Below, in pieces: positions 1 to 64,000 of a stretch of 64,000 nt of DNA. Source of the stretch: Octopus sinensis. Lineage: Eukaryota. The notes below the pieces were generated by a model that was not told the DNA's origin, ran no database searches, and saw only the letters and a list, made by a program, of their open reading frames with translations. The stretch is taken from the NCBI RefSeq assembly GCF_006345805.1, contig NC_043008.1, forward strand, positions 50,158,001 through 50,222,000. Reading direction: 5' to 3'. Position numbers and translations under genes: made by a program. Within the stretch, counting starts at the first letter, position 1. Every line of letters starts with the position of its first letter.

Positions 1-28
1 TTCTTAATTAATTAATTTTACCCTTTGT

Positions 29-60
<32 letters not shown>

Positions 61-149
61 TTATTTATTTATTTATTTATATATAAGTTCAGTAAAAACT
101 TAGATTCAGTTGAATATGGTACTTAAGTTAAAGGCACCAGAATTTGGTA

Positions 150-232
150 TGGTATTATCCATGCACTTTCTGACAAGTTGTGGTGCACCTGAGCACTGTA
201 TACAATAATTTCATTATTATTATTATTTATTA
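150..232 (+). mobile_element. 3' end of a CR1-tailed retroelement
   Basis: CACTTT..GA.AAGTTGTGGTGCACCTGAGCACTGTATACAAT + (ATT)n matches the 3' terminus of the LINE at 22428-23216. Confidence 0.7.
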
Positions 233-1277
233 TAAATCAAAATGGGGTGATTATAATCAAAATAAGCAACAAGGATATCCAGAGGTAGCACAGTACAATC
301 GTTTCATGCGACTTCATATATATAAAAGGACAAAACTGAATAACGTGGTTGTGTGATGTTTGCACATTGACAAAAGACGGGAAGGTCAGACGGTCATAGT
401 TGGAATGCCTTTGTCCGTAATCAATTTGATCAGGGATGACCTGGGACCACATATGATGAAGACGATACAGATCTAACAAACAACGTTCTGGAAATACCAG
501 CCAAATCCGTTTCAAACCACTCCTTACTGCCTTTAAAGAAATTAAAGATACATTAGGCATAACATAAGACGTGGTGTTCACGACTGGAAAGCTTTTGATC
601 ATGAAGCTAAACAACAACGACGACCTGAGAGAAACAGCAGCCAAATTTCCATCATAACACTCCCTACCCTTTTATAAAAAGAAGGGCTACAGTAGTTAAT
701 GTAAGCCCTGTTATACAAAACAAAATGTGCAGCCACGATTGGAACGCCTTGAAATAGACCTAAACAACATTATAATTAGCAGGCAAAATTCTGTCAAATC
801 ACACTTTAATATTTTTTTAAAAACAAGGGTGTATACATTAGGAAATGTGACCCGGCATAAAAAGACGGGTCTGTTAAGGTTAGAACAGCTTTGATGTGTC
901 TGCTTGACTTAGGGCCAACTTGTGGCTAAAAAGCAACAACTAAAGGCTGCCGAGTAAATACAAAACGAAACACGTTATCACATATGTCTGACATAATTTT
1001 TTCAGATTTCACATTGCTAATTATCGGAGCCATTCGTGCACATTCCATCATATAAATGAGTGACGGCATCCGTTCGGATCGATACCGATGTCTCCAGACT
1101 AAGCAAGCGTATCAGAAGTCACACAGGTGTTATAGAATTACATTTATAATTGCATTCACATCTAGGATGCTTTATAGCAATAACTAAATCAACTCCATTA
1201 CTTGACGAGTATTTTATTTTATCAACCCCCGGAAGGGAATGAAAGGCAAAGTTATTTTTTATATCTTTACTCGTCTC

Positions 1278-1498
1278 TTTTACTTGTTTCAGTCATTTGA
1301 CTGCGGCCATGCTGGAGCACCACCTTTAGTCGAGCAAATCGACCCCGAGACTTATTCTTTTTGTAAGCCCAGTACTTATTCTATCGGTCTCTTTTTGTCG
1401 AACCGCTAAGTGACGGGGACGTAAACACACCAGCATCGGTTGTCAAGCAATGCTAGGGGGACAAACACAGACACACAAACACACACACACACACATAC

Positions 1499-1562
<64 letters not shown>

Positions 1563-1733
1563 ATATATATATACATATATACGACGGTTTCCGTCTACCA
1601 AATCCACTCACAAGGCATTGGTCGGCCTGGGGCTATAGCAGAAGACACTTGTCCAAGATGCCACGCAGTGGGACTGAACCCGGAACCATGTGGTTGGTTA
1701 GCAAGCTACTTACCACACAGCCACTCCCGCGCC
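1278..1733 (-). mobile_element. tRNA-derived SINE family A with internal microsatellite (representative copy)
   Basis: Head GGCGC.GGAGTGGCTGTGTGGTAAG...GGTTCAGTCCC (Pol III A/B boxes), central (TA)n/(CA)n, tail GACTGAAACAAGTAAAAGA. Copies at about 3203-3410, 6181-6623, 13335-13900, 14558-15580, 17798-18243, 21410-22205, 29367-29815, 46110-46472, 57997-59605 and 63410-63750. Confidence 0.9.
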
Positions 1734-2184
1734 TTAGCGATTTCAAATTTTGAAACAAGGCCAGCTTAAATGCTAAAAAAATTAAACATGGGCGAAATTT
1801 TATTCAACGTTATCTCCAGTGACCTTGCACAGGACCGTCGAGTGTGGGCTGCCATGGTTCGTGATGCCGTCAGGACCAGAGAAGTGGCCAGCTCAACCCG
1901 CCTTAGGTGAACGCCATCACAAGTACAAGTGCAAAGATGAGAGGTTTTTCTATCCACCTGTGTAAAATCTCTCTCCTTAATTGCTCTCTTGAATCTTTTA
2001 TTTGCTCTTTCTTTGATTCCTTTAATGTTTATGGCACCATATTATCACGCTGTTACAGGAAGATACTTCATCTCACCAGAAATAAAATACAAATAAATAG
2101 TCATAAATTAAAATAGAAATTAAGATTTACCAAACAATTTTCTATAAGTGGAATTACTTCACAGCAGTTCTTTCTTTTTTGGGC

Positions 2185-2185
<1 letters not shown>

Positions 2186-2217
<32 letters not shown>

Positions 2218-2344
2218 CATTATTATTATTATCATTATTATTATCATCATTATTATTATCATTATTATTATTATTATCATCATTATCATTATTATTATTA
2301 TCATCATTATTATTATTATCATTATTATTATTATTATTATTATT

Positions 2345-2416
<72 letters not shown>
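2186..2416. repeat. (ATT)n/(ATC)n microsatellite; representative of many (TA)n, (CA)n, (TACA)n and (TAA)n tracts
   Basis: Directly visible. Confidence 0.95.
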
Positions 2417-3152
2417 GCCAAAATACCGTTACAGAATTAGCTCAACAGTATAATGGTTTATTGTTTTTTTACCACTTAGAAAGACAGGTCCCCAAAGATT
2501 ACCTAACATGTCCAAACAGAGATGAGATAATAAAGTTTAGTTGAAAGAATAATTAAATGATTGCTGAAGAAAGAAAATTTGTGTGTGTGTGTGCTACTTG
2601 AATAGTTATTGTTCTACAAATAACTATAATTGTTTTTTTTAACATTGGCAAAAAACCATAAATTTAGTTGTGTTGGGGGGTAGATGTTTAGTTGATTAAA
2701 TCAAACCCAGATCTTGACTGCCAGATTATTTATTGACCCTCCAACGGTTGAAAAGCAAAGTTGACCTCAGCAGAATTTGAACTCAGATTGTAAATAAGCC
2801 AAAAGAAACAACAGAAAGCATTTTATCCAATGCTCTAATGATTCTGCCAAGCCACTGACCTAAAATTGGTAACACTATGAGTTCCTTCATCTACCACAAT
2901 CTTCAAGACACTGCCAAATAGACCAACGTCTTCCTCAATGATTTTCTTGAGGGTCAGGTTCGGACGACCACATCTATGAGTGGGACTAAAGCATGACTCT
3001 CACAGCAGCTTCACTGTGTCTCATCACATGTTCAGCAAGAGCTAGACAATGCTTTCTTATGACAGTTGAAATCTTTGGAAGATGCCCATATAAGGATCTT
3101 GTTAATACAGTTCTATATTTAAGAGATAAGGAATTATGTACGTAATTTACAT

Positions 3153-3203
<51 letters not shown>

Positions 3204-3409
3204 TCTCTCTTTTACTCTTTTATTTGTTTCAGTCATTTGACTGTGGCCATGCTGGAGCACCACCTTTAGTCAAGCAAATCGACCCCAGGACTTATTCTCT
3301 GTAAGCCTAGTACTTATTCTATCGGTCTTTTTTGCCGAACTGCTAAGTTACAGGGACGTAAACACACCAGCATCGGCTGTCAAGCGATGTTGAGAGGACA
3401 AACACAGGC

Positions 3410-3469
<60 letters not shown>

Positions 3470-3910
3470 TTATACTATATATAGATATATATATTTACAT
3501 ACATACATCCATACATATATATATATATACACACACACATACATAACGTGCATTTACACGTGTATGTGTGTGTGTGCGCAGTAGAAACTGTATAGCTATA
3601 TCTACCCAGGTTGACAGAATGACTAGTCATGACTTGTATTACAATCAGGTGTAGGAGTGAACAGTTGTTTATGAGTCAGCAGATATCAGGTTTTATGAGG
3701 TTCTTCTTATTCATTTGTTTCATTTATAGAAAATCAGCAGATTTCAGTGCAGAGGTGCCACTCATCCACTGTTATTATTTTTCACATCCAACAAATGTTT
3801 TTATGTCCAGTGGAAAACATAACAAAATCAGTCACCTACCTACCAAACTATCTACCTATCTTTTTCTTTCTCTCCCCTCTTTCTTCTCTCTCTCTCTCTC
3901 TCTCTCTCTC

Positions 3911-3958
<48 letters not shown>

Positions 3959-4203
3959 CAAATTAATAAATAAAACATATGCATATATACATACATATAT
4001 GTACGTACCTACATCTACATGTATATATACATGCATATACAGGACACCAAAAAAAAACGTCGAACACAATGAGAAACGAAAACATAAACACAAAACCAAG
4101 GAAATGGACATTTTTCTTAAACAACGAAAAAATAGAGTAAAGGACATAGAACACAAGGAAAATCCCCCTTCTTCAGTCACTTCTGTTTCATCTACTCCGC
4201 GTT

Positions 4204-4240
<37 letters not shown>

Positions 4241-5067
4241 ATATACACACACAACAATTGTTTTGACACATCTAGCGTTGATCCCTCATGGCTAGGACAC
4301 TCAACAACTGGTTCAGGGGTATCCGGTGGTGCATATGTACCTCATCGGGTGATAAATAGACACAACTCGTTAAAATAACAGTTCCACAATGTAACTTCTT
4401 GTTTTGTAGAAAGAAAAGCAGCCAGATGGAGGAAATAAATCATGAAGTCAGGAAGTCTGAGAGGTGAAGATTAATGATATTGTATAGTGCTGAGAAAATA
4501 TATTTATGTAAAGGTGAACGTATAATTATTTACAGACTGGAATCCATACTACATGAAGAAGGTTCCAAAATGGCTATAATCCTATAGAAGTCATGTGATT
4601 AAATAAATCTATTTTCAAACCTTTCACACCTCCTGACTTTATGATTTATTTACACCTCACAGAAACATCTATCATCTGGGTTTTCTGGATTTTCAGTTAC
4701 ACAAACACATTATATTACACTACATTGCAAATGATTACTCTGTATACTGATAGCCAACACCATATGAGGAGCTTACTGTGACAGCCAGAGCTCTGAATTT
4801 GATGGAATCATAAGAGCACTATTGTGACATGAAATATCTAAGAAATTTTAGACCAAGCAATCCCCACTTCATCCAGAACAAACCCCAGTAGATGTTTTTT
4901 TTTCAGAAGAAGTAAGAGAGACAGAGGCAAGGTTTAAAGAAAGAGAAGAATCAGTCCCAGTAGAGCACTGTCCCTTTATTTATTAGCTATTAGGGCACAG
5001 AACACTGCAACAATTACCACAAAGCCTCAAAGCAATCTGTTCAACAATCTATGTATATGTATATGTG

Positions 5068-5105
<38 letters not shown>

Positions 5106-5837
5106 TATATACATACACACACATACATATATACATATATACATATATATATATATACACATATATATATAATATATGTACATATATATACACATACACA
5201 CACATATATATTTACACACATACACAAAGAGACATACATAAACTTACATGCATGCATACATACATACATACAACACACCTACATACATCTATATATATAC
5301 ATAAATACATACATACACATACATGCATGCATACATACATACATACAGGCACACATACATGCAGACATACATACATACAACACACCTACATATATATATA
5401 TATATATACATACATACACATACATGCATACACACACACACACACACATACACACACACACACATATTTTGGGGTGTTTTTCACTTCACACTTGTCAGTA
5501 ATTACTGACCTTTTGAAACCAATTTATCAAAATTCAGGAATCTTTCCGTTTTCGTAATCATCCAACAATTTATTTCAAAGACACAGATGCATCCACTGTC
5601 TTCCACCTATTTATTTATTTATTCCCTGAATGTTTTTTTCAATGGAAATATCATCACCTTTCCTAAAAGTACACAACAGTCTGTTCCAGATAGCTATGAT
5701 CAGGGTTACCTAAATTCCTGCCTTACTTAATTTCACAACAAGAATGCATTGAAAAATCGTTTGTCACAATTCACAAATAGATTCAGTCCAACATTATGTA
5801 ATGTTGTTGTTATGCAACATCACAGCTTAAAAAAAAG

Positions 5838-6156
5838 ACTCCGCCAGTTACGACGATGAGGGTCCCAGCTGATACGATCAACGGAACAGCTTGCTCGTGA
5901 AATTAACGTGCAAATAGCTGAGCATTCCACAGACATGTGTACCCTTAACGTAGTTCTCGGGGATAATCAGCGTGACACAGAGAGTGACAAGGCTGACCCT
6001 TTGAAATACAAGTACAACTCATTTTTGCCAGCTGAGTGGACTGGACCAATGTGAAATAAAGTGTCTTGCTCAAGGACACAACGCGTCACCGGGAATCGAA
6101 CTCACAACCTTACGATCATGAGCCGAATGCCCTAACCACTAAGCCACGCGCCCTCA
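5838..6156 (-). mobile_element. tRNA-headed SINE family C with Meta-like domain (copies about 38855-39180 minus, 56728-57066 plus)
   Basis: GGGCGCGTGGCTTAGTGGTTAGGGCATTCGGCTCATGATCGTAAGGTTGTGAGTTCGATTCCCGG is followed by GCGTTGTGTCCTTGAGCAAGACACTTTATTTCAC. Confidence 0.8.
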
Positions 6157-6406
6157 CATATCACAGCTACAGGCATACTGTCTTTTACTCTTTTACTTGT
6201 TTCAGTCATTTTGACTGCGGCCATGCTGGAGCACCGCCTTTAGTCGAGCAAATCGACCCCGGGACTTATTCTTCGTAAGCCCAGTGCTTATTCTATCGGT
6301 CTCTTTTGCCGAACCTCTCAGTGACGGGGACGTAAACACACCAGCATCGGTTGTCAAGCAATGCTAGGAGTCAAACACAGACACAAACACAAACACACAC
6401 ACACAC

Positions 6407-6465
<59 letters not shown>

Positions 6466-6726
6466 TACGACATGCTTCTTTCAGTTTCCGTCTACCAAAT
6501 CCACTCACAAGGCACTGGTCGGCCCGGGGCTGTAGCAGAAGACACTTGCCCAAGATGCCACGCAGTGGGACTGAACCCGGAACCATGTGGTTGGTTAGCA
6601 AGCTACTTACCACACAGCCACTCGTGTGTGGTTAAGGAGAAGCTTTTCTCTTTGTTGCAAACCACATGGTTTCGGGTTCAGTTCCACCCCACTGCGTGCC
6701 ACCTTGGGCAAGTGTCTTCTATAATA

Positions 6727-6943
6727 CTTACTTCCCTGGGTATGGATACATTGAAACTCCAACGTCTGGCAGCTGACTTGGCAGACACCCATAAAATTAT
6801 TAACCATCTTACAAACAATAACTCAGAGCACCTTTTCAAACTCCACCTGTCTAACACCTGTGGACATGTTTACAAAGTCAGAAAACAGCACAGCTCCTTC
6901 CATTACTTTCGGAAACATTTTTTCATGCTAAGAGTTGCTGAAG
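6727..6943 (+). mobile_element. Internal fragment of the same CR1 LINE family
   Basis: LTSLGMDTLKLQRLAADLADTHKIINHLTNNNSEHLFKLHLSNTCGHVYKVRKQHSS.HYFRKHFFMLRVAE aligns with the ORF at 22524-23198. Confidence 0.85.
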
Positions 6944-7493
6944 AGGGTATTTGGAAACAGGTGAAGACTGGCGTCAGTTGGGGCATCTGGCCATAGAAAA
7001 CTTTGTCCTAATGTAGTCACATCTGACTGATGTCAGCTTAGGAAAACAGACATTAAAAGGAAGAGGAGTAAATGACAACGATGATAGTGATGATGATGAT
7101 GATGATGATGATGACGACGACGACGATGATGACAACAATGCTGATGATGGTGGTGGTGGTGGTGGTGATGATAACAGTAGTGGTGGTGGTTGCAATGCAA
7201 TGATAATGGAAATGACGATGGTACTGATGACAATGATGATGATTTGTGATGGTGATGTTGATGGTAATGGTGATGTTGATGATGGCTTGTGATGACGATG
7301 GCAATGATGATAGCGATGATGATGATGATGATGGTTTGGGAAGTATATATATTCAAGCATCATTGTGCAGCATAATTTTTGCATCTCTGTTAAGAAGTCT
7401 TTACGGCTTTGATTTCACTTTTACATACATGTATATATGTGTGTGTGTGTTTGTGTGTGTAAATATATATATATAAAATGCATACACACACTG

Positions 7494-7524
<31 letters not shown>

Positions 7525-7662
7525 CATATGTGTGTATATATATATATATATGATCGATTGTCTAACAACGTGATCTTGCAGCGATTGATTCAGCCTTATT
7601 AAAAGAAAAAAAAAAGAGCAGACAAAAAAAAACAAGTAGTGTATTAATCCTTATGCCATTAC

Positions 7663-7900
7663 CATTTTGGGGCACCACAGTTGCTTTGGGAAACATCTCA
7701 GAGATTCGTCTGTCTCTTCCCATTGCCCAGGTCATTCATTATTAACAGACAATAATTATTTCTCATCACATCTAATGACATGAAACAAATGACTTCATTT
7801 TTATTGTAGATCACCAACAACGAACAACTCTTTGAAATGATGAAGTTTTTGGTATTCTGACAATTGTCACAAAACCCATTAATCTAAATTTTTCACGTTC
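7663..7900 (-). other. Candidate minus-strand exon in unique sequence
   Basis: Long poly-T tract + GTGGCATCAG acceptor and AATG|GTAATG donor. Ends in an open frame MTWAMGRDRRISEMFPKATVVPQN with no recognisable homology. Confidence 0.25.
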
Positions 7901-8059
7901 CTGATGCCACAAAAAAAAAAAAAAAGGCAGGAAATAGTAACAGAAGATGATGCAAAGTCAGCTGCAAGTTGCCAAACAGTTTTTTGTTTGTTTGTTTTTT
8001 GGTTCCTCTTCCCCCCACCCTTCCACCAGTTCTCATAAATGGCATCCATTTAACTCTTT

Positions 8060-8414
8060 AGCATTCATTGGCACTTGTGCCAGTGGACAAGCGTCACCTT
8101 ACTGGCACTTGTGCCGGTGGCATGTGAACAAAACATTCCAGCGAGGTCGTTGCCAGTGCCGGTGCACATAAAAAGCACCATTTAAGTGTAGCCATTGCCA
8201 GTACTGCCTGACTGGCCCTCGTGCCAGTGGCACATAAAAGCACCCACGACACTCTCGGCGTGGTTGGCATTAGGAAGGGCATCCAGCTGTAGAAACTCTG
8301 CCAGATCAAGATTGGAACCTACTGCAGCCATCTGGTTCGCCAGTCCTCAGTCAAATCGTCCAACCCATGCTAGCATGGAAAGCGGACGTTAAACGATGAT
8401 GATGATGATGATGA
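8060..8414 (+). mobile_element. SINE family D with (GAT)n tail and internal tandem units (representative copy)
   Basis: GGTTGGC.TTAGGAAGGGCATCCAGCTGTAGAAA...CCAACCCATGCTAGCATGGAAAGCGGACGTTAAACGATGATGAT. Copies at about 11128-11335, 30885-31170, 34862-35055, 39397-39690, 45650-45960, 50280-50482 and 52088-52260. Confidence 0.85.
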
Positions 8415-8693
8415 TTTCCCTGTCAAATGTCACAGTATCGCAATATCGACCTGACCATCAAATACTGTTAAACACTGCTGGTCACAATGCACTTCCAATT
8501 CTGTTTCATCCTCCTCCTCCTCATCATCATCATCGTCTAACATCTGCTTTCTATGCTGGCATGGGTTGGACAGATTGACATAGAGCTGGCTATCAGGGAA
8601 CTGTTCAGACTCCAGCTGTCTGTTGAGACATGGTCTCTATGGCTGGATGCCCTTCCCAATGCCAACCACTTAAGAGAATATACCAGATGATGA

Positions 8694-8727
<34 letters not shown>

Positions 8728-8900
8728 CTGGGGGTGATATAGTTGACTTTACCCCCTCCTGAAATTACTGACTTTGTACCAAAATTTGAAATCAATGTTT
8801 AAAGTAACTTTGCTTGTAGTTATGACTTAAGGTCGTTTCTTTTTTGATTTTTTCTTTAAAGTATGGCAGCCTTTCTCTATGCCCCAAACATGACCATTCT

Positions 8901-9299
8901 TTAACCCTTTCGTTACAGTATTTATTTTGAGAGGCTCTGTGTTTCTTTCAATTAATTTTAAATATAACAAAGAATTTAGTAAAATAACTTAGTCATCATT
9001 GAGCTAGTATTAGAAACATAAATTGTGACTAAGGTTTCGGGGAAGATTTTAATTCAAAATTTATGAAAACAAAACATTTGTATTACAGAGCCAGAGCCAG
9101 TTTCAGCTGGGATGGTAATTAAAAGGTTAAATATAACAAAGAATTTAGTAAACTAACTTTGCTATCATTAAGCTAGTGTTAGGAACATAAATTGTAACTA
9201 AAGTTTGGTGGAAGATTTTAAGTTAGTACGTATGAAAACGAGACATTTGTACTACAGATCCAGAGCCAGTTTCAGCCAGGTTGGTATCGAAAGGGTTAA
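8901..9299 (+). mobile_element. TTAA-flanked piggyBac-type MITE plus partial tandem copy (other copies about 21165-21390, 51746-52068, 52800-53030, 56320-57190)
   Basis: TTAA-CCCTTT ... AAAGGG-TTAA termini. The internal sequence (AAAGAATTTAGTAAAATAACTT..ATCATTAAGCT, GGAAGATTTTAATT) recurs across the window. Confidence 0.75.
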
Positions 9300-11361
9300 T
9301 AGCATTTGGGCCTTGTTTTCTCTCCTATAAACTAAGCCTTCAATATTTATTAAATTTACTTTGGGATCTCTCAATCCTAGGTTTATTTTCCATGCCTGCC
9401 TGGAATTGCATTTTTCTCTTCTACTATTGATCCAGCCATAATATCACAATATTGCTGTAACTTTTAAAACATATAAAACACACACACACACACAAATAAA
9501 AAAAAAAAGCCATGCACAGACACTGAAATTGGCAAAGTTCCTTGTTTTGCTCAGTAACCTTTGCTTAAAAGCTATTGAGTAAAGGCTACAACAGAACAAG
9601 AAAAGGTCACTGATCACAAAATGAGTTTATTGCTTTAGAATCGTCAGTCTCAGTTATAACTGATTCTCAAAATAACTGGCCGTTCATTGGGATTAGCTTC
9701 TAGTTGTTATTGTTGTTGCTGTTAGGATTTGTAGTTATGGTGGTGATGATGATGATGGTGGTGGTGTTTTTTCTGTTGGTTTTTTTTTGTTTTTTTTTTT
9801 TGCTTTTATCAGTGTCCCTTTTACCATTCCATCATCTTCCTCATATAAAAGTGAATTAGCAGAGTCAGTCGAGCATCAGATAAAAAGCTTTGTGGTATCT
9901 CTTCCAAAAAGTCTTCTGTAAAAACCTTTTCTGACATTAAATGAGTGAACTTCCAGTCCAGATATTTACATTCTGTACATCTTTTTCCAACAAAAAAAAA
10001 TTTGTTTTTAAATTCTGGAAATGATCTGCTCATGTAATTTATTCACCCTCTAAAGTTTATTTTTATTTTTGTGAAAAAAGTTCGTAAATTACATGGGTTT
10101 TTATGGTAATTCTCAATCATCATCATCACCACCATCATCATCGTCATCATCATCATTGTCGTCATCATCTTCATCGTCGTTGTCATCGTCATAGTCCTCC
10201 TCCTCCTCCTCCTCCTCATCATCATCATCATCATCATCAAGGCAGCAAGCTGGCGGAATCCTTAGCATGCCAGGCAAAATGCTAAGTGGCATTTCATCCA
10301 TCATTACATTCTGAGTTCAAATTCTGCCAAGGTCAACTTCGCCTTTCATCCTTTCGGGGTCAATAAAATAGGTACCAGTTGAGCACTGAGGTAGATATGA
10401 TCAACTAAGCCCTTTCCCCGAAATTGCTGGCCTTGTGCCAACATTTGAAACTGATATTAATCTGGCTTCTATCTTTGACCTATCTAGCATAAGGAGGCCC
10501 TTCTCGGAACTTGCACTCCACTGGACCTTGTGGTGAGACCCACCTTGTCTATCTTACAATAAAACAAAAACACAAAAAAAACAAATGATTCAAAATAAAT
10601 AGATTGGTGACATTTTCTATGAACTTTTATTGTTTAATTTGAAATTCTCAAAGTCTTTTAATTTTTATTGATTTAATTCTCATTAACACAGTCGTTAAAA
10701 ATTTATATCATATCTATGACAATATTGACATTTCCTCTCTCAAGTTATCAATTATTCATTGGTCAATTATCAAAGTCCTCATTAGGAATTAGTATCAAAA
10801 GCAAAAAATAAAAATTCTGATAAAAAAATCTATGTTAAGCCAAAGAATATTGATTTTCCTCGTTGGTTTGATATCATAATGAAGATTTCTTTAAAATTAT
10901 GAGGTTTAAATGCTGGAAAGATACTTTTGATAGGAGATAAAAGGAAAGCTTACATCTTAGTTGTGATTCTGTGTTTTCTTTTGTTTAAAGTTAAATTACA
11001 TAAACGTCAAGCATTATATATGTACATACATACATACATACATACATACATACATACATAATACATACATACATACATACATACATACATACATACATAC
11101 ATAATACATACATACATATATATATATCATCATCATCATCATCGTTTAACGTCCATTTCCCATGCTAGCATGGATTGGACAGTTCGACCAGTGTCTGGGA
11201 AGCCAGGAGGCTGCACCAGGCTACAGTCTGATCTGGCAGTGTTTCTACAGCTGGATGCCCTTCCTAATGCCAACCACTCTGTGAGTGTAGTGGGTGCTTT
11301 TTACGTGCCACAGCATGGAAGCCAGTCAAGGTCGTGATATATATATATATATATATATCTG

Positions 11362-11460
<99 letters not shown>

Positions 11461-11503
11461 TATATAAGATATACACTTTATTTAAAGCAGCAGAAAATTC
11501 AAC

Positions 11504-11550
11504 AAAATCTGTTACTCTGAGTTTCTCGTTGCCATTCATCAGACAGTTTT
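11504..11550 (-). ncRNA. Type I hammerhead ribozyme motif (antisense mirror copy)
   Basis: Reverse complement reads AAAACTGT-CTGATGA-ATG GCAA CGA-GAAA-C TCAGA-GTA-ACAGATTT. Core intact, stem II weaker. Confidence 0.65.
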
Positions 11551-11610
11551 TTCTAGAATGGAACCGATATATCATTCAATCCGAATTGATATATCGGTTC
11601 CATTCTAGCA

Positions 11611-11657
11611 AAAACTGTCTGATGAACGGCAACGAGAAACTCAGAGTAACAGATTTT
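11611..11657 (+). ncRNA. Type I hammerhead ribozyme motif
   Basis: AAAACTGT-CTGATGA-ACG GCAA CGA-GAAA-C TCAGA-GTA-ACAGATTT. Stem I CTGT/ACAG, GNRA-capped short stem II (A-A mismatch at its base), minimal stem III, GUA cleavage triplet 11646-11648. Confidence 0.75.
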
Positions 11658-11756
11658 GTTGAATTTTCTGTGCTGCTTTAAATAAAGCATATTACTCTAC
11701 CATTGGTATTTGAGTACTCTTTTTTTCCACCTTGTTTCACATTTATGTGTTACTCC

Positions 11757-11808
<52 letters not shown>

Positions 11809-11916
11809 GTCGGTCAGCATTCACACTGTGGATCTTTTTGCAAGCGTTCATGCCAGCTGGCAGAGCTGAAGCAGCAGTAGCAGTTACCAGCTCACAAATA
11901 TAACACCCACACACTG

Positions 11917-12895
11917 CCCTCGACTTGGACGAGACTATCCACCAAACTTAAGCATATCGCTAAGCAAAGAAAAAGAAACCAACTGGGATTCCCTAAGTAA
12001 CGGCGAGTGAACCGGGAGAAACCCAACGCCGAATCTCGTCAGCCACACTGGTCATTAAGAGCTGTGGCGCAAGGGTTGTACAGGGTTGATCGTTTCACCC
12101 TGCTAGGTTAGGAGTTCCCTCAATCAGGGCGGCCCAGAGTGAATGCCAGTCCTATTCAGGGCCAGCGGCAATCGGCAGTGTTCTTCAGCCCGAGAGTCGG
12201 GTTGCTTGGGAACGCAGCCCAAAGCTTGTGGTCTGCTCCATCCAAGGCTAAATATGGGGATGAGTCCGATAGCCGACAAGTACCACAAGGGAAAGTTGAA
12301 AAGAACTTCGGAGAGGGAGTTCAAGAGACCGTGCAACTGCCGAGGGATAAACAGTAGGACCACGATCACAAGAGGACTCAGTCCGCTGCTTCTTGCCAAG
12401 GTGCCGTCATTGCCAACAAACGCACCAGTGGTGGTCGCTTGTTCCGCGAGCAGTCATCTTCTGCCTTGTCAGTGTTCGATATCCGTAGCGCCAGCATCAG
12501 ATGCACTTCTCCTCTAATCCGTCATTGCGACCTGTGCCCGCTGGACCGGTAAGTGCACGGCATCCACAGGTCACAGATAAGCTCCCCACTGCCATCAGCT
12601 TCACGGCCAGCTGGCGTCAGCACCCATGCGCTTCTCTCGACTGGGCCCATCACTCCACAAAAGCGCAGACATGGCTAACCGATGGAGACGGACTAATGCA
12701 CCTCGCCCTCAGCAAGCACGACACAGCAAGTCACGCGCCATTTCTGTGGTGGGTGACATGGCCACCCGCACGCTGCCAAGTTGCCTCCCTTGTAAGGGGC
12801 GGTGCGTGGCAGTCGCAGGACCGCCTGAAAAGCCACTCTTGCCGCCAGTCAGCACTAAACATCAGCAACCTACCCGACCCGTCTTGAAACACGGA
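11917..12895 (+). pseudogene. Decayed 5' fragment of 28S rRNA (D1-D2 region)
   Basis: Recognisable conserved blocks: AACTTAAGCATATC, AAAAGAAACCAACTGGGATTCCCTAAGTAACGGCGAGTGAA, GAGTCGGGTTGCTTGGGAA, ACAAGTACC..AGGGAAAGTTGAAAAGAACTT, ACCCGACCCGTCTTGAAACACGGA. Many substitutions in normally invariant positions. No recognisable 18S, 5.8S or 3' 28S sequence nearby. Confidence 0.93.
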
Positions 12896-12927
12896 ATAGA
12901 CCTGGCTATATAATAATAATAATAATA

Positions 12928-12965
<38 letters not shown>

Positions 12966-13183
12966 CAAAATAATAATAATAATAAATAAAAATAAAACAA
13001 AAATAATCTCAGGGTTTAAAACAAACATAATTTTCGTTTTTTTTTTTTGGACACCAAAAAAAAGCCCAAATATATGGCACACTAGGCATAACAACAATGT
13101 GAACTTCCAACCTGTTGTCTATTGAGATCTCTGGGTGAGACTTGGAGCCAACTTGTACAAATATAAAGCAAAAGTCAAACATA

Positions 13184-13237
<54 letters not shown>

Positions 13238-14055
13238 CAATAACAATAACAATAACAATAATAATAATAATAACAACAACAACAACAATAACAACAACAA
13301 CACAACAATAATAATAATAATAATAAAAATAATTTCAAGCCAACCAACGCCTTGTGAGTGGATTTGGTTGATGGAGATTGAAAAAAGACCATCATATAAA
13401 TAGATATGATTGTACGTATGTATGTATGTATGTATGTATGTATGTATGTGTGTGTGTGTATGTATGTGTGTCAGTGTATGTATGTGTATGTATGCATGTA
13501 TGTATACATACATGCATGCATACTTGTATGTATGTATGTATGTAGGTATGTATGTATGCATACATGTATGTGTGTATGTATGTGTGTCTATGCATGTGTA
13601 TATATATATGCATGTATGTTTGTATGTATGTATATCTATGTGTTTGTGTTTGTCCTCCACCACTGCATCACAATTGCTCTTGGTTTGTTTACATTCCCAT
13701 AACTCAACAGTTTAACATAAAAGGCCTGTAGAATAATTACCAGGCTTTAAAAAAAAGACATAAGTCAAGTACTGGCAGCCTGGTGGTGGTGGTGGTGGTG
13801 TTGGTAGTGGGTAGGGGGTGATCCATCTCCCCAAACCCTTTCATGGTTGCACCCCTGCAAGGCTGCAGTCCAATGACTGAAGCAAGTGGTAGAATGATAC
13901 AAAGAAAAAAAGATAAGACATAAAAGATTTTATGGTTTCAGGTTCAGTCCCACTGCCACCTTGGGCAAGAATCTTCTACTATAGCCTCAGGCCAACCAAA
14001 GCCTTGTGAGTGAATTTGGCAGACAGAAACTGAAAGAAGTCCATCATATATATAT

Positions 14056-14296
14056 ATATATATATATAGATATAGATAGATAGATATAGATATATAGTTA
14101 ATCCAAACAAGAAAGCACAAAAAAACACAACAACACGAGGACGTGGAACAAATATAGTATTATTGGACGCTCAGGAAAGAAGGAAAGAAGGAGGGTTTAA
14201 GATTTCGAGCAGAGCTCTTCGTCGGAAACATAGGAGAAGGAAAGATCCCGAGAAGGGAAGACAGTGGGAAAAACATTGCCAACGGTACACACGCGT

Positions 14297-14300
<4 letters not shown>
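14056..14300 (-). mobile_element. Penelope-like terminal fragment with degenerate minimal hammerhead (14195-14230)
   Basis: Between (TA)n tracts. Minus strand GTTT-CCGACGA-A-GAGC TCT GCTC-GAAA-TC-TT-AAAC keeps stems I and II but has core substitutions. Confidence 0.6.
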
Positions 14301-14348
<48 letters not shown>

Positions 14349-14472
14349 ATAAATTAACAATTGAGGATAATCTTTAAAAGAAATTATCAGTAGTCAGCGT
14401 GAAAAACCTTGTAAGAGAAAAAATCCATAAATTCTTCTTCTTTGAAAATATTCATTTATATTATATTGTATA

Positions 14473-14553
<81 letters not shown>

Positions 14554-14739
14554 CGATAGGTGCAGATGACTGTGTGGTAGGAAGCTTGCCTCCCAACGAC
14601 ATGGTTCTGGGTTCAGTCCCACTACGTAACGCCTTGAGCAAGTGTCTTTTATTTTAGCCTTAGGCTGACCAAAGCCTTGTGAGTGGATTTGGTAGATGGA
14701 AACTGAAAGAAGTCCATCATATATATATATCAATATATA

Positions 14740-14774
<35 letters not shown>

Positions 14775-14816
14775 ACAGTTTTATATATAGAGATATATAT
14801 ATATGTATATATATAA

Positions 14817-14850
<34 letters not shown>

Positions 14851-14855
<5 letters not shown>

Positions 14856-15120
14856 AAAAAAGGAGATGTCGAACACGAGTGGTGATATATAAAAAAGGAA
14901 ATGAAGAAAATGCTGACAAATAATTAAGTAATTTAAGTAATTTAATTAGGTGAAAGTTCTTTTTACCGGTTGCGCATTTGTTATGCTTATCAAATATGTT
15001 TTGATAAGCATAACAAATTTTGATAAGATAACAATGCGCAACCGATAAAAAGACTTTCACCTTTAAATTACTTAAATACTTCATTATTTGTCAGCATTTT
15101 CTTCATTTCCTTTTATATAT
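14851..15120. mobile_element. Asymmetric fold-back element with degenerate hammerhead, inside a SINE (TA)n tract
   Basis: Inverted arms of about 110 bp (AAAAGGAAATGAAGAAAATGCTGACAAATAAT... / ...ATTATTTGTCAGCATTTTCTTCATTTCCTTTT). Minus strand reads TTGATAA-GCAT AACAA ATGC-GCAA-CCGG-TA-AAAAG. Confidence 0.75.
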
Positions 15121-15144
15121 AATAATATATATATATATATATAT

Positions 15145-15261
<117 letters not shown>

Positions 15262-15270
15262 GTATATATG

Positions 15271-15373
<103 letters not shown>

Positions 15374-15764
15374 GTATGTAATATATATATACATATGATT
15401 GCATGTCTTGACAACCAATGCTGGTGTGTTAACATTCCTGTAACTTTGTGGTTCAGCAAAAGAGACAGATAGAATAAGTACTAGGCTTGCAAAGAATAAG
15501 TCCTGGGGTCGATTTGCTCGACTTAAGGACGGTGCTGCCGTACGGCCCCCAGTGAAATGGCTGAAACAAGTAAAAGAAAAAAAAGACAGGTATATTTTAG
15601 AGGTAAATCACTCACCTGGTCAGGAAGATAAAGATGCTGGAGTTCAATCTTCTCACACATATCCGAAGGATGTTTATCATGTCACGCAAGCCGAATCAAC
15701 AGAAGGGATTTCTCATCCATTTATGATGGAGATCCTTCGCCTTATTGGTGTTCAATAGTGATGT

Positions 15765-17655
15765 CGATGATGATGATGATGATGACGATGATGATGATGA
15801 TGATGATGATGAGGATGATGAAGAGGAGGAGGGGACAGGATGATAATAACTATCATTATAGTTATTGCTTTTGTTAGACCTTAATGGCTGTCAACGATGC
15901 AAGTGTTTCTGGTATCAATAATGTTTTTCCAATGCCACTAATGATGTTGCATTTGATGTTATTGTAGTTGTTGGTGGTGTTGTTGCTGGTAGTAGTGGTG
16001 GTGGTGGTGGTGGTGGTGGCTGTAGTGATGATGGTGGTGCTGGTGCTGGTGCTGGTGCTGGTGGTGGTAGTTGTGGTGGTGGTGGTGGTGGTGTTGGTGG
16101 TGGCTGTAGTGATGGTGGTGGTAGTGGTGATGGTGATGGTGGCTGTAGTGGTGGTGGTGGTGGTGGCGGCGGCGGTGGTGGTGGCGGTGGTGGTGGCTGT
16201 AGCGAAGGTGGTGGATGTGTTGGTGGTGGTGGTGGTGGTGGTGGTGGTAATGACTTTCTTGTTGGTGCTATCGTTTTTCTCACTTGTTGCTAATCTGTTG
16301 TAATTGTTGTCATTGTTGCTGTTGCTATTGTTGTTGTTGTTGTCGTTGCTGTTGTTGTTGTTGATACTGTTATTACAACTATTACAGTTGTTCCTGATGG
16401 TGTTGTTGTCGTTGTTGTTGCTATTAGTTTGTCGTTGCTATTGTTGTTATTACTTTCCCTATCAGTGTTGCTACCACAATTATCATCATTGTTGCTGCTG
16501 CTGCTGCTGCTGCTGTTGTTGTTGTTGTTGTTTTCCCTTTTTACACTCTGAAACCCCTAAACCGTTCTGTCCCTGCAACACTCCACATCTCGCTCCTCCA
16601 ATGCCTTCAGCTTGACCAAAGCCTTACCTCCGAAACACTGACCAGAGCTTACTGAAAAGCAAGCCAAAGATTATTGACCGTGATCATCGCCAGCAATCCA
16701 TTGTAAGCTTCCCACAATAACTCTCTGCTTCCAGGATCGTGATGTCAGCGAAATCTCCAGGGATCATCCATGGAAATTGTTTTACTTCCTACACAATGCT
16801 TCAGTAGTAACGGAGGTGGTGGTGGTGATGGTGGTGGTGGTGGTGGTGGTGGTGGTGGTGGTGATGGTGGTGGTGGTGGTGGTGGTGGTGGTGGTGGTGG
16901 TGGTGGTGGTGGTGGTGGTGGTGTGGGTGGTGGTGGTGTGGTGGTGGTGGTGGTGATTGGTGGTGGTGTGATGGTGGTGGTGTGATGGTGGTGGTGGTGA
17001 TGGTGGTGGTGGTGGTGGTGGTGATTGTTGGTGGTGGTGGTGTGATGGTGGTGGTGGTGATGGTGGTGTGGTGGTGGTGGTGGTGGTGGTGTGGTGGTGG
17101 TGTGGTGGTGGTGGTGATGGTGGTGGTGGTGATGGTGGTGGTGGTGGTGGTGGTGGTGGTGGTGGTGGTGATGGTGGTGGTGGTGGTGGTGGTGGTGGTA
17201 GTGGTGGTGGTGGTGGTACCGGCAGCGAATGTGTTGGTGATAGTGGTAGCGGTGGTAGCAGTAATAATGGTGGCAGTGGTGGGGTGGTGGTAGTGGTGGT
17301 GGTGATTGTGGTGGGGGGTAGTAGTAATAACGGTTGTGGTGGTGGTGGTGGTGGTGGTGGTGGTGGTGCCGGTGGTAGCAGTGGATGTGGGGGGACAGCG
17401 GCGAATGTGTTGGTGATGGTGGTAGTCGAGGTAGCAGTAATAATGGTGGTGGTGGTGGTGCTGGTGGTGGTGCTGGTGGTTCTTGCTTTGCATTTGTCGC
17501 AGTAGCTGTAGTTGCTGTGGTTGTTGTTGTTGTTGTAGCTGAAATTGCAGTTGTTGTTGTTGCTGTTGTCATTGTTATTGTTACCATCGTACGTGTATTT
17601 ATTTCCATTGCTGCACTTTTAGTTGTTGTTGTTGTTGCTGTTGTAGTTGTGGTTG
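15765..17655. repeat. Compound trinucleotide tract (GAT)n/(GGT)n/(GTT)n with a unique island at about 16530-16810
   Basis: Directly visible. It explains the poly-H/P/T/V/G ORFs in the track. Confidence 0.95.
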
Positions 17656-18242
17656 GGTCTCCATGTCGATTTAAATGAATATATTTTCCAGCTACAATAC
17701 AAAGGCCTTGACAAAAATATCATCAAAAAAAGATAAATAAATAAATGAAATTCACCCCCACCTACCCACCCCTGCCACCGATATATATATATATATATTC
17801 TTTTATTCTTTTACTCGTTTCAGTCATTTGATTGCAGCCATGCTGGAGCACCACCTTTAGTTGAACAATTTGACCTCAGGACTTATTTGTTGTAAGCCTA
17901 GTATTTATTCTATTGGTCTTTTTTGCCAAACCGCTAAGTTTCAGAGACAAAAGTACACCAGCATCAGTTGTCAAGCGATGGTGGGGGGATGAACACAAAC
18001 ATACAAATAACATACAAATACACATACACACACACGCACACACACACACACTCACCCCCCCCCCCACACACACACACATATACAGCGGGCTTCTTTTAGT
18101 TTCCGTCTACCAAATCCACTCACAAAGCTTTGGTCGGTCCGAGGCTATAGCAGAAGACACTTGCCCGAGGTGCCACGCAGTGGGACTGAACCCAGAACCA
18201 TGTGAATGGGAAGCAAGCTTCTTACCACACAGTCACTCCTGC

Positions 18243-18286
<44 letters not shown>

Positions 18287-18296
18287 TACACACATA

Positions 18297-19203
18297 TTGG
18301 GTCATCCCATAAATAATGTGTTTTTTTTCAATTGCATGAACTAAAAGTCAAAAGGTGAGAGAATAAACTACCTGCATTAACTTGCTATAAAGAGAGGTAG
18401 TAATTCTACCTTGTACTTATTCTTAGTGCAAGTTTTGAAGAGTGCAGTTTGGTTTCCACAGTTATTTTTTCAAAGCTATAATGGAAGTGACAAAGGAGCA
18501 TATTTGGCATTTTTTCTATTTATAAGTTCAATAAAGGCAACAAAACAACGGAAAGTGCAAGGAATATTAATGAATTATATGGGGATCAGACAATAAGTGT
18601 AAGCCAGTGTCAATGGTGGTTCCAGAAATTCTAAGCTGGAAACTACAGCCTAGAAGACAAGCCTCGTCCTGGAAGATTGTAGGAAGAGGATGTCCTGCAA
18701 ACCCTGGTGGAGCAAATTCCCATTGTAACTGTTGAGGAACTAGGAGAGAAGCTTGGATTTGGTCATGCAACTTCTCATCAACACCTGAATGCCATTGGAA
18801 AACAACTATCTTTGGTTTCAAGATGAAAGGTATTCTTCCATCAGAATAATGCTCACCCACACAGGTGACATACCAAAAGCTGGAGCTGTTTAAATGGAAA
18901 ATGATGCCTCGCCCACCATATTTGCTGGACGTTGCCCCATCTGATTATTATTTATTCTGCATTCTTCAAAACCATTTCGACAGAAAAAATAGGAATTCTG
19001 TAGACAAGGTCAGAACAGTACTGGAGGAGTATTTTTCATCATAGACAAGTGAATTTTGGAAGAGGGGCCTTGCAAATTTACCAGATAGACAGATAAGCAT
19101 TGTAGAAAATGGAGAGTGTATTTTAGGTTAAAAAAGAACTTTATCTTAATTTTAAAAATAAAAGAAGTAAAAAAAAAACCATGTTATTTATGGGCTGACC
19201 CAA
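18297..19203 (+). mobile_element. Internally deleted mariner, same family as 58163-59383
   Basis: TIRs TTGGGTCATCCCATAAATAATG / CATGTTATTTATGGGCTGACCCAA with TA TSD. Lacks the WVPH-TGDEKW segment but keeps FHQNNAHPH and PY..DVAPSDY. Confidence 0.9.
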
Positions 19204-19269
19204 TAGATGTGTGTGAGTGTGTGTATATGTATATATCTATGTCAGTGTTTGTCCCCCCCCCCCCATCAC

Positions 19270-19790
19270 TGCTTTATTGCTTTTGTCTTTCACAGCAATA
19301 TCTGGTTTATTTGCTTTGATAGTCTGTACATATTGGAAAGTCCCAAAGAATCATTACATTATCTCCCTCAGTTACAGCCTCAGGGTGGTGGTTGTACAAT
19401 TTGTCAGCAATTTTTATTTTATAATGCTGACACATTCTCCAATGTAGATATTGGCCAACTCTGTCATGTCTTGATTTGTACTCTACAGGTACTAAAACCT
19501 TACACCCAGAGATTAGGTGGTCAACAGTTTCTATCCCATCGCTGCAGTATCAGCAGTTTGGATCTATCCCATTTTTTGTCACATTGGCTTGATAGTTCCA
19601 GGTCAATAACCTCTGATCTTGGGCAGCCAAGATAAAGCCTTTAGTCTTTGCCTTTAGCCCTGAGCTCCGTAGCCACTGATGGGTGTGCTTCTGGTCTACA
19701 TCAGCTTGTTTGTTACAAGCCACAGATTTGCCTTGCAGAGGTTTTTGTTCCCACCTATCAGCCAATTGTTCAAACGCATTTTGCTTATTA
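19270..19790 (-). mobile_element. R4/Dong-type (RLE) non-LTR retrotransposon fragment
   Basis: W..KPL.G...WLRSSGLK..T.GFILAAQDQ.L.T.NY, then C*YCSDGIETVDHLISGC (CCHC knuckle), Y..RHD.V...LHW, ILWDF and KPDI after a frameshift. Confidence 0.85.
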
Positions 19791-20066
19791 TCATTATTAT
19801 TAATATTATTATTATTGAGTGAGCGAGCAGAGCATGCCATCAAAGTGACACTGGGGTAAAACATACGAAGCCCAGTATACCCATCATGACTACCCGTCTG
19901 ATAAGGGTACACCAGGCACATGCATCACAACCATATGTGCGTGACATGGTGATCTCATATCAAGATAAACAGCACATGACCTTGCAGGTGGAGCCCAGTT
20001 AGAATTTTCTTCAGATTGAGTAACCCATCCTGCTCAAAAGGTCCCTGAATAAGGGTTGTTTAAGGA

Positions 20067-20111
<45 letters not shown>

Positions 20112-20410
20112 CATTATTATCATTATTAAGGCAGCAAGCTGGCAGAATCGTTAGCACGCTGGGCAAAATGCTTAGTGGTGTTTCGTTCGGTTTAATGATC
20201 TGAGTTCAAATTCTGCCAAGGTCAACTTTGCCTTTCATCCTTTCAGGGTCGATAGATTAAGTACCGGTAAAAGACTGGGGTCAATGTAATTGACTAGCCC
20301 CCTCCATGCAAATTTCTGGCCTTGTGCCTAGAGTAGAAAGGATTATTACCTCTGCCTTAGTGAAGGTGGAGGTATTATTTTCAGTTGTGGTGGTGGTTGT
20401 GGTGGTGGTG

Positions 20411-20446
<36 letters not shown>

Positions 20447-22427
20447 CATATAACAAGGCAGTAGGCTAGCAGAATCGTTAGTGTAGCAAACAAAATGCTT
20501 AGCAGCATTTCTTCCATCTTTAGGTCCTGAGTTCAAATTCCACCAAGGTTGCCTTTCCTTTTTATCCTTTCGGGGTCAATAAGATAAGTACCAGCCAGGA
20601 ACTGGGGTCGATGTAATCAACTAACTCCCTTCCCTAAAAGTCCAGGCCTTGTGCCTAAAGTAGAAAAAAACAATTATTATTGCTGTTGTTGATATTATCT
20701 TTATCATAATTATTGTTGTTATTCTTACTGATGATTACAATGTCATTGGAGGAATCGTTTGTTAACATTACGAGATCAATTAACATTGTTAAGTACATAT
20801 TTCACGTCCCTGTTCATTAGTGATATTACGAATATTCTCCCAAGAGTAAAGAATTCTTTGTTTTATTTTCACATGTCTTGGGAATACATGATATCTGTGT
20901 GTACACTGTTCTCCATTTTATGGTTTCGTCTTCTTTCCGTTATATTTAATATCAATATATTAAGCAGTGCAGTAAACGACACAATCAATAATGTGATAGA
21001 CGGAATGTTTTGCAGAAGCTATAAATATGTCCCAAATTCAAATCTAACTAACCTTTATATTCGTGCGGTTGATAAAATAAGTAAGTTTCTGTTAAGCTCT
21101 TGGGTCAATTTTATCAACTGTATCTTCCCCTTAACATTTCTAAATTCTCTTGTGCAAGATGTCAATCCTTTTGAAACCAACACACCCGAGACTGCCTCAG
21201 ATTCCATGATAAAAACTTTTTCTGTTTTGAAGTGGTTTAAAATAAAATTTTCCATCAAAATTTCCCGTTGTTCTAAATGCCAGCTTAATAATGGCTAAGT
21301 TGCTTTATTAAATTCTTCGTTATTTTGGAAATTAATCACATCCAAAGCAGTGGACTTTAGCAGAAGTATAGTAATATCTTTCTAAGCTATTTATATATAT
21401 AGTATCAGGTGCAGTTGTGACATGGTTCCAGGTTCAGTCCCACTGCATGGTACTGTGAGTGGATTTGGCAGACAGAAACTGGAAAAAGCCCGCTGAATGT
21501 ATGTGTGTGCATACATGCGTGGGAGTGTGTGTGTGCATGTGTGTGTGTGTGCATGTGTGTGTGTGCATGTGTATGTGTGTGTGTGTTTGTGTCTTTTTGT
21601 CTGTATCTGTGTCCCCCACCCAGCCACTACTTGACAGCTGGTGTTGGTATATTCTCTTTTACTCTTTTACTTGTTTCAGTCATCTGACTGTGGCCATGGT
21701 GGAGCACTGCCTTTAGTCGAGGAAATCAACCCCAGGACTTATTCTTTGTAAGCCTAGCACTTATTCTATTGGTCTCTTTTTGCCAAACCGCTAAGTTACA
21801 GGGATGTAAATACACCAACATCAGTTGTCAAGCGATGTTGGGGCAACAAACACACACACATATATATACATATACATATATATGACAGGCTTCTTTCAGT
21901 TTCTGTCTACCAAATCCACTCACATGACTTTGGTCAGCCCAAGGCTATAGTAGAAGACACTTGCCCAAGGTGCCACACAGTGGGACTGAACCCGGAACCA
22001 TGTGGTTGGTAAGCAAGCTACTTACCACACAGCCACTCCTGCGCCTGTGTTTACATCCCTGTAACTTAGTGGTTCAGCAAAAGAGACCAACTGATTAAGT
22101 ACTTGCTCTTTAAAATAAATAAGTCCAGGGGTTGATATGCTTGACTAAAATTTTTCAAGGTGGTGCCCCAGCATGGTCACAGTCCAATGACTGAAACAAG
22201 GGAAGTGTAAAAGAAAACAAAATGATTAAATTGCATCCATCAGGAAATTGTGGGTGTAAGGACTTTGGGGATGACTGTCCCTTAGAGATGTCTCATCGAG
22301 GCTCACTAGGGTGTAAGCATAACCTGATGTCATGTGAGCTAGTCTCCATCTCTGAAGGACTAAATGAGTCTTTAAGGATGAGCTGAAGATATCTGGAAAC
22401 CAATAACCTGGCAGAAGGCAACAGAAA

Positions 22428-23216
22428 ATAATAATATAATAATAATAATAATAATAAAACATTGTGTACAGTGCTCAGGTGCACTACAACTCATCTAAAG
22501 TGTATATATAATCAGGTGTAGTTTCAGCGGATTTCGGAAAGCATGAGGGCCTTAAAGGATGCAGTGTCATGGCAGTCAACAACTGACGCAAGCAGTTTGT
22601 TCCATGCTTCAGCAACTCTGAGTGTGAAGAAATGTTTCCGAAAGTCATGGGAGCTGTGTTGTTTTCTGACTTTGTAGGCATGTCCACGTGTGTTGGACAC
22701 ATGGAGATCAAAAAGGTGTTCAGTGTTGTTGTTGGTGAGGTGGTTGATAACTTTGTGGGTGTTTACCAAGTCCATCGCCAGACACCGGAGCTTCAGTGAA
22801 TCCATGCCCAGGGAAACAAGGCACTCAGAGTATGGTAGGTGTCTGATGGAGGGTATGCGTTTGGTTGCATGTCTCTGAACAGATTCCAGGAGGTCAATGT
22901 TCTGAGCAAGATAGGGGTTCCAAACTGATGATGCGAATTCCAAGTGTGGTCGTACCATAGTTGTATACAGCTTTAAATAGATGGCTGGAGAGCGGCTAAC
23001 AAAAGTCTTGCTGAGTGATGCCAAGACACCCTCGGCCTTCTTGACAATTTTAGAGATATGCTTTGTCCAACGCAAATCACTGCTGACAGTGATGCCTAGG
23101 TCACGCTCGCAAGAGGATTTCTTGATACCAGTGTTGTGGAGGGAGTATGTGGACGCAGGGTTTTTTCTCCCAAAATGCATGGTGGTACACTTGTCCACAG
23201 CCAGTTTCAGTTGCGA
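22428..23216 (-). mobile_element. 5'-truncated CR1-type LINE (RT C-terminal region, 3'UTR, (ATT)n tail)
   Basis: ORF 22524-23198 has CR1 motifs: KC..MHFG, ERDLGI.V..DL.W..HI, LY...VRPHLE.A..VWNPY, LESVQR.ATK, TRGH..K, R.HFF..RV...WN.L. The tail follows GTGCACCTGAGCACTGTACACAAT. Confidence 0.92.
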
Positions 23217-23235
23217 TATTATTGCAATATTATCC

Positions 23236-23970
23236 TTTCCTGTGACATTCTAATCCTGTGTCTCTAGTACTAGAGCTGTGACCTCTCAATGCCAAGAAAA
23301 GAGGTCACAGGCTTGACCTGAACAGACTCCCTGACCCCTGAGCTATGCATTCTATCTAATAACGTTACTCCAGAAACATTTCGGTGAAATCATGAATCTT
23401 CAGACTGCAGACATGGTACAGAGAGAGAGAGAGAGAATGGAATGCCTAGTCTTGTGTCTAAATGATAACACAACCATCACTCACAGTCAACTACAACTTG
23501 GAGGCACCACACCTTGAGGCATCCTTGTAACCATGAACAAATGTAAACATTATCACAACTCTTGACCCAGGTGAACCCCTTAAAGACATGACAGCTCAAA
23601 GAAAGAAGGCAGCATTCCAGTACTTTGACTAATTCTTTATTTTATCAACCCCAGAAGGATGAACAGTAAAGATGACTTCAGCAGGATTTGAACTTATATT
23701 GTAAAAAATCCAGGACAAATAATACTCGGTATTTTTTCCAAAGCTCTAACAATTGTTGCTCATGGTTGTGGATGTTGGATAATAATAACTGAACATGCAA
23801 GCATCCAAAATAGTGTTCCTTCGAAAGGTCTCTGGAATAACATTACTCGAGAGGGTGCATAGCTCAGAGGTCAGTGAGTCTCTCCAGGTCAAGCCTGTGA
23901 CCTCTCTTCTTGACATTGAGAGGTCATAGCTCTAGTACTACAAACACAGGATTACAATGTCACAGGAAAG
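23236..23970. repeat. Inverted pair of about 150 bp repeats (23236-23390 and 23820-23970); third copy about 24645-24780
   Basis: TTCCTGTGACATT.TAATCCTGTGT..TAGTACTAGAGCT.TGACCTCTCAATG is mirrored at 23915-23970. Confidence 0.75.
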
Positions 23971-25520
23971 AATCATAAGACAAATTCTTCAAGCCAAGCC
24001 AACTGGCTGGAGACCTAGAAGTAGACCAAGAACAAAATGTTAAGATATTCTCCATAGTCTCAGCTGGTCCCAATTGGGAATCCAGTTGGAAAGGCTAATG
24101 ATGGTTGCTTCTCATAGGACCCTGCAGAGGAGGGGCCTAAGAACTCTACCCTTATAACATGGGAGAGTTATGGAGAAAATGGATGGATAGATGGAATTAT
24201 AAATCAGTATCATAAGAAGATTGCCAGAGATGGCAGAAAGTAGAATCAGTTGAGTGGTGAACAGAATATTCTGTGGTATTTATTTAGGGTGCTTTATGTT
24301 TAGAGTTCAAATCCAGCAGATAGTTACTTTGCCTTTCATCCCATCAAGGTTGATGAAACAATTATCAATCAACTACTGGCATTGATTTTATTGATTATAT
24401 CCCTTTAGAACAACAAAAATTCCTGATGTAGTGGACCCCAAGTTAGAAAACAAACATTGGCAAAAAGCTGACCTCGGTAGAATTTGAACTCAGCATTTTG
24501 CTCAGAATGTTAATGATTCTACTAGTTCACCACCTTAGAAAACAAATATTGGCTTCAAATTTTGGCACAAGGCCAAAAACTTCAGGGGAGGGAGTAAGTT
24601 GATTACAACTGAGACTCTGGATATATTCCAACCATTTTGTTCTTGGTCTGTAGTACCAGAACTGTGACCTCTCCATCCGATGAAGAAATGGCTTGACTTG
24701 GAGAGACTCGCTGATCTCTGATTTTTGCACCCTGTTGAGTAACGTTACTCCAGAGACCCTTCAGACGAACACCATTTGGGTGTGTTCCAGATCTCTTAGT
24801 GGAGAAGGATTGGGATGAGGTGATGACGAGGCGGGGGCCCATCTCACCCAGAAATGGGCCAAGAGACAGCTGTTTCTGAAAGGTCAAGCAGAGAATGCTT
24901 ATATTGCATCTGTCATATATTACTGCCCAACCATTGTACTCTACCCCAGTATACATCTGACCAAACTTAAATGCATACCCTTCTGCTTTCTGTGGAAGGG
25001 ACACATTCCACTCATCACTCAATTTTTTTTCAAAAGTTCAAATTTCATTTCATACATAATGTAAGGTGTGTCTACACGTCCACCAGTTTCTCTTTTTGCA
25101 CTAAATTCCAATATAATTGGATTCTACACCCTCTGAAAAGTGTTTGTAGAAAATTTCGTTTAAAAACATCCCTATTTTCGAAAGTTACGAGGAAACAAAG
25201 CCGGAGGGGTGGAGCTAGCACAGTTGTGTGTGTATGCCAGAGCCTCCTAGTAGACACCCAATCTATTTATGGAAAGAAGCCCCTGCTATCCTTCAAATTT
25301 TTACAACAAAAATTTTTACACTACATTTTGGTTTCGGCTAACAAGCCAAGAATTTGGAGAGAGAGAAGAGAAAAGAGAGAAAAGGATCATTGTCCTGCTC
25401 AATCAATGATGACCTAGGGCTAAACCAGAAGACGATCTCAGAAAATAAAGGGAGGGAACTAAATGCTGAATGGTTGTCAGACAAAATCGTTAAAGCATTG
25501 GACATTTGATCATTCCTACC

Positions 25521-25870
25521 CAGATGTGCCTCCCACCCCACTGACTTTGACATTGCTTTCTCATTACTTTCTGAAAAATTGATATTTTTTTTATGAAAAT
25601 CATTTCAGATGGAGTAGATTACGATTATATCAGAATTTATGGTAATAAAAGAAAGATATATACATACTGACATAAAACGCATATATGCCTAAAATTAAAA
25701 TTTTGAAAACTTTGTGTCAGTATGTATGTCTACGCGCCCATCTTTTTTTTTTACATTAAATTCTGATATAATCGTAATCTGCACAATCTGAAAATTAACT
25801 GTAGAAAATTTCATAAAAAAATATCCATTTTTCTGGAAGTTATGAGGAAACAAAGTCGGGGGCACACTTG
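25521..25870. mobile_element. Long-arm fold-back MITE; related arm at about 25135-25210
   Basis: Arms include GATTACGATTATATCAGAATTTA / TAAATTCTGATATAATCGTAATC and TACATACTGACA / TGTCAGTATGTA. The ends GTGCC..GACTTTG / CAAAGTC..GGCAC are inverted. Confidence 0.7.
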
Positions 25871-26652
25871 TATGTATGTATGTATGTATGTATGTATGTA
25901 TATATGTATGTATGCCCTTGTGCTTGTGTGTTCCCCCAGACACCTTGATAACTGGTGTTGGTTTGTTTACGTTCATAACTTAGCGGTTCGGCAAAAAGTG
26001 AATGATAGAATAAGTACCAGGCGTTAAAAGAAATCAAGTCCTGGGGTCAATCTTTTCATCTAAAACCCTTTGAGGCTGTGCTCCAGCATGGCCGCAATCC
26101 AAAGACTGAAACAAGAAAAAGATAAAATATAAAAGACATCCAAGACTGCATTATGAAACATGTCCTTCTTTTTTAAAAGCAATAGGAAGATTTAACAGCT
26201 TGTTCTAACAGGTCAAGTAAACCCCGTTGAAATTTCTTCACTGGAAATCTTAGGTGAACGTTGCTGGTTTTTAGGTTTTTTCTTAATTTTTATGCTTTTA
26301 AATTTGTTCGTTGAGACTGACATAAAGTCGAATAATAAATCGACCCAAGACGGGGTTTATTTATTGATTTTTTTTCAATAAATTTCTTTCAAAACTGATC
26401 TAGGGTCGAAAAAGACGTAACTTGAAACGAGCTATGTTGAGTTTTACCGTCTACTGTTCTTGCAAGAAAGATGGGTGGATCAAAGCTGGAATTCTTCTTA
26501 ATTTAAAGGATGTTTGGGAGCAATAAGATGGGAGTTAGTTAAAAAAAAAAAATTAATTAAAAGATCTCTGATCCAAATTGAACAGAGCCTAAAACCAATA
26601 AAGAAGAGGAAAATACGAACAAACCATTTTTAAAAATTTATTAAAACATATA

Positions 26653-27853
26653 TCTATATATATAAAACTGTAGTTGTGTGAGTGTCTGTCCCTTTCGATT
26701 TAGATTCCTAACTACTCCCACATTTTGCGGTGCAGTTTAACCAAATTCGGGTATCTTATAGTCGTGATTCATATCGAGCCCGTCTGAGTATTAGCGCGCA
26801 TCTACGATGAGTCTACGATTTAAAAAATAATTTAACATCATTTTTTATTCCATTTTAATGCATAATTTTTCATGTGTCGATGGCGGCGGAGTTGGCGTCC
26901 ATGGTCACACCTGCACCTGTTTGCTTCTCCCCCTTCCCTCCCTCGTGAAGCTGTGGGGAAGGGAGTGTAAGGAAATCAATGTCGTAAAGCGTTATCAAGG
27001 AGACCAGCGTTCTTTTAGAACAACGACTTCATGGCTTGAAGACACCAAAACAGAAATGGCTAAGAAAGCCCGAATTGGCATCTATAAGGGAAGTAACTCT
27101 CTAAAAATGCTTATATAGTTATTTCCCTTACAAACCCGAGCAACGCCGGGCAATACTGTTAGTCTATATATATAAAACTGTAGTTGTGTGAGTGTCTGTC
27201 TCCTACGATTTAGATTCCTAACTACTCCCACATTTTGCGGTGCAGTTTAACCAAATTCGGGTATCTTATAGTCGTGATTCATATCGAGCCCGTCTGGGTA
27301 TTAGCGCGCGTCTACGATGAGTCTATGATTTTAAAAATAATTTACCATAATTTTTTTCCATTTTAATGCATATTTTTTCCCTCCCTCGTGAAGCTGTGGG
27401 GAAGGGAGTGTAAGGAAATCAACGCCGTAAAGCGTTGTCAAGGAGACCAGCGTTCTTTTAGAACAACGACTTCATGGCTTGAAGACACCAAAACAGAAAT
27501 GGCTAAGAAACCCGAAAGCAAATTCTACAAAATCGGAAACACGCCACACAGGGAAGGTTCCCGTGCAAATAATTTGCACAACCGAATTTTATAGTTGTTG
27601 CACAACTTTTACTTAAAAAATATTATCCAAACTTTTGAAGGCAATATTGTATGGCGATGGTACTTGTGAAATATGGTAATGGATTTAGTAGCCAAAAGGA
27701 GAGAGCAGAGGCATAGTATGGTGGTGGTGGAGGCGGTGGTAGTGGCAGCGGTGGTGGCGGTGGTGCTGGTAGTGGTGATGGTGGTCGTGGTCGTGGTGGT
27801 CGTCGTGTTTGTGGTGGTGGTGGTGGTGGTGGTGTTGTTGTTGTTGTTGTTGC

Positions 27854-27899
<46 letters not shown>

Positions 27900-28752
27900 G
27901 GTGGTGGTCGTCGTCGTCGTCGTGGTCGTGGTGGTGGTCGTGGTGGGCGTGGTGATGATGGTGGTGGTGGTGGTCGTCGTGGTGGTCTTCGTGATGGTGG
28001 TGGTGATGGTCATGGGCGTAGTGGTGATGGTGTTGGTCATGGTGGTGGTGGCTGAAGCTGTCGTCTGGGTTCTTCCAATTTTTTCGTGTGTCGGTGGCGG
28101 CGTTGGCGTCCACGCTCGCACCTGCACTTGTGTAGCTCCTCCCCTTCTTCCCTCCCTCGTGAAGCTGTGGGGAAGGCAGGGTAGGGAAATCAACGTCGTA
28201 AAGCGTTGTCAAGGAGACCAGCGTTCTTTTAGAACAACGACTTCATGGCTTGAAGTCGCCAAAACAGAAATCGCTAAAAAAGCTGGAACAGATCCACAAA
28301 AACGGCAAAAACCTCCACACAGGGCAGGTCTCCTGTGCAAACAATTTGCACAACCGAATGTTTTAGTTGTTGCACAAATCTTTATTTATAAAAGTGAAGT
28401 TGTGTGAGTGTCTGTCCCCTTCGATTTAGATTCCTAACTACTCCCACATTTTGCGGTGCAGTTTAACCAAAACCGGGTATCTTATAGTCGTGATTCATAT
28501 CGAGCCCTTCTGGGTATTAGCGCGCGTCTACGATGATTTTACGATTTAAAAAAAATTTACCATCATTTTTCCCATTTTAATGCATTTTTCGCTATTATAT
28601 AAGGGAAGTAACTCTCTAAAAATGTCTACGATGAGTCAACGATTTTTAAAAAAATTACCATTTTTAATGCATTTTTTTTGCTATAAATCTCTAAAAATGC
28701 TTCTATAGTTATTTCCCTTACAAACCCGAGCAACGCCGGGCTATACTGCTAG
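26653..28752 (+). mobile_element. Non-autonomous Helitron array (units start at 26653, 27163 and 28379)
   Basis: A|TC 5' ends (TCTATATATATAAAACTGTAGTTGTGTGAG), subterminal hairpin CCCGAGCAACGCCGGG, 3' ends TTAG (27162) and CTAG|T (28752), no TSD. Confidence 0.88.
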
Positions 28753-29592
28753 TAAACTAATAAAAAATTTTAAACGTTTTTCGTATTACGCCTTTGTTGA
28801 GTTAAATCGTATGTCCTGGAACCAGTTATTGATGTAAATGAGGTAGGCCTGTATTTCTTAGACTAAATTATTCAATGTGTCCTTCGTTTTTTAAAAATCA
28901 AGTGTGTAAAATGAGGAAGTCTCGGCTGTTATTTCTAACAAATCAAATAGTTTAAGTTGACGTCCACAGTGGAGGTAACTCTAATGGGCACATATTAGAA
29001 TTACCTCCCTTGGACTTTTCTTTTAAAAAATGTTGCTCTATTTTTTTTTTTTTTTTAATCCTAATATTTTTTTGCTTTCTGAATTAATTTCATTAAATGA
29101 AAATATTTGCCTAAATGGTAAGCGTAATCGAGAGTAGAGCTTTCGACTTTCCCTCATAATGTCGTGGATTCGATTCCTGGACGGGACAGTGCGTTGTGAT
29201 TGTACGATACTCTTTCACAAACCATGCAATCTGCATTTTTTAAATCTTAATCTAATCTTGTTAATTATCTACCTCTTTAGTAATCATCTCTCTCTCTCCC
29301 TTTCTTGCCCCTTTCTCTCCTTTTCCCTCTCACTAGCCCCCTCTGTACATACGATGTAGTATATACTCTTTAGTCTTTTACTTTTACTTGTTTCAGTCAG
29401 TTGACTGTGGCCATGCTGGAGCACCGCCTTTAGTCGAGCAAATCGACCCCAGGACTTATTCTTAGTAAGCCTAGTACTTATTCTATCGGTCTCTTTTGCC
29501 GAACCGCTAAGTTACGGGGATGTAAACACACCAGCATCGGTTGTCAAGCAATGTTGGGAGGACAAACACATACAAACATATACACACATATT

Positions 29593-29638
<46 letters not shown>

Positions 29639-29964
29639 CACACATATATGTATACATATATACGACGGGATTCTTTCAGTTTCCGTCTACCAAATCCATT
29701 CACATGGCTTTGGTCAGCCCGAGGCTATAGTAGAAGACACTTGCCCAAGGTGTCATGCAGTGGGACTGAACCCGGAACCATGTGGTTCGTAAGCAAGCTA
29801 CTTACCACACAGCCAAATGTACGTGTGCATGTGTGTGTGTGTGTATCCATTGAACATGATTAACACTTTATTTTACTGAACCCTCATTTGTCGTTCGTGA
29901 CAAGAGTATCCATCGCGTGTGTGTGTGTAAAGTATACATATACATGTATATACACAACGAATAT

Positions 29965-30333
29965 TGATGGAACAAAACCATCAAAACCTCTGTCAGATGT
30001 AAACGTAACAGAACAGATATTGTTGTTTAGGATGAGAGAAAGAATGTATGTCTAGAGGTTGGCTGCCCTGCTGGTGTGAATATCTCTTTGAAAATCAAGC
30101 AGAAAGAGGATAACTATGGACAAATGCTTCGAAACTTCCAGCTTCCATGTTCAAATTGTAAATTCACATTTATACCAATAATTACTGGTTTTCTGAGGAA
30201 ATGCCTAAGCGGCAATCAGGATAAGGTAAGGTTTCCAGAAAAAGAAATCCGTCAGCAAATTCACACATTACAAATACGATTTGTAAGTGGAACTGTAAAA
30301 CAATGCAAGACTTTTCTCAAGTTTGAAATGTGA
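29965..30333 (+). mobile_element. RLE-endonuclease C-terminus of an R4/Dong/NeSL-type LINE
   Basis: KTSVRCKRNRTDIVV*D...EVGCPAGVNISLKIKQKEDNYGQMLRNFQL..FTFIPIITG is a degenerate PD..E..P...K...K...Y motif. Confidence 0.7.
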
Positions 30334-31532
30334 ATTTAGTTTTGTTGTCTAGAGTCCATCAACAAGGCTTTGTATCATTGTAAAAAAAAAAAAACAGCTC
30401 TTTTCTTACAGAAAGAGCTCAAATTAAAAGCAGAAAGGAACGTGCATATTTATACACACCCTACCATCTAACTAACCAAAATCAAATGCACACATACACA
30501 CACACACGCTCGCACATAAATACATACATAATGTGTGTGTATGTATACACATACACACATTTATATACACAAATACATAAATATATACATATACATATAT
30601 ATACATACATACATACATATATATATATATATAGATATATATATAGATATATATAGATATATATGTATGTATGTATGTATTTGTAAACAAACCAGAAGGG
30701 TTTGAAAGTTATTTGTGGGTTCAATTCTGGCCTTGGTTAGCTCATCATTTTTCAGTCAATTGTTTATATATAAATGTTGCTCTAAATTGGAGTATATATA
30801 TTATTATTATAATGATATATAATTATATAGCTATTATTGTGTATGTATGTGTGTATGTATATATATATATATAATTCCCAAGTATGACCAATGCCAGTGC
30901 TGCCTGACTGGCACCCGTGCTGGTGACACATAAATAGCACCATTTGAGCATGGTCGATGCCAGTGCTGCTAGACTGGCTCCTGTGCCAGTGGCATATAAA
31001 AAGCACCCACTACACTCTCTGAGTGGTTGTCATTAGGAAGGGCATCCAGCTGTAGAAACCTTGCCAAATCATATTGGAGCCTGGTACAGCCTCCCGGCTT
31101 GCCAGTCCTCAAACTGTCCAATCCATAGCAGCATGGAATGCAGACGTTAAACGACGACGATGATGATGATAAATAAATGAAAAATGTATTGTAAATAAAC
31201 AAACGACAGGTAAAAAAAACATTTAACATCTACTGAGTGCAACCGGATGGGAGACGGACACAGAAGGTCCCTAATTCTTCATCAGTTGTCAACCAGATGG
31301 TATTGCTCAGTTCCACACCGTTAATGATAAGACTGAGAACTTCCCATTCTGGTGGTGCCCATGAAAGTTGCAGGGAATATATGGCAAACAGAGCAAACAA
31401 AACAATACATTTTTTTTTCATTTATTGAATAACACAACACACCCTGACTTTTATTAACAGTAAGTTTTACACACACAGATACATGGATATGTGTGTGTGT
31501 GTGTGTATGTGTGTGTATATTATATATATATA

Positions 31533-31662
31533 CAGGGTGTCCCAAAAAAATGTATACACATAGTGGTTCAGCAAAAGAGAACGATAGAATAAGTACTAGG
31601 CTTACAAAGAATAACAAATTTACAATTATTTAAGGTGTGTATACATTTTTGGGGACACCCTG
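31533..31662. mobile_element. Tc1/mariner-type MITE
   Basis: TIRs CAGGGTGTCCCAAAAAAATGTATACACA / TGTGTATACATTTTTGGGGACACCCTG, flanked by TA. Confidence 0.85.
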
Positions 31663-31783
31663 TATATATATATATATATATATATAAAAATATTATATAT
31701 ATAAATCAAAATCAAATTCATAACAGTAAGTTTATTAGGACATACATACATATGTGTGTGTGTATGTGTGTATGTGTGTGTGT

Positions 31784-31823
<40 letters not shown>

Positions 31824-31839
31824 CCTCACAAATAGTATT

Positions 31840-32720
31840 CTTTCCCTTCTCCCACTTCTCTTCAACCAAAAGTACTAAATACTACCCCACTCACTCAGAT
31901 ACTAACCTGTCAATCTCTCCCTCCCTCTATTCAATTCCATACACCTCTGCATATCTCAGTACCCCACCCCCCTCCAGTACCAACCCACATGCATTATTCT
32001 TCTAATCACTGCTATCTAGACTACCAACTCACCCTCCACCTCCATCCACCCCCCCCCCCCCGTCTTCTCTCATACCATTCTACATACCTTAGTAATCTCC
32101 CTCTGCCACTGAACCAGGCAGCTTTACTTCCCCCAAATAATTACCATTCCTTTTCTCACAATCTCAACTTCCGATAATTCTATAGCTTTCATCCCAAAAC
32201 TTTGACAAACACAGCGCAACAGACTACCATTCAAATACCATCTATCTTACCTTTCTATTCATCACCTATCTTTGCACCTCTACTACTACCTTCCTTAGTA
32301 CCTTCATTATTAACCCCTCACTCTTCCTGAACTATCTTTTCTCCTCTCACCATTCCCTCTCTTAATACTCCCCATAACCCCCACTGACCCTCCTACACCC
32401 CCCACTTCTTCAATACTCTCCACATTTAATTATTCCATCTTTGAACTTCTCAGCATTAAGACCTGAAATGTAAGATCTCTGCCCTGATGATGGAGACTTG
32501 TCTCATCCAGAGTTAATTGCCATCCATACAGCTGTACATTGTGATGAATTACATCTACCAACATTGTTATGGATCTCCAAGCCCCCAGAAACAGCTGTTA
32601 GACTTTTAACACCTTTCTTCAACCCCTTTAATTTTCTCTGTCGTTTATGCTCTGTGTAAGTTGGACCTATTAATATAAACATCTATGTATTTATACATAG
32701 AAATTCATCATCTAAAAGTC
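31840..32720 (+). mobile_element. C/T-rich Penelope-like 3' region with degenerate hammerhead (CTGATGA 32484, GAAACAGCTGTT 32588)
   Basis: A pyrimidine-skewed tract followed by CTGATGA-TGG...CCA-GAAAC-AGCT-GTT. Stem I is poorly paired. A purine-skewed, apparently related tract lies at about 35880-36430 on the opposite strand. Confidence 0.5.
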
Positions 32721-32726
32721 TCCACA

Positions 32727-33692
32727 TTTTGCTTAACCTACCAAGGTATTTTTATTCAAATAGCTGGTCCCTCAATTGGGTCAGCATTTGACAGACTCGC
32801 CTCTTCCCATTCATTCACCACATTCAGCAGTCTTTCATAATGGCTTTTCCAAGTCTCTTTCTTTGCAGAGTCATTAAATGCAAGTGCCCCATCATCCATG
32901 CAGACACATTTCTCTCCTATGACATCACAATTTTCACTCACACACTGTCTTTCAATCTGAGACACTTCAAGTCTTTGGTCCTCATGCCACTGAACATAGG
33001 CAAACTTCTTTTCTGCTTCTCACTTGGCTAGATATACCTGTCTCCTAGCTTCTCTTTTGGCTATCTGATACACTTCCCTGCTACCCCAACTCTTCTAAGC
33101 CTTCTCAGCCTCTTTCTTTGCTCTAGTGACCCTGTCTACAGTATCGTTCCACCACTACATCACCCTAGGTCAGGATGGGACTTGGCACCAGTTGCAGATT
33201 TGATCTGTGGCACTCAGCAAGCTGTCTTGCAGGAATTCCCTGTTGCTCTCTATGTCACATGTCTGTAACTCCTTCTCCCTCTCATCAAATTTCTCAATTA
33301 GGATGTCCCTAAATCTCTGACAATATGAAGAGTCCTTAATCTTCCAAATCCCTTTTTTCCACATTTGTGCTTCTTGGCATCCTTCTGGCCTGGAGTCTAA
33401 AGTCACTAACGACTAATCAATGCTGGGGTGCAGTGGGGTACATTCCTCACCAGGGTGCGTCTTTGTATTTAAGAGCAACCATGCACCCCACTGTCCAGTG
33501 CGAATGTAATCAATCTGTCACCTGATTGGTAGGTTATCAGGTCACTGGCTGGCTTCCTGAAGTTGGTGCTGCAGATCAATAGGTTATTTGCATCACAGAA
33601 CTCCAGTAGCCTTGTTCCCTCTTTGTTTCAGGAACCAATTCCATGGCCCATATGTACACTATGGAAGATACCAGGCTGTGATCTGACATGCC
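32727..33692 (-). mobile_element. RTE-type LINE fragment (endonuclease end and linker)
   Basis: IWKIKD...RFRD, ENCDVIGEKCVCMDDGALAFNDSAKKETWKSHYERLLNVVNEWEE..L...DPIEGPAI. QIDY-like sequence near 33510. Confidence 0.8.
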
Positions 33693-33778
33693 CACTGAAA
33701 TATCTATCTATCTATCTATCTCTATCTCTCTCTATATATATATCTATATATATATGTGTGTGTGTGTTTGTATATATT

Positions 33779-33813
<35 letters not shown>

Positions 33814-33814
33814 T

Positions 33815-34063
33815 TCTAATACAAGGATTAATTTTTTTCTTTTTTAATTTTTATCAGTGGCCAGCTTATGAAAAATACCTTTTAAGGTGAAATTATAAGT
33901 ACAATTATAAGTAAGGGCAAAAGAAAAAATTTTCTTTGCCAATATGCTGAAAAATAGACGCTAAATCATCTAACCACATAAAATATTTTCACTTGTATTA
34001 TTACACACATAAAAATATTTTATGAGGTTAGATGATTTAGCGTCTATTTTTCAGCATGTTGGT
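33815..34063. mobile_element. Asymmetric fold-back element; relatives at about 48870-49145 (reverse) and 14352-14455
   Basis: Arms CCAATATGCTGAAAAATAGACGCTAAATCATCTAACCACATAAAATATTTT / AAAATATTTTATGAGGTTAGATGATTTAGCGTCTATTTTTCAGCATGTTGG. The tail TCAGTGGCCAGC..AAAAATACCTTT.AAGG is shared with the 49 kb copy. Confidence 0.7.
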
Positions 34064-34513
34064 GAACTAGCAAATATGGACGAGAGCATCTGGACACGTA
34101 TTCTTTCAGTGGAGGCATTAAGAGAGACATAGTGAGACAGAGAGAGGGGGTGGTCGGGACATGAGGGAGAAATATATAATTTGGGATTTGAGTGGCATAG
34201 TTAATTTAACGAGACAGCAAATGTTGATAATAGTAAATAGAATTGAAGAATCTGTGTATATATACTGTATATATATGTATATATATGTATAAAAAATATA
34301 TATAAAAATACAAAATGGGACAAGAACGCAAAACATTCAAATAGACGACACAAAAAAACGGATGGGTCATTCGAAGCCTCTAATCTTCAGTCAAGAACCG
34401 GATCATCCTCGCAATTTCAGCTGATTAATCTTGACATCGCTCCGATCCGGCCAGCCCCAAGGAAAAACTAAGCTACAAGCATTAGATTTCTTGGAAAAAG
34501 GATCGAATACATG

Positions 34514-34570
<57 letters not shown>

Positions 34571-35460
34571 ATGCACACACATATTTACATATATGTACAT
34601 GCATAACAACAATGCAAAGAAGTGCATTGTGACCAGCGCTGTATAACAAAATCAACAAAATATGCCCACATATGTTTGTTAAAAGAATGGGTATATTAAT
34701 CAAACCATGCAATATTATAAATCCATTGCAGCCGATTATACCTGTTAGTTCCACACCAGGTATTAGATAACTTGACATCAAATAACAGGGCAGTTGTCTA
34801 ATACACATACCTTTCAGGATAGCAAACATGAGAAAAAATATGGCAACTGCCCTTTCTTATTCATCATCATCATCATCGTTTAACGTCCGCTTTCCATGCT
34901 AGCATGGGTTGGACAGTTCAACAGGGGTCTGGGAAGCCATATGGCTGCACCAGGCCCAGTCTGATCTGGCAGTGTTTCTACAGCTGGATGCCCTTCCTAA
35001 CGCCAACCACTCTGTGAGTGTAGTGGGTGCTTTCTACGTGCCACCGGCACAGGTGCCAGATGAGGAGTTGAGAAATTGTCACATCTGGTTTATGGATGCT
35101 GTGAAAAAAAAAGATGGGGGAAATAATTGCAAAGGGTCTGTCAAGAGTTATGTCCTTGCCCATTGGCCCCTAAAAAAAGAAAGAACTTGAATTGGTTGTG
35201 ATGCAGCAAGTGTCTGGTGGATAAATGTGTAGGAGGTGTTTTAAGGGGCTGGTATGTATGTATGATTGATATAGTATAGGGAAGTTTAGAGGGAGAATAA
35301 GGCAGGTGCCCAAACTTTTAACCCTATGTTAGGGTGCATATGCATGTGTTCATGTGTGCATGGTCTGATCAAAATTTTGCTAAGTTCTCAGGATGTGTGC
35401 TGGAAAGATCAATGGTGAAGATTCTAGCACTTATAATCATGGTGTTACTTGGCGGTAAGA

Positions 35461-35633
35461 TTACATGTACCTTCTCCCATGTGGGCATAGGCTGAAAATT
35501 TCATTTCTGCAGTTTCAGTGGTTGTCTGGAGGATAGAATTCTTTTCTTGTTTACACATAATCCGCACTTTCAGCAAACATTGAAATAAAACTTGTTCTTC
35601 CCCTAAATTTTCCATTTAATGTTGTAACCCATG
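35461..35633 (-). mobile_element. Decayed Penelope-like element, C-terminus of GIY-YIG endonuclease ORF
   Basis: Manual translation through stops and one frameshift: GYNIKWKI*GKNKFYFNVC*KCGLCVNKKRILSSRQPL(N)CRNEIFSLCPHGRRYM. This matches the I.WKI...C.LC..EK...LN.R.E..S.C.H pattern of PLE ORF ends. Confidence 0.65.
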
Positions 35634-35703
35634 GCACTCCCAAACATGGGGTTAAAGGTTTGGTGCCTGGAGTGCGAGCCTTATTTTATATATATATGTA
35701 CGC

Positions 35704-35734
<31 letters not shown>

Positions 35735-36108
35735 TGTATGTATGTACATATGTACACACACACACGCACACATACAATACATACTTATGTACATGCATAC
35801 GTACTTATATACACGTATATAGTCTCATATAAAAATATCATCTTCATCATCATCGTGATTTTACATATGCTTTCTATGCTGGCAGAGGTAGAACTGTTTG
35901 TTAGGTTTCAAGGCAGTTCTTATTAAAATTATACAGGTTTATTGCTCAGTGAGTGTATAGTGCTAGGGAAGACGATAATAGGAAGGAAAGTAAAAGGCTG
36001 TATTGGGGGAGGGGGTTAATGAGAAAGAGAGAGAGAGAAAGTGGGAGTTAGAGAGTGCCGGACAGTGATGAAGATTGACAAGAAAGAGATGTAGTGCTAT
36101 CACAAGTT

Positions 36109-36333
36109 ACATGAGGGGGGGGGGGTGAAAAGTTCCTGGCTTCAAGTAAAAGAAAATACAGGAGGATCCATTAATTAGGATTTTATTCAACATATTCCTC
36201 TCTCAGATTCACACACTTATTGCATTGGTCCTTCAGTTTTTCTAAGCTTTGTAAAAGAACTCAGAAGGTTGAGCCTCCAACCAGGCATTTTGCAATACTC
36301 TCAAAGCCAGGAACTCTTCAGCATCTCCTTGTT
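36109..36333. mobile_element. Mariner-derived MITE
   Basis: TIRs GAGGGG..GTGAAAAGTTCCTGGCTT / AAGCCAGGAACTCTTCAGCATCTCCTTG with TA at both ends. Confidence 0.7.
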
Positions 36334-36429
36334 ATGCATGGTTGGGTAAAGCAGTGCATGACAGAACGATAAGACAAAAACAGGAAATAGAAGGAAAAGA
36401 GGAAAGATAATATTAGGGGATTAGTGAAA

Positions 36430-38045
36430 GAGAGTCAGAATAATAAGTGAGGGGTGTATGAAAAGACGACGGCACTTTTGCTCTAACAGTCATTGAAAGG
36501 GGAGAGCCATGGAAGTGCTATTACTAGGGGCTGTCGGATGAGGAAGATGCATGGGAGAAAGAGGGTCTAACCCAATTAGACCCAACAGAGTTGAGCGTAG
36601 TTTGGTGAATTAAGTAATTAAAGGTATGAATGCAAGAAAGGCTCCTGATCCATCAGGAATCACAGCTGAAATGCTTAACATATCTGGCAGGGTGGGATGT
36701 GGGTGGGTCTTCTGCATTGTAAACCAAGCAGTACAAGAAGGTATCATATCTAATGGTGCGTTTCTGTTCAGGAGTCAAAAGGTGAGGGACCCACCCTGCA
36801 AAAACCTTTGAGAACCCAAGTTCTTTTGTCACAATGTTGTCTGCTCTTTCATTTGAGATGCCCACTCTCTCAGCTATCTGGCGACATGATATTTGGCGAT
36901 CTTGCATTATCAAACCAAGAGCAAGGTCAATATTGTCCTCGGTGGTTGCAGTTGGAGGTCTCCTGGTCTGGGATCATCTTCCATACTCTCCCTGCCACGC
37001 TGGAATTCATTTACCCAGTATTTAACTGTTGCACATGAAGGAGCATTCTCTGTTAAGGTTTTCACAATATCTTTATGAATTTCTGATAGAGTCATGCCTT
37101 TCAATTGAAGGTACTTTATGACAGCACAATACTCAGTTTTTTTCCATTTTCCTTGTAACCTCGACACTTGTTTATTAAAAAATCTGCAACAAAAGAAATT
37201 AAAATATCAGAATCGTAGAGGAGAAACTACAGAGATATTAAGTTATTAGATCAGGTTATGAAAGATGTAGCATTATAGCACAATTGATTAAAGAGAGAGT
37301 TAACAGTTGATGCTACACAGTTTGGTTTTGTGCCAGGAAAAATTACTTTAAATGCCAATTTCCAATTGCAGAAGTATCTTGCCAGAAATGAGCACACCCC
37401 ATTATACCTGGCTTTTATTGACTGAGAAAACACCTGGGATAGGTTCCCTTTTCTATGATCTGATGGTCACTGAGGAAGTTTAGAGTAAACAAATGGCTTG
37501 TGGGAGCTGTGCAATTGATGTACAGAGGTGCAATCAACAAGGTGAAGATTATTGATAAATACAGTGAAGAATTCAGAGTGAAAGTAGGGGGTGCACCAGG
37601 GATCAGTCTTCATACCCCTTCTCTTCTTTATAGTTCACTAAGCCATAAAAGAGAAGTTTAAGACCAGTTGACCATAGAAGCTTCTTTATGGTGATGACTT
37701 GGCTCTTGTAATTGAACCTTTAGTAAAATTAGAAAAGAAATTCCAGATATGGAAGCAAAACCTAAGAGTAAGGGACCTCTAAATGTATTTAACAAAATAT
37801 AAGGTTTTAGTAAGTAAGAAAGCAGGCAGGACCCTGATTTAACTAGGAAAGTGGCCTTTCTCAGTTTATAGAAAAGGAGCAAGCAGGTATTCAGTAGAGT
37901 GTACCAAGTGTCAACTGTAGATGTACAAGATGTGTAATGGGATCACAAGCAGGCTAACAGAGAAGCTAATCTTCACACGCAGCCGAGGCACAGGAGCAGT
38001 AAATGCAAAGGACTGTGTGAAGTAGGCACCATCCAATGCAGAAGA
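36430..38045 (+). mobile_element. Decayed RTE-type LINE RT region, interrupted by a mariner fragment
   Basis: KAPDPSGITAEML, NYRDIKLLDQVMK, QFGFVPGK, LYLAFID*E...DR.P, VGVHQGSVL.P.LF and LLYGDDLALV with many frameshifts. Confidence 0.85.
36752..37170 (-). mobile_element. Mariner transposase N-terminal fragment (HTH to WVPHLL)
   Basis: EYCAVIKYLQLKGMTLSEIH...APSCATVKYWVNEFQRGRESMEDDPRPG and DRQISCRQIAERVGISNER...LGFSKVFAGWVPHLLTPEQK. Confidence 0.88.
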
Positions 38046-38083
38046 CTTGTGAATAGAAAGAAATTAGGCAGGTATGCTCCAAT

Positions 38084-38502
38084 CAGGGCCGGATTAAGAC
38101 ACATCGAGGCCCTATGCACTTAAAAGATTTTGGTGCCCCCGCAAAAGATTATGTAATTCAAAATATAAACACTAACAAACCATAAAATAAATTTTTGATT
38201 TTCAAAACGAAACAAATCTGTAAAAGGGAAAATGTTTATTTTTGTATTTTTTCCATTTTATTTATATTTGAAGTTTTCTCCTACTTTTTTGAATTGCAAT
38301 GTCTTTGATCAGATCCTCAAAATTAATCTTGGGTTACACATCTGTATCTTAGTAGAGATAAAGGCATCCCAAATATTATTTTAGCAAGTTTAAAGTGATT
38401 TCTTTTGTGTTGTAAACTATTTACCATTTCTGTGGTGTCCCCCCTCCTTCCCTTGATGCCCTAAGCACGTGCTTATTTTTCTTAATGATTAATCCAGCAC
38501 TG
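38084..38502 (-). mobile_element. Non-autonomous hAT element with 8 bp TSD
   Basis: TIRs CAGGGCCGGATTAA / TTAATCCAGCACTG, TSD GCTCCAAT on both sides. Internal minus-strand KINFEDLIKDIAIQKSRRKLQI* resembles a hAT transposase C-terminus. Confidence 0.9.
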
Positions 38503-38606
38503 GCTCCAATGGATGAATAATGTTAGTAAGCATGAATACCAGCAATACAAATGCATTGATGGAAATATGGGGTATAAGAGGAATCAGGTGTTGTGGACAA
38601 CTGTAA

Positions 38607-38838
38607 GGTGGCGAGCTGGCAGAAACGTTAGCACCTCGGGCGAAATACTTAGCGGTATTTCGTCTGCCATTACATTCTGAGTTCAAATTCTGCCAAGGTC
38701 GACTTTGCCTTTCATCCTTTCGGGGTCAATGAATTAAGTACCATTTACGCACTGGGATCGATGTAATCGACTTAATCCCTTTGTATGTCCTTGTTTTTCC
38801 CCTCTGTGTGTAGCCCCTTGTGGGTAGTAAATAAATAA
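38607..38838 (+). mobile_element. SINE family B with Nin-like central domain (representative copy)
   Basis: GGCGAGCTGGCAGAAACGTTAGCAC...GAGTTCAAATTC..GGTCGACTTTGCCTTTCATCCTTTCGGGGTC.AT..ATTAAGTACCA. Copies at about 10240-10455, 20129-20340, 20456-20625 and 61803-62035. Confidence 0.85.
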
Positions 38839-39902
38839 GATGTTGTGGACAACTGGCATTCCATTGGTTACGACAACAAGGGTTTCAGTCGATCCGATCA
38901 ATGGAACAGGCTGCTCATGACGTTAACATGAAAGTGGCTGAGCACTCCATAGCTATGCGTACCCTTAACATAGTTCTCAGGGAGATTCAACATGACACAG
39001 AATGTAACAAGGTTGGTCCTTTGATTTACAGGTGCAACTCATTTCTGCCAGCTGAGTGGATCGGAGAAACGGGAAATAAAGCATCTTGTTGAAGGACACA
39101 ACCTGCCACCAGTAATTGAACTCACAGCCTTATGATTGTGAGCCAAATACCCTAACCATTAAGCCACGTGCCTTTACCATGTGTACAAGAGAGAAGGCTA
39201 TACTGATATGAGCATGTGATGCATTTAGAGAATGACTGCTACATAAGGAAGTGCTGGTAACTCCAAGTTCATAAAACCCACAGACAAAGGAAACCAAGGA
39301 ATACAAAGAATGAAGTAGGGAATGTTGATGTGAAGATGCTGTACCTCATAAAAGGGATGAGAAAGGATCACACTAAAAGGAACAATGAAGTGCTGGAGAT
39401 GCCCTTCCTAACGCCAACCACTCCGAGAGTGTAGTGGGTGCTTTTTACATGCCACCGACACCGGGGCCAGTCAGGCAGTACTGGCAATGACTTCGCTCGA
39501 ATCTTTTTACATGTGCCAGTGAAGCAACGTTGGTAACAATCATGCTCGAATGGTACCCTTGTACGTGCCACGGGTACGGAAGCCAGTTGGCTGCTCTGGC
39601 AACGATCCCACTCAGATGGTGCTCTTGGCACCCTACTAGCACAGGCATGAGTACCAGTAAGGCGACGCTGGTAACGATCATACTCGAATAGCCACATCAC
39701 AGACAAATCATTTTAATATCTATCTGTAAAACTAGCTATCTTTAGATATATACACCAATATATGACTATTGATTTATACATAGAATTCCATTTAACAGAT
39801 GAACTGCTTGCTTCATTAAATAGATTTACATTTAAACTTGTTGTGAATTAATTTTTCCTATTTTTAAATATAGGCTGAGATTTTTTATTTGTGTAAACTC
39901 AC

Positions 39903-39957
39903 CAGCAACAAAACCACCAGTTTCAAATTAGTAGTTCTCGCTGTATCAGTTGCTTAG
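39903..39957 (-). other. Candidate non-coding exon of a transcript divergent from IPO11
   Basis: Minus strand CATTACTTTCAG|CTAAG...GTTGCTG|GTGAGT. 55 nt, unique sequence, stops in all three frames. Confidence 0.35.
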
Positions 39958-40599
39958 CTGAAAGTAATGTGATATTGTTAATGAAAGAACTCTAAAATAT
40001 ATAACCAGTATGTTTCAATGCAAGATCTTGCAAATAATATTCTCTGTTGAGTGTAATTTTTAATTTGAAAAAAACAAGAAAATCTCCCTTCAGAAATAAT
40101 AATAATAATAATAATAATTAATAATAATGATAATAATAATAATCATCATCATCATCGTTTAACGTCCATTTTCCATGCTGGCATGGGTTGGACTGGCAAG
40201 CCAGTAGACTGCACCAGGTTCCAATCTGATCAGGCAAGGTTCTACAGCTGGATGCCCTTCCTAATGCCAACCACTCCAAGAGTGTAGTGTTTATATCCTC
40301 ATAACTTAGCGCTTCAGCAAAAGAGACTGTTAGAATAAATACCAGGCTCTAAGAAATAAATGCGGTTCGACTAAAGCCCCTCAAGACAGTGCTCCAGCAT
40401 GGCCGCAATCCTATGATTAAAACAAGCAAAAGATAAAAAGATCTCGATATTGGTTTCAAATTTTCAAACCTTATATTTTATTATCTTTAAATGTCACAAT
40501 GTAATATTTAAAAGAAAATGCTTATTTGTTTAATCAATAATAAATCTCTGGTTGAAAATAAAAAGTGGGTTTTAATATATTTCAAAAAAATTTTTTTTT

Positions 40600-41885
40600 T
40601 ATTCGGTTCGGATAGGGATCTGTGAAATAGTTGTTAAGCCATTTCTCTGCACGCGGTTGATGTGATGAAAGATATTCGTGAGCGGAAGTAGTATTAAATC
40701 TTGCCCCCATGTGTTCCTCTGATGTGGTTTCAAATTCGGATCAAATCCAGCGCAAAAGTTAACAAGAAGATGCATTGCTAAAAATATAAGTTAACAAGAA
40801 AAAAGAGAGCAAAAAAAAAAGGGAAAAAAGCCAACAGGTAGAGAAATAAGCTTGTTTATAGTTTTTTTTTTTTAAGTAGACTTTAAAGAAGAAAAAAAAC
40901 AACAAAAACAAAAACAAAAAAAATGAATGGCGGGGGAAATGGAAAGAAAGAAGTTTGTCTTTGAGGAGAATTCTGTTAATATTTCATGGCAGTACGTGTT
41001 TAGTTTCGTGTCGTATCTGTTGTCAGTGTCTACATTGTCCGGATTGAGTGGGGAAAACAAAACGTAGCGACCCAAAAACCACCCTCAAACATTTTGCCTG
41101 GATGAAAGAAGCGAAGAGCCTCAAGAATTTCCATAACAACTCCACCTTCGTTCACCGCTAAAACATGTGAATGAAATCCTGGCAATCATTTAACAAGTTT
41201 TATCCTTAGACACACAAACACACACACACACTCACAGACTGAATATTCCTTCTTCTCTTCATATTTTTGTGGTGGGTTGTAATCACTTAACGCTCTCAAA
41301 AACGTTCGCATTTCTTCTTCCTTACAAGAGACTCCATTATTTTACCGTTATATATGTGTATATAGTTATTTATATATATGTGTGTGTATATTTATATATA
41401 TATGTATGTATGTAATATATATAAAGTAATGGTGTGAGTGTCACAAGTTCTCTCTCAGTCAAAGAATCTCTTAAACCAATCTCTCGAAGCAAAAATACTT
41501 GCTTTCGTTTATCTTGCTTACATGTTAAAAACCCATGTTGTATATATGTAGTTATATAGATGTAGAATAATAATATATGTCTACACATAATATATGTTTA
41601 TACGACTTATCTTTAACTTGTTCGCCAAAAAATATTTCCTCCCTGAACACGTAAAACATTAAATGTATTTTGTGGTGTATTAAGAGATTTCATTAGAACT
41701 CCAATTAAAAGAAACCTCCACAATAATAAACAGTAATAATAATTATAATTATTATTATTAATTAACATGAAAATCTACCTGTTTCGTATATGTTTGCAAA
41801 GATCATGTTGGTGAGGAGAGTAAAAGAAGTGAGGCCGTTCTGTTTTTTATGCTTTATACCCTGAATGAGTGGAACCGTAGTCAAA
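40600..41885. promoter_or_regulatory. Probable promoter/5'UTR region of IPO11, possibly bidirectional
   Basis: Largely free of recognisable SINEs and relatively CpG-retaining, directly upstream of the start codon. ETS-like GCGGAAGT at 40682 and YY1-like AATGGCGG at 40926. The TSS cannot be placed from sequence. Confidence 0.4.
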
Positions 41886-42023
41886 ATGGACTTGGCAAGT
41901 GCAGGCCCCATCGTGTTGCACACATTAACAAATGCTTGCAGCCAGAATGCTGATGTTCTCAAACCTGCTGTGCACCAGTTAAAGCAATGGGAGACCAGTC
42001 CTGGATTTTACACTATTCTGTCG
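41886..42023 (+). CDS. IPO11: Importin-11, first coding exon (MDLASAGPIVLHTLTNACSQNADVLKPAVHQLKQWETSPGFYTILS)
   Basis: ATG at 41886 (AAAATGG context; an in-frame ATG also at 41865). The translation resembles the importin-11 N-terminus (human MDLNSASTVVLQVLTQATSQDTAVLKPAEEQLKQWETQPGFYSVLL, from memory). Phase-0 donor TCG|GTAAGT at 42024. Confidence 0.95.
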
Positions 42024-43153
42024 GTAAGTCATTTATTTTTTTTGAATCTTTAAAAAAGAAAGAAAATTTTTTTTTTTTTTTTACATGTCTGCCTTGCTTC
42101 TCCTTATTTCTGTGTCACGATGTTTTATATATGACCTGACCCTAACCTGTTGCCAGTACAAATGCACATTTCCTTTACACACTCATTCATCAGATTCGTT
42201 CTTCTTTCGTCTCTTTTGTTTCAGTTGTTCTTCGAAGCTTTTTTCGCGATCATCCCACACAGTTAATTAACCACAATTAGCATTCAACAACGATACACTT
42301 AGATGTTACACTATCGTTTAACAAACAAACTGACTGAATAGACATGTGATCAATTGTGTTCCAACTGTGACCATCACGTCTTTATTTTATTCAGACATGA
42401 TGGTGCCTTAGAACTACGTTATCCAATATCCCACCCCCAACCCCCGATTTTTAAAATGTATTCTGCGATGTGAATTAATTTGAAGGATTTGATTATTATT
42501 TCTAGCAGGTGGAAGGATGACCACTTGAAGGCTCCGTTGCCGGTTCGCTGATGCTTGGTCCCTATAGTTGCTCCCATAGGAACAGACACTCTAACTGTGA
42601 CCATCCCTAATTCTTTCTTTATTCACACACAGTTTCTCTAGGTCTGCGTTACGCAATATGTCCTACCGAGTTTTCAAAAATGGTAACAGTATTACTAGAA
42701 GGAGGTTTGGCATTTATTTCTTAGAACAAGGAATTACTATCACCACATCAAGAGATTCCCTCGTTATCTTCTTACTGTAGTAAATTCTAGGGGCACCTTT
42801 GAAGTTATTTTTACTAAAAGACTTTGAATGGTTTTATTCTTGGTCTTCTTTGGAAAAAAAATTATAAATACGCATTTAGCTTTGGAAATGTATTCCTCTC
42901 GTGTCCATTTCTGCTTCTGTTTTATTTGCGGGATTTCAACAGTAATACTCGAATCTCTATTTCTATTGCCATTATTTTAAATCGAATAGCGATATATAAT
43001 AAATAAATTTGACCATGTCGTTTAGTTTTTGGATCAGTTCTGACCTGAGGCTAAAACAGAGCAACAAGAAACTTGTTCGTAAATGTCTTGTATCTCGTTG
43101 GTAGACACACATTAACAGTTTGTATAAAATACATACACACACGTACGCATTTA

Positions 43154-43186
<33 letters not shown>

Positions 43187-43321
43187 GTGGGGGTTTTGTG
43201 CATTTTCTGTCTTTTCAACAACCCCAGTCTAATATAGTAAAAGGAACAATGTTAACCCTTAAAAGAAGTAGCAAAATTGTATTGACATCAATAACATACC
43301 CAGCAAATACATGTATGTATG

Positions 43322-43350
<29 letters not shown>

Positions 43351-43356
<6 letters not shown>

Positions 43357-43636
43357 AACACAAATTGTGTTTAAACTTTACTACAGCTGTTTCAGTAGAA
43401 TTTTATTGATGTATTCATAGATTACATCATAGCATAAGTCCACCATCTTCAGGTAAAATTTTAAACAGGTATCAAACAGGTGAGGTAAAACCGTGATCAT
43501 GACCAATCCAACAACCAACATGGTGAATATACATCAATAAAATTCCACTGGAACAGTTGTATATTTTAAATCCCCATTTGGGATCTTTTTATGCGAAACC
43601 TGAGTCGGATCTACAGTTTGTATTGCATTCAGTACC
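43351..43636. mobile_element. Asymmetric fold-back element carrying the 43376-43458 hammerhead
   Basis: Arms TACAGCTGTTTCAGTAGAATTTTATTGATGTATTCA and TGAATATACATCAATAAAATTCCACTGGAACAGTTGTA are inverted copies. One-sided tail about 43592-43636, (TA)n/(TG)n flanks. Confidence 0.7.
43376..43458 (-). ncRNA. Type I hammerhead ribozyme motif with long stem II
   Basis: Reverse complement: TTTTAC-CTGAAGA-T-GGTGGA...TCTACT-GAAAC-AGCT-GTA-GTAAAG. Stem I TTTAC/GTAAA and palindromic stem III ACAGCTGT, typical of Penelope-associated minimal hammerheads. Confidence 0.7.
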
Positions 43637-43797
43637 TATGTATATAAATGTGTGTGTGTATATATATATACATACAGTACTCTACTAACACACCTCATCT
43701 CATGGTTGTTTTTTTCCTCAGTGTGATCTCAATGTATGGTACGTAGCCAGTCTTGTGTGTTGATGTGCTTAGATTCTAATGATTCCTGTAACTAATC

Positions 43798-43832
<35 letters not shown>

Positions 43833-43856
43833 TACATACATACATACATGCACATA

Positions 43857-44103
43857 CCAGAGTAAGTACATAAATGTGAAACAAGGTGGGGCAAAATAGT
43901 ACTCAAATACTGGAGGTAGGATAATATACTTTATTATTATTAAAGCTGCCAAAACATCATAAAACTATCAAAAAAAATCTGCTACTCAGAGTTTCACGTT
44001 GCCACTTGTTGGACAGTTGTGATTCAGAACGCAGCAAGAAATCTTGTTCCATTCTGAATCACAACTGAAAACAAGAATGTTTTCGCAGCTTTAATAATAA
44101 AGT
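43857..44103 (-). mobile_element. Second, more decayed copy of the 11476 fold-back family
   Basis: 43857-43935 is the reverse complement of the 11681-11760 tail. Degenerate hammerhead on the minus strand (ACTGT-CCAACAA-GTGGCAACGT-GAAAC-TCTGA-GTA-GCAG). It has its own central hairpin CAGTTGTGATTCAGAA...TTCTGAATCACAACTG. Confidence 0.75.
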
Positions 44104-44113
44104 AGGGGTGTGT

Positions 44114-44150
<37 letters not shown>

Positions 44151-44624
44151 CTATTATGTTAAACTATCAGATATCCAAATTTGGTCAAATGCATGTTTTA
44201 TTTATTTATTTTTGCTTACAATAGCCAGTTTTTTTGGTCAAACTATCGTATCTCCAGCTGCTTCAGATGCCAAGATATAAAAAATTGTCAAAGTGTAGTA
44301 CAACAGTTTTGCTATGGAATGGCAAAACTATTGTTTTGTTTTCTAAAAAAAAGCAACATTTTAGATTTATGACACTTGCATAATAGCAACGAGATATATA
44401 TCATCATCATAATTTAACATCCGTTTTCCATGCTAGCAGTTTGGCAAAAGAGACCAATAGAATAAGTACCAAGCATATAAAGAATAAGCCCTGGGGTCGA
44501 TTTGATCGACTAAAGGCAGTGCTCCAGTATGGCTGCAGTCAAATGACTGAAACAAGTAAAAGAATAAAAGAATATATCTGTATGTGTGTGTCTGCATCGG
44601 GTCAGGCAACTAAATTAAGACCTT

Positions 44625-44860
44625 TTAACTTATTAGCATTGAGATTATTCTGTCAAATGTGATGCTTATTTATTCATATTCTTTTGAATTAATCATCCGT
44701 TATCTTGCAACATTGTGGTTTTAATGATGATTGTTTTGTTTTTTCTTGTAGAATAATACTATAAGGTAAGTGTGTGGGAGGCCAAATTTGGCCAGGTTAA
44801 ACTTTAAAACTGGTAGAATATTTTGGCCAGATATAGCCAGTTTAAATGCTAAAGGGTTAA
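44625..44860 (+). mobile_element. Second TTAA-flanked MITE family (copies about 52260-52590, 55579-55930, 56050-56275, 57450-57658)
   Basis: TTAACCCTTTAGCATTCAGATT ... AATGCTAAAGGGTTAA termini seen across copies. The shared internal TTTTGAATTAATCATGCATT also recurs. Confidence 0.65.
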
Positions 44861-46906
44861 TTTTATGTGTGTATATACTTAGTCACAAGGAAATACAGTG
44901 GTCATGACCCTTTTTCCAGGGAATCAGAGACTGGTGGGTGGGAGAGAGAATGGTATCCTGAAATTGGAAGCCAAGTTCAGATGTTTGCAACAAAGTAGGC
45001 TAATCTAAAGGGGTATCCCTCCCCCTTTTTTTGTGTGCATGCAACCTACTTTAGAATGTAACCTAACCTAGATAATGTCATTTTGCAGTGTAGACTATGG
45101 CCCCTGCGGTAAACTACATTGTAAAGTGGCACCACTTAAAGCACTCAAGGATCAGGCAGCAGTATTAAGGGTACAGTGGGATTTGAATTCAGAATGCTAA
45201 AAGCCTGAACAATTACCACAGGGCTCCCTACCAGTTTGTTCAGGACTTCGTTTATCATCTCTGGAAGAGTTGAAGGCAAAGATGATCACAGCGAGAATTG
45301 AACTCAGAGTGCATGAAACTGGAATGCGTTTCTTCTGATGCTCTAATGATTTAGCCAGTTTGCCTCTGTGAATTTAGTGCTGATGTTTTGACATGATATT
45401 TACTTTGTTTCTCTGTTACAAATTATACTTTATCTCTGCTCCCCTCCCAGCTGAAGGTTTTTCCTTTTGAAGACCCCTCATGCTGGTCCACATAAAAAGC
45501 ACCCATGAAGTGGTTGGTGTTAAGGGCTTCCAACCATTAAAACCAAGCCAAATCAAGCTGGAACCTGGTACAGCTCTGGTCAAACCATCTAACCCATGCC
45601 AGCATGGAAAATGGACATTAAATGATGATGATGAAATTGTGATGGATTCATCATTGTCGTTGTTTAATGTCTGCTTTCCAATCTGGCATGGATTGAACAG
45701 TTTGACTGAGGGCTGGCAAGCCAGAAGGCTGCACCAGGCTCCAGTCTGATCTGGTAGTGTTTCTACAGCTTGATGCCCTTCCTAACACCAACCACTCTGA
45801 GAGTGTAGTGGGTGCTTTTTATGTGCCACTGGCACAAGGGCCTGTCAGGTGGTACTGGCATTGACCACGCTTGAATGGTGCTTTTCACATGCCACCGGCA
45901 CGGAAGCCAGTCAGGCAGCATTGACATCGACCACACTTGAATGGTGCTTTGTACGTGCCAATCAGGTGTAGAGTCATTGCAATGAAATGTTTTTGCTGAA
46001 ACAAACTCTGCCGTTATTGATATAAACAACACGTCTGACTGATGTCGAAATTATCTGTTGTCTCACATCCATCCACCAGCATGAACAAGTTTGCAAAAAT
46101 CTGCAATGTATAGGTGCAGGTACAGCTGCATGTAGTAAGAAGCTTGCCTTTCAGCCCTACGATTGTGGGTTCAGTCCCACTGCACAGCATCTTAAGCTGG
46201 TCTCCTCTATCCTTGCCTTGGGCTGACCAATGCCTTGAGTGAATTTGCTAGATGGAAACTGTGAAAGTGAGTCATAAATGTGTGTGTGTGTCCTTCACTG
46301 TTTCACAATGTTTGTTTCTTTATATCCTTGTGACTTAACAGTTCAACAAAAAGAGACCAACAGAATAAGCACCAGACTTAAAAATAAGTCCTGGGGCCAA
46401 CTTGTTCAGCTAAACCCTTCAAGGTGGTGCTCCAGCATGGCTGTAGTCCAATGACTGAAACAGGCAAAAGATATGCTTATGTAGCAAGACAATAGCTAAG
46501 GCCATTAAAAACTGCTTAGGTATGAAATCATACATTCTTTGATATTGAAACCTTGCCACAGCCTTTTTCTAGAACTGGGGGAGCCTCACAGCTTCTCAAC
46601 TTGTTGCAGCACCTGAGAATCTTTGTTTACCAAAAGAAATATATATAAGCAGCCATGGCATCAATCAATGGCCTATGACAACTGCAGTTTATTTCAGGTC
46701 TTCAGTGTTCCTTCAATAATGCAAAGCCTGACTCCCACCCCCAACCTTGATGACAGATATCTGATGCTACCATACTTCATCAAAGCTGGTCCTTACACTG
46801 ATATGTTTAAGAAGTTCAGCATCTTTGATAAAAGTTCTGATGCTGTGGATTATCAAACAATAGGATCATGTCCAAGACTATGCATCACCCTTTTCATTCT
46901 CAAACA

Positions 46907-47341
46907 CAGAGGTTCTCAACATGAGTGGTACTACTCCCAATGGGGATGTTAGGCTTTAGGGGTCAGTGAGGAGGTCATGGGGTAACATAACATACTAAAT
47001 ATGCTAAAACTAGTAATGGTTATTAAAATAAAATGAGAGATAAATAGAGCTGCTATTTCTAGCCCGTGTTACTTGACCTGATGTAGAAAAATTAGCAAAT
47101 TCTCATCAGGCACAAACAAGTCATTAACTTGCAACGAATAAAGTAAATTTACAGCTTTGATCTTTATTAATTTCTTTTAATCATTTCACTGTTAAAAGCT
47201 TATAAAACCCATTTTTCTGAATAAAATTTACAAATTGTCATCCATGTTAAGTTAGTTTAGTTGTGATACCTCATTTGTCACATAGGTGGCATTACAATAC
47301 TTTAAAGGGGCGGGGCACTGCAAAAAGGTTAAGAACCACTT
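46907..47341. mobile_element. hAT/Charlie-like MITE (related termini at about 50702-50930 and 57843)
   Basis: Ends CAGAGGTTCTCAAC / GGTTAAGAACCACT. Confidence 0.55.
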
Positions 47342-47374
47342 CTTTAATTCTTTTATCCCGTAGCATGAAACTGA

Positions 47375-47740
47375 CTACCCTCTGGTTTGGACCCTGAAAG
47401 TTTTATCACTTAAAAATGTGTTCAAATGCTTTAAAAAACGGTAGTCAGTGGGTGAAAGATCAGGAGAAAATGGAGGATGTGGTAAAGTCTCGTATCCCGA
47501 GTCTGTGAGTTCCTGCAGTATCATTCTTGCAACATGTGGCTTTGCATTATCGTGGAACAGAATTGGGCCACGATGATTCACCAATGCCGGTCTCAATTTT
47601 TGCAAGTGAGCATGCATTTCAGCGAGTTGATTGCAGTAAACCTCTGCTGTAATGCTCTGATTGGCTTCCAGAAAGCTGTATTGGACAAAGCCAATTGCAG
47701 ACTACCAGTCACCATGATCTTTTGCTGATACAACTTTGAC
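47375..47740 (-). mobile_element. Mariner transposase catalytic-domain fragment
   Basis: LRPALVNHRGPILFHDNAKPHVA...YETLPHPPFSPDLSPTDYRFLKHL. Confidence 0.88.
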
Positions 47741-49140
47741 TTTGGGAAATATTTTGGGGGACTCTCAGAACATGTCCAAACAAAAACTTATTTTGCCATT
47801 GGCTGAGATACTTTCAGCTCTTGCATTTAGCTTGTGGTCTGTCCGAATTAAGCAGGCTTACAATCAAAAGAATTCTGGCCACAACCATCCTGTCTTTTAT
47901 TTTTTCAGGAATATGATACATGGGAAGACATCATCCATCATGTCCTTGATTTTTTTTCCAAGATTAGGGTGTGGGGTATATGAGAGAAGTAAAGTTTGAG
48001 CACTTGATCAATCAAGATGGTGATCGAGAAAGAAAGCACCCAGTAACCTTAACATTTGGTTTCAGAAAGACCAGCTCAGTAAAGGTGCCAGTTGTGTGTG
48101 TGACAGAAAGGCATAGGACCCCTTTGGCTGGTGTCCTCAGGTTCATCAATACATTGGGTAAAATTTGGTACGGAAACTGCAGAAGCCTTTAGTGTGTAAG
48201 TCTTTGTGTCTGTGTTTGTCCCCTACCACTGCTTGACAACTGGTATTGGTGTGATTATGTCCTTGTAACTTAGCAGTCCAGCAAAAGAGACTGATAGAAT
48301 AAGTACCAGACTTTTTTAAAAACAAATTAAATAAAAATTAAATACTGAGGTTGACAAGTAAAAATTGTTCAAGGCAGTGCCCCAGCGTGGCCACAGTCTA
48401 ATGACTGAAACAAGTAAAAGATAAAAAGATGTATGTGTATGTATATATGTATACAGATGTGAGTATACGACTGAATATGTATTCTCTTGTCTTGACATCT
48501 GCACACCAATTGTAAACGAAGGGTCACCATTTATACAAAACGGTGTCACTTGTTTGCAGTCTTCTGTGAAAGCATATCCAGACTTCTTGATACACCTTGG
48601 CATTTGCTTGTTGATTGTTGATTCCACTATTCATACAAACAGCTGGCATCCACTTGCAGTCTTCTATGAAGCCATGTCCAGAGAGTTCACTGTTTGATAG
48701 ACTGGGGGGAATAAATTCCTCACTTGAAAACAGGCAAGGGTTGGCAACAGAAACAGCATCTAGCCATAGAAAATTCTGTTTCAGCAAAGTTTATCTAGGC
48801 TTGCATGGATCAGATGATCCATGCAAGCAGTGAAAAAGTGGGTGTTAAGATGATGATTTTATATATATATAAGAAAATTCTTTATGAATTAACTCAGAAA
48901 TTAAGGCCAATTCGGTAATAACGGAATTTTTTTAGAAATTTCTGTCGGCTTGCTTTGAGACGCATCCTTAGAGTGATGAATTATATGTGGTTATTAATGA
49001 TCAATTTGTCTATTTTCAGCATATTTGGCATTGGAATTTTTTTTCCTTTTGCCCTTGTTTATAAGTTGTTTATAAATTTAGCCTTTAAAGGTATTTTTTA
49101 ATATGCTGGCCACTGAAAAAAATTTTTCGAAAATTTTATC

Positions 49141-49181
<41 letters not shown>

Positions 49182-49964
49182 TTTTATATGTTTCAGCCTT
49201 GAGGCTGTGGACATGCTGGGGCACTGCCATATATACAAATGTTTTTATGTTATAATAAAAATGATTTTACATTAAATTGAAGGATTACTCAAAACATTTG
49301 GTTGAGTGCAAATTTAATATTCTTTAACAAGAATAGCATTGACAGGTAGTTTGAAATTTTGACCGATTAAGCTATCAATGAACTGTCCAATGATGGCTTG
49401 TATATATTTATATACATTCAGAAGTCAAACATGCATACTAATAAACAGACAGATAAGACACAGAAGGTCAAGTTGTAAAACAGATACTAAATACACAAAT
49501 GAACAGAAAACAAACACTGAAGGTCACAACAAAAAAAAAAAGCCATGGTTTAGGATAGACAAGTGTTGTGTAAAGACAAAGGAGAGAAGAAAAATGTCCT
49601 AAAGGACTAAAAACAAGAGAAAGGCAGAGCAAGGAACACGGAGAAGGGTTACCAATCCAGTCGATGGCAACATGAGAAAGGAGGACGCTGCCTTAGATTG
49701 TGACCAGTCATGTGGGAGTGGAAGGAGAGAGGAAGAGTCAGAGGGGGGGATAACATGGAGGGAAAGAGAGAAAGGAAGATGAATGGGAGGGAAAGGAGAG
49801 TTGCACAAAAAATATTCCAAGAATATTTCTATGAATGGGTGAAAAAATGAGTGCGTTGCGTTATGAGATTAATATTTTCAGAAATTATTTAGTAATAATA
49901 CAAGAAAAGCTATTTATAAACCAATCTTCATGCAAGGTTTTCTAGATTGTTGATAAATAGAATT

Positions 49965-50237
49965 TTGTGACTGATATGATGGACAATGGTTAATGCATAT
50001 TGACCCTAGTCACAACTGTGACAGATGATGCAACTATGTGGTTAATGCAGCTGTGAATGTGATTAATGTTACTGCACGTGACTAGGACAGCTGCGTGTTA
50101 CTGATACAGCTGGAAATGTGACTGATGACATGGCTGCCTTTTCTAGCAGGTCAAGCAGACACCTAGAGATTTCCACAATGATTTTTTCAATGACCATGTG
50201 AATCCTTGTTAGCTGATACTTCTACTAAGTTGTATAG

Positions 50238-50272
<35 letters not shown>

Positions 50273-50605
50273 CATCCACCAATCCGATCGTGGCCGTTGC
50301 CAGCCTCGCAAAAAGCACCCACTACACTCACGGAGTGGTTGGCGTTAGGAAGGGCATCCAGCTGTAGAAGCACTGCCAGATCAGACTGGAGCCTGGTGCA
50401 GCCTTTCTGGTTTCCCAGATCCCCGGTCGAACCGTCCAACCCATGCTAACATGGAAAGCGGACGTTAAATGATGATGATGATGTAGCTGTGTGCGTGACT
50501 GAAGCAGCTGCATGTGATTAAAGCTGTTGCATTTGACTAAAACAATTGTATTGCTGTTGCCACTGTACTGACTATTGTGACTAATGCAATTAGCTAATTG
50601 ACAAA
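49965..50605. repeat. Degenerate minisatellite with about 18 bp period, split by later insertions
   Basis: Units resembling GCAGCTGCATGTGACTAA at about 49965-50135 and 50482-50605. Confidence 0.55.
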
Positions 50606-51329
50606 ATTGTTTGAACTCTAACAAATCAATGGAAGAGCTTCAACATGATTACAGACTTGCTGGAAATTGTAATCAAATCTCCCTCAAATTACACACAGGT
50701 GCAAGGGTTCTCAACCATTTTTTTGCCCCTGTGGATCCTTTTGATCCCTATTTCACTCTACTGTATATAAAAAGTTATTTTATTGTATTTTTGTAATTAA
50801 ATATTATTAAGAATGGTATAAAAAAAATTTTATATTTTTTGTATTGTAGATAAATTTTAACCACAAAATCTTATATGAACACCCCCACCCCCCACTCCCC
50901 GGGCCAGAGGAACCCCAGATGAGAACTGCTTCCCTAATGGCTTAAAAAATGGGAAGGCTACATTGGATAATGAGTCTAACAATAAGATTGAGTGGTCACA
51001 GTAGGACCTACCTAGTGTCAGGGTAGACTTGGAGTCAAGCAACAACCAATGAGGGAGAAAACTATATGGTTACTTGATTTGCTTGAAATAGCAGTCAGAT
51101 GTCCTTTTAAACATTTCTTATCATCCTTAAGAAAAGCACTTGTTGGATAATGTTGTCTTGGGTCACTTGCACATGGGAGAAAGATGATAAAGTACGGCTG
51201 AAGTATTTGAGCACGGATGTGCTCCTTCAGAACTGGCCTGGGGTTAAACAACAACAACTCAAGTGTTTTGGACTGTTGAGGGTGCCTCCCCACCAGGCAT
51301 GGGCAGCCTTTTTTGAGAAGTGGGTCACA

Positions 51330-51640
51330 TGAGGCTTGTCTTTTTGTCTTGAGACAGCATTCACCCAGGGTGGGTTGAGCTGGCTTCATTCATCCTCAGT
51401 GCTGTATCTCTCACAAACGCCAACCAGGCCTGGCAATTTGAGGCTAACGACCGCATGATCTCCAACCACTCCTTATTCCAACGGCAAATGCTGTAGATAT
51501 GGGGGCCTAGCTTGGGTCCCAGATCAGCCTTGACTGTCATCAGCCAGGTTTTTCTTTGTCCGCCACATGAGGCTTGGCTCCTCATCAGGTGGTCTGCACT
51601 ACCTAAACAATTCAAGGTAATTTTTCTTAGGTGTGCCATT
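51330..51640 (-). mobile_element. RTE-type LINE 3' end (similar 3' end at about 1813-1933, + strand, with CAAGTA tail)
   Basis: GGQRKTWLMTVKADL...RWNKEWLE....LASNCQAW.AFVRD is a typical RTE ORF terminus. 1813-1933 encodes DLAQDRRVWAAMVRDA. Confidence 0.7.
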
Positions 51641-53479
51641 CGGAAAGTCTCATTGGCTGCAGGTTACCCATGGATACTCTGAACAGTCACTTGGTCTGCT
51701 AGAAATAGTAGCTAGATAGCCTTCAAATATTACACCTTACTGCATTAACCCTTTTTGTTACCATATTTGTATTGAAAGACACTGACATTGTTTTAATTAA
51801 CTTTTGAAAATAATGAATTTAATGAAATAACTTCATAATTATAGTCAAGCTAAAGTGAAGACCAAATATTATTGTGCAATGTGTTTAATTGGAAAAATAT
51901 GGCCATCCCCAAGTATAACAATAATTTTGTCGTTATTAAGCTGATGTTTGGAACATAAAATTAACAGGAAATTTTTATGGAAGATTTTAATTTAGATCAC
52001 ATTAAAATACGTAAATTTGAATCATAGAGCCAAGGGTGATTTGAGGCAGGTTGGTATCAAAAAGGTGTAAGAAAGAAAGAGATACATTCATCATCATCAT
52101 TTAACATCCACTTTCCATGCTGGCATGGGTTGGACGCCTTGACTATGGGCTGGCAAGTGCCAGATGGCTGCACCAGGCCCCAATCCGATCTGGCAAAGTT
52201 TCTGCAGTCGGATGCCCTTCCTAGCGCCAACAACTCTGAGAGTGTAGTGGGTGCTTTTTGCCCTTTAGTGTTCAGATTACTCTGACAAATGCCAGGTAAA
52301 AGCATCCAGTACATTCTATAAAGGGGTCGGCATTAGGAAGGGCATCCAGCCATAGAAGCCATGCCAAAACAGACAAATGGAGACTGGTCAACTCCTGTCA
52401 AACCGTCCAACTCTTGACATGGAGAATGGACATTAAATATTGTGGTTTTAATGATTTATTCACAATTTTAAATTAATCATGTATTATACCATGGCTTGGA
52501 AATTTGGAAGATGTGATTGTTTATAAATCACATATAAAACAGGTTGAATGTTTGAACCAGATATGGTCGGTTAAAATGCTAAAAGATAAACAAATCAAAG
52601 TATGTAAAATGAGACACAACTATCAGTGTTTTTGTTGGTCACATAGAAATGTCAAGGTGTTTATATAAAAAGAAGAATGGCTAATATTATCCTTCCCTCT
52701 TTCCGCCTTCTGTCCCCTTACTCTTTTTGTTGTTTTGGAAGGCTCTTACTCTGTCTGATAAATAAGAAATTCCTGAAAAATATGGAGAAAAAACATGGTT
52801 TAACTCTTTTGTTACCATATTTCCTATTTAGAATGTCTGTGTTTCTGTCAATTAATTTTAAATCTAACAAAGAATGTTGTAAGGTAACTTAGTTATCATT
52901 AAGCTAGTGTTGGAAACGTAACTTGTGACTGAGGTTTGGTGGAAGATTTTAATTCAAAACTTATGGAAACAAGACATTTGTGCTACAGAGCCAGAGGCAG
53001 TTTCAGCCGGGTTGGTATTGAATGGGTTAATTTCAAGGTTAATAGACAAAGCAGATCTGATAAGATTTGAGAAGTCTTATCAGACATTGAGAGGGAAATA
53101 AAAACTTGAAATATTTAAGATAACAGATTGGTTCAAGCAGAGAAGAAACATGTATGAAAAAAGAAAAAAGTAAAGTCAGTATCATTGGCATGTTACTGTC
53201 AATTAATTAATTAATTAATTAAATCTATTGTTTATGTAAGCTATCAGATAACAGAGGCACCCTTCCTGTCATCAACCCTTACCTGTTTCCCAGCAAGGTG
53301 ATATTTCTCCATGGCCTGATATGGGTCAGTGAAGGTCTGGGTGAATAACACTGTTGGTATGACAGTAATACTTGTTCACAGCCATTGTCTGGTATCAAGG
53401 ATACACACACACACACACACACACACATACCAAATATACGCACAGAAATTTCTCAAAGACTGCATATATTCCAATTATA

Positions 53480-53845
53480 TATAGAATAATATTATTAAGG
53501 AATATGATTCCAAACTTACACGGAAAAATTCAATTTAGTAATACTAAATGAAATTTCACAATATGTAATATGTGTATATAAATTAGAGAAGAACCACCAT
53601 GTAGCAATTCAACAATGATATACTTAAATCATACCATATAGAAAAAAATTAAAGGTACAACAAAACATTTATCTAGAACTAAATAAAGTACGACATAATA
53701 AATAAATAGTAAATAATTATATACTATTTCGTACTTCATTTAGTTCTAGGTAAATGTTTTATTGTACCTTTAATTTTTTTCTATATGATTTAATTATATC
53801 ATTGTTGAATTGCTACATGGTGGTTCTTCTCTAATTTATATATAT
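53480..53845. mobile_element. Asymmetric fold-back element (about 125 bp arms)
   Basis: TATAAATTAGAGAAGAACCACCATGTAGCAATTCAACAATGATATA...AAAGTACGA is mirrored by TCGTACTTCATTTAGTTCTAG...CATTGTTGAATTGCTACATGGTGGTTCTTCTCTAATTTATA. Unpaired extension on the left, TA-rich flanks. No hammerhead core seen. Confidence 0.75.
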
Positions 53846-56417
53846 CTATATATATTGCATATATACATACGCAGTGCCCATTTTCACCACCATTACCAAC
53901 AAGACTTCAAAATTTCACACACACACTTTATCTTTGTATTTGTTCCCTAACCATTACAACTGGTGTTTGTTTGTTTACATTCCAGTGACTTAGTGCTTTG
54001 GCAAAAGACATCGATATAATGTGTACCAGACTTTAGAAGAAAAATGTGTCTTGAGGTTGATTAGTTCAACTAAATCCTTTCAAGGCAGTGCCCCAGCGTG
54101 GCCACAGTCCAGTGATTGATAAAAGTAAAAGATAAAAAACAAATCAAGTATGTGAAATGAGACACACCCCTCACCTACCAATGAGAGTTCCTCCATCAGG
54201 CTACTCAGTCCCCTGGAAACAACAACCAAATCTCACACAAATTACATTACACACCCTATTGACCTTAGACAGAAAAAGTGACACAATGGGATGGTGTAGT
54301 CCTAGATTTACTATACAAGAAAGAAAAATAGAGTAGTTATGGTCTACTGCTGAACCTGGGCTAAACAGCAACACATATCCTAAATAAACACATCTCAGAT
54401 CAGCAGTAAAGGTTTTTGTGAATTGTTCTTCATAGAAAGCAAAATATTTAGGTTAACGGTCGTATTACATCACATCTTCTATTGTTAAACATTTAACTGG
54501 CTGAGGATTTGTTTTTAACTATTTTTATAATTTTGTTGGAATAACCTTGTCTTGTTCTGGATTTTAAAAATTATATATTTAAAAAAAAAATTTTTTTGGA
54601 GCAGGCATGGCTGGGTGTTTATGAAGCTTGCCTTACAACCACATGGTTTAGGGTTCAGCCCCACTGTGTAGCACCTTGGGTGTCTCCTACTATGTTTCAA
54701 GTCATTTTGTTATGACTTTTATTTGTTTCGGTCATTGGACTGTGGCCATGCTGGACCACCACTCTGAAATGTTTAGTTCAGTAAATTGAATTCAGTATTT
54801 ATTTTCAAGTTTTCTACTACTTATTCTGTTTGTGCCATTTTCCAAACTGCTAAGTCACAGGGTTGTAAACAAACCAATACTGGCCATCAAGTTGTCGGGA
54901 GGCTTCCACACAGTTTCCTACCAAATTCACTCAAAAGCATTGTTTGGCTCAAGGCCGTAGAAGACACTTGCCCAGGGTGCCATGCAGTGGGACTGGAGCC
55001 AAAGCCATGCCATTGCAAAATGAACTTCATAGCTACCGATTCCACTCAAGTACCCTTTGCTTCTCATCGTCCCAGAATCATTGACATTCTCCTGTCTTTT
55101 ACATGTTTCAATGAGTGGACTGTGGCCATGCTGGGGCACTTCCTCACAGGGGTTTAGCCAGTGGAAGTATCTCTAGTATTTATTTGAAAGTCTAATGCTT
55201 ATCCTCTTGGTCTTTTTTCGGCGAAACACTAAGTCACAGAGACCTAATCCAGCACCAGTTGTCAAGCTGTGAGAGAGGCACACACACACCCATTTTTGTG
55301 TCATTTCCCCAGGCTTTTCCTGGTTTAAACAAAGTTGCAAGGCATTCTTTTACAGCTTTTCTCATTGCTAATCCTTGAAATACTCCAGAAAGAATTTGAG
55401 TAAAAGTTTGCACATAAGCAACTCATTCTTTGTATTTAAGGTAGACTGGTTAGTATATTGTAGGGGTTTAATGATGACATTAGTTACATGTCATTGCTAC
55501 ATGAACTGGAGCAATGATGGCATTGGGAGAGAAAATCCTGGGTGACTCTAGATGGTGTTAGTAGTAACAGGAGGGTGGTTAACCCTTTAGCATTCAGATT
55601 ACTTTATTTGTTTTCATTCTTTTGAATTAATCATGCATTGTTTCATAGCTTTGAGATTTTGATGTCATCATCATTTAATTTCCGTTTTCCATTGGTTGAC
55701 AGTTTGCCAAGAGCCACATCAGATTCCTGTCTGTTTTGGCATGGTTTCTACAGCTGGGTGCTCTTCTTAGTACCAACCACTTTAGAGAGTGTACTGAGTG
55801 CTTTTTTCATGGCACCATCAACAGTGCTTTTTTACTTGGCACCCACACACATGATTGTTTATTTTTAGAATGACATTGTTCGGTAGGTGTGAAGACCAAA
55901 TCTAACCCGTTTAAATGGTTAAAGGTTAAAGAGAAAAAGAGCTAAATGGTACAGTGTACCCTTTTGATAACATTGATTATATGTGATTGCTACATGGCCT
56001 GGAATGAAAGGTAGAAAGAAAGAGAACTCCATAGGTTACCAGATGGTCTTAGTGGTATGGGGGCATTTAAAGCAGCTATATCAGGTCCAAATAGCTCGTC
56101 TGTTTTATGTTCAGACTGGCCAGATCCAGTCTCTTATATCTATCCTCCAACTGTCATTCCAAAAATAGTCACATCATTAAAATCTCAAAGCTTATGAGAC
56201 AATGCATGATTAATTCAAAACGATGCAGATAGATAAGCATTAGATTTGACAGAGTAATCTGAATTCTAAACCATTACAGGAATATAAAGGTAAGATAGTA
56301 CATAGTGTCTTTTGTGCCATTAGCTCTTTTGATGCCAAACTGTCCAAGAATGTCCATGGATCTATGAAGGAAACTTTCCCTTTCAAAGTGGACTAAATTA
56401 AAACCTTCTATAGAAAT

Positions 56418-56697
56418 CAAGGCTGTGGAGCTGAAATAAAACAAACTTTGACTCCTGTACTATTGGCACCTCCGACTCCAATTCCAACTCTGACTCCTCT
56501 TTATGTAATTAAGTGATTATGGTCTACATATCACATAAAGCATATGCATACGCTTGTACTTTGAGTGGGCCTTATGTTATAACTGGTTTATATTAAAGAA
56601 TAAAGACATAACGAGTCAGAATCAGAGTCGGTATAGTTTTACCGACTCCGACTCCAGCTACCCCTTAATTGTTTCCGACTCTGACTCCAGAGCCCTG
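56418..56697. mobile_element. hAT-type MITE with (GACTCC)n subterminal repeats
   Basis: Ends CAAGGCTGTGGAG / CTCCAGAGCCCTG, 8 bp TSD ATAGAAAT (56410-56417, 56698-56705). Confidence 0.85.
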
Positions 56698-58162
56698 ATA
56701 GAAATTTCATATTAATTTATGTTCCAGTGAAGGTGGATGGCTCAGTGGTTAGATCATCATGAGGCTTGCAATCATGAGGTAGTGAGTTCGCTTCCTGGAC
56801 CAGGCTGTGTGTTGTGTTCTTGAGCAAGACACTTTATTTCACGTTGCTCCAGTTCATTCAGCTGTAGAAATGAGTTGCGAATTTACTGGTACCAAGCTGT
56901 ATCGGTCCCTTCGCCTTTCCCTTGGATAACATCAGTGGCATGGAGAGGGGAGGCTGGTATGCATGGGTGATTGCTGGTCTTACACAAACAACCTTGCCCA
57001 GATTTGTGTCTCGGAGGGGGACTTTCTAGCTGCAATCCCATGGCCATTCATGACTGAAGTGGAGTCCTTTATGTTCCAAATACCAGTTCAAGAATGATAA
57101 AATTACTTTACTTAATTCTTCATTATTACCCAAAATTAATTAAAACAAAGGTATTTTATTTTAGCAGGAATTTGGTAACAAAAGGGTTAACATGACATTT
57201 TTTCTTGACCTTACATTAAGGAGAAAACCATTTTCTCATTTCATGAATGAATGTGTATTGTTTGTAGTGAGAGGAGAATGTTTAATGAGAGATAAAGGCT
57301 AAAGAGACCTTGTGTCTTTGCTAATTATGATAACTTTGTTAATTATGCTATTGCTACAACATCTGACATTATAGAGATAACAATTTTCTCATTTTGGTGA
57401 ATGATTTGGTGGTGTTCATAATGAATGGTCCACCCTCTCACTGTACCACTCAGCATTTAAACCAGCCATTATCTGGCCCCAAATATTCTACCTGTGCAAA
57501 CCAGCTGGGTCTGGCCCCTCGTTCTTACTCTACCATGTCAGTCTAAAAATAAACAATCCCACTGAAATCTCAGTGCTACAACATAATGCATGATTACTTC
57601 AAAACAGTGTAAATAAATATTACATTTGACAGAGTAAGCTGAATGCTTAAGGGTTTAATAGTCATACAAATGCCGCTTTTTAGAAAAGAGAAATCTTCTA
57701 GTTTCTTCATGTTGCTTAGAAATGTCTGTAAAAAAAAATAGCAAAGTAATGAAATATCATCCATGTTTTGTTGTTAGTATTCTTGAATCCTTTAATTTTT
57801 TTCCTTTGGTTTCTGTTGTCTTTGATGTTGCTACATATAATACAGTGGTTCTTAAAGAGAGTCCACATGACCCTTGGGGATCCATTTAAGAATTTCTTTT
57901 AAAAATTTATCTGCAATAAATTGCTTATATTTCTCCAATACACAAAATATTGTAATCTCTTTTCATGCAATTCCTCATAAAATTTTTCTTATATAGGCAC
58001 AGGTGTGGCTATGTGGTAAGAAGCTTGCCTCCCAACCACATAGTTCTGGGTTCAGTCCCACTGCATTGTACCTTGGGCAAGCATCTTCTACTATAGCTTC
58101 AGGCTGACTAATGCCTTGTGAGTGGATCTGGTTGACAGAAACTGAAAGAAGCTCATCATATA

Positions 58163-59383
58163 TTTGGTTATCCCATAAATAATGCAGTTTTTTTTCAATT
58201 GCATGAACTAAAAGTTGGATAAACTACCTGCATCAACTTGCTATAAAAGCAGGTAGTAATTTTACCTTCTGCTTATTCTTAATTCAAGTTTTGAAGAGTT
58301 CCGGTCGATTCTAACAGTTATTTTTTTCAAAACTATAATGGAAGGAACAAAGGAGCATATTCAGCATATTTTGCTTTCTGAGTTCAATAAAGACCACAAC
58401 ACAACGGAAAGTGTGAGGAATATTAATGCTCTATGTTGAGATCGGACATTAAGCGTAAGCCAGTGTCAACGATGGCTCTAGAAATTCCAAGCCAGAAACT
58501 ACAGACAAGAAGACGAGCCTCCTCCTGGAAGATCTGTAGAGCTCAATGAGGACATCCTGCAAACCCCAGTGGAACAAAATCTCATCGTAACTGTTGAGAA
58601 TTTGAGAAGCTTGGATTTGATCATTCAACTATTTGACAGTTACATGCCATTAGAAAACTCGGCAAATTGGGTCAATGGGTTCCGCACAAACTTTCCAAGT
58701 CTAATCGCATGCAAAGAGTGAATGTGTGCTCTTCTTTGCTGTCACGTCTTACGAATGAACCTTTTTTTGGACCAAGTAATGACTGGTGATGAGAAATGGG
58801 CTATAAGAATGTCAAGCGCCGAAGACAGTGGATGGGGAGAGAAGAAATACTGACACCTAGGCTAAAGAAGGTGTTATCTGTTTGGGATATGAAAATTTAG
58901 TCCATTTTGAACTTTCAAATGATAACAAAGATCTTCTGCAAGCAGCTTAAGTCAGCACTAGAAGGAAAATGACCATCTTTGGTGGTTTCAAGACAAAAGA
59001 TGTTCTTCCATCAGGATAATGCTTGGCCACATACAGTGAGGCTGACATTCCAAAGGCTGGAGCAGTTTCAATGGGAAACGATGCCTCACCCGACCATATT
59101 CGCCGGACATTGCCCCATCTGATTATCATTTACTCTGCAGTCTTCAAAATCATTTGGACAGAAAAAATATGAATTTTGTAGATGAGGTCAGAACAGTACT
59201 GGAGGAGTATTTTTCATTATAGACAAGTGAATTTTGGAAGAGGGGCCTTGCAAATTTACCAGATAGACAGAAGAGCATTGTAGAAAAGGAAGGAGTGTAT
59301 TTTAGGTCAAAAAAGAACTTTATCTTAATTTTAAAAATAAAAGAAGTATAAAAAAAACCCATGTTATTTATGGGCTGACCCAA
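58163..59383 (+). mobile_element. Near full-length decayed mariner inserted in a SINE microsatellite
   Basis: TIRs TTTGGTTATCCCATAAATAATG / CATGTTATTTATGGGCTGACCCAA with TA TSD. Motifs WVPHKL, VMTGDEKW, FHQDNAWPH and PYSPDIAPSDY, with stops and frameshifts. Confidence 0.92.
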
Positions 59384-60089
59384 TAGATGTGTGTGAGTGT
59401 GTGCATATGTATATATCTATGTCAGTGTTTGTCCCCCCCCCATCACTGCTTAACAACCAGTGCTGGTGTGTTTATGTTACTGTAACTTAGCAATTTGACA
59501 AAAGAGACCAATAGAATAAGTACTAGACTTGAAAAATAAATCCTGGGGTCAATTTGTTCGACTAAAATTCTTTGAGGCTGTGCTCCAGCATGGCTGAAGT
59601 CAAATCCACTCACAAAGCATTGGTCAGCCCGAGACTACAACTCGCCCAAGGTGCCACACAGTGGGACTGAACCCAGAACCATGTGGTTGGTAAGCAAGCT
59701 TCTTACCACACAGCCACTCTTGCTATAACAATTCTGAAAATTTGCGGCATGGACGCACCAGCTCTTGTAGAACTGCAGTGTTTATGCAGCGGCAGTGTTG
59801 CTGCTGACATATTTTTGGATTCTATGAAAATATGAGAATAGAAAATAATGATAAGCGTTTCACTAGCAAGATTCACCTGCTTTTGTTTCAGTGTTTATGA
59901 AGACAGCAGTGAGGGCGGGGGGTAGTCTTCAGATTGCAAAAGTATTTTGGATGGAATGGAATTGCAAGAATGCTTCTATCTCAGTTTTGGCATTAACTAA
60001 AACCATTTTACCGCCTCCCCCTTCTCCCCTCCCCTCTAATGTCTTGTGTGGTTTATTTTAATAATTTTCCTTTTCTCTTCAATTTGCAG

Positions 60090-60190
60090 ACAATCTTTCA
60101 AAATCATGAGATTGATTTTAATATACGATGGCTGGCTGTACTCTACTTTAAGAATGGTATTGAACGATACTGGCGGCGAAATGCTCCCAA
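60090..60190 (+). CDS. IPO11: Importin-11 coding exon 2 (TIFQNHEIDFNIRWLAVLYFKNGIERYWRRNAP)
   Basis: Polypyrimidine tract + TTTGCAG acceptor, 101 nt, donor AA|GTAAGT. Contains the IBN_N motif RWLAVLYFKNGI.RYWRR. Not translated in this frame in the ORF track. Confidence 0.95.
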
Positions 60191-61172
60191 GTAAGTATTC
60201 CACTGTTGATTGGTTGAAATGCATTTTGGTAGATTCTAGAGACTCTTATGAAGAATTCATTGCATTGTTATTAAGGTGCTGGCATGGATGTGTGGTAAGA
60301 AGTTTGCTTCCCAACCACAGGGTTTTGGGTTCAATCCCACTGCATGACACCTTAGGCAAGTGTCTTTTATTTTAACCCCAGGCCAACCATAGCCTGGATT
60401 TGGTAGACAAACTGAAAGAAGCCTGTCATATCTGTCATATATTATCATCACCATTTAATGTCTCTCCTCCATGCTGACATGGGTTGAATGGTTTGACAGG
60501 AGCCGGCAAGCCAGAGAACTGATGTTAGATAAGCGACAGACATTTACGAACCTATAAAATCTTGTGACTTTTCTTATGGGGAAGCTTCACATTTGTCAAC
60601 TTGCCCTCAATCTTAAATAAAACAGAACCAGCTAATTTCAACTTGCCAACACCTACCCAAATTCTTTGTGAGAATTTCAAAGATGACCCATCTCGTCTTC
60701 AATTCCTGACAGTGGTGTTAGGAAGAGCAGCATCCAGCTGTAAAAACCATGCCAAAACAGACACAGAAGACTGGTGCAGGCTCCTGCCTGGCTATCTCCC
60801 GTCAACCATCCAGCCCATGCCAGTATGGAAGGCGGGCGTTAAACGATGATGATGATAATGAGATGATCTACACTGTTTAGTATTATCCAATTACTTTACA
60901 ACCTGATGTGTACAAATGCTGTTTGGGAGTTTGAATTTCCTGTTTATCTTGTTGATATATCTCTCTTTTTTCTCTGTTACTCATGTTTCTACTCTCTCTC
61001 TCTCACACCCTCTACCTCACTAATGTTCCCACTTTCTTTCTCACATGCTCCTTCTCTCCATCTTACCATCCCTCCTTGTCTTCTTACTCTCTCTCACACT
61101 TACAAACTCTTTCTCCATTGTTATTTTGTATCTACACCCTTAATTTTTCTATTTTTCTCCTTTCACCTTTAG

Positions 61173-61245
61173 TGCCATAGCAGAAGAAGAGAAGAATGCT
61201 CTAAAGAAGCGTCTAATAGATAACTTCAATGAGCCTGTACCACAG
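61173..61245 (+). CDS. IPO11: Importin-11 coding exon 3 ((N)AIAEEEKNALKKRLIDNFNEPVPQ)
   Basis: Acceptor CCTTTAG, 73 nt, completes the split codon AA|T from exon 2. Donor CAG|GTGAGT. The EEEK..L...L..NFNEP motif fits importin-11. Confidence 0.93.
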
Positions 61246-62237
61246 GTGAGTACCTACTTTGCTGGACAATCAGTCAGTCAGGTTTCACAGCTGTTCACAC
61301 AGTTTTTTTTAATTCTTTAACCACCTGTTCATCTTCATATTTCAATTGAAATACACAACCTTTGTGTGTGTTTCAGTTAATTTTCCTAAAGAATTATCAG
61401 GAATTTGCTGCGGTCCAGGCAGATCTGTGGGACTAAGGTGTTTGCTTCCCAGCCACTTGCTCCCTGACGGATCATGCAAGTGCATGATGTACGTATGTGA
61501 CTTCATGTGTTATTCCTGCCATCGAGCCGCATGACCTCGTCATCTGGTGAAGCTTAATCGTGTAACTTTGTCGTTATTAAGCTGGTGTCTGGAACATTAC
61601 TTAACTAAAGCACAAAATGACAGATGGTTTGGATTTAAAGACGAATGCATTAAAATGGAGTGGTTTTGTATATCACGTGAAGACGTGTTATTAAGGTGGA
61701 ATCGTTTTGAACTTAGGACAAAATACCTTTGCAATATTTCTTCTGGCTTTTCACATTCTAAGTTCAAATACTAAGTAATTTGCATAGTGGCATTTAGGCC
61801 AAGGCGTCGAGCTGGCAGAAACATTAGCACGCTGGGCGAAATGCTTAGCAGTATTTCGTCTGCCGCTACGTTCTGAGTTCAAATTCATCCGAGGTCAACT
61901 TTGCCTTTCATCCTTTTGGGGTCGATTAAATAAGTACCAGTTACGCACTGGGGTCAATGTAATCGACTTAATACATTTGTCTGTCCTTGTTCGTCCCCTC
62001 TGTGTTTAGCCCCTTGTGGGTAGTAAAGAAATAGGCATTTAGTCCATCTTAGCATTCCAAGTTCAGATTCCACCAAGGTCGACTGCCTTTCAGAGTCAGT
62101 GAAGTAAATACTAGTGAAACACTGGGGTCAACTTTATCAACTTGTCCCCTAAAATTTCAGGCCTTGTGCCAAAATTTGAAATTATTATTATTACTACTAT
62201 TATTATCTCTAATCCTATTGTATGTTGTGTTTTCCAG

Positions 62238-62441
62238 GTTGCTACCCAGCTTGCTGTCCTTATTGGTAAGATAGCTCGTATGGACTGCCCGAGGTATTGG
62301 CCTGAGTTAATCCCCACACTGTTAATGGTTGTGCGTTGTAATGATAGACTGCTACAAGAACGTTCCCTCCTTGTGCTGCATCATGTCATTAAGTCGCTGG
62401 CTTCAAAACGTCTCATGGCTGACCGCAAGCTCTTTGAAGAA
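62238..62441 (+). CDS. IPO11: Importin-11 coding exon 4 (VATQLAVLIGKIARMDCPRYWPELIPTL...LASKRLMADRKLFEE)
   Basis: Acceptor TTTCCAG, 204 nt phase 0, donor GAA|GTGAGT. ARxDCPRxWPELIPTL and LASKRL.ADRKLF are importin-11 motifs. The gene continues beyond the window. Confidence 0.95.
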
Positions 62442-64000
62442 GTGAGTGTCTTCCTTCTTGTTTTTCCCACCTACTTTATATCATATAAGCCAAAGAGGGA
62501 GAGCCTATTATCAGGCGTTCTGAAAAAATAAATTAATTCTTAGAAAATTGATATTTTCATCATCAGATGTGATATTACTTTTGCAGGGAATGCGAAAATT
62601 AATCAGACATTTCCTCAGGGTGCAGAGGAATTACTGTTCTGTCGACCTGTTAGAAACAACAGTTAAATCCCTCTCTCAAATCACGACCTCATTAACTATG
62701 TCTTGAAAACAAAAAACAAAATTTGGGGGAAACATTGGATAATGTGATCCTACATACATTATGCCTGAAATAAAGATACCAAGATATATGATATACATAC
62801 TGTACATTAGATATAGTCTTGGGTGTGACTTTAAACTGAATCCAGTAGTGGGGCCCTGGTTTTGAAGGGTGTGGAACCACTTCTTAGCCACTAAGGTTCC
62901 CAGGTCTACTCTGACCCAGAATAGCAGCACCTGTCAGGATCCCAGCTGCAGGTTAATTAACATGTTATGGAAGAAACTCTAAGCAAAAACTCTTACTGCC
63001 TTGTGAGTGTCTTGGGAAAGGAAATGGCTTAGGGAATCAGCCTTGACAGCAATAAAGAAGAAGAACCCTTTAGGCAATCTGATGCCCTCTTCGATATTCT
63101 TCAAGTAATTCCAGTAATTAAGTATTCTTCAAGTAATTAAGGCAAATTTGTTTATGAGAAGGCCACTCCAATGTAAAACCCACAACTTGCTGGTCACCAC
63201 AGCAGTCTTAGCCTACTGAGCCACTGTGGTCCAAACTCTATGCCTAAGGAGTATGAGTGAACAGAGTAGGTTGGCTATTGATACTACCATGTAGATCCCT
63301 CATTTCCTTGGGCTTCATTCAACCCTTTTTACATTAACCTGCCTGAGACTGCCCTGGTTCTATGATACAAACTTCCTGGTAACAAGGTTTAGTTACAAAA
63401 ATTCCCGACATGGCTGTATGGTTAAGAAGCCTATTTTGCATCCACACAGGTTCGGATTCAGTCCCTCTGCATAGCACTAGTAGATCCCAGGTCTGAGCAA
63501 TGCCTTGTAAGTGATTTTGATAGATGGAAGCTGTATTGAAGCTTGTTTTGTGTGTGTGTGTTTGTCTCCTTCCCAGCATTTGACAACTGCTGTTGGTTTG
63601 TTTACATCCCCCATAACTTAGCAATCTGGCAAAAGAGACATAATTTAAAAAGTACCAGACTTACGTAAAAAGTTAATACTGAGGTCAATCTATTCAAGTA
63701 AAATCCTTCAAGGCAGTGCTCCAGCAATCTGATGACTAAGACAAGTCCAAAAAAATAACAGTACTCGGTGACTTGGTAGAAAATATTGCTTTAGCCGTAA
63801 GCTTAACAAACTTCAACCTAGCTGACCACCTCATCAGTACATTACAGTCGGTTGTTTTTGAGAGGAAAAAACAGAAACGCAGCCTGGTGATCTGCCTGCT
63901 CAATATTCAATAAGACATATTTATGAAATTAACCCTTTCCCTATATCTCCAAGCAGCTGGAAGCCTGCACAATGTCTCCCACTCTAAAATCAATAAAACC

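What the first reader, a model, noticed from the sequence alone, without database searches (positions are those of the whole stretch)
11476..11760. Hairpin mini-element with a hammerhead ribozyme core on both strands
Seen: a ~210 bp near-perfect palindrome in a (TA)n tract. The right arm reads CTGT-CTGATGA-ACGGCAACGA-GAAAC-TCAGA-GTA-ACAG on +, and the left arm gives the same motif on the minus strand. Both arms share the unusual A before GAAA, whereas the 43.9 kb copy has the pairing T, so one arm was probably copied from the other. Known: minimal type I hammerheads occur in the terminal repeats of Penelope-like elements and retrozymes, and PLE insertions can carry inverted partial terminal repeats. 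Inference: this is a non-coding, PLE-mobilised element. A transcript in either direction would contain a ribozyme plus its own antisense, so it could switch between a long dsRNA rod (ADAR/Dicer substrate) and a self-cleaving fold, reminiscent of ambisense viroid-like RNAs.
Basis: partly seen in the sequence, partly recalled or inferred. Interest (0 to 1): 0.85.

Follow-up and report, generated by a model that had tools for sequence, protein, structure and literature searches.

The report
Twin-primed Penelope retroelement hairpin insertion
This hairpin is the clipped end of a common jumping gene (a Hydra-type Penelope-like retroelement) pasted in twice, head to head, which is why its ribozyme motif shows on both strands; the pattern across its copies suggests the two arms were likely made by two reverse-transcription starts on one RNA molecule.

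Summary
The hairpin and both hammerhead motifs are real, at the stated coordinates. It is not a separate mini-element or an RNA switch. It is a very short insertion of an autonomous Hydra-clade Penelope-like element (3.4-kb unit, TERT-like RT), with at least 3,530 insertions in this genome. Inverted truncated copies with hammerheads on both strands are published. The 'unusual A' is the family norm (97 of 100). The hammerhead is buried in the rod (82 kcal/mol penalty).

The value lies in the family. In 61 of 64 inverted pairs, one arm ends at each of two sites 71 nt apart. Seven pairs share no sequence. Arms agree at subfamily sites (45 of 45 at one). One copy carries an A-to-G run typical of ADAR editing, with the same two changes in both outer arms. 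This favours two primings on one uncut sense RNA over the published antisense self-priming model. Cleavage and expression are untested.

The parts
11476..11574 (-). Short ('S') arm: inverted copy of the element's terminal repeat, ending at AATAAAG|TATA against the (TA)n target
11509..11546 (-). Minimal hammerhead motif in the S arm (helix II U-G variant; predicted cut after 11513)
11575..11586 (.). Joint between the two arms (hairpin tip); the tip sequence differs among sister copies (20 distinct tips in 27 of 30 loci read)
11587..11687 (+). Right arm, element sense: 3' end of the pseudo-LTR of the Hydra-clade Penelope-like element
11615..11652 (+). Minimal type I hammerhead motif: helix I 4 bp plus extension, 2-bp helix II, A-A at 10.1/11.1, palindromic helix III; predicted cut after 11648
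   Evidence: same layout as Hydra-2_aMil in Craig 2021 File S2
11688..11758 (+). 71-nt 'tail' present on one arm only; it is the parent's sequence between the two end sites and ends at ACTCCGG|TATA ('T' end)
11337..11475 (.). (TA)n target tract, left
11759..11806 (.). (TA)n target tract, right
43855..44104 (-). Older, diverged relative with the same layout: tailed arm on minus with decayed core CCAACAA, and an internally deleted S arm on plus

Best explanation
The hairpin is a very short, 5'-truncated insertion of an autonomous Hydra-clade Penelope-like retroelement into a (TA)n tract, and its two arms were likely made by two separate reverse-transcription primings on one sense RNA molecule. 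SHOWN: the parent is a 3,439-nt unit with a TERT-like RT; insertions end at two fixed sites 71 nt apart (S and T); an inverted pair nearly always has one of each; the two arms agree at subfamily sites. INFERRED: the protein cuts both strands of (TA)n. One DNA 3' end pairs with CAUAU at site S and the other with UGUA at site T. Two antisense cDNAs are made from the same uncut RNA, both stop early, and their 3' ends are joined, often at a micro-palindrome. Repair turns this into a head-to-head palindrome with the tail on one side. The hammerhead appears on both strands only because it lies just upstream of both priming sites. In the hairpin it is predicted to be locked in the rod and inactive. 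In the parent RNA it would work, if at all, as a dimer or with protein help, and cleavage is probably not needed for insertion. The commonest stop, 17-36 nt into the arm, likely marks the RNA's 5' end. The window copy reaches about 20 nt further, so its template was a read-through RNA.
For: Parent: L061 holds two arms 3,439 nt apart around RT-GIY-YIG reading frames. L070 has a 723-residue open frame with DKT, YRDD, CxCx5C and VVY..YTG. Its AlphaFold model (pLDDT 88) has TERT as best PDB match, E=4.8e-9. Two end sites: in a census of 97 C1 loci, 64 inverted pairs were seen: 61 S+T, 1 S+S, 0 T+T, and 2 with one broken end. Among the 34 loci with no pair seen, I read 22 lone S, 11 lone T and 1 complex, so each site is a priming site in its own right. 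Against simple fold-back: the S arm reaches further 5' in 19 of 61 pairs, and in 7 of 61 the tail arm lies wholly outside the S arm. One source RNA: arms agree at diagnostic sites in 45/45, 40/41, 33/34 and 24/25 pairs against 52-59% expected. Long arms differ by 1.3% within a locus and 5.0% between loci, 18 of 18 pairs. Sense template: in L186, 10 of 11 and 7 of 8 mismatches to unedited sister copies are A-to-G in the sense of the primed arm, the enclosed TA tract has 24 G to 1 C, and the opposite outer arm carries the same two changes on the other genomic strand; that variant is in no other fetched locus. Uncut RNA: 93 of 163 arms start at q17-36 and 6 at q61-66, where the cut lies after q63. 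In vitro, the anole element cuts and extends both strands, starts at two sites flanking the tail, and does not need hammerhead cleavage (PMC11167929).
Against: Palindromes are unstable (own knowledge), so later one-sided deletions through the tip could mimic unequal or non-overlapping arms, and gene conversion could mimic arm agreement; I could not exclude either. The tail-arm starts in the 7 non-overlapping pairs (100-165) do not pile up at site S, as a collision of two enzymes would predict. Only 27 of 58 joints show an overlap of 2 nt or more. L186 is a single locus; its unedited source was not found, no second edited copy was found with two patterns, and the ADAR 5'-neighbour bias was not significant (1/17 vs 11/50, p=0.27). 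Shared edits show one molecule of origin but would also follow if one cDNA were copied. Pfam gave no hit for P0001 and the PDB sequence search was blank. The GIY-YIG call rests on motif, homolog annotation and 2 of 30 weak Pfam hits. The anole work found no homology between primer and RNA, whereas here both sites are (TA)-like.
Confidence: 0.75

Rival explanations
1. Same parent element, but the inverted arm is made by self-priming or fold-back (the published model uses an antisense template); unequal arms come from later deletions.
For: Proposed by Arkhipova et al. 2013 from palindromes at inverted joints (PMC3846280, passages). Micro-palindromic tips are common here. Fold-back also gives arms that share variants.
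Against: It does not explain strict S+T pairing (61 of 64), both ends occurring alone, or 7 non-overlapping pairs without extra events. L186's A-to-G run is in the sense of the primed arm, so that template was sense RNA.
Confidence: 0.15
2. The hairpins form a self-propagating non-autonomous subfamily: whole hairpin RNAs are routinely re-inserted by the parent's protein.
For: The tailed arm keeps both priming sites, and L186 shows a hairpin copied as part of a longer read-through RNA. Some tips recur (7 of 30 share AATT).
Against: Tips are mostly different (20 kinds in 27 loci read). Arm lengths run from under 50 nt to over 3 kb. A re-inserted hairpin carries its source's flank and a new outer S arm, seen in 1 locus only.
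Confidence: 0.07
3. One reading: a functional ambisense RNA that switches between a long dsRNA rod and a self-cleaving fold.
For: Both motifs have an intact core. A related hairpin RNA appears to have been ADAR-edited.
Against: 82 kcal/mol penalty for the hammerhead inside the hairpin. The antisense arm is made first in both directions. Even the lone arm has probability 3e-6 for the monomer fold. A large subfamily spread with a U4-to-C core and any base at 11.1.
Confidence: 0.02
4. An ordinary DNA-transposon MITE with terminal inverted repeats.
For: Palindromic, TA-flanked, thousands of copies.
Against: The repeat is not terminal (71-nt one-sided tail), the 5' ends are ragged, and the parent encodes an RT.
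Confidence: 0.01

Closest known systems
Hydra clade of Penelope-like elements (Craig et al. 2021; PMC8557442 / bioRxiv 2021.04.23.441226; passages and File S1/S2 tables seen)
   Same: RT then C-terminal GIY-YIG, DKT motif, CxCx5C linker, (TA)n targets, hammerhead in the repeat. Hydra-2_aMil has the same ctgt-ctgatga...gaa-actcNgagt-a-acag layout. Penelope-13_HM is listed with a 5'-truncated inverted copy and the hammerhead on both strands.
   Different: This family is not Hydra-1_Obim (protein start and hammerhead differ, compared by eye). The unit is 3.4 kb against the usual under 3 kb, helix II is only 2 bp, and the tail is 71 nt against 30-40.
Minimal hammerheads of metazoan PLEs (Cervera and De la Pena 2014, PMC4209133; first two of four parts read)
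   Same: Type I motif with a short palindromic helix III, expected to act as a dimer. The paper already notes dual motifs 100-700 bp apart on opposite strands in Schistosoma.
   Different: Their consensus has G10.1-C11.1 and a long helix II. Here 10.1/11.1 is A-A, though unpaired bases at that place are common in the Hydra table.
Anole Poseidon element PAc (Frangieh et al. 2024, PMC11167929; first two of four parts read plus word search)
   Same: Two internal RT start sites bounding the tail, both target strands cut and extended, hammerhead cleavage dispensable.
   Different: Different clade. Its start sites lie in the ORF and lack target homology; here they lie upstream of the likely ORF start and are (TA)-like. 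The main text does not link the two sites to inverted insertions ('inverted' occurs once, for a blocked oligo).
L1 twin priming (recalled, no call)
   Same: Both target strands prime cDNA synthesis on one RNA and the cDNAs are joined by microhomology.
   Different: L1 gives an inversion without duplication at a variable internal site. Here both sites are fixed and 71 nt apart, so the product is a duplicated palindrome.
Non-LTR retrozymes (bioRxiv 10.64898/2026.07.22.740005, part 1 of 5 read)
   Same: Non-coding, hammerhead-bearing, PLE-derived.
   Different: Retrozymes are head-to-tail tandem units; this is a head-to-head truncated insertion.

Membership tests
Penelope-like element (EN+) | Telomerase-like RT in a single ORF | tested here: met
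   YRDD at 356; best fold matches are TERTs, E=4.8e-9; Pfam gave no hit for P0001
Penelope-like element (EN+) | C-terminal GIY-YIG endonuclease | tested here: inconclusive
   VVY..YTG at 593; PF01541 precomputed on homolog P0003; weak Pfam hits in 2 of 30 homologs; no separate fold search of the domain
Penelope-like element (EN+) | Pseudo-LTR partial tandems, inverted 5'-truncated copy, one-sided tail | tested here: met
   L061 and L062 are tandems; 61 of 64 census pairs have a tail on one arm
Hydra clade | DKT in place of DKG | tested here: met
   SDKT at 124; 115 of 121 proteins DKT, 0 DKG
Hydra clade | CxCx5C linker | tested here: met
   CNCKSESSC at 574; 115 of 121 proteins
Hydra clade | No CCHH motif (no Cys pair inside the GIY-YIG core) | tested here: met
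   No Cys between VVY and YTG in P0001; the count over homologs failed (pattern matched none)
Hydra clade | Insertion into (TA)n | tested here: met
   TA repeats follow nearly all ends printed
Hydra clade | Groups with Hydra references in an RT tree | not testable with these tools
   The reference sequences lie only in a paper supplement and could not be loaded; compared by eye
Minimal type I hammerhead | Core CUGANGA / GAAA / NUH with helices I-III | tested here: met
   Rfam models do not score it
Minimal type I hammerhead | Palindromic helix III allowing a dimer | tested here: met
   ACUC-A-GAGU duplex -7.4 kcal/mol; the homodimer minimum-energy fold is the double hammerhead (predicted)
Minimal type I hammerhead | Paired 10.1-11.1 | tested here: not met
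   A-A in 141 of 178 motifs tabulated with the fully commonest form; all four bases occur at 11.1 in the older subfamily
Minimal type I hammerhead | Self-cleavage | not testable with these tools
   Needs an in vitro assay
Non-LTR retrozyme | Head-to-tail tandem units, each with a hammerhead | tested here: not met
   Head-to-head layout
MITE | Terminal inverted repeats and a fixed length from a transposase parent | tested here: not met
   One-sided tail, variable length, RT parent

The most novel reading that the evidence does not exclude
Penelope-like elements make their long-unexplained inverted-plus-tail insertions by twin priming: both cut target strands prime at two fixed sites on one uncut sense RNA. 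This genome holds thousands of records of it, including a hairpin RNA that was ADAR-hyperedited in the germ line and then copied back into DNA with the same edits in both outer arms.
Probability: 0.6. Interest if true: 0.7.

Novelty: new member of a known kind. Interest (0 to 1): 0.5.

Why it matters
The feature as reported is a known by-product of Penelope-like elements. But how those elements form inverted structures is called undefined in Craig 2021, and the published model is self-priming on an antisense template. This young, high-copy family makes the question testable from sequence alone, and the data point to twin priming on one sense RNA, linking the 2024 in vitro result to genome structure. 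Second, each insertion is a ready-made perfect dsRNA. Palindromic repeats and lizard Penelope copies are known major hyper-editing targets (PMC5625713, passages), and L186 appears to be a rare fossil of such an edited RNA.

Tried and rejected
Rfam: no hammerhead family hit; the miRNA hits are generic hairpin matches below the gathering score. Expression: no RNA holder is listed on record. Four runs guessed to be RNA, held as contigs, cover the element and show three opposite-strand joints in the arm region and no splice-like joint, but they may be DNA and cannot show ends, strand or level, so they are not used as evidence. An intron or ORF start at the ATG inside the core: the frame closes after 29 codons in L061, and homologs start at the equivalent of the ATG at unit position 239; dropped. 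Neptune clade: my first guess, replaced by Hydra after DKT and CxCx5C. Fossil evidence of hammerhead cleavage: 7 loci have both arms joined near the cut against 543 matches just upstream of helix I (patterns differ in length, so not a strict ratio). By eye, 16 of 50 listed joints in the q54-70 zone (of 134) have an arm starting at q63/64, but microhomology (GT-A-AC, AACA) explains them equally well; inconclusive. RT stalling at an RNA hairpin as the cause of the q17 edge: that hairpin is weak (-4.3 kcal/mol; a longer form -9.6); not excluded, ranked below an RNA 5' end. The L186 source locus and further edited copies were not found. The end-calling regex missed ends and was replaced. Earlier findings: none returned. 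Literature searches that found no prior twin-priming model for PLEs or an edited retro-inserted copy: (listings only; subscription papers, Repbase and Dfam are not searchable, so absence is not shown). The animal group (octopod-like repeat landscape) is recalled and was not tested.

Full report
1. Observation. The palindrome is real: 11476-11574 pairs with 11587-11687 with 2 mismatches and a 2-nt indel, z = -25.9, inside (TA)n. Both strands carry CTGT-CTGATGA-AYGGCAACGA-GAAA-CTCAGAGTA-ACAG at the coordinates given. The motif alone is weak (4 hits against 1.04 expected) and Rfam does not score it. A 71-nt tail follows only the right arm (11688-11758). The 43.9-kb copy is an older relative with a decayed core.

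2. Family. The own genome (2.72 Gb) has 2,676 exact matches to the 34-nt core, 1,662 to a U4-to-C variant, 6,360 to the arm end and 3,530 to the tail; reversed controls gave 0. Of the first 100 cores listed, 97 have A before GAAA, so this is the norm. The older subfamily has G, T, C or A there.

3. Parent. Extending the arm upstream led to long copies. L061 holds two arms 3,439 nt apart around frameshifted RT and endonuclease frames. L070 gives a 723-residue open frame with SDKT, YRDD, CxCx5C and VVY..YTG. It has at least 2,092 relatives at E<=1e-20 among 7,999 candidates scored. Sequence libraries were blank, but the predicted structure (pLDDT 88) matches telomerase RT best. DKT, CxCx5C, no Cys pair in the nuclease core, (TA)n targets and a hammerhead are the stated marks of the Hydra clade. 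Its published table has a hammerhead of the same layout and one family with the motif on both strands through an inverted truncated copy. The octopus family listed there is a different one (by eye).

4. Anatomy of insertions. Coordinates q count from window 11586 = q1; the cut would lie after q63. The census is 97 loci on contig C1: 60 from the exact-core list (five more had been fetched as long copies and are not in it) and 37 from the arm-end list that lack an exact core. 3' ends fall at two sites, S (q100, AATAAAG then TATA) and T (q171, ACTCCGG then TATA). The parent reads CATAT and TGTA at these places, which can pair with a (TA)n primer. Of 64 inverted pairs, 61 are S+T, 1 is S+S, none is T+T, and 2 have a broken end; 34 loci showed no pair within the stretch fetched. 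In 19 picked long loci, 17 of 19 pairs were S+T. The S arm reaches further 5' in 19 census pairs, the T arm in 6, and 36 are within 10 nt. In 7 pairs the tail arm lies wholly beyond q99. Of 163 arms, 93 start at q17-36 and 6 at q61-66. q17 is the A of an initiator-like CCATTCT (consensus recalled) and the base of extended helix I.

5. One RNA. Arms of a pair agree at four diagnostic sites in 45/45, 40/41, 33/34 and 24/25 cases against 52-59% by chance. Long arms differ by 1.3% within and 5.0% between loci (18 of 18 pairs); in the C1 sample the figures are 1.7% and 3.1% (30 of 31).

6. An edited copy. L010/L186 stood out with 20 A-to-G among 24 rare variants. It reads: outer S arm on minus; then on plus 1.3 kb of element, a 530-nt tandem duplication, a TA tract, a window-like hairpin and the tail. 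The changes cluster from the end of the upstream arm through the TA tract (24 G, 1 C) and the hairpin's left arm: 7 of 8 and 10 of 11 mismatches to unedited sister copies. The outer S arm has the same two changes as the primed arm, on the opposite genomic strand, a variant seen at no other fetched locus. The simplest reading is an ADAR-edited read-through RNA, sense to the primed arm, copied from both S and T. Limits: one locus, source not found, no second case, neighbour bias not significant, raw reads not checked.

7. Mechanism. Inferred: both strands of (TA)n are cut and each primes at one site on the same uncut RNA; the two cDNAs stop early and are joined, giving a head-to-head palindrome with a one-sided tail. 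This fits the in vitro behaviour of the anole element and not, without extra events, self-priming on an antisense template. Later deletions and gene conversion remain the main alternative. I put membership in the Hydra family at about 0.95 and twin priming at about 0.7-0.75.

8. The ribozyme. As a lone arm the active monomer fold has probability 3e-6, while the homodimer's best fold is the double hammerhead, as described for minimal PLE motifs with low activity. In the hairpin it is buried: 82 kcal/mol penalty, with the antisense arm made first either way. No switch is supported. Cleavage itself is untested.

9. Verdict. The reported feature is a new family of a known kind, and hammerheads on both strands are already in print. 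The interest comes from the family-wide test of an open mechanism and the edited copy. Interest 0.5. Supplements of the bioRxiv papers were closed; those of PMC11167929 and PMC4209133 were not opened and might bear on prior statements of the model.

Noticed in passing
L186:5584-7972 (G000:C13, about 45,567,080-45,569,470): Insertion that looks copied from an ADAR-hyperedited read-through RNA holding an element end, a TA tract and a window-like hairpin; the same two A-to-G changes occur in both outer arms.
   Followed up: partly
window 11915-12923 +: Decayed 5' part of a eukaryotic LSU (28S) rRNA gene, 155 nt right of the hairpin (Rfam RF02543, E=2e-53).
   Followed up: no
G000, e.g. L146-L182: An older subfamily spread to at least 1,662 arms with core CCGAYGA (U4-to-C) and any base before GAAA, suggesting relaxed demand on the catalytic core.
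   Followed up: partly
window 11622-11760 +; L061: The ATG inside the hammerhead core opens a short frame (29 codons in L061; cut earlier in the window copy by a 2-nt insertion) upstream of the likely main ORF start.
   Followed up: partly
L072, L155, L183, G000:C5:127923957 and 127924384: Local tandem duplications of whole insertions with their TA flanks; may be real or assembly repeats.
   Followed up: no
L063:5727-6992: A second RT-coding element (Pfam RVT_1, E=2e-26) is nested inside one arm of a long inverted insertion.
   Followed up: no
window 1275-1730, 3190-3435, 6164-6627, 17781-18242, 21637-22042, 29354-29822: Several copies of another dispersed repeat of roughly 450 nt, often next to (TA)n (families D15, D16, D19, D20).
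   Followed up: no
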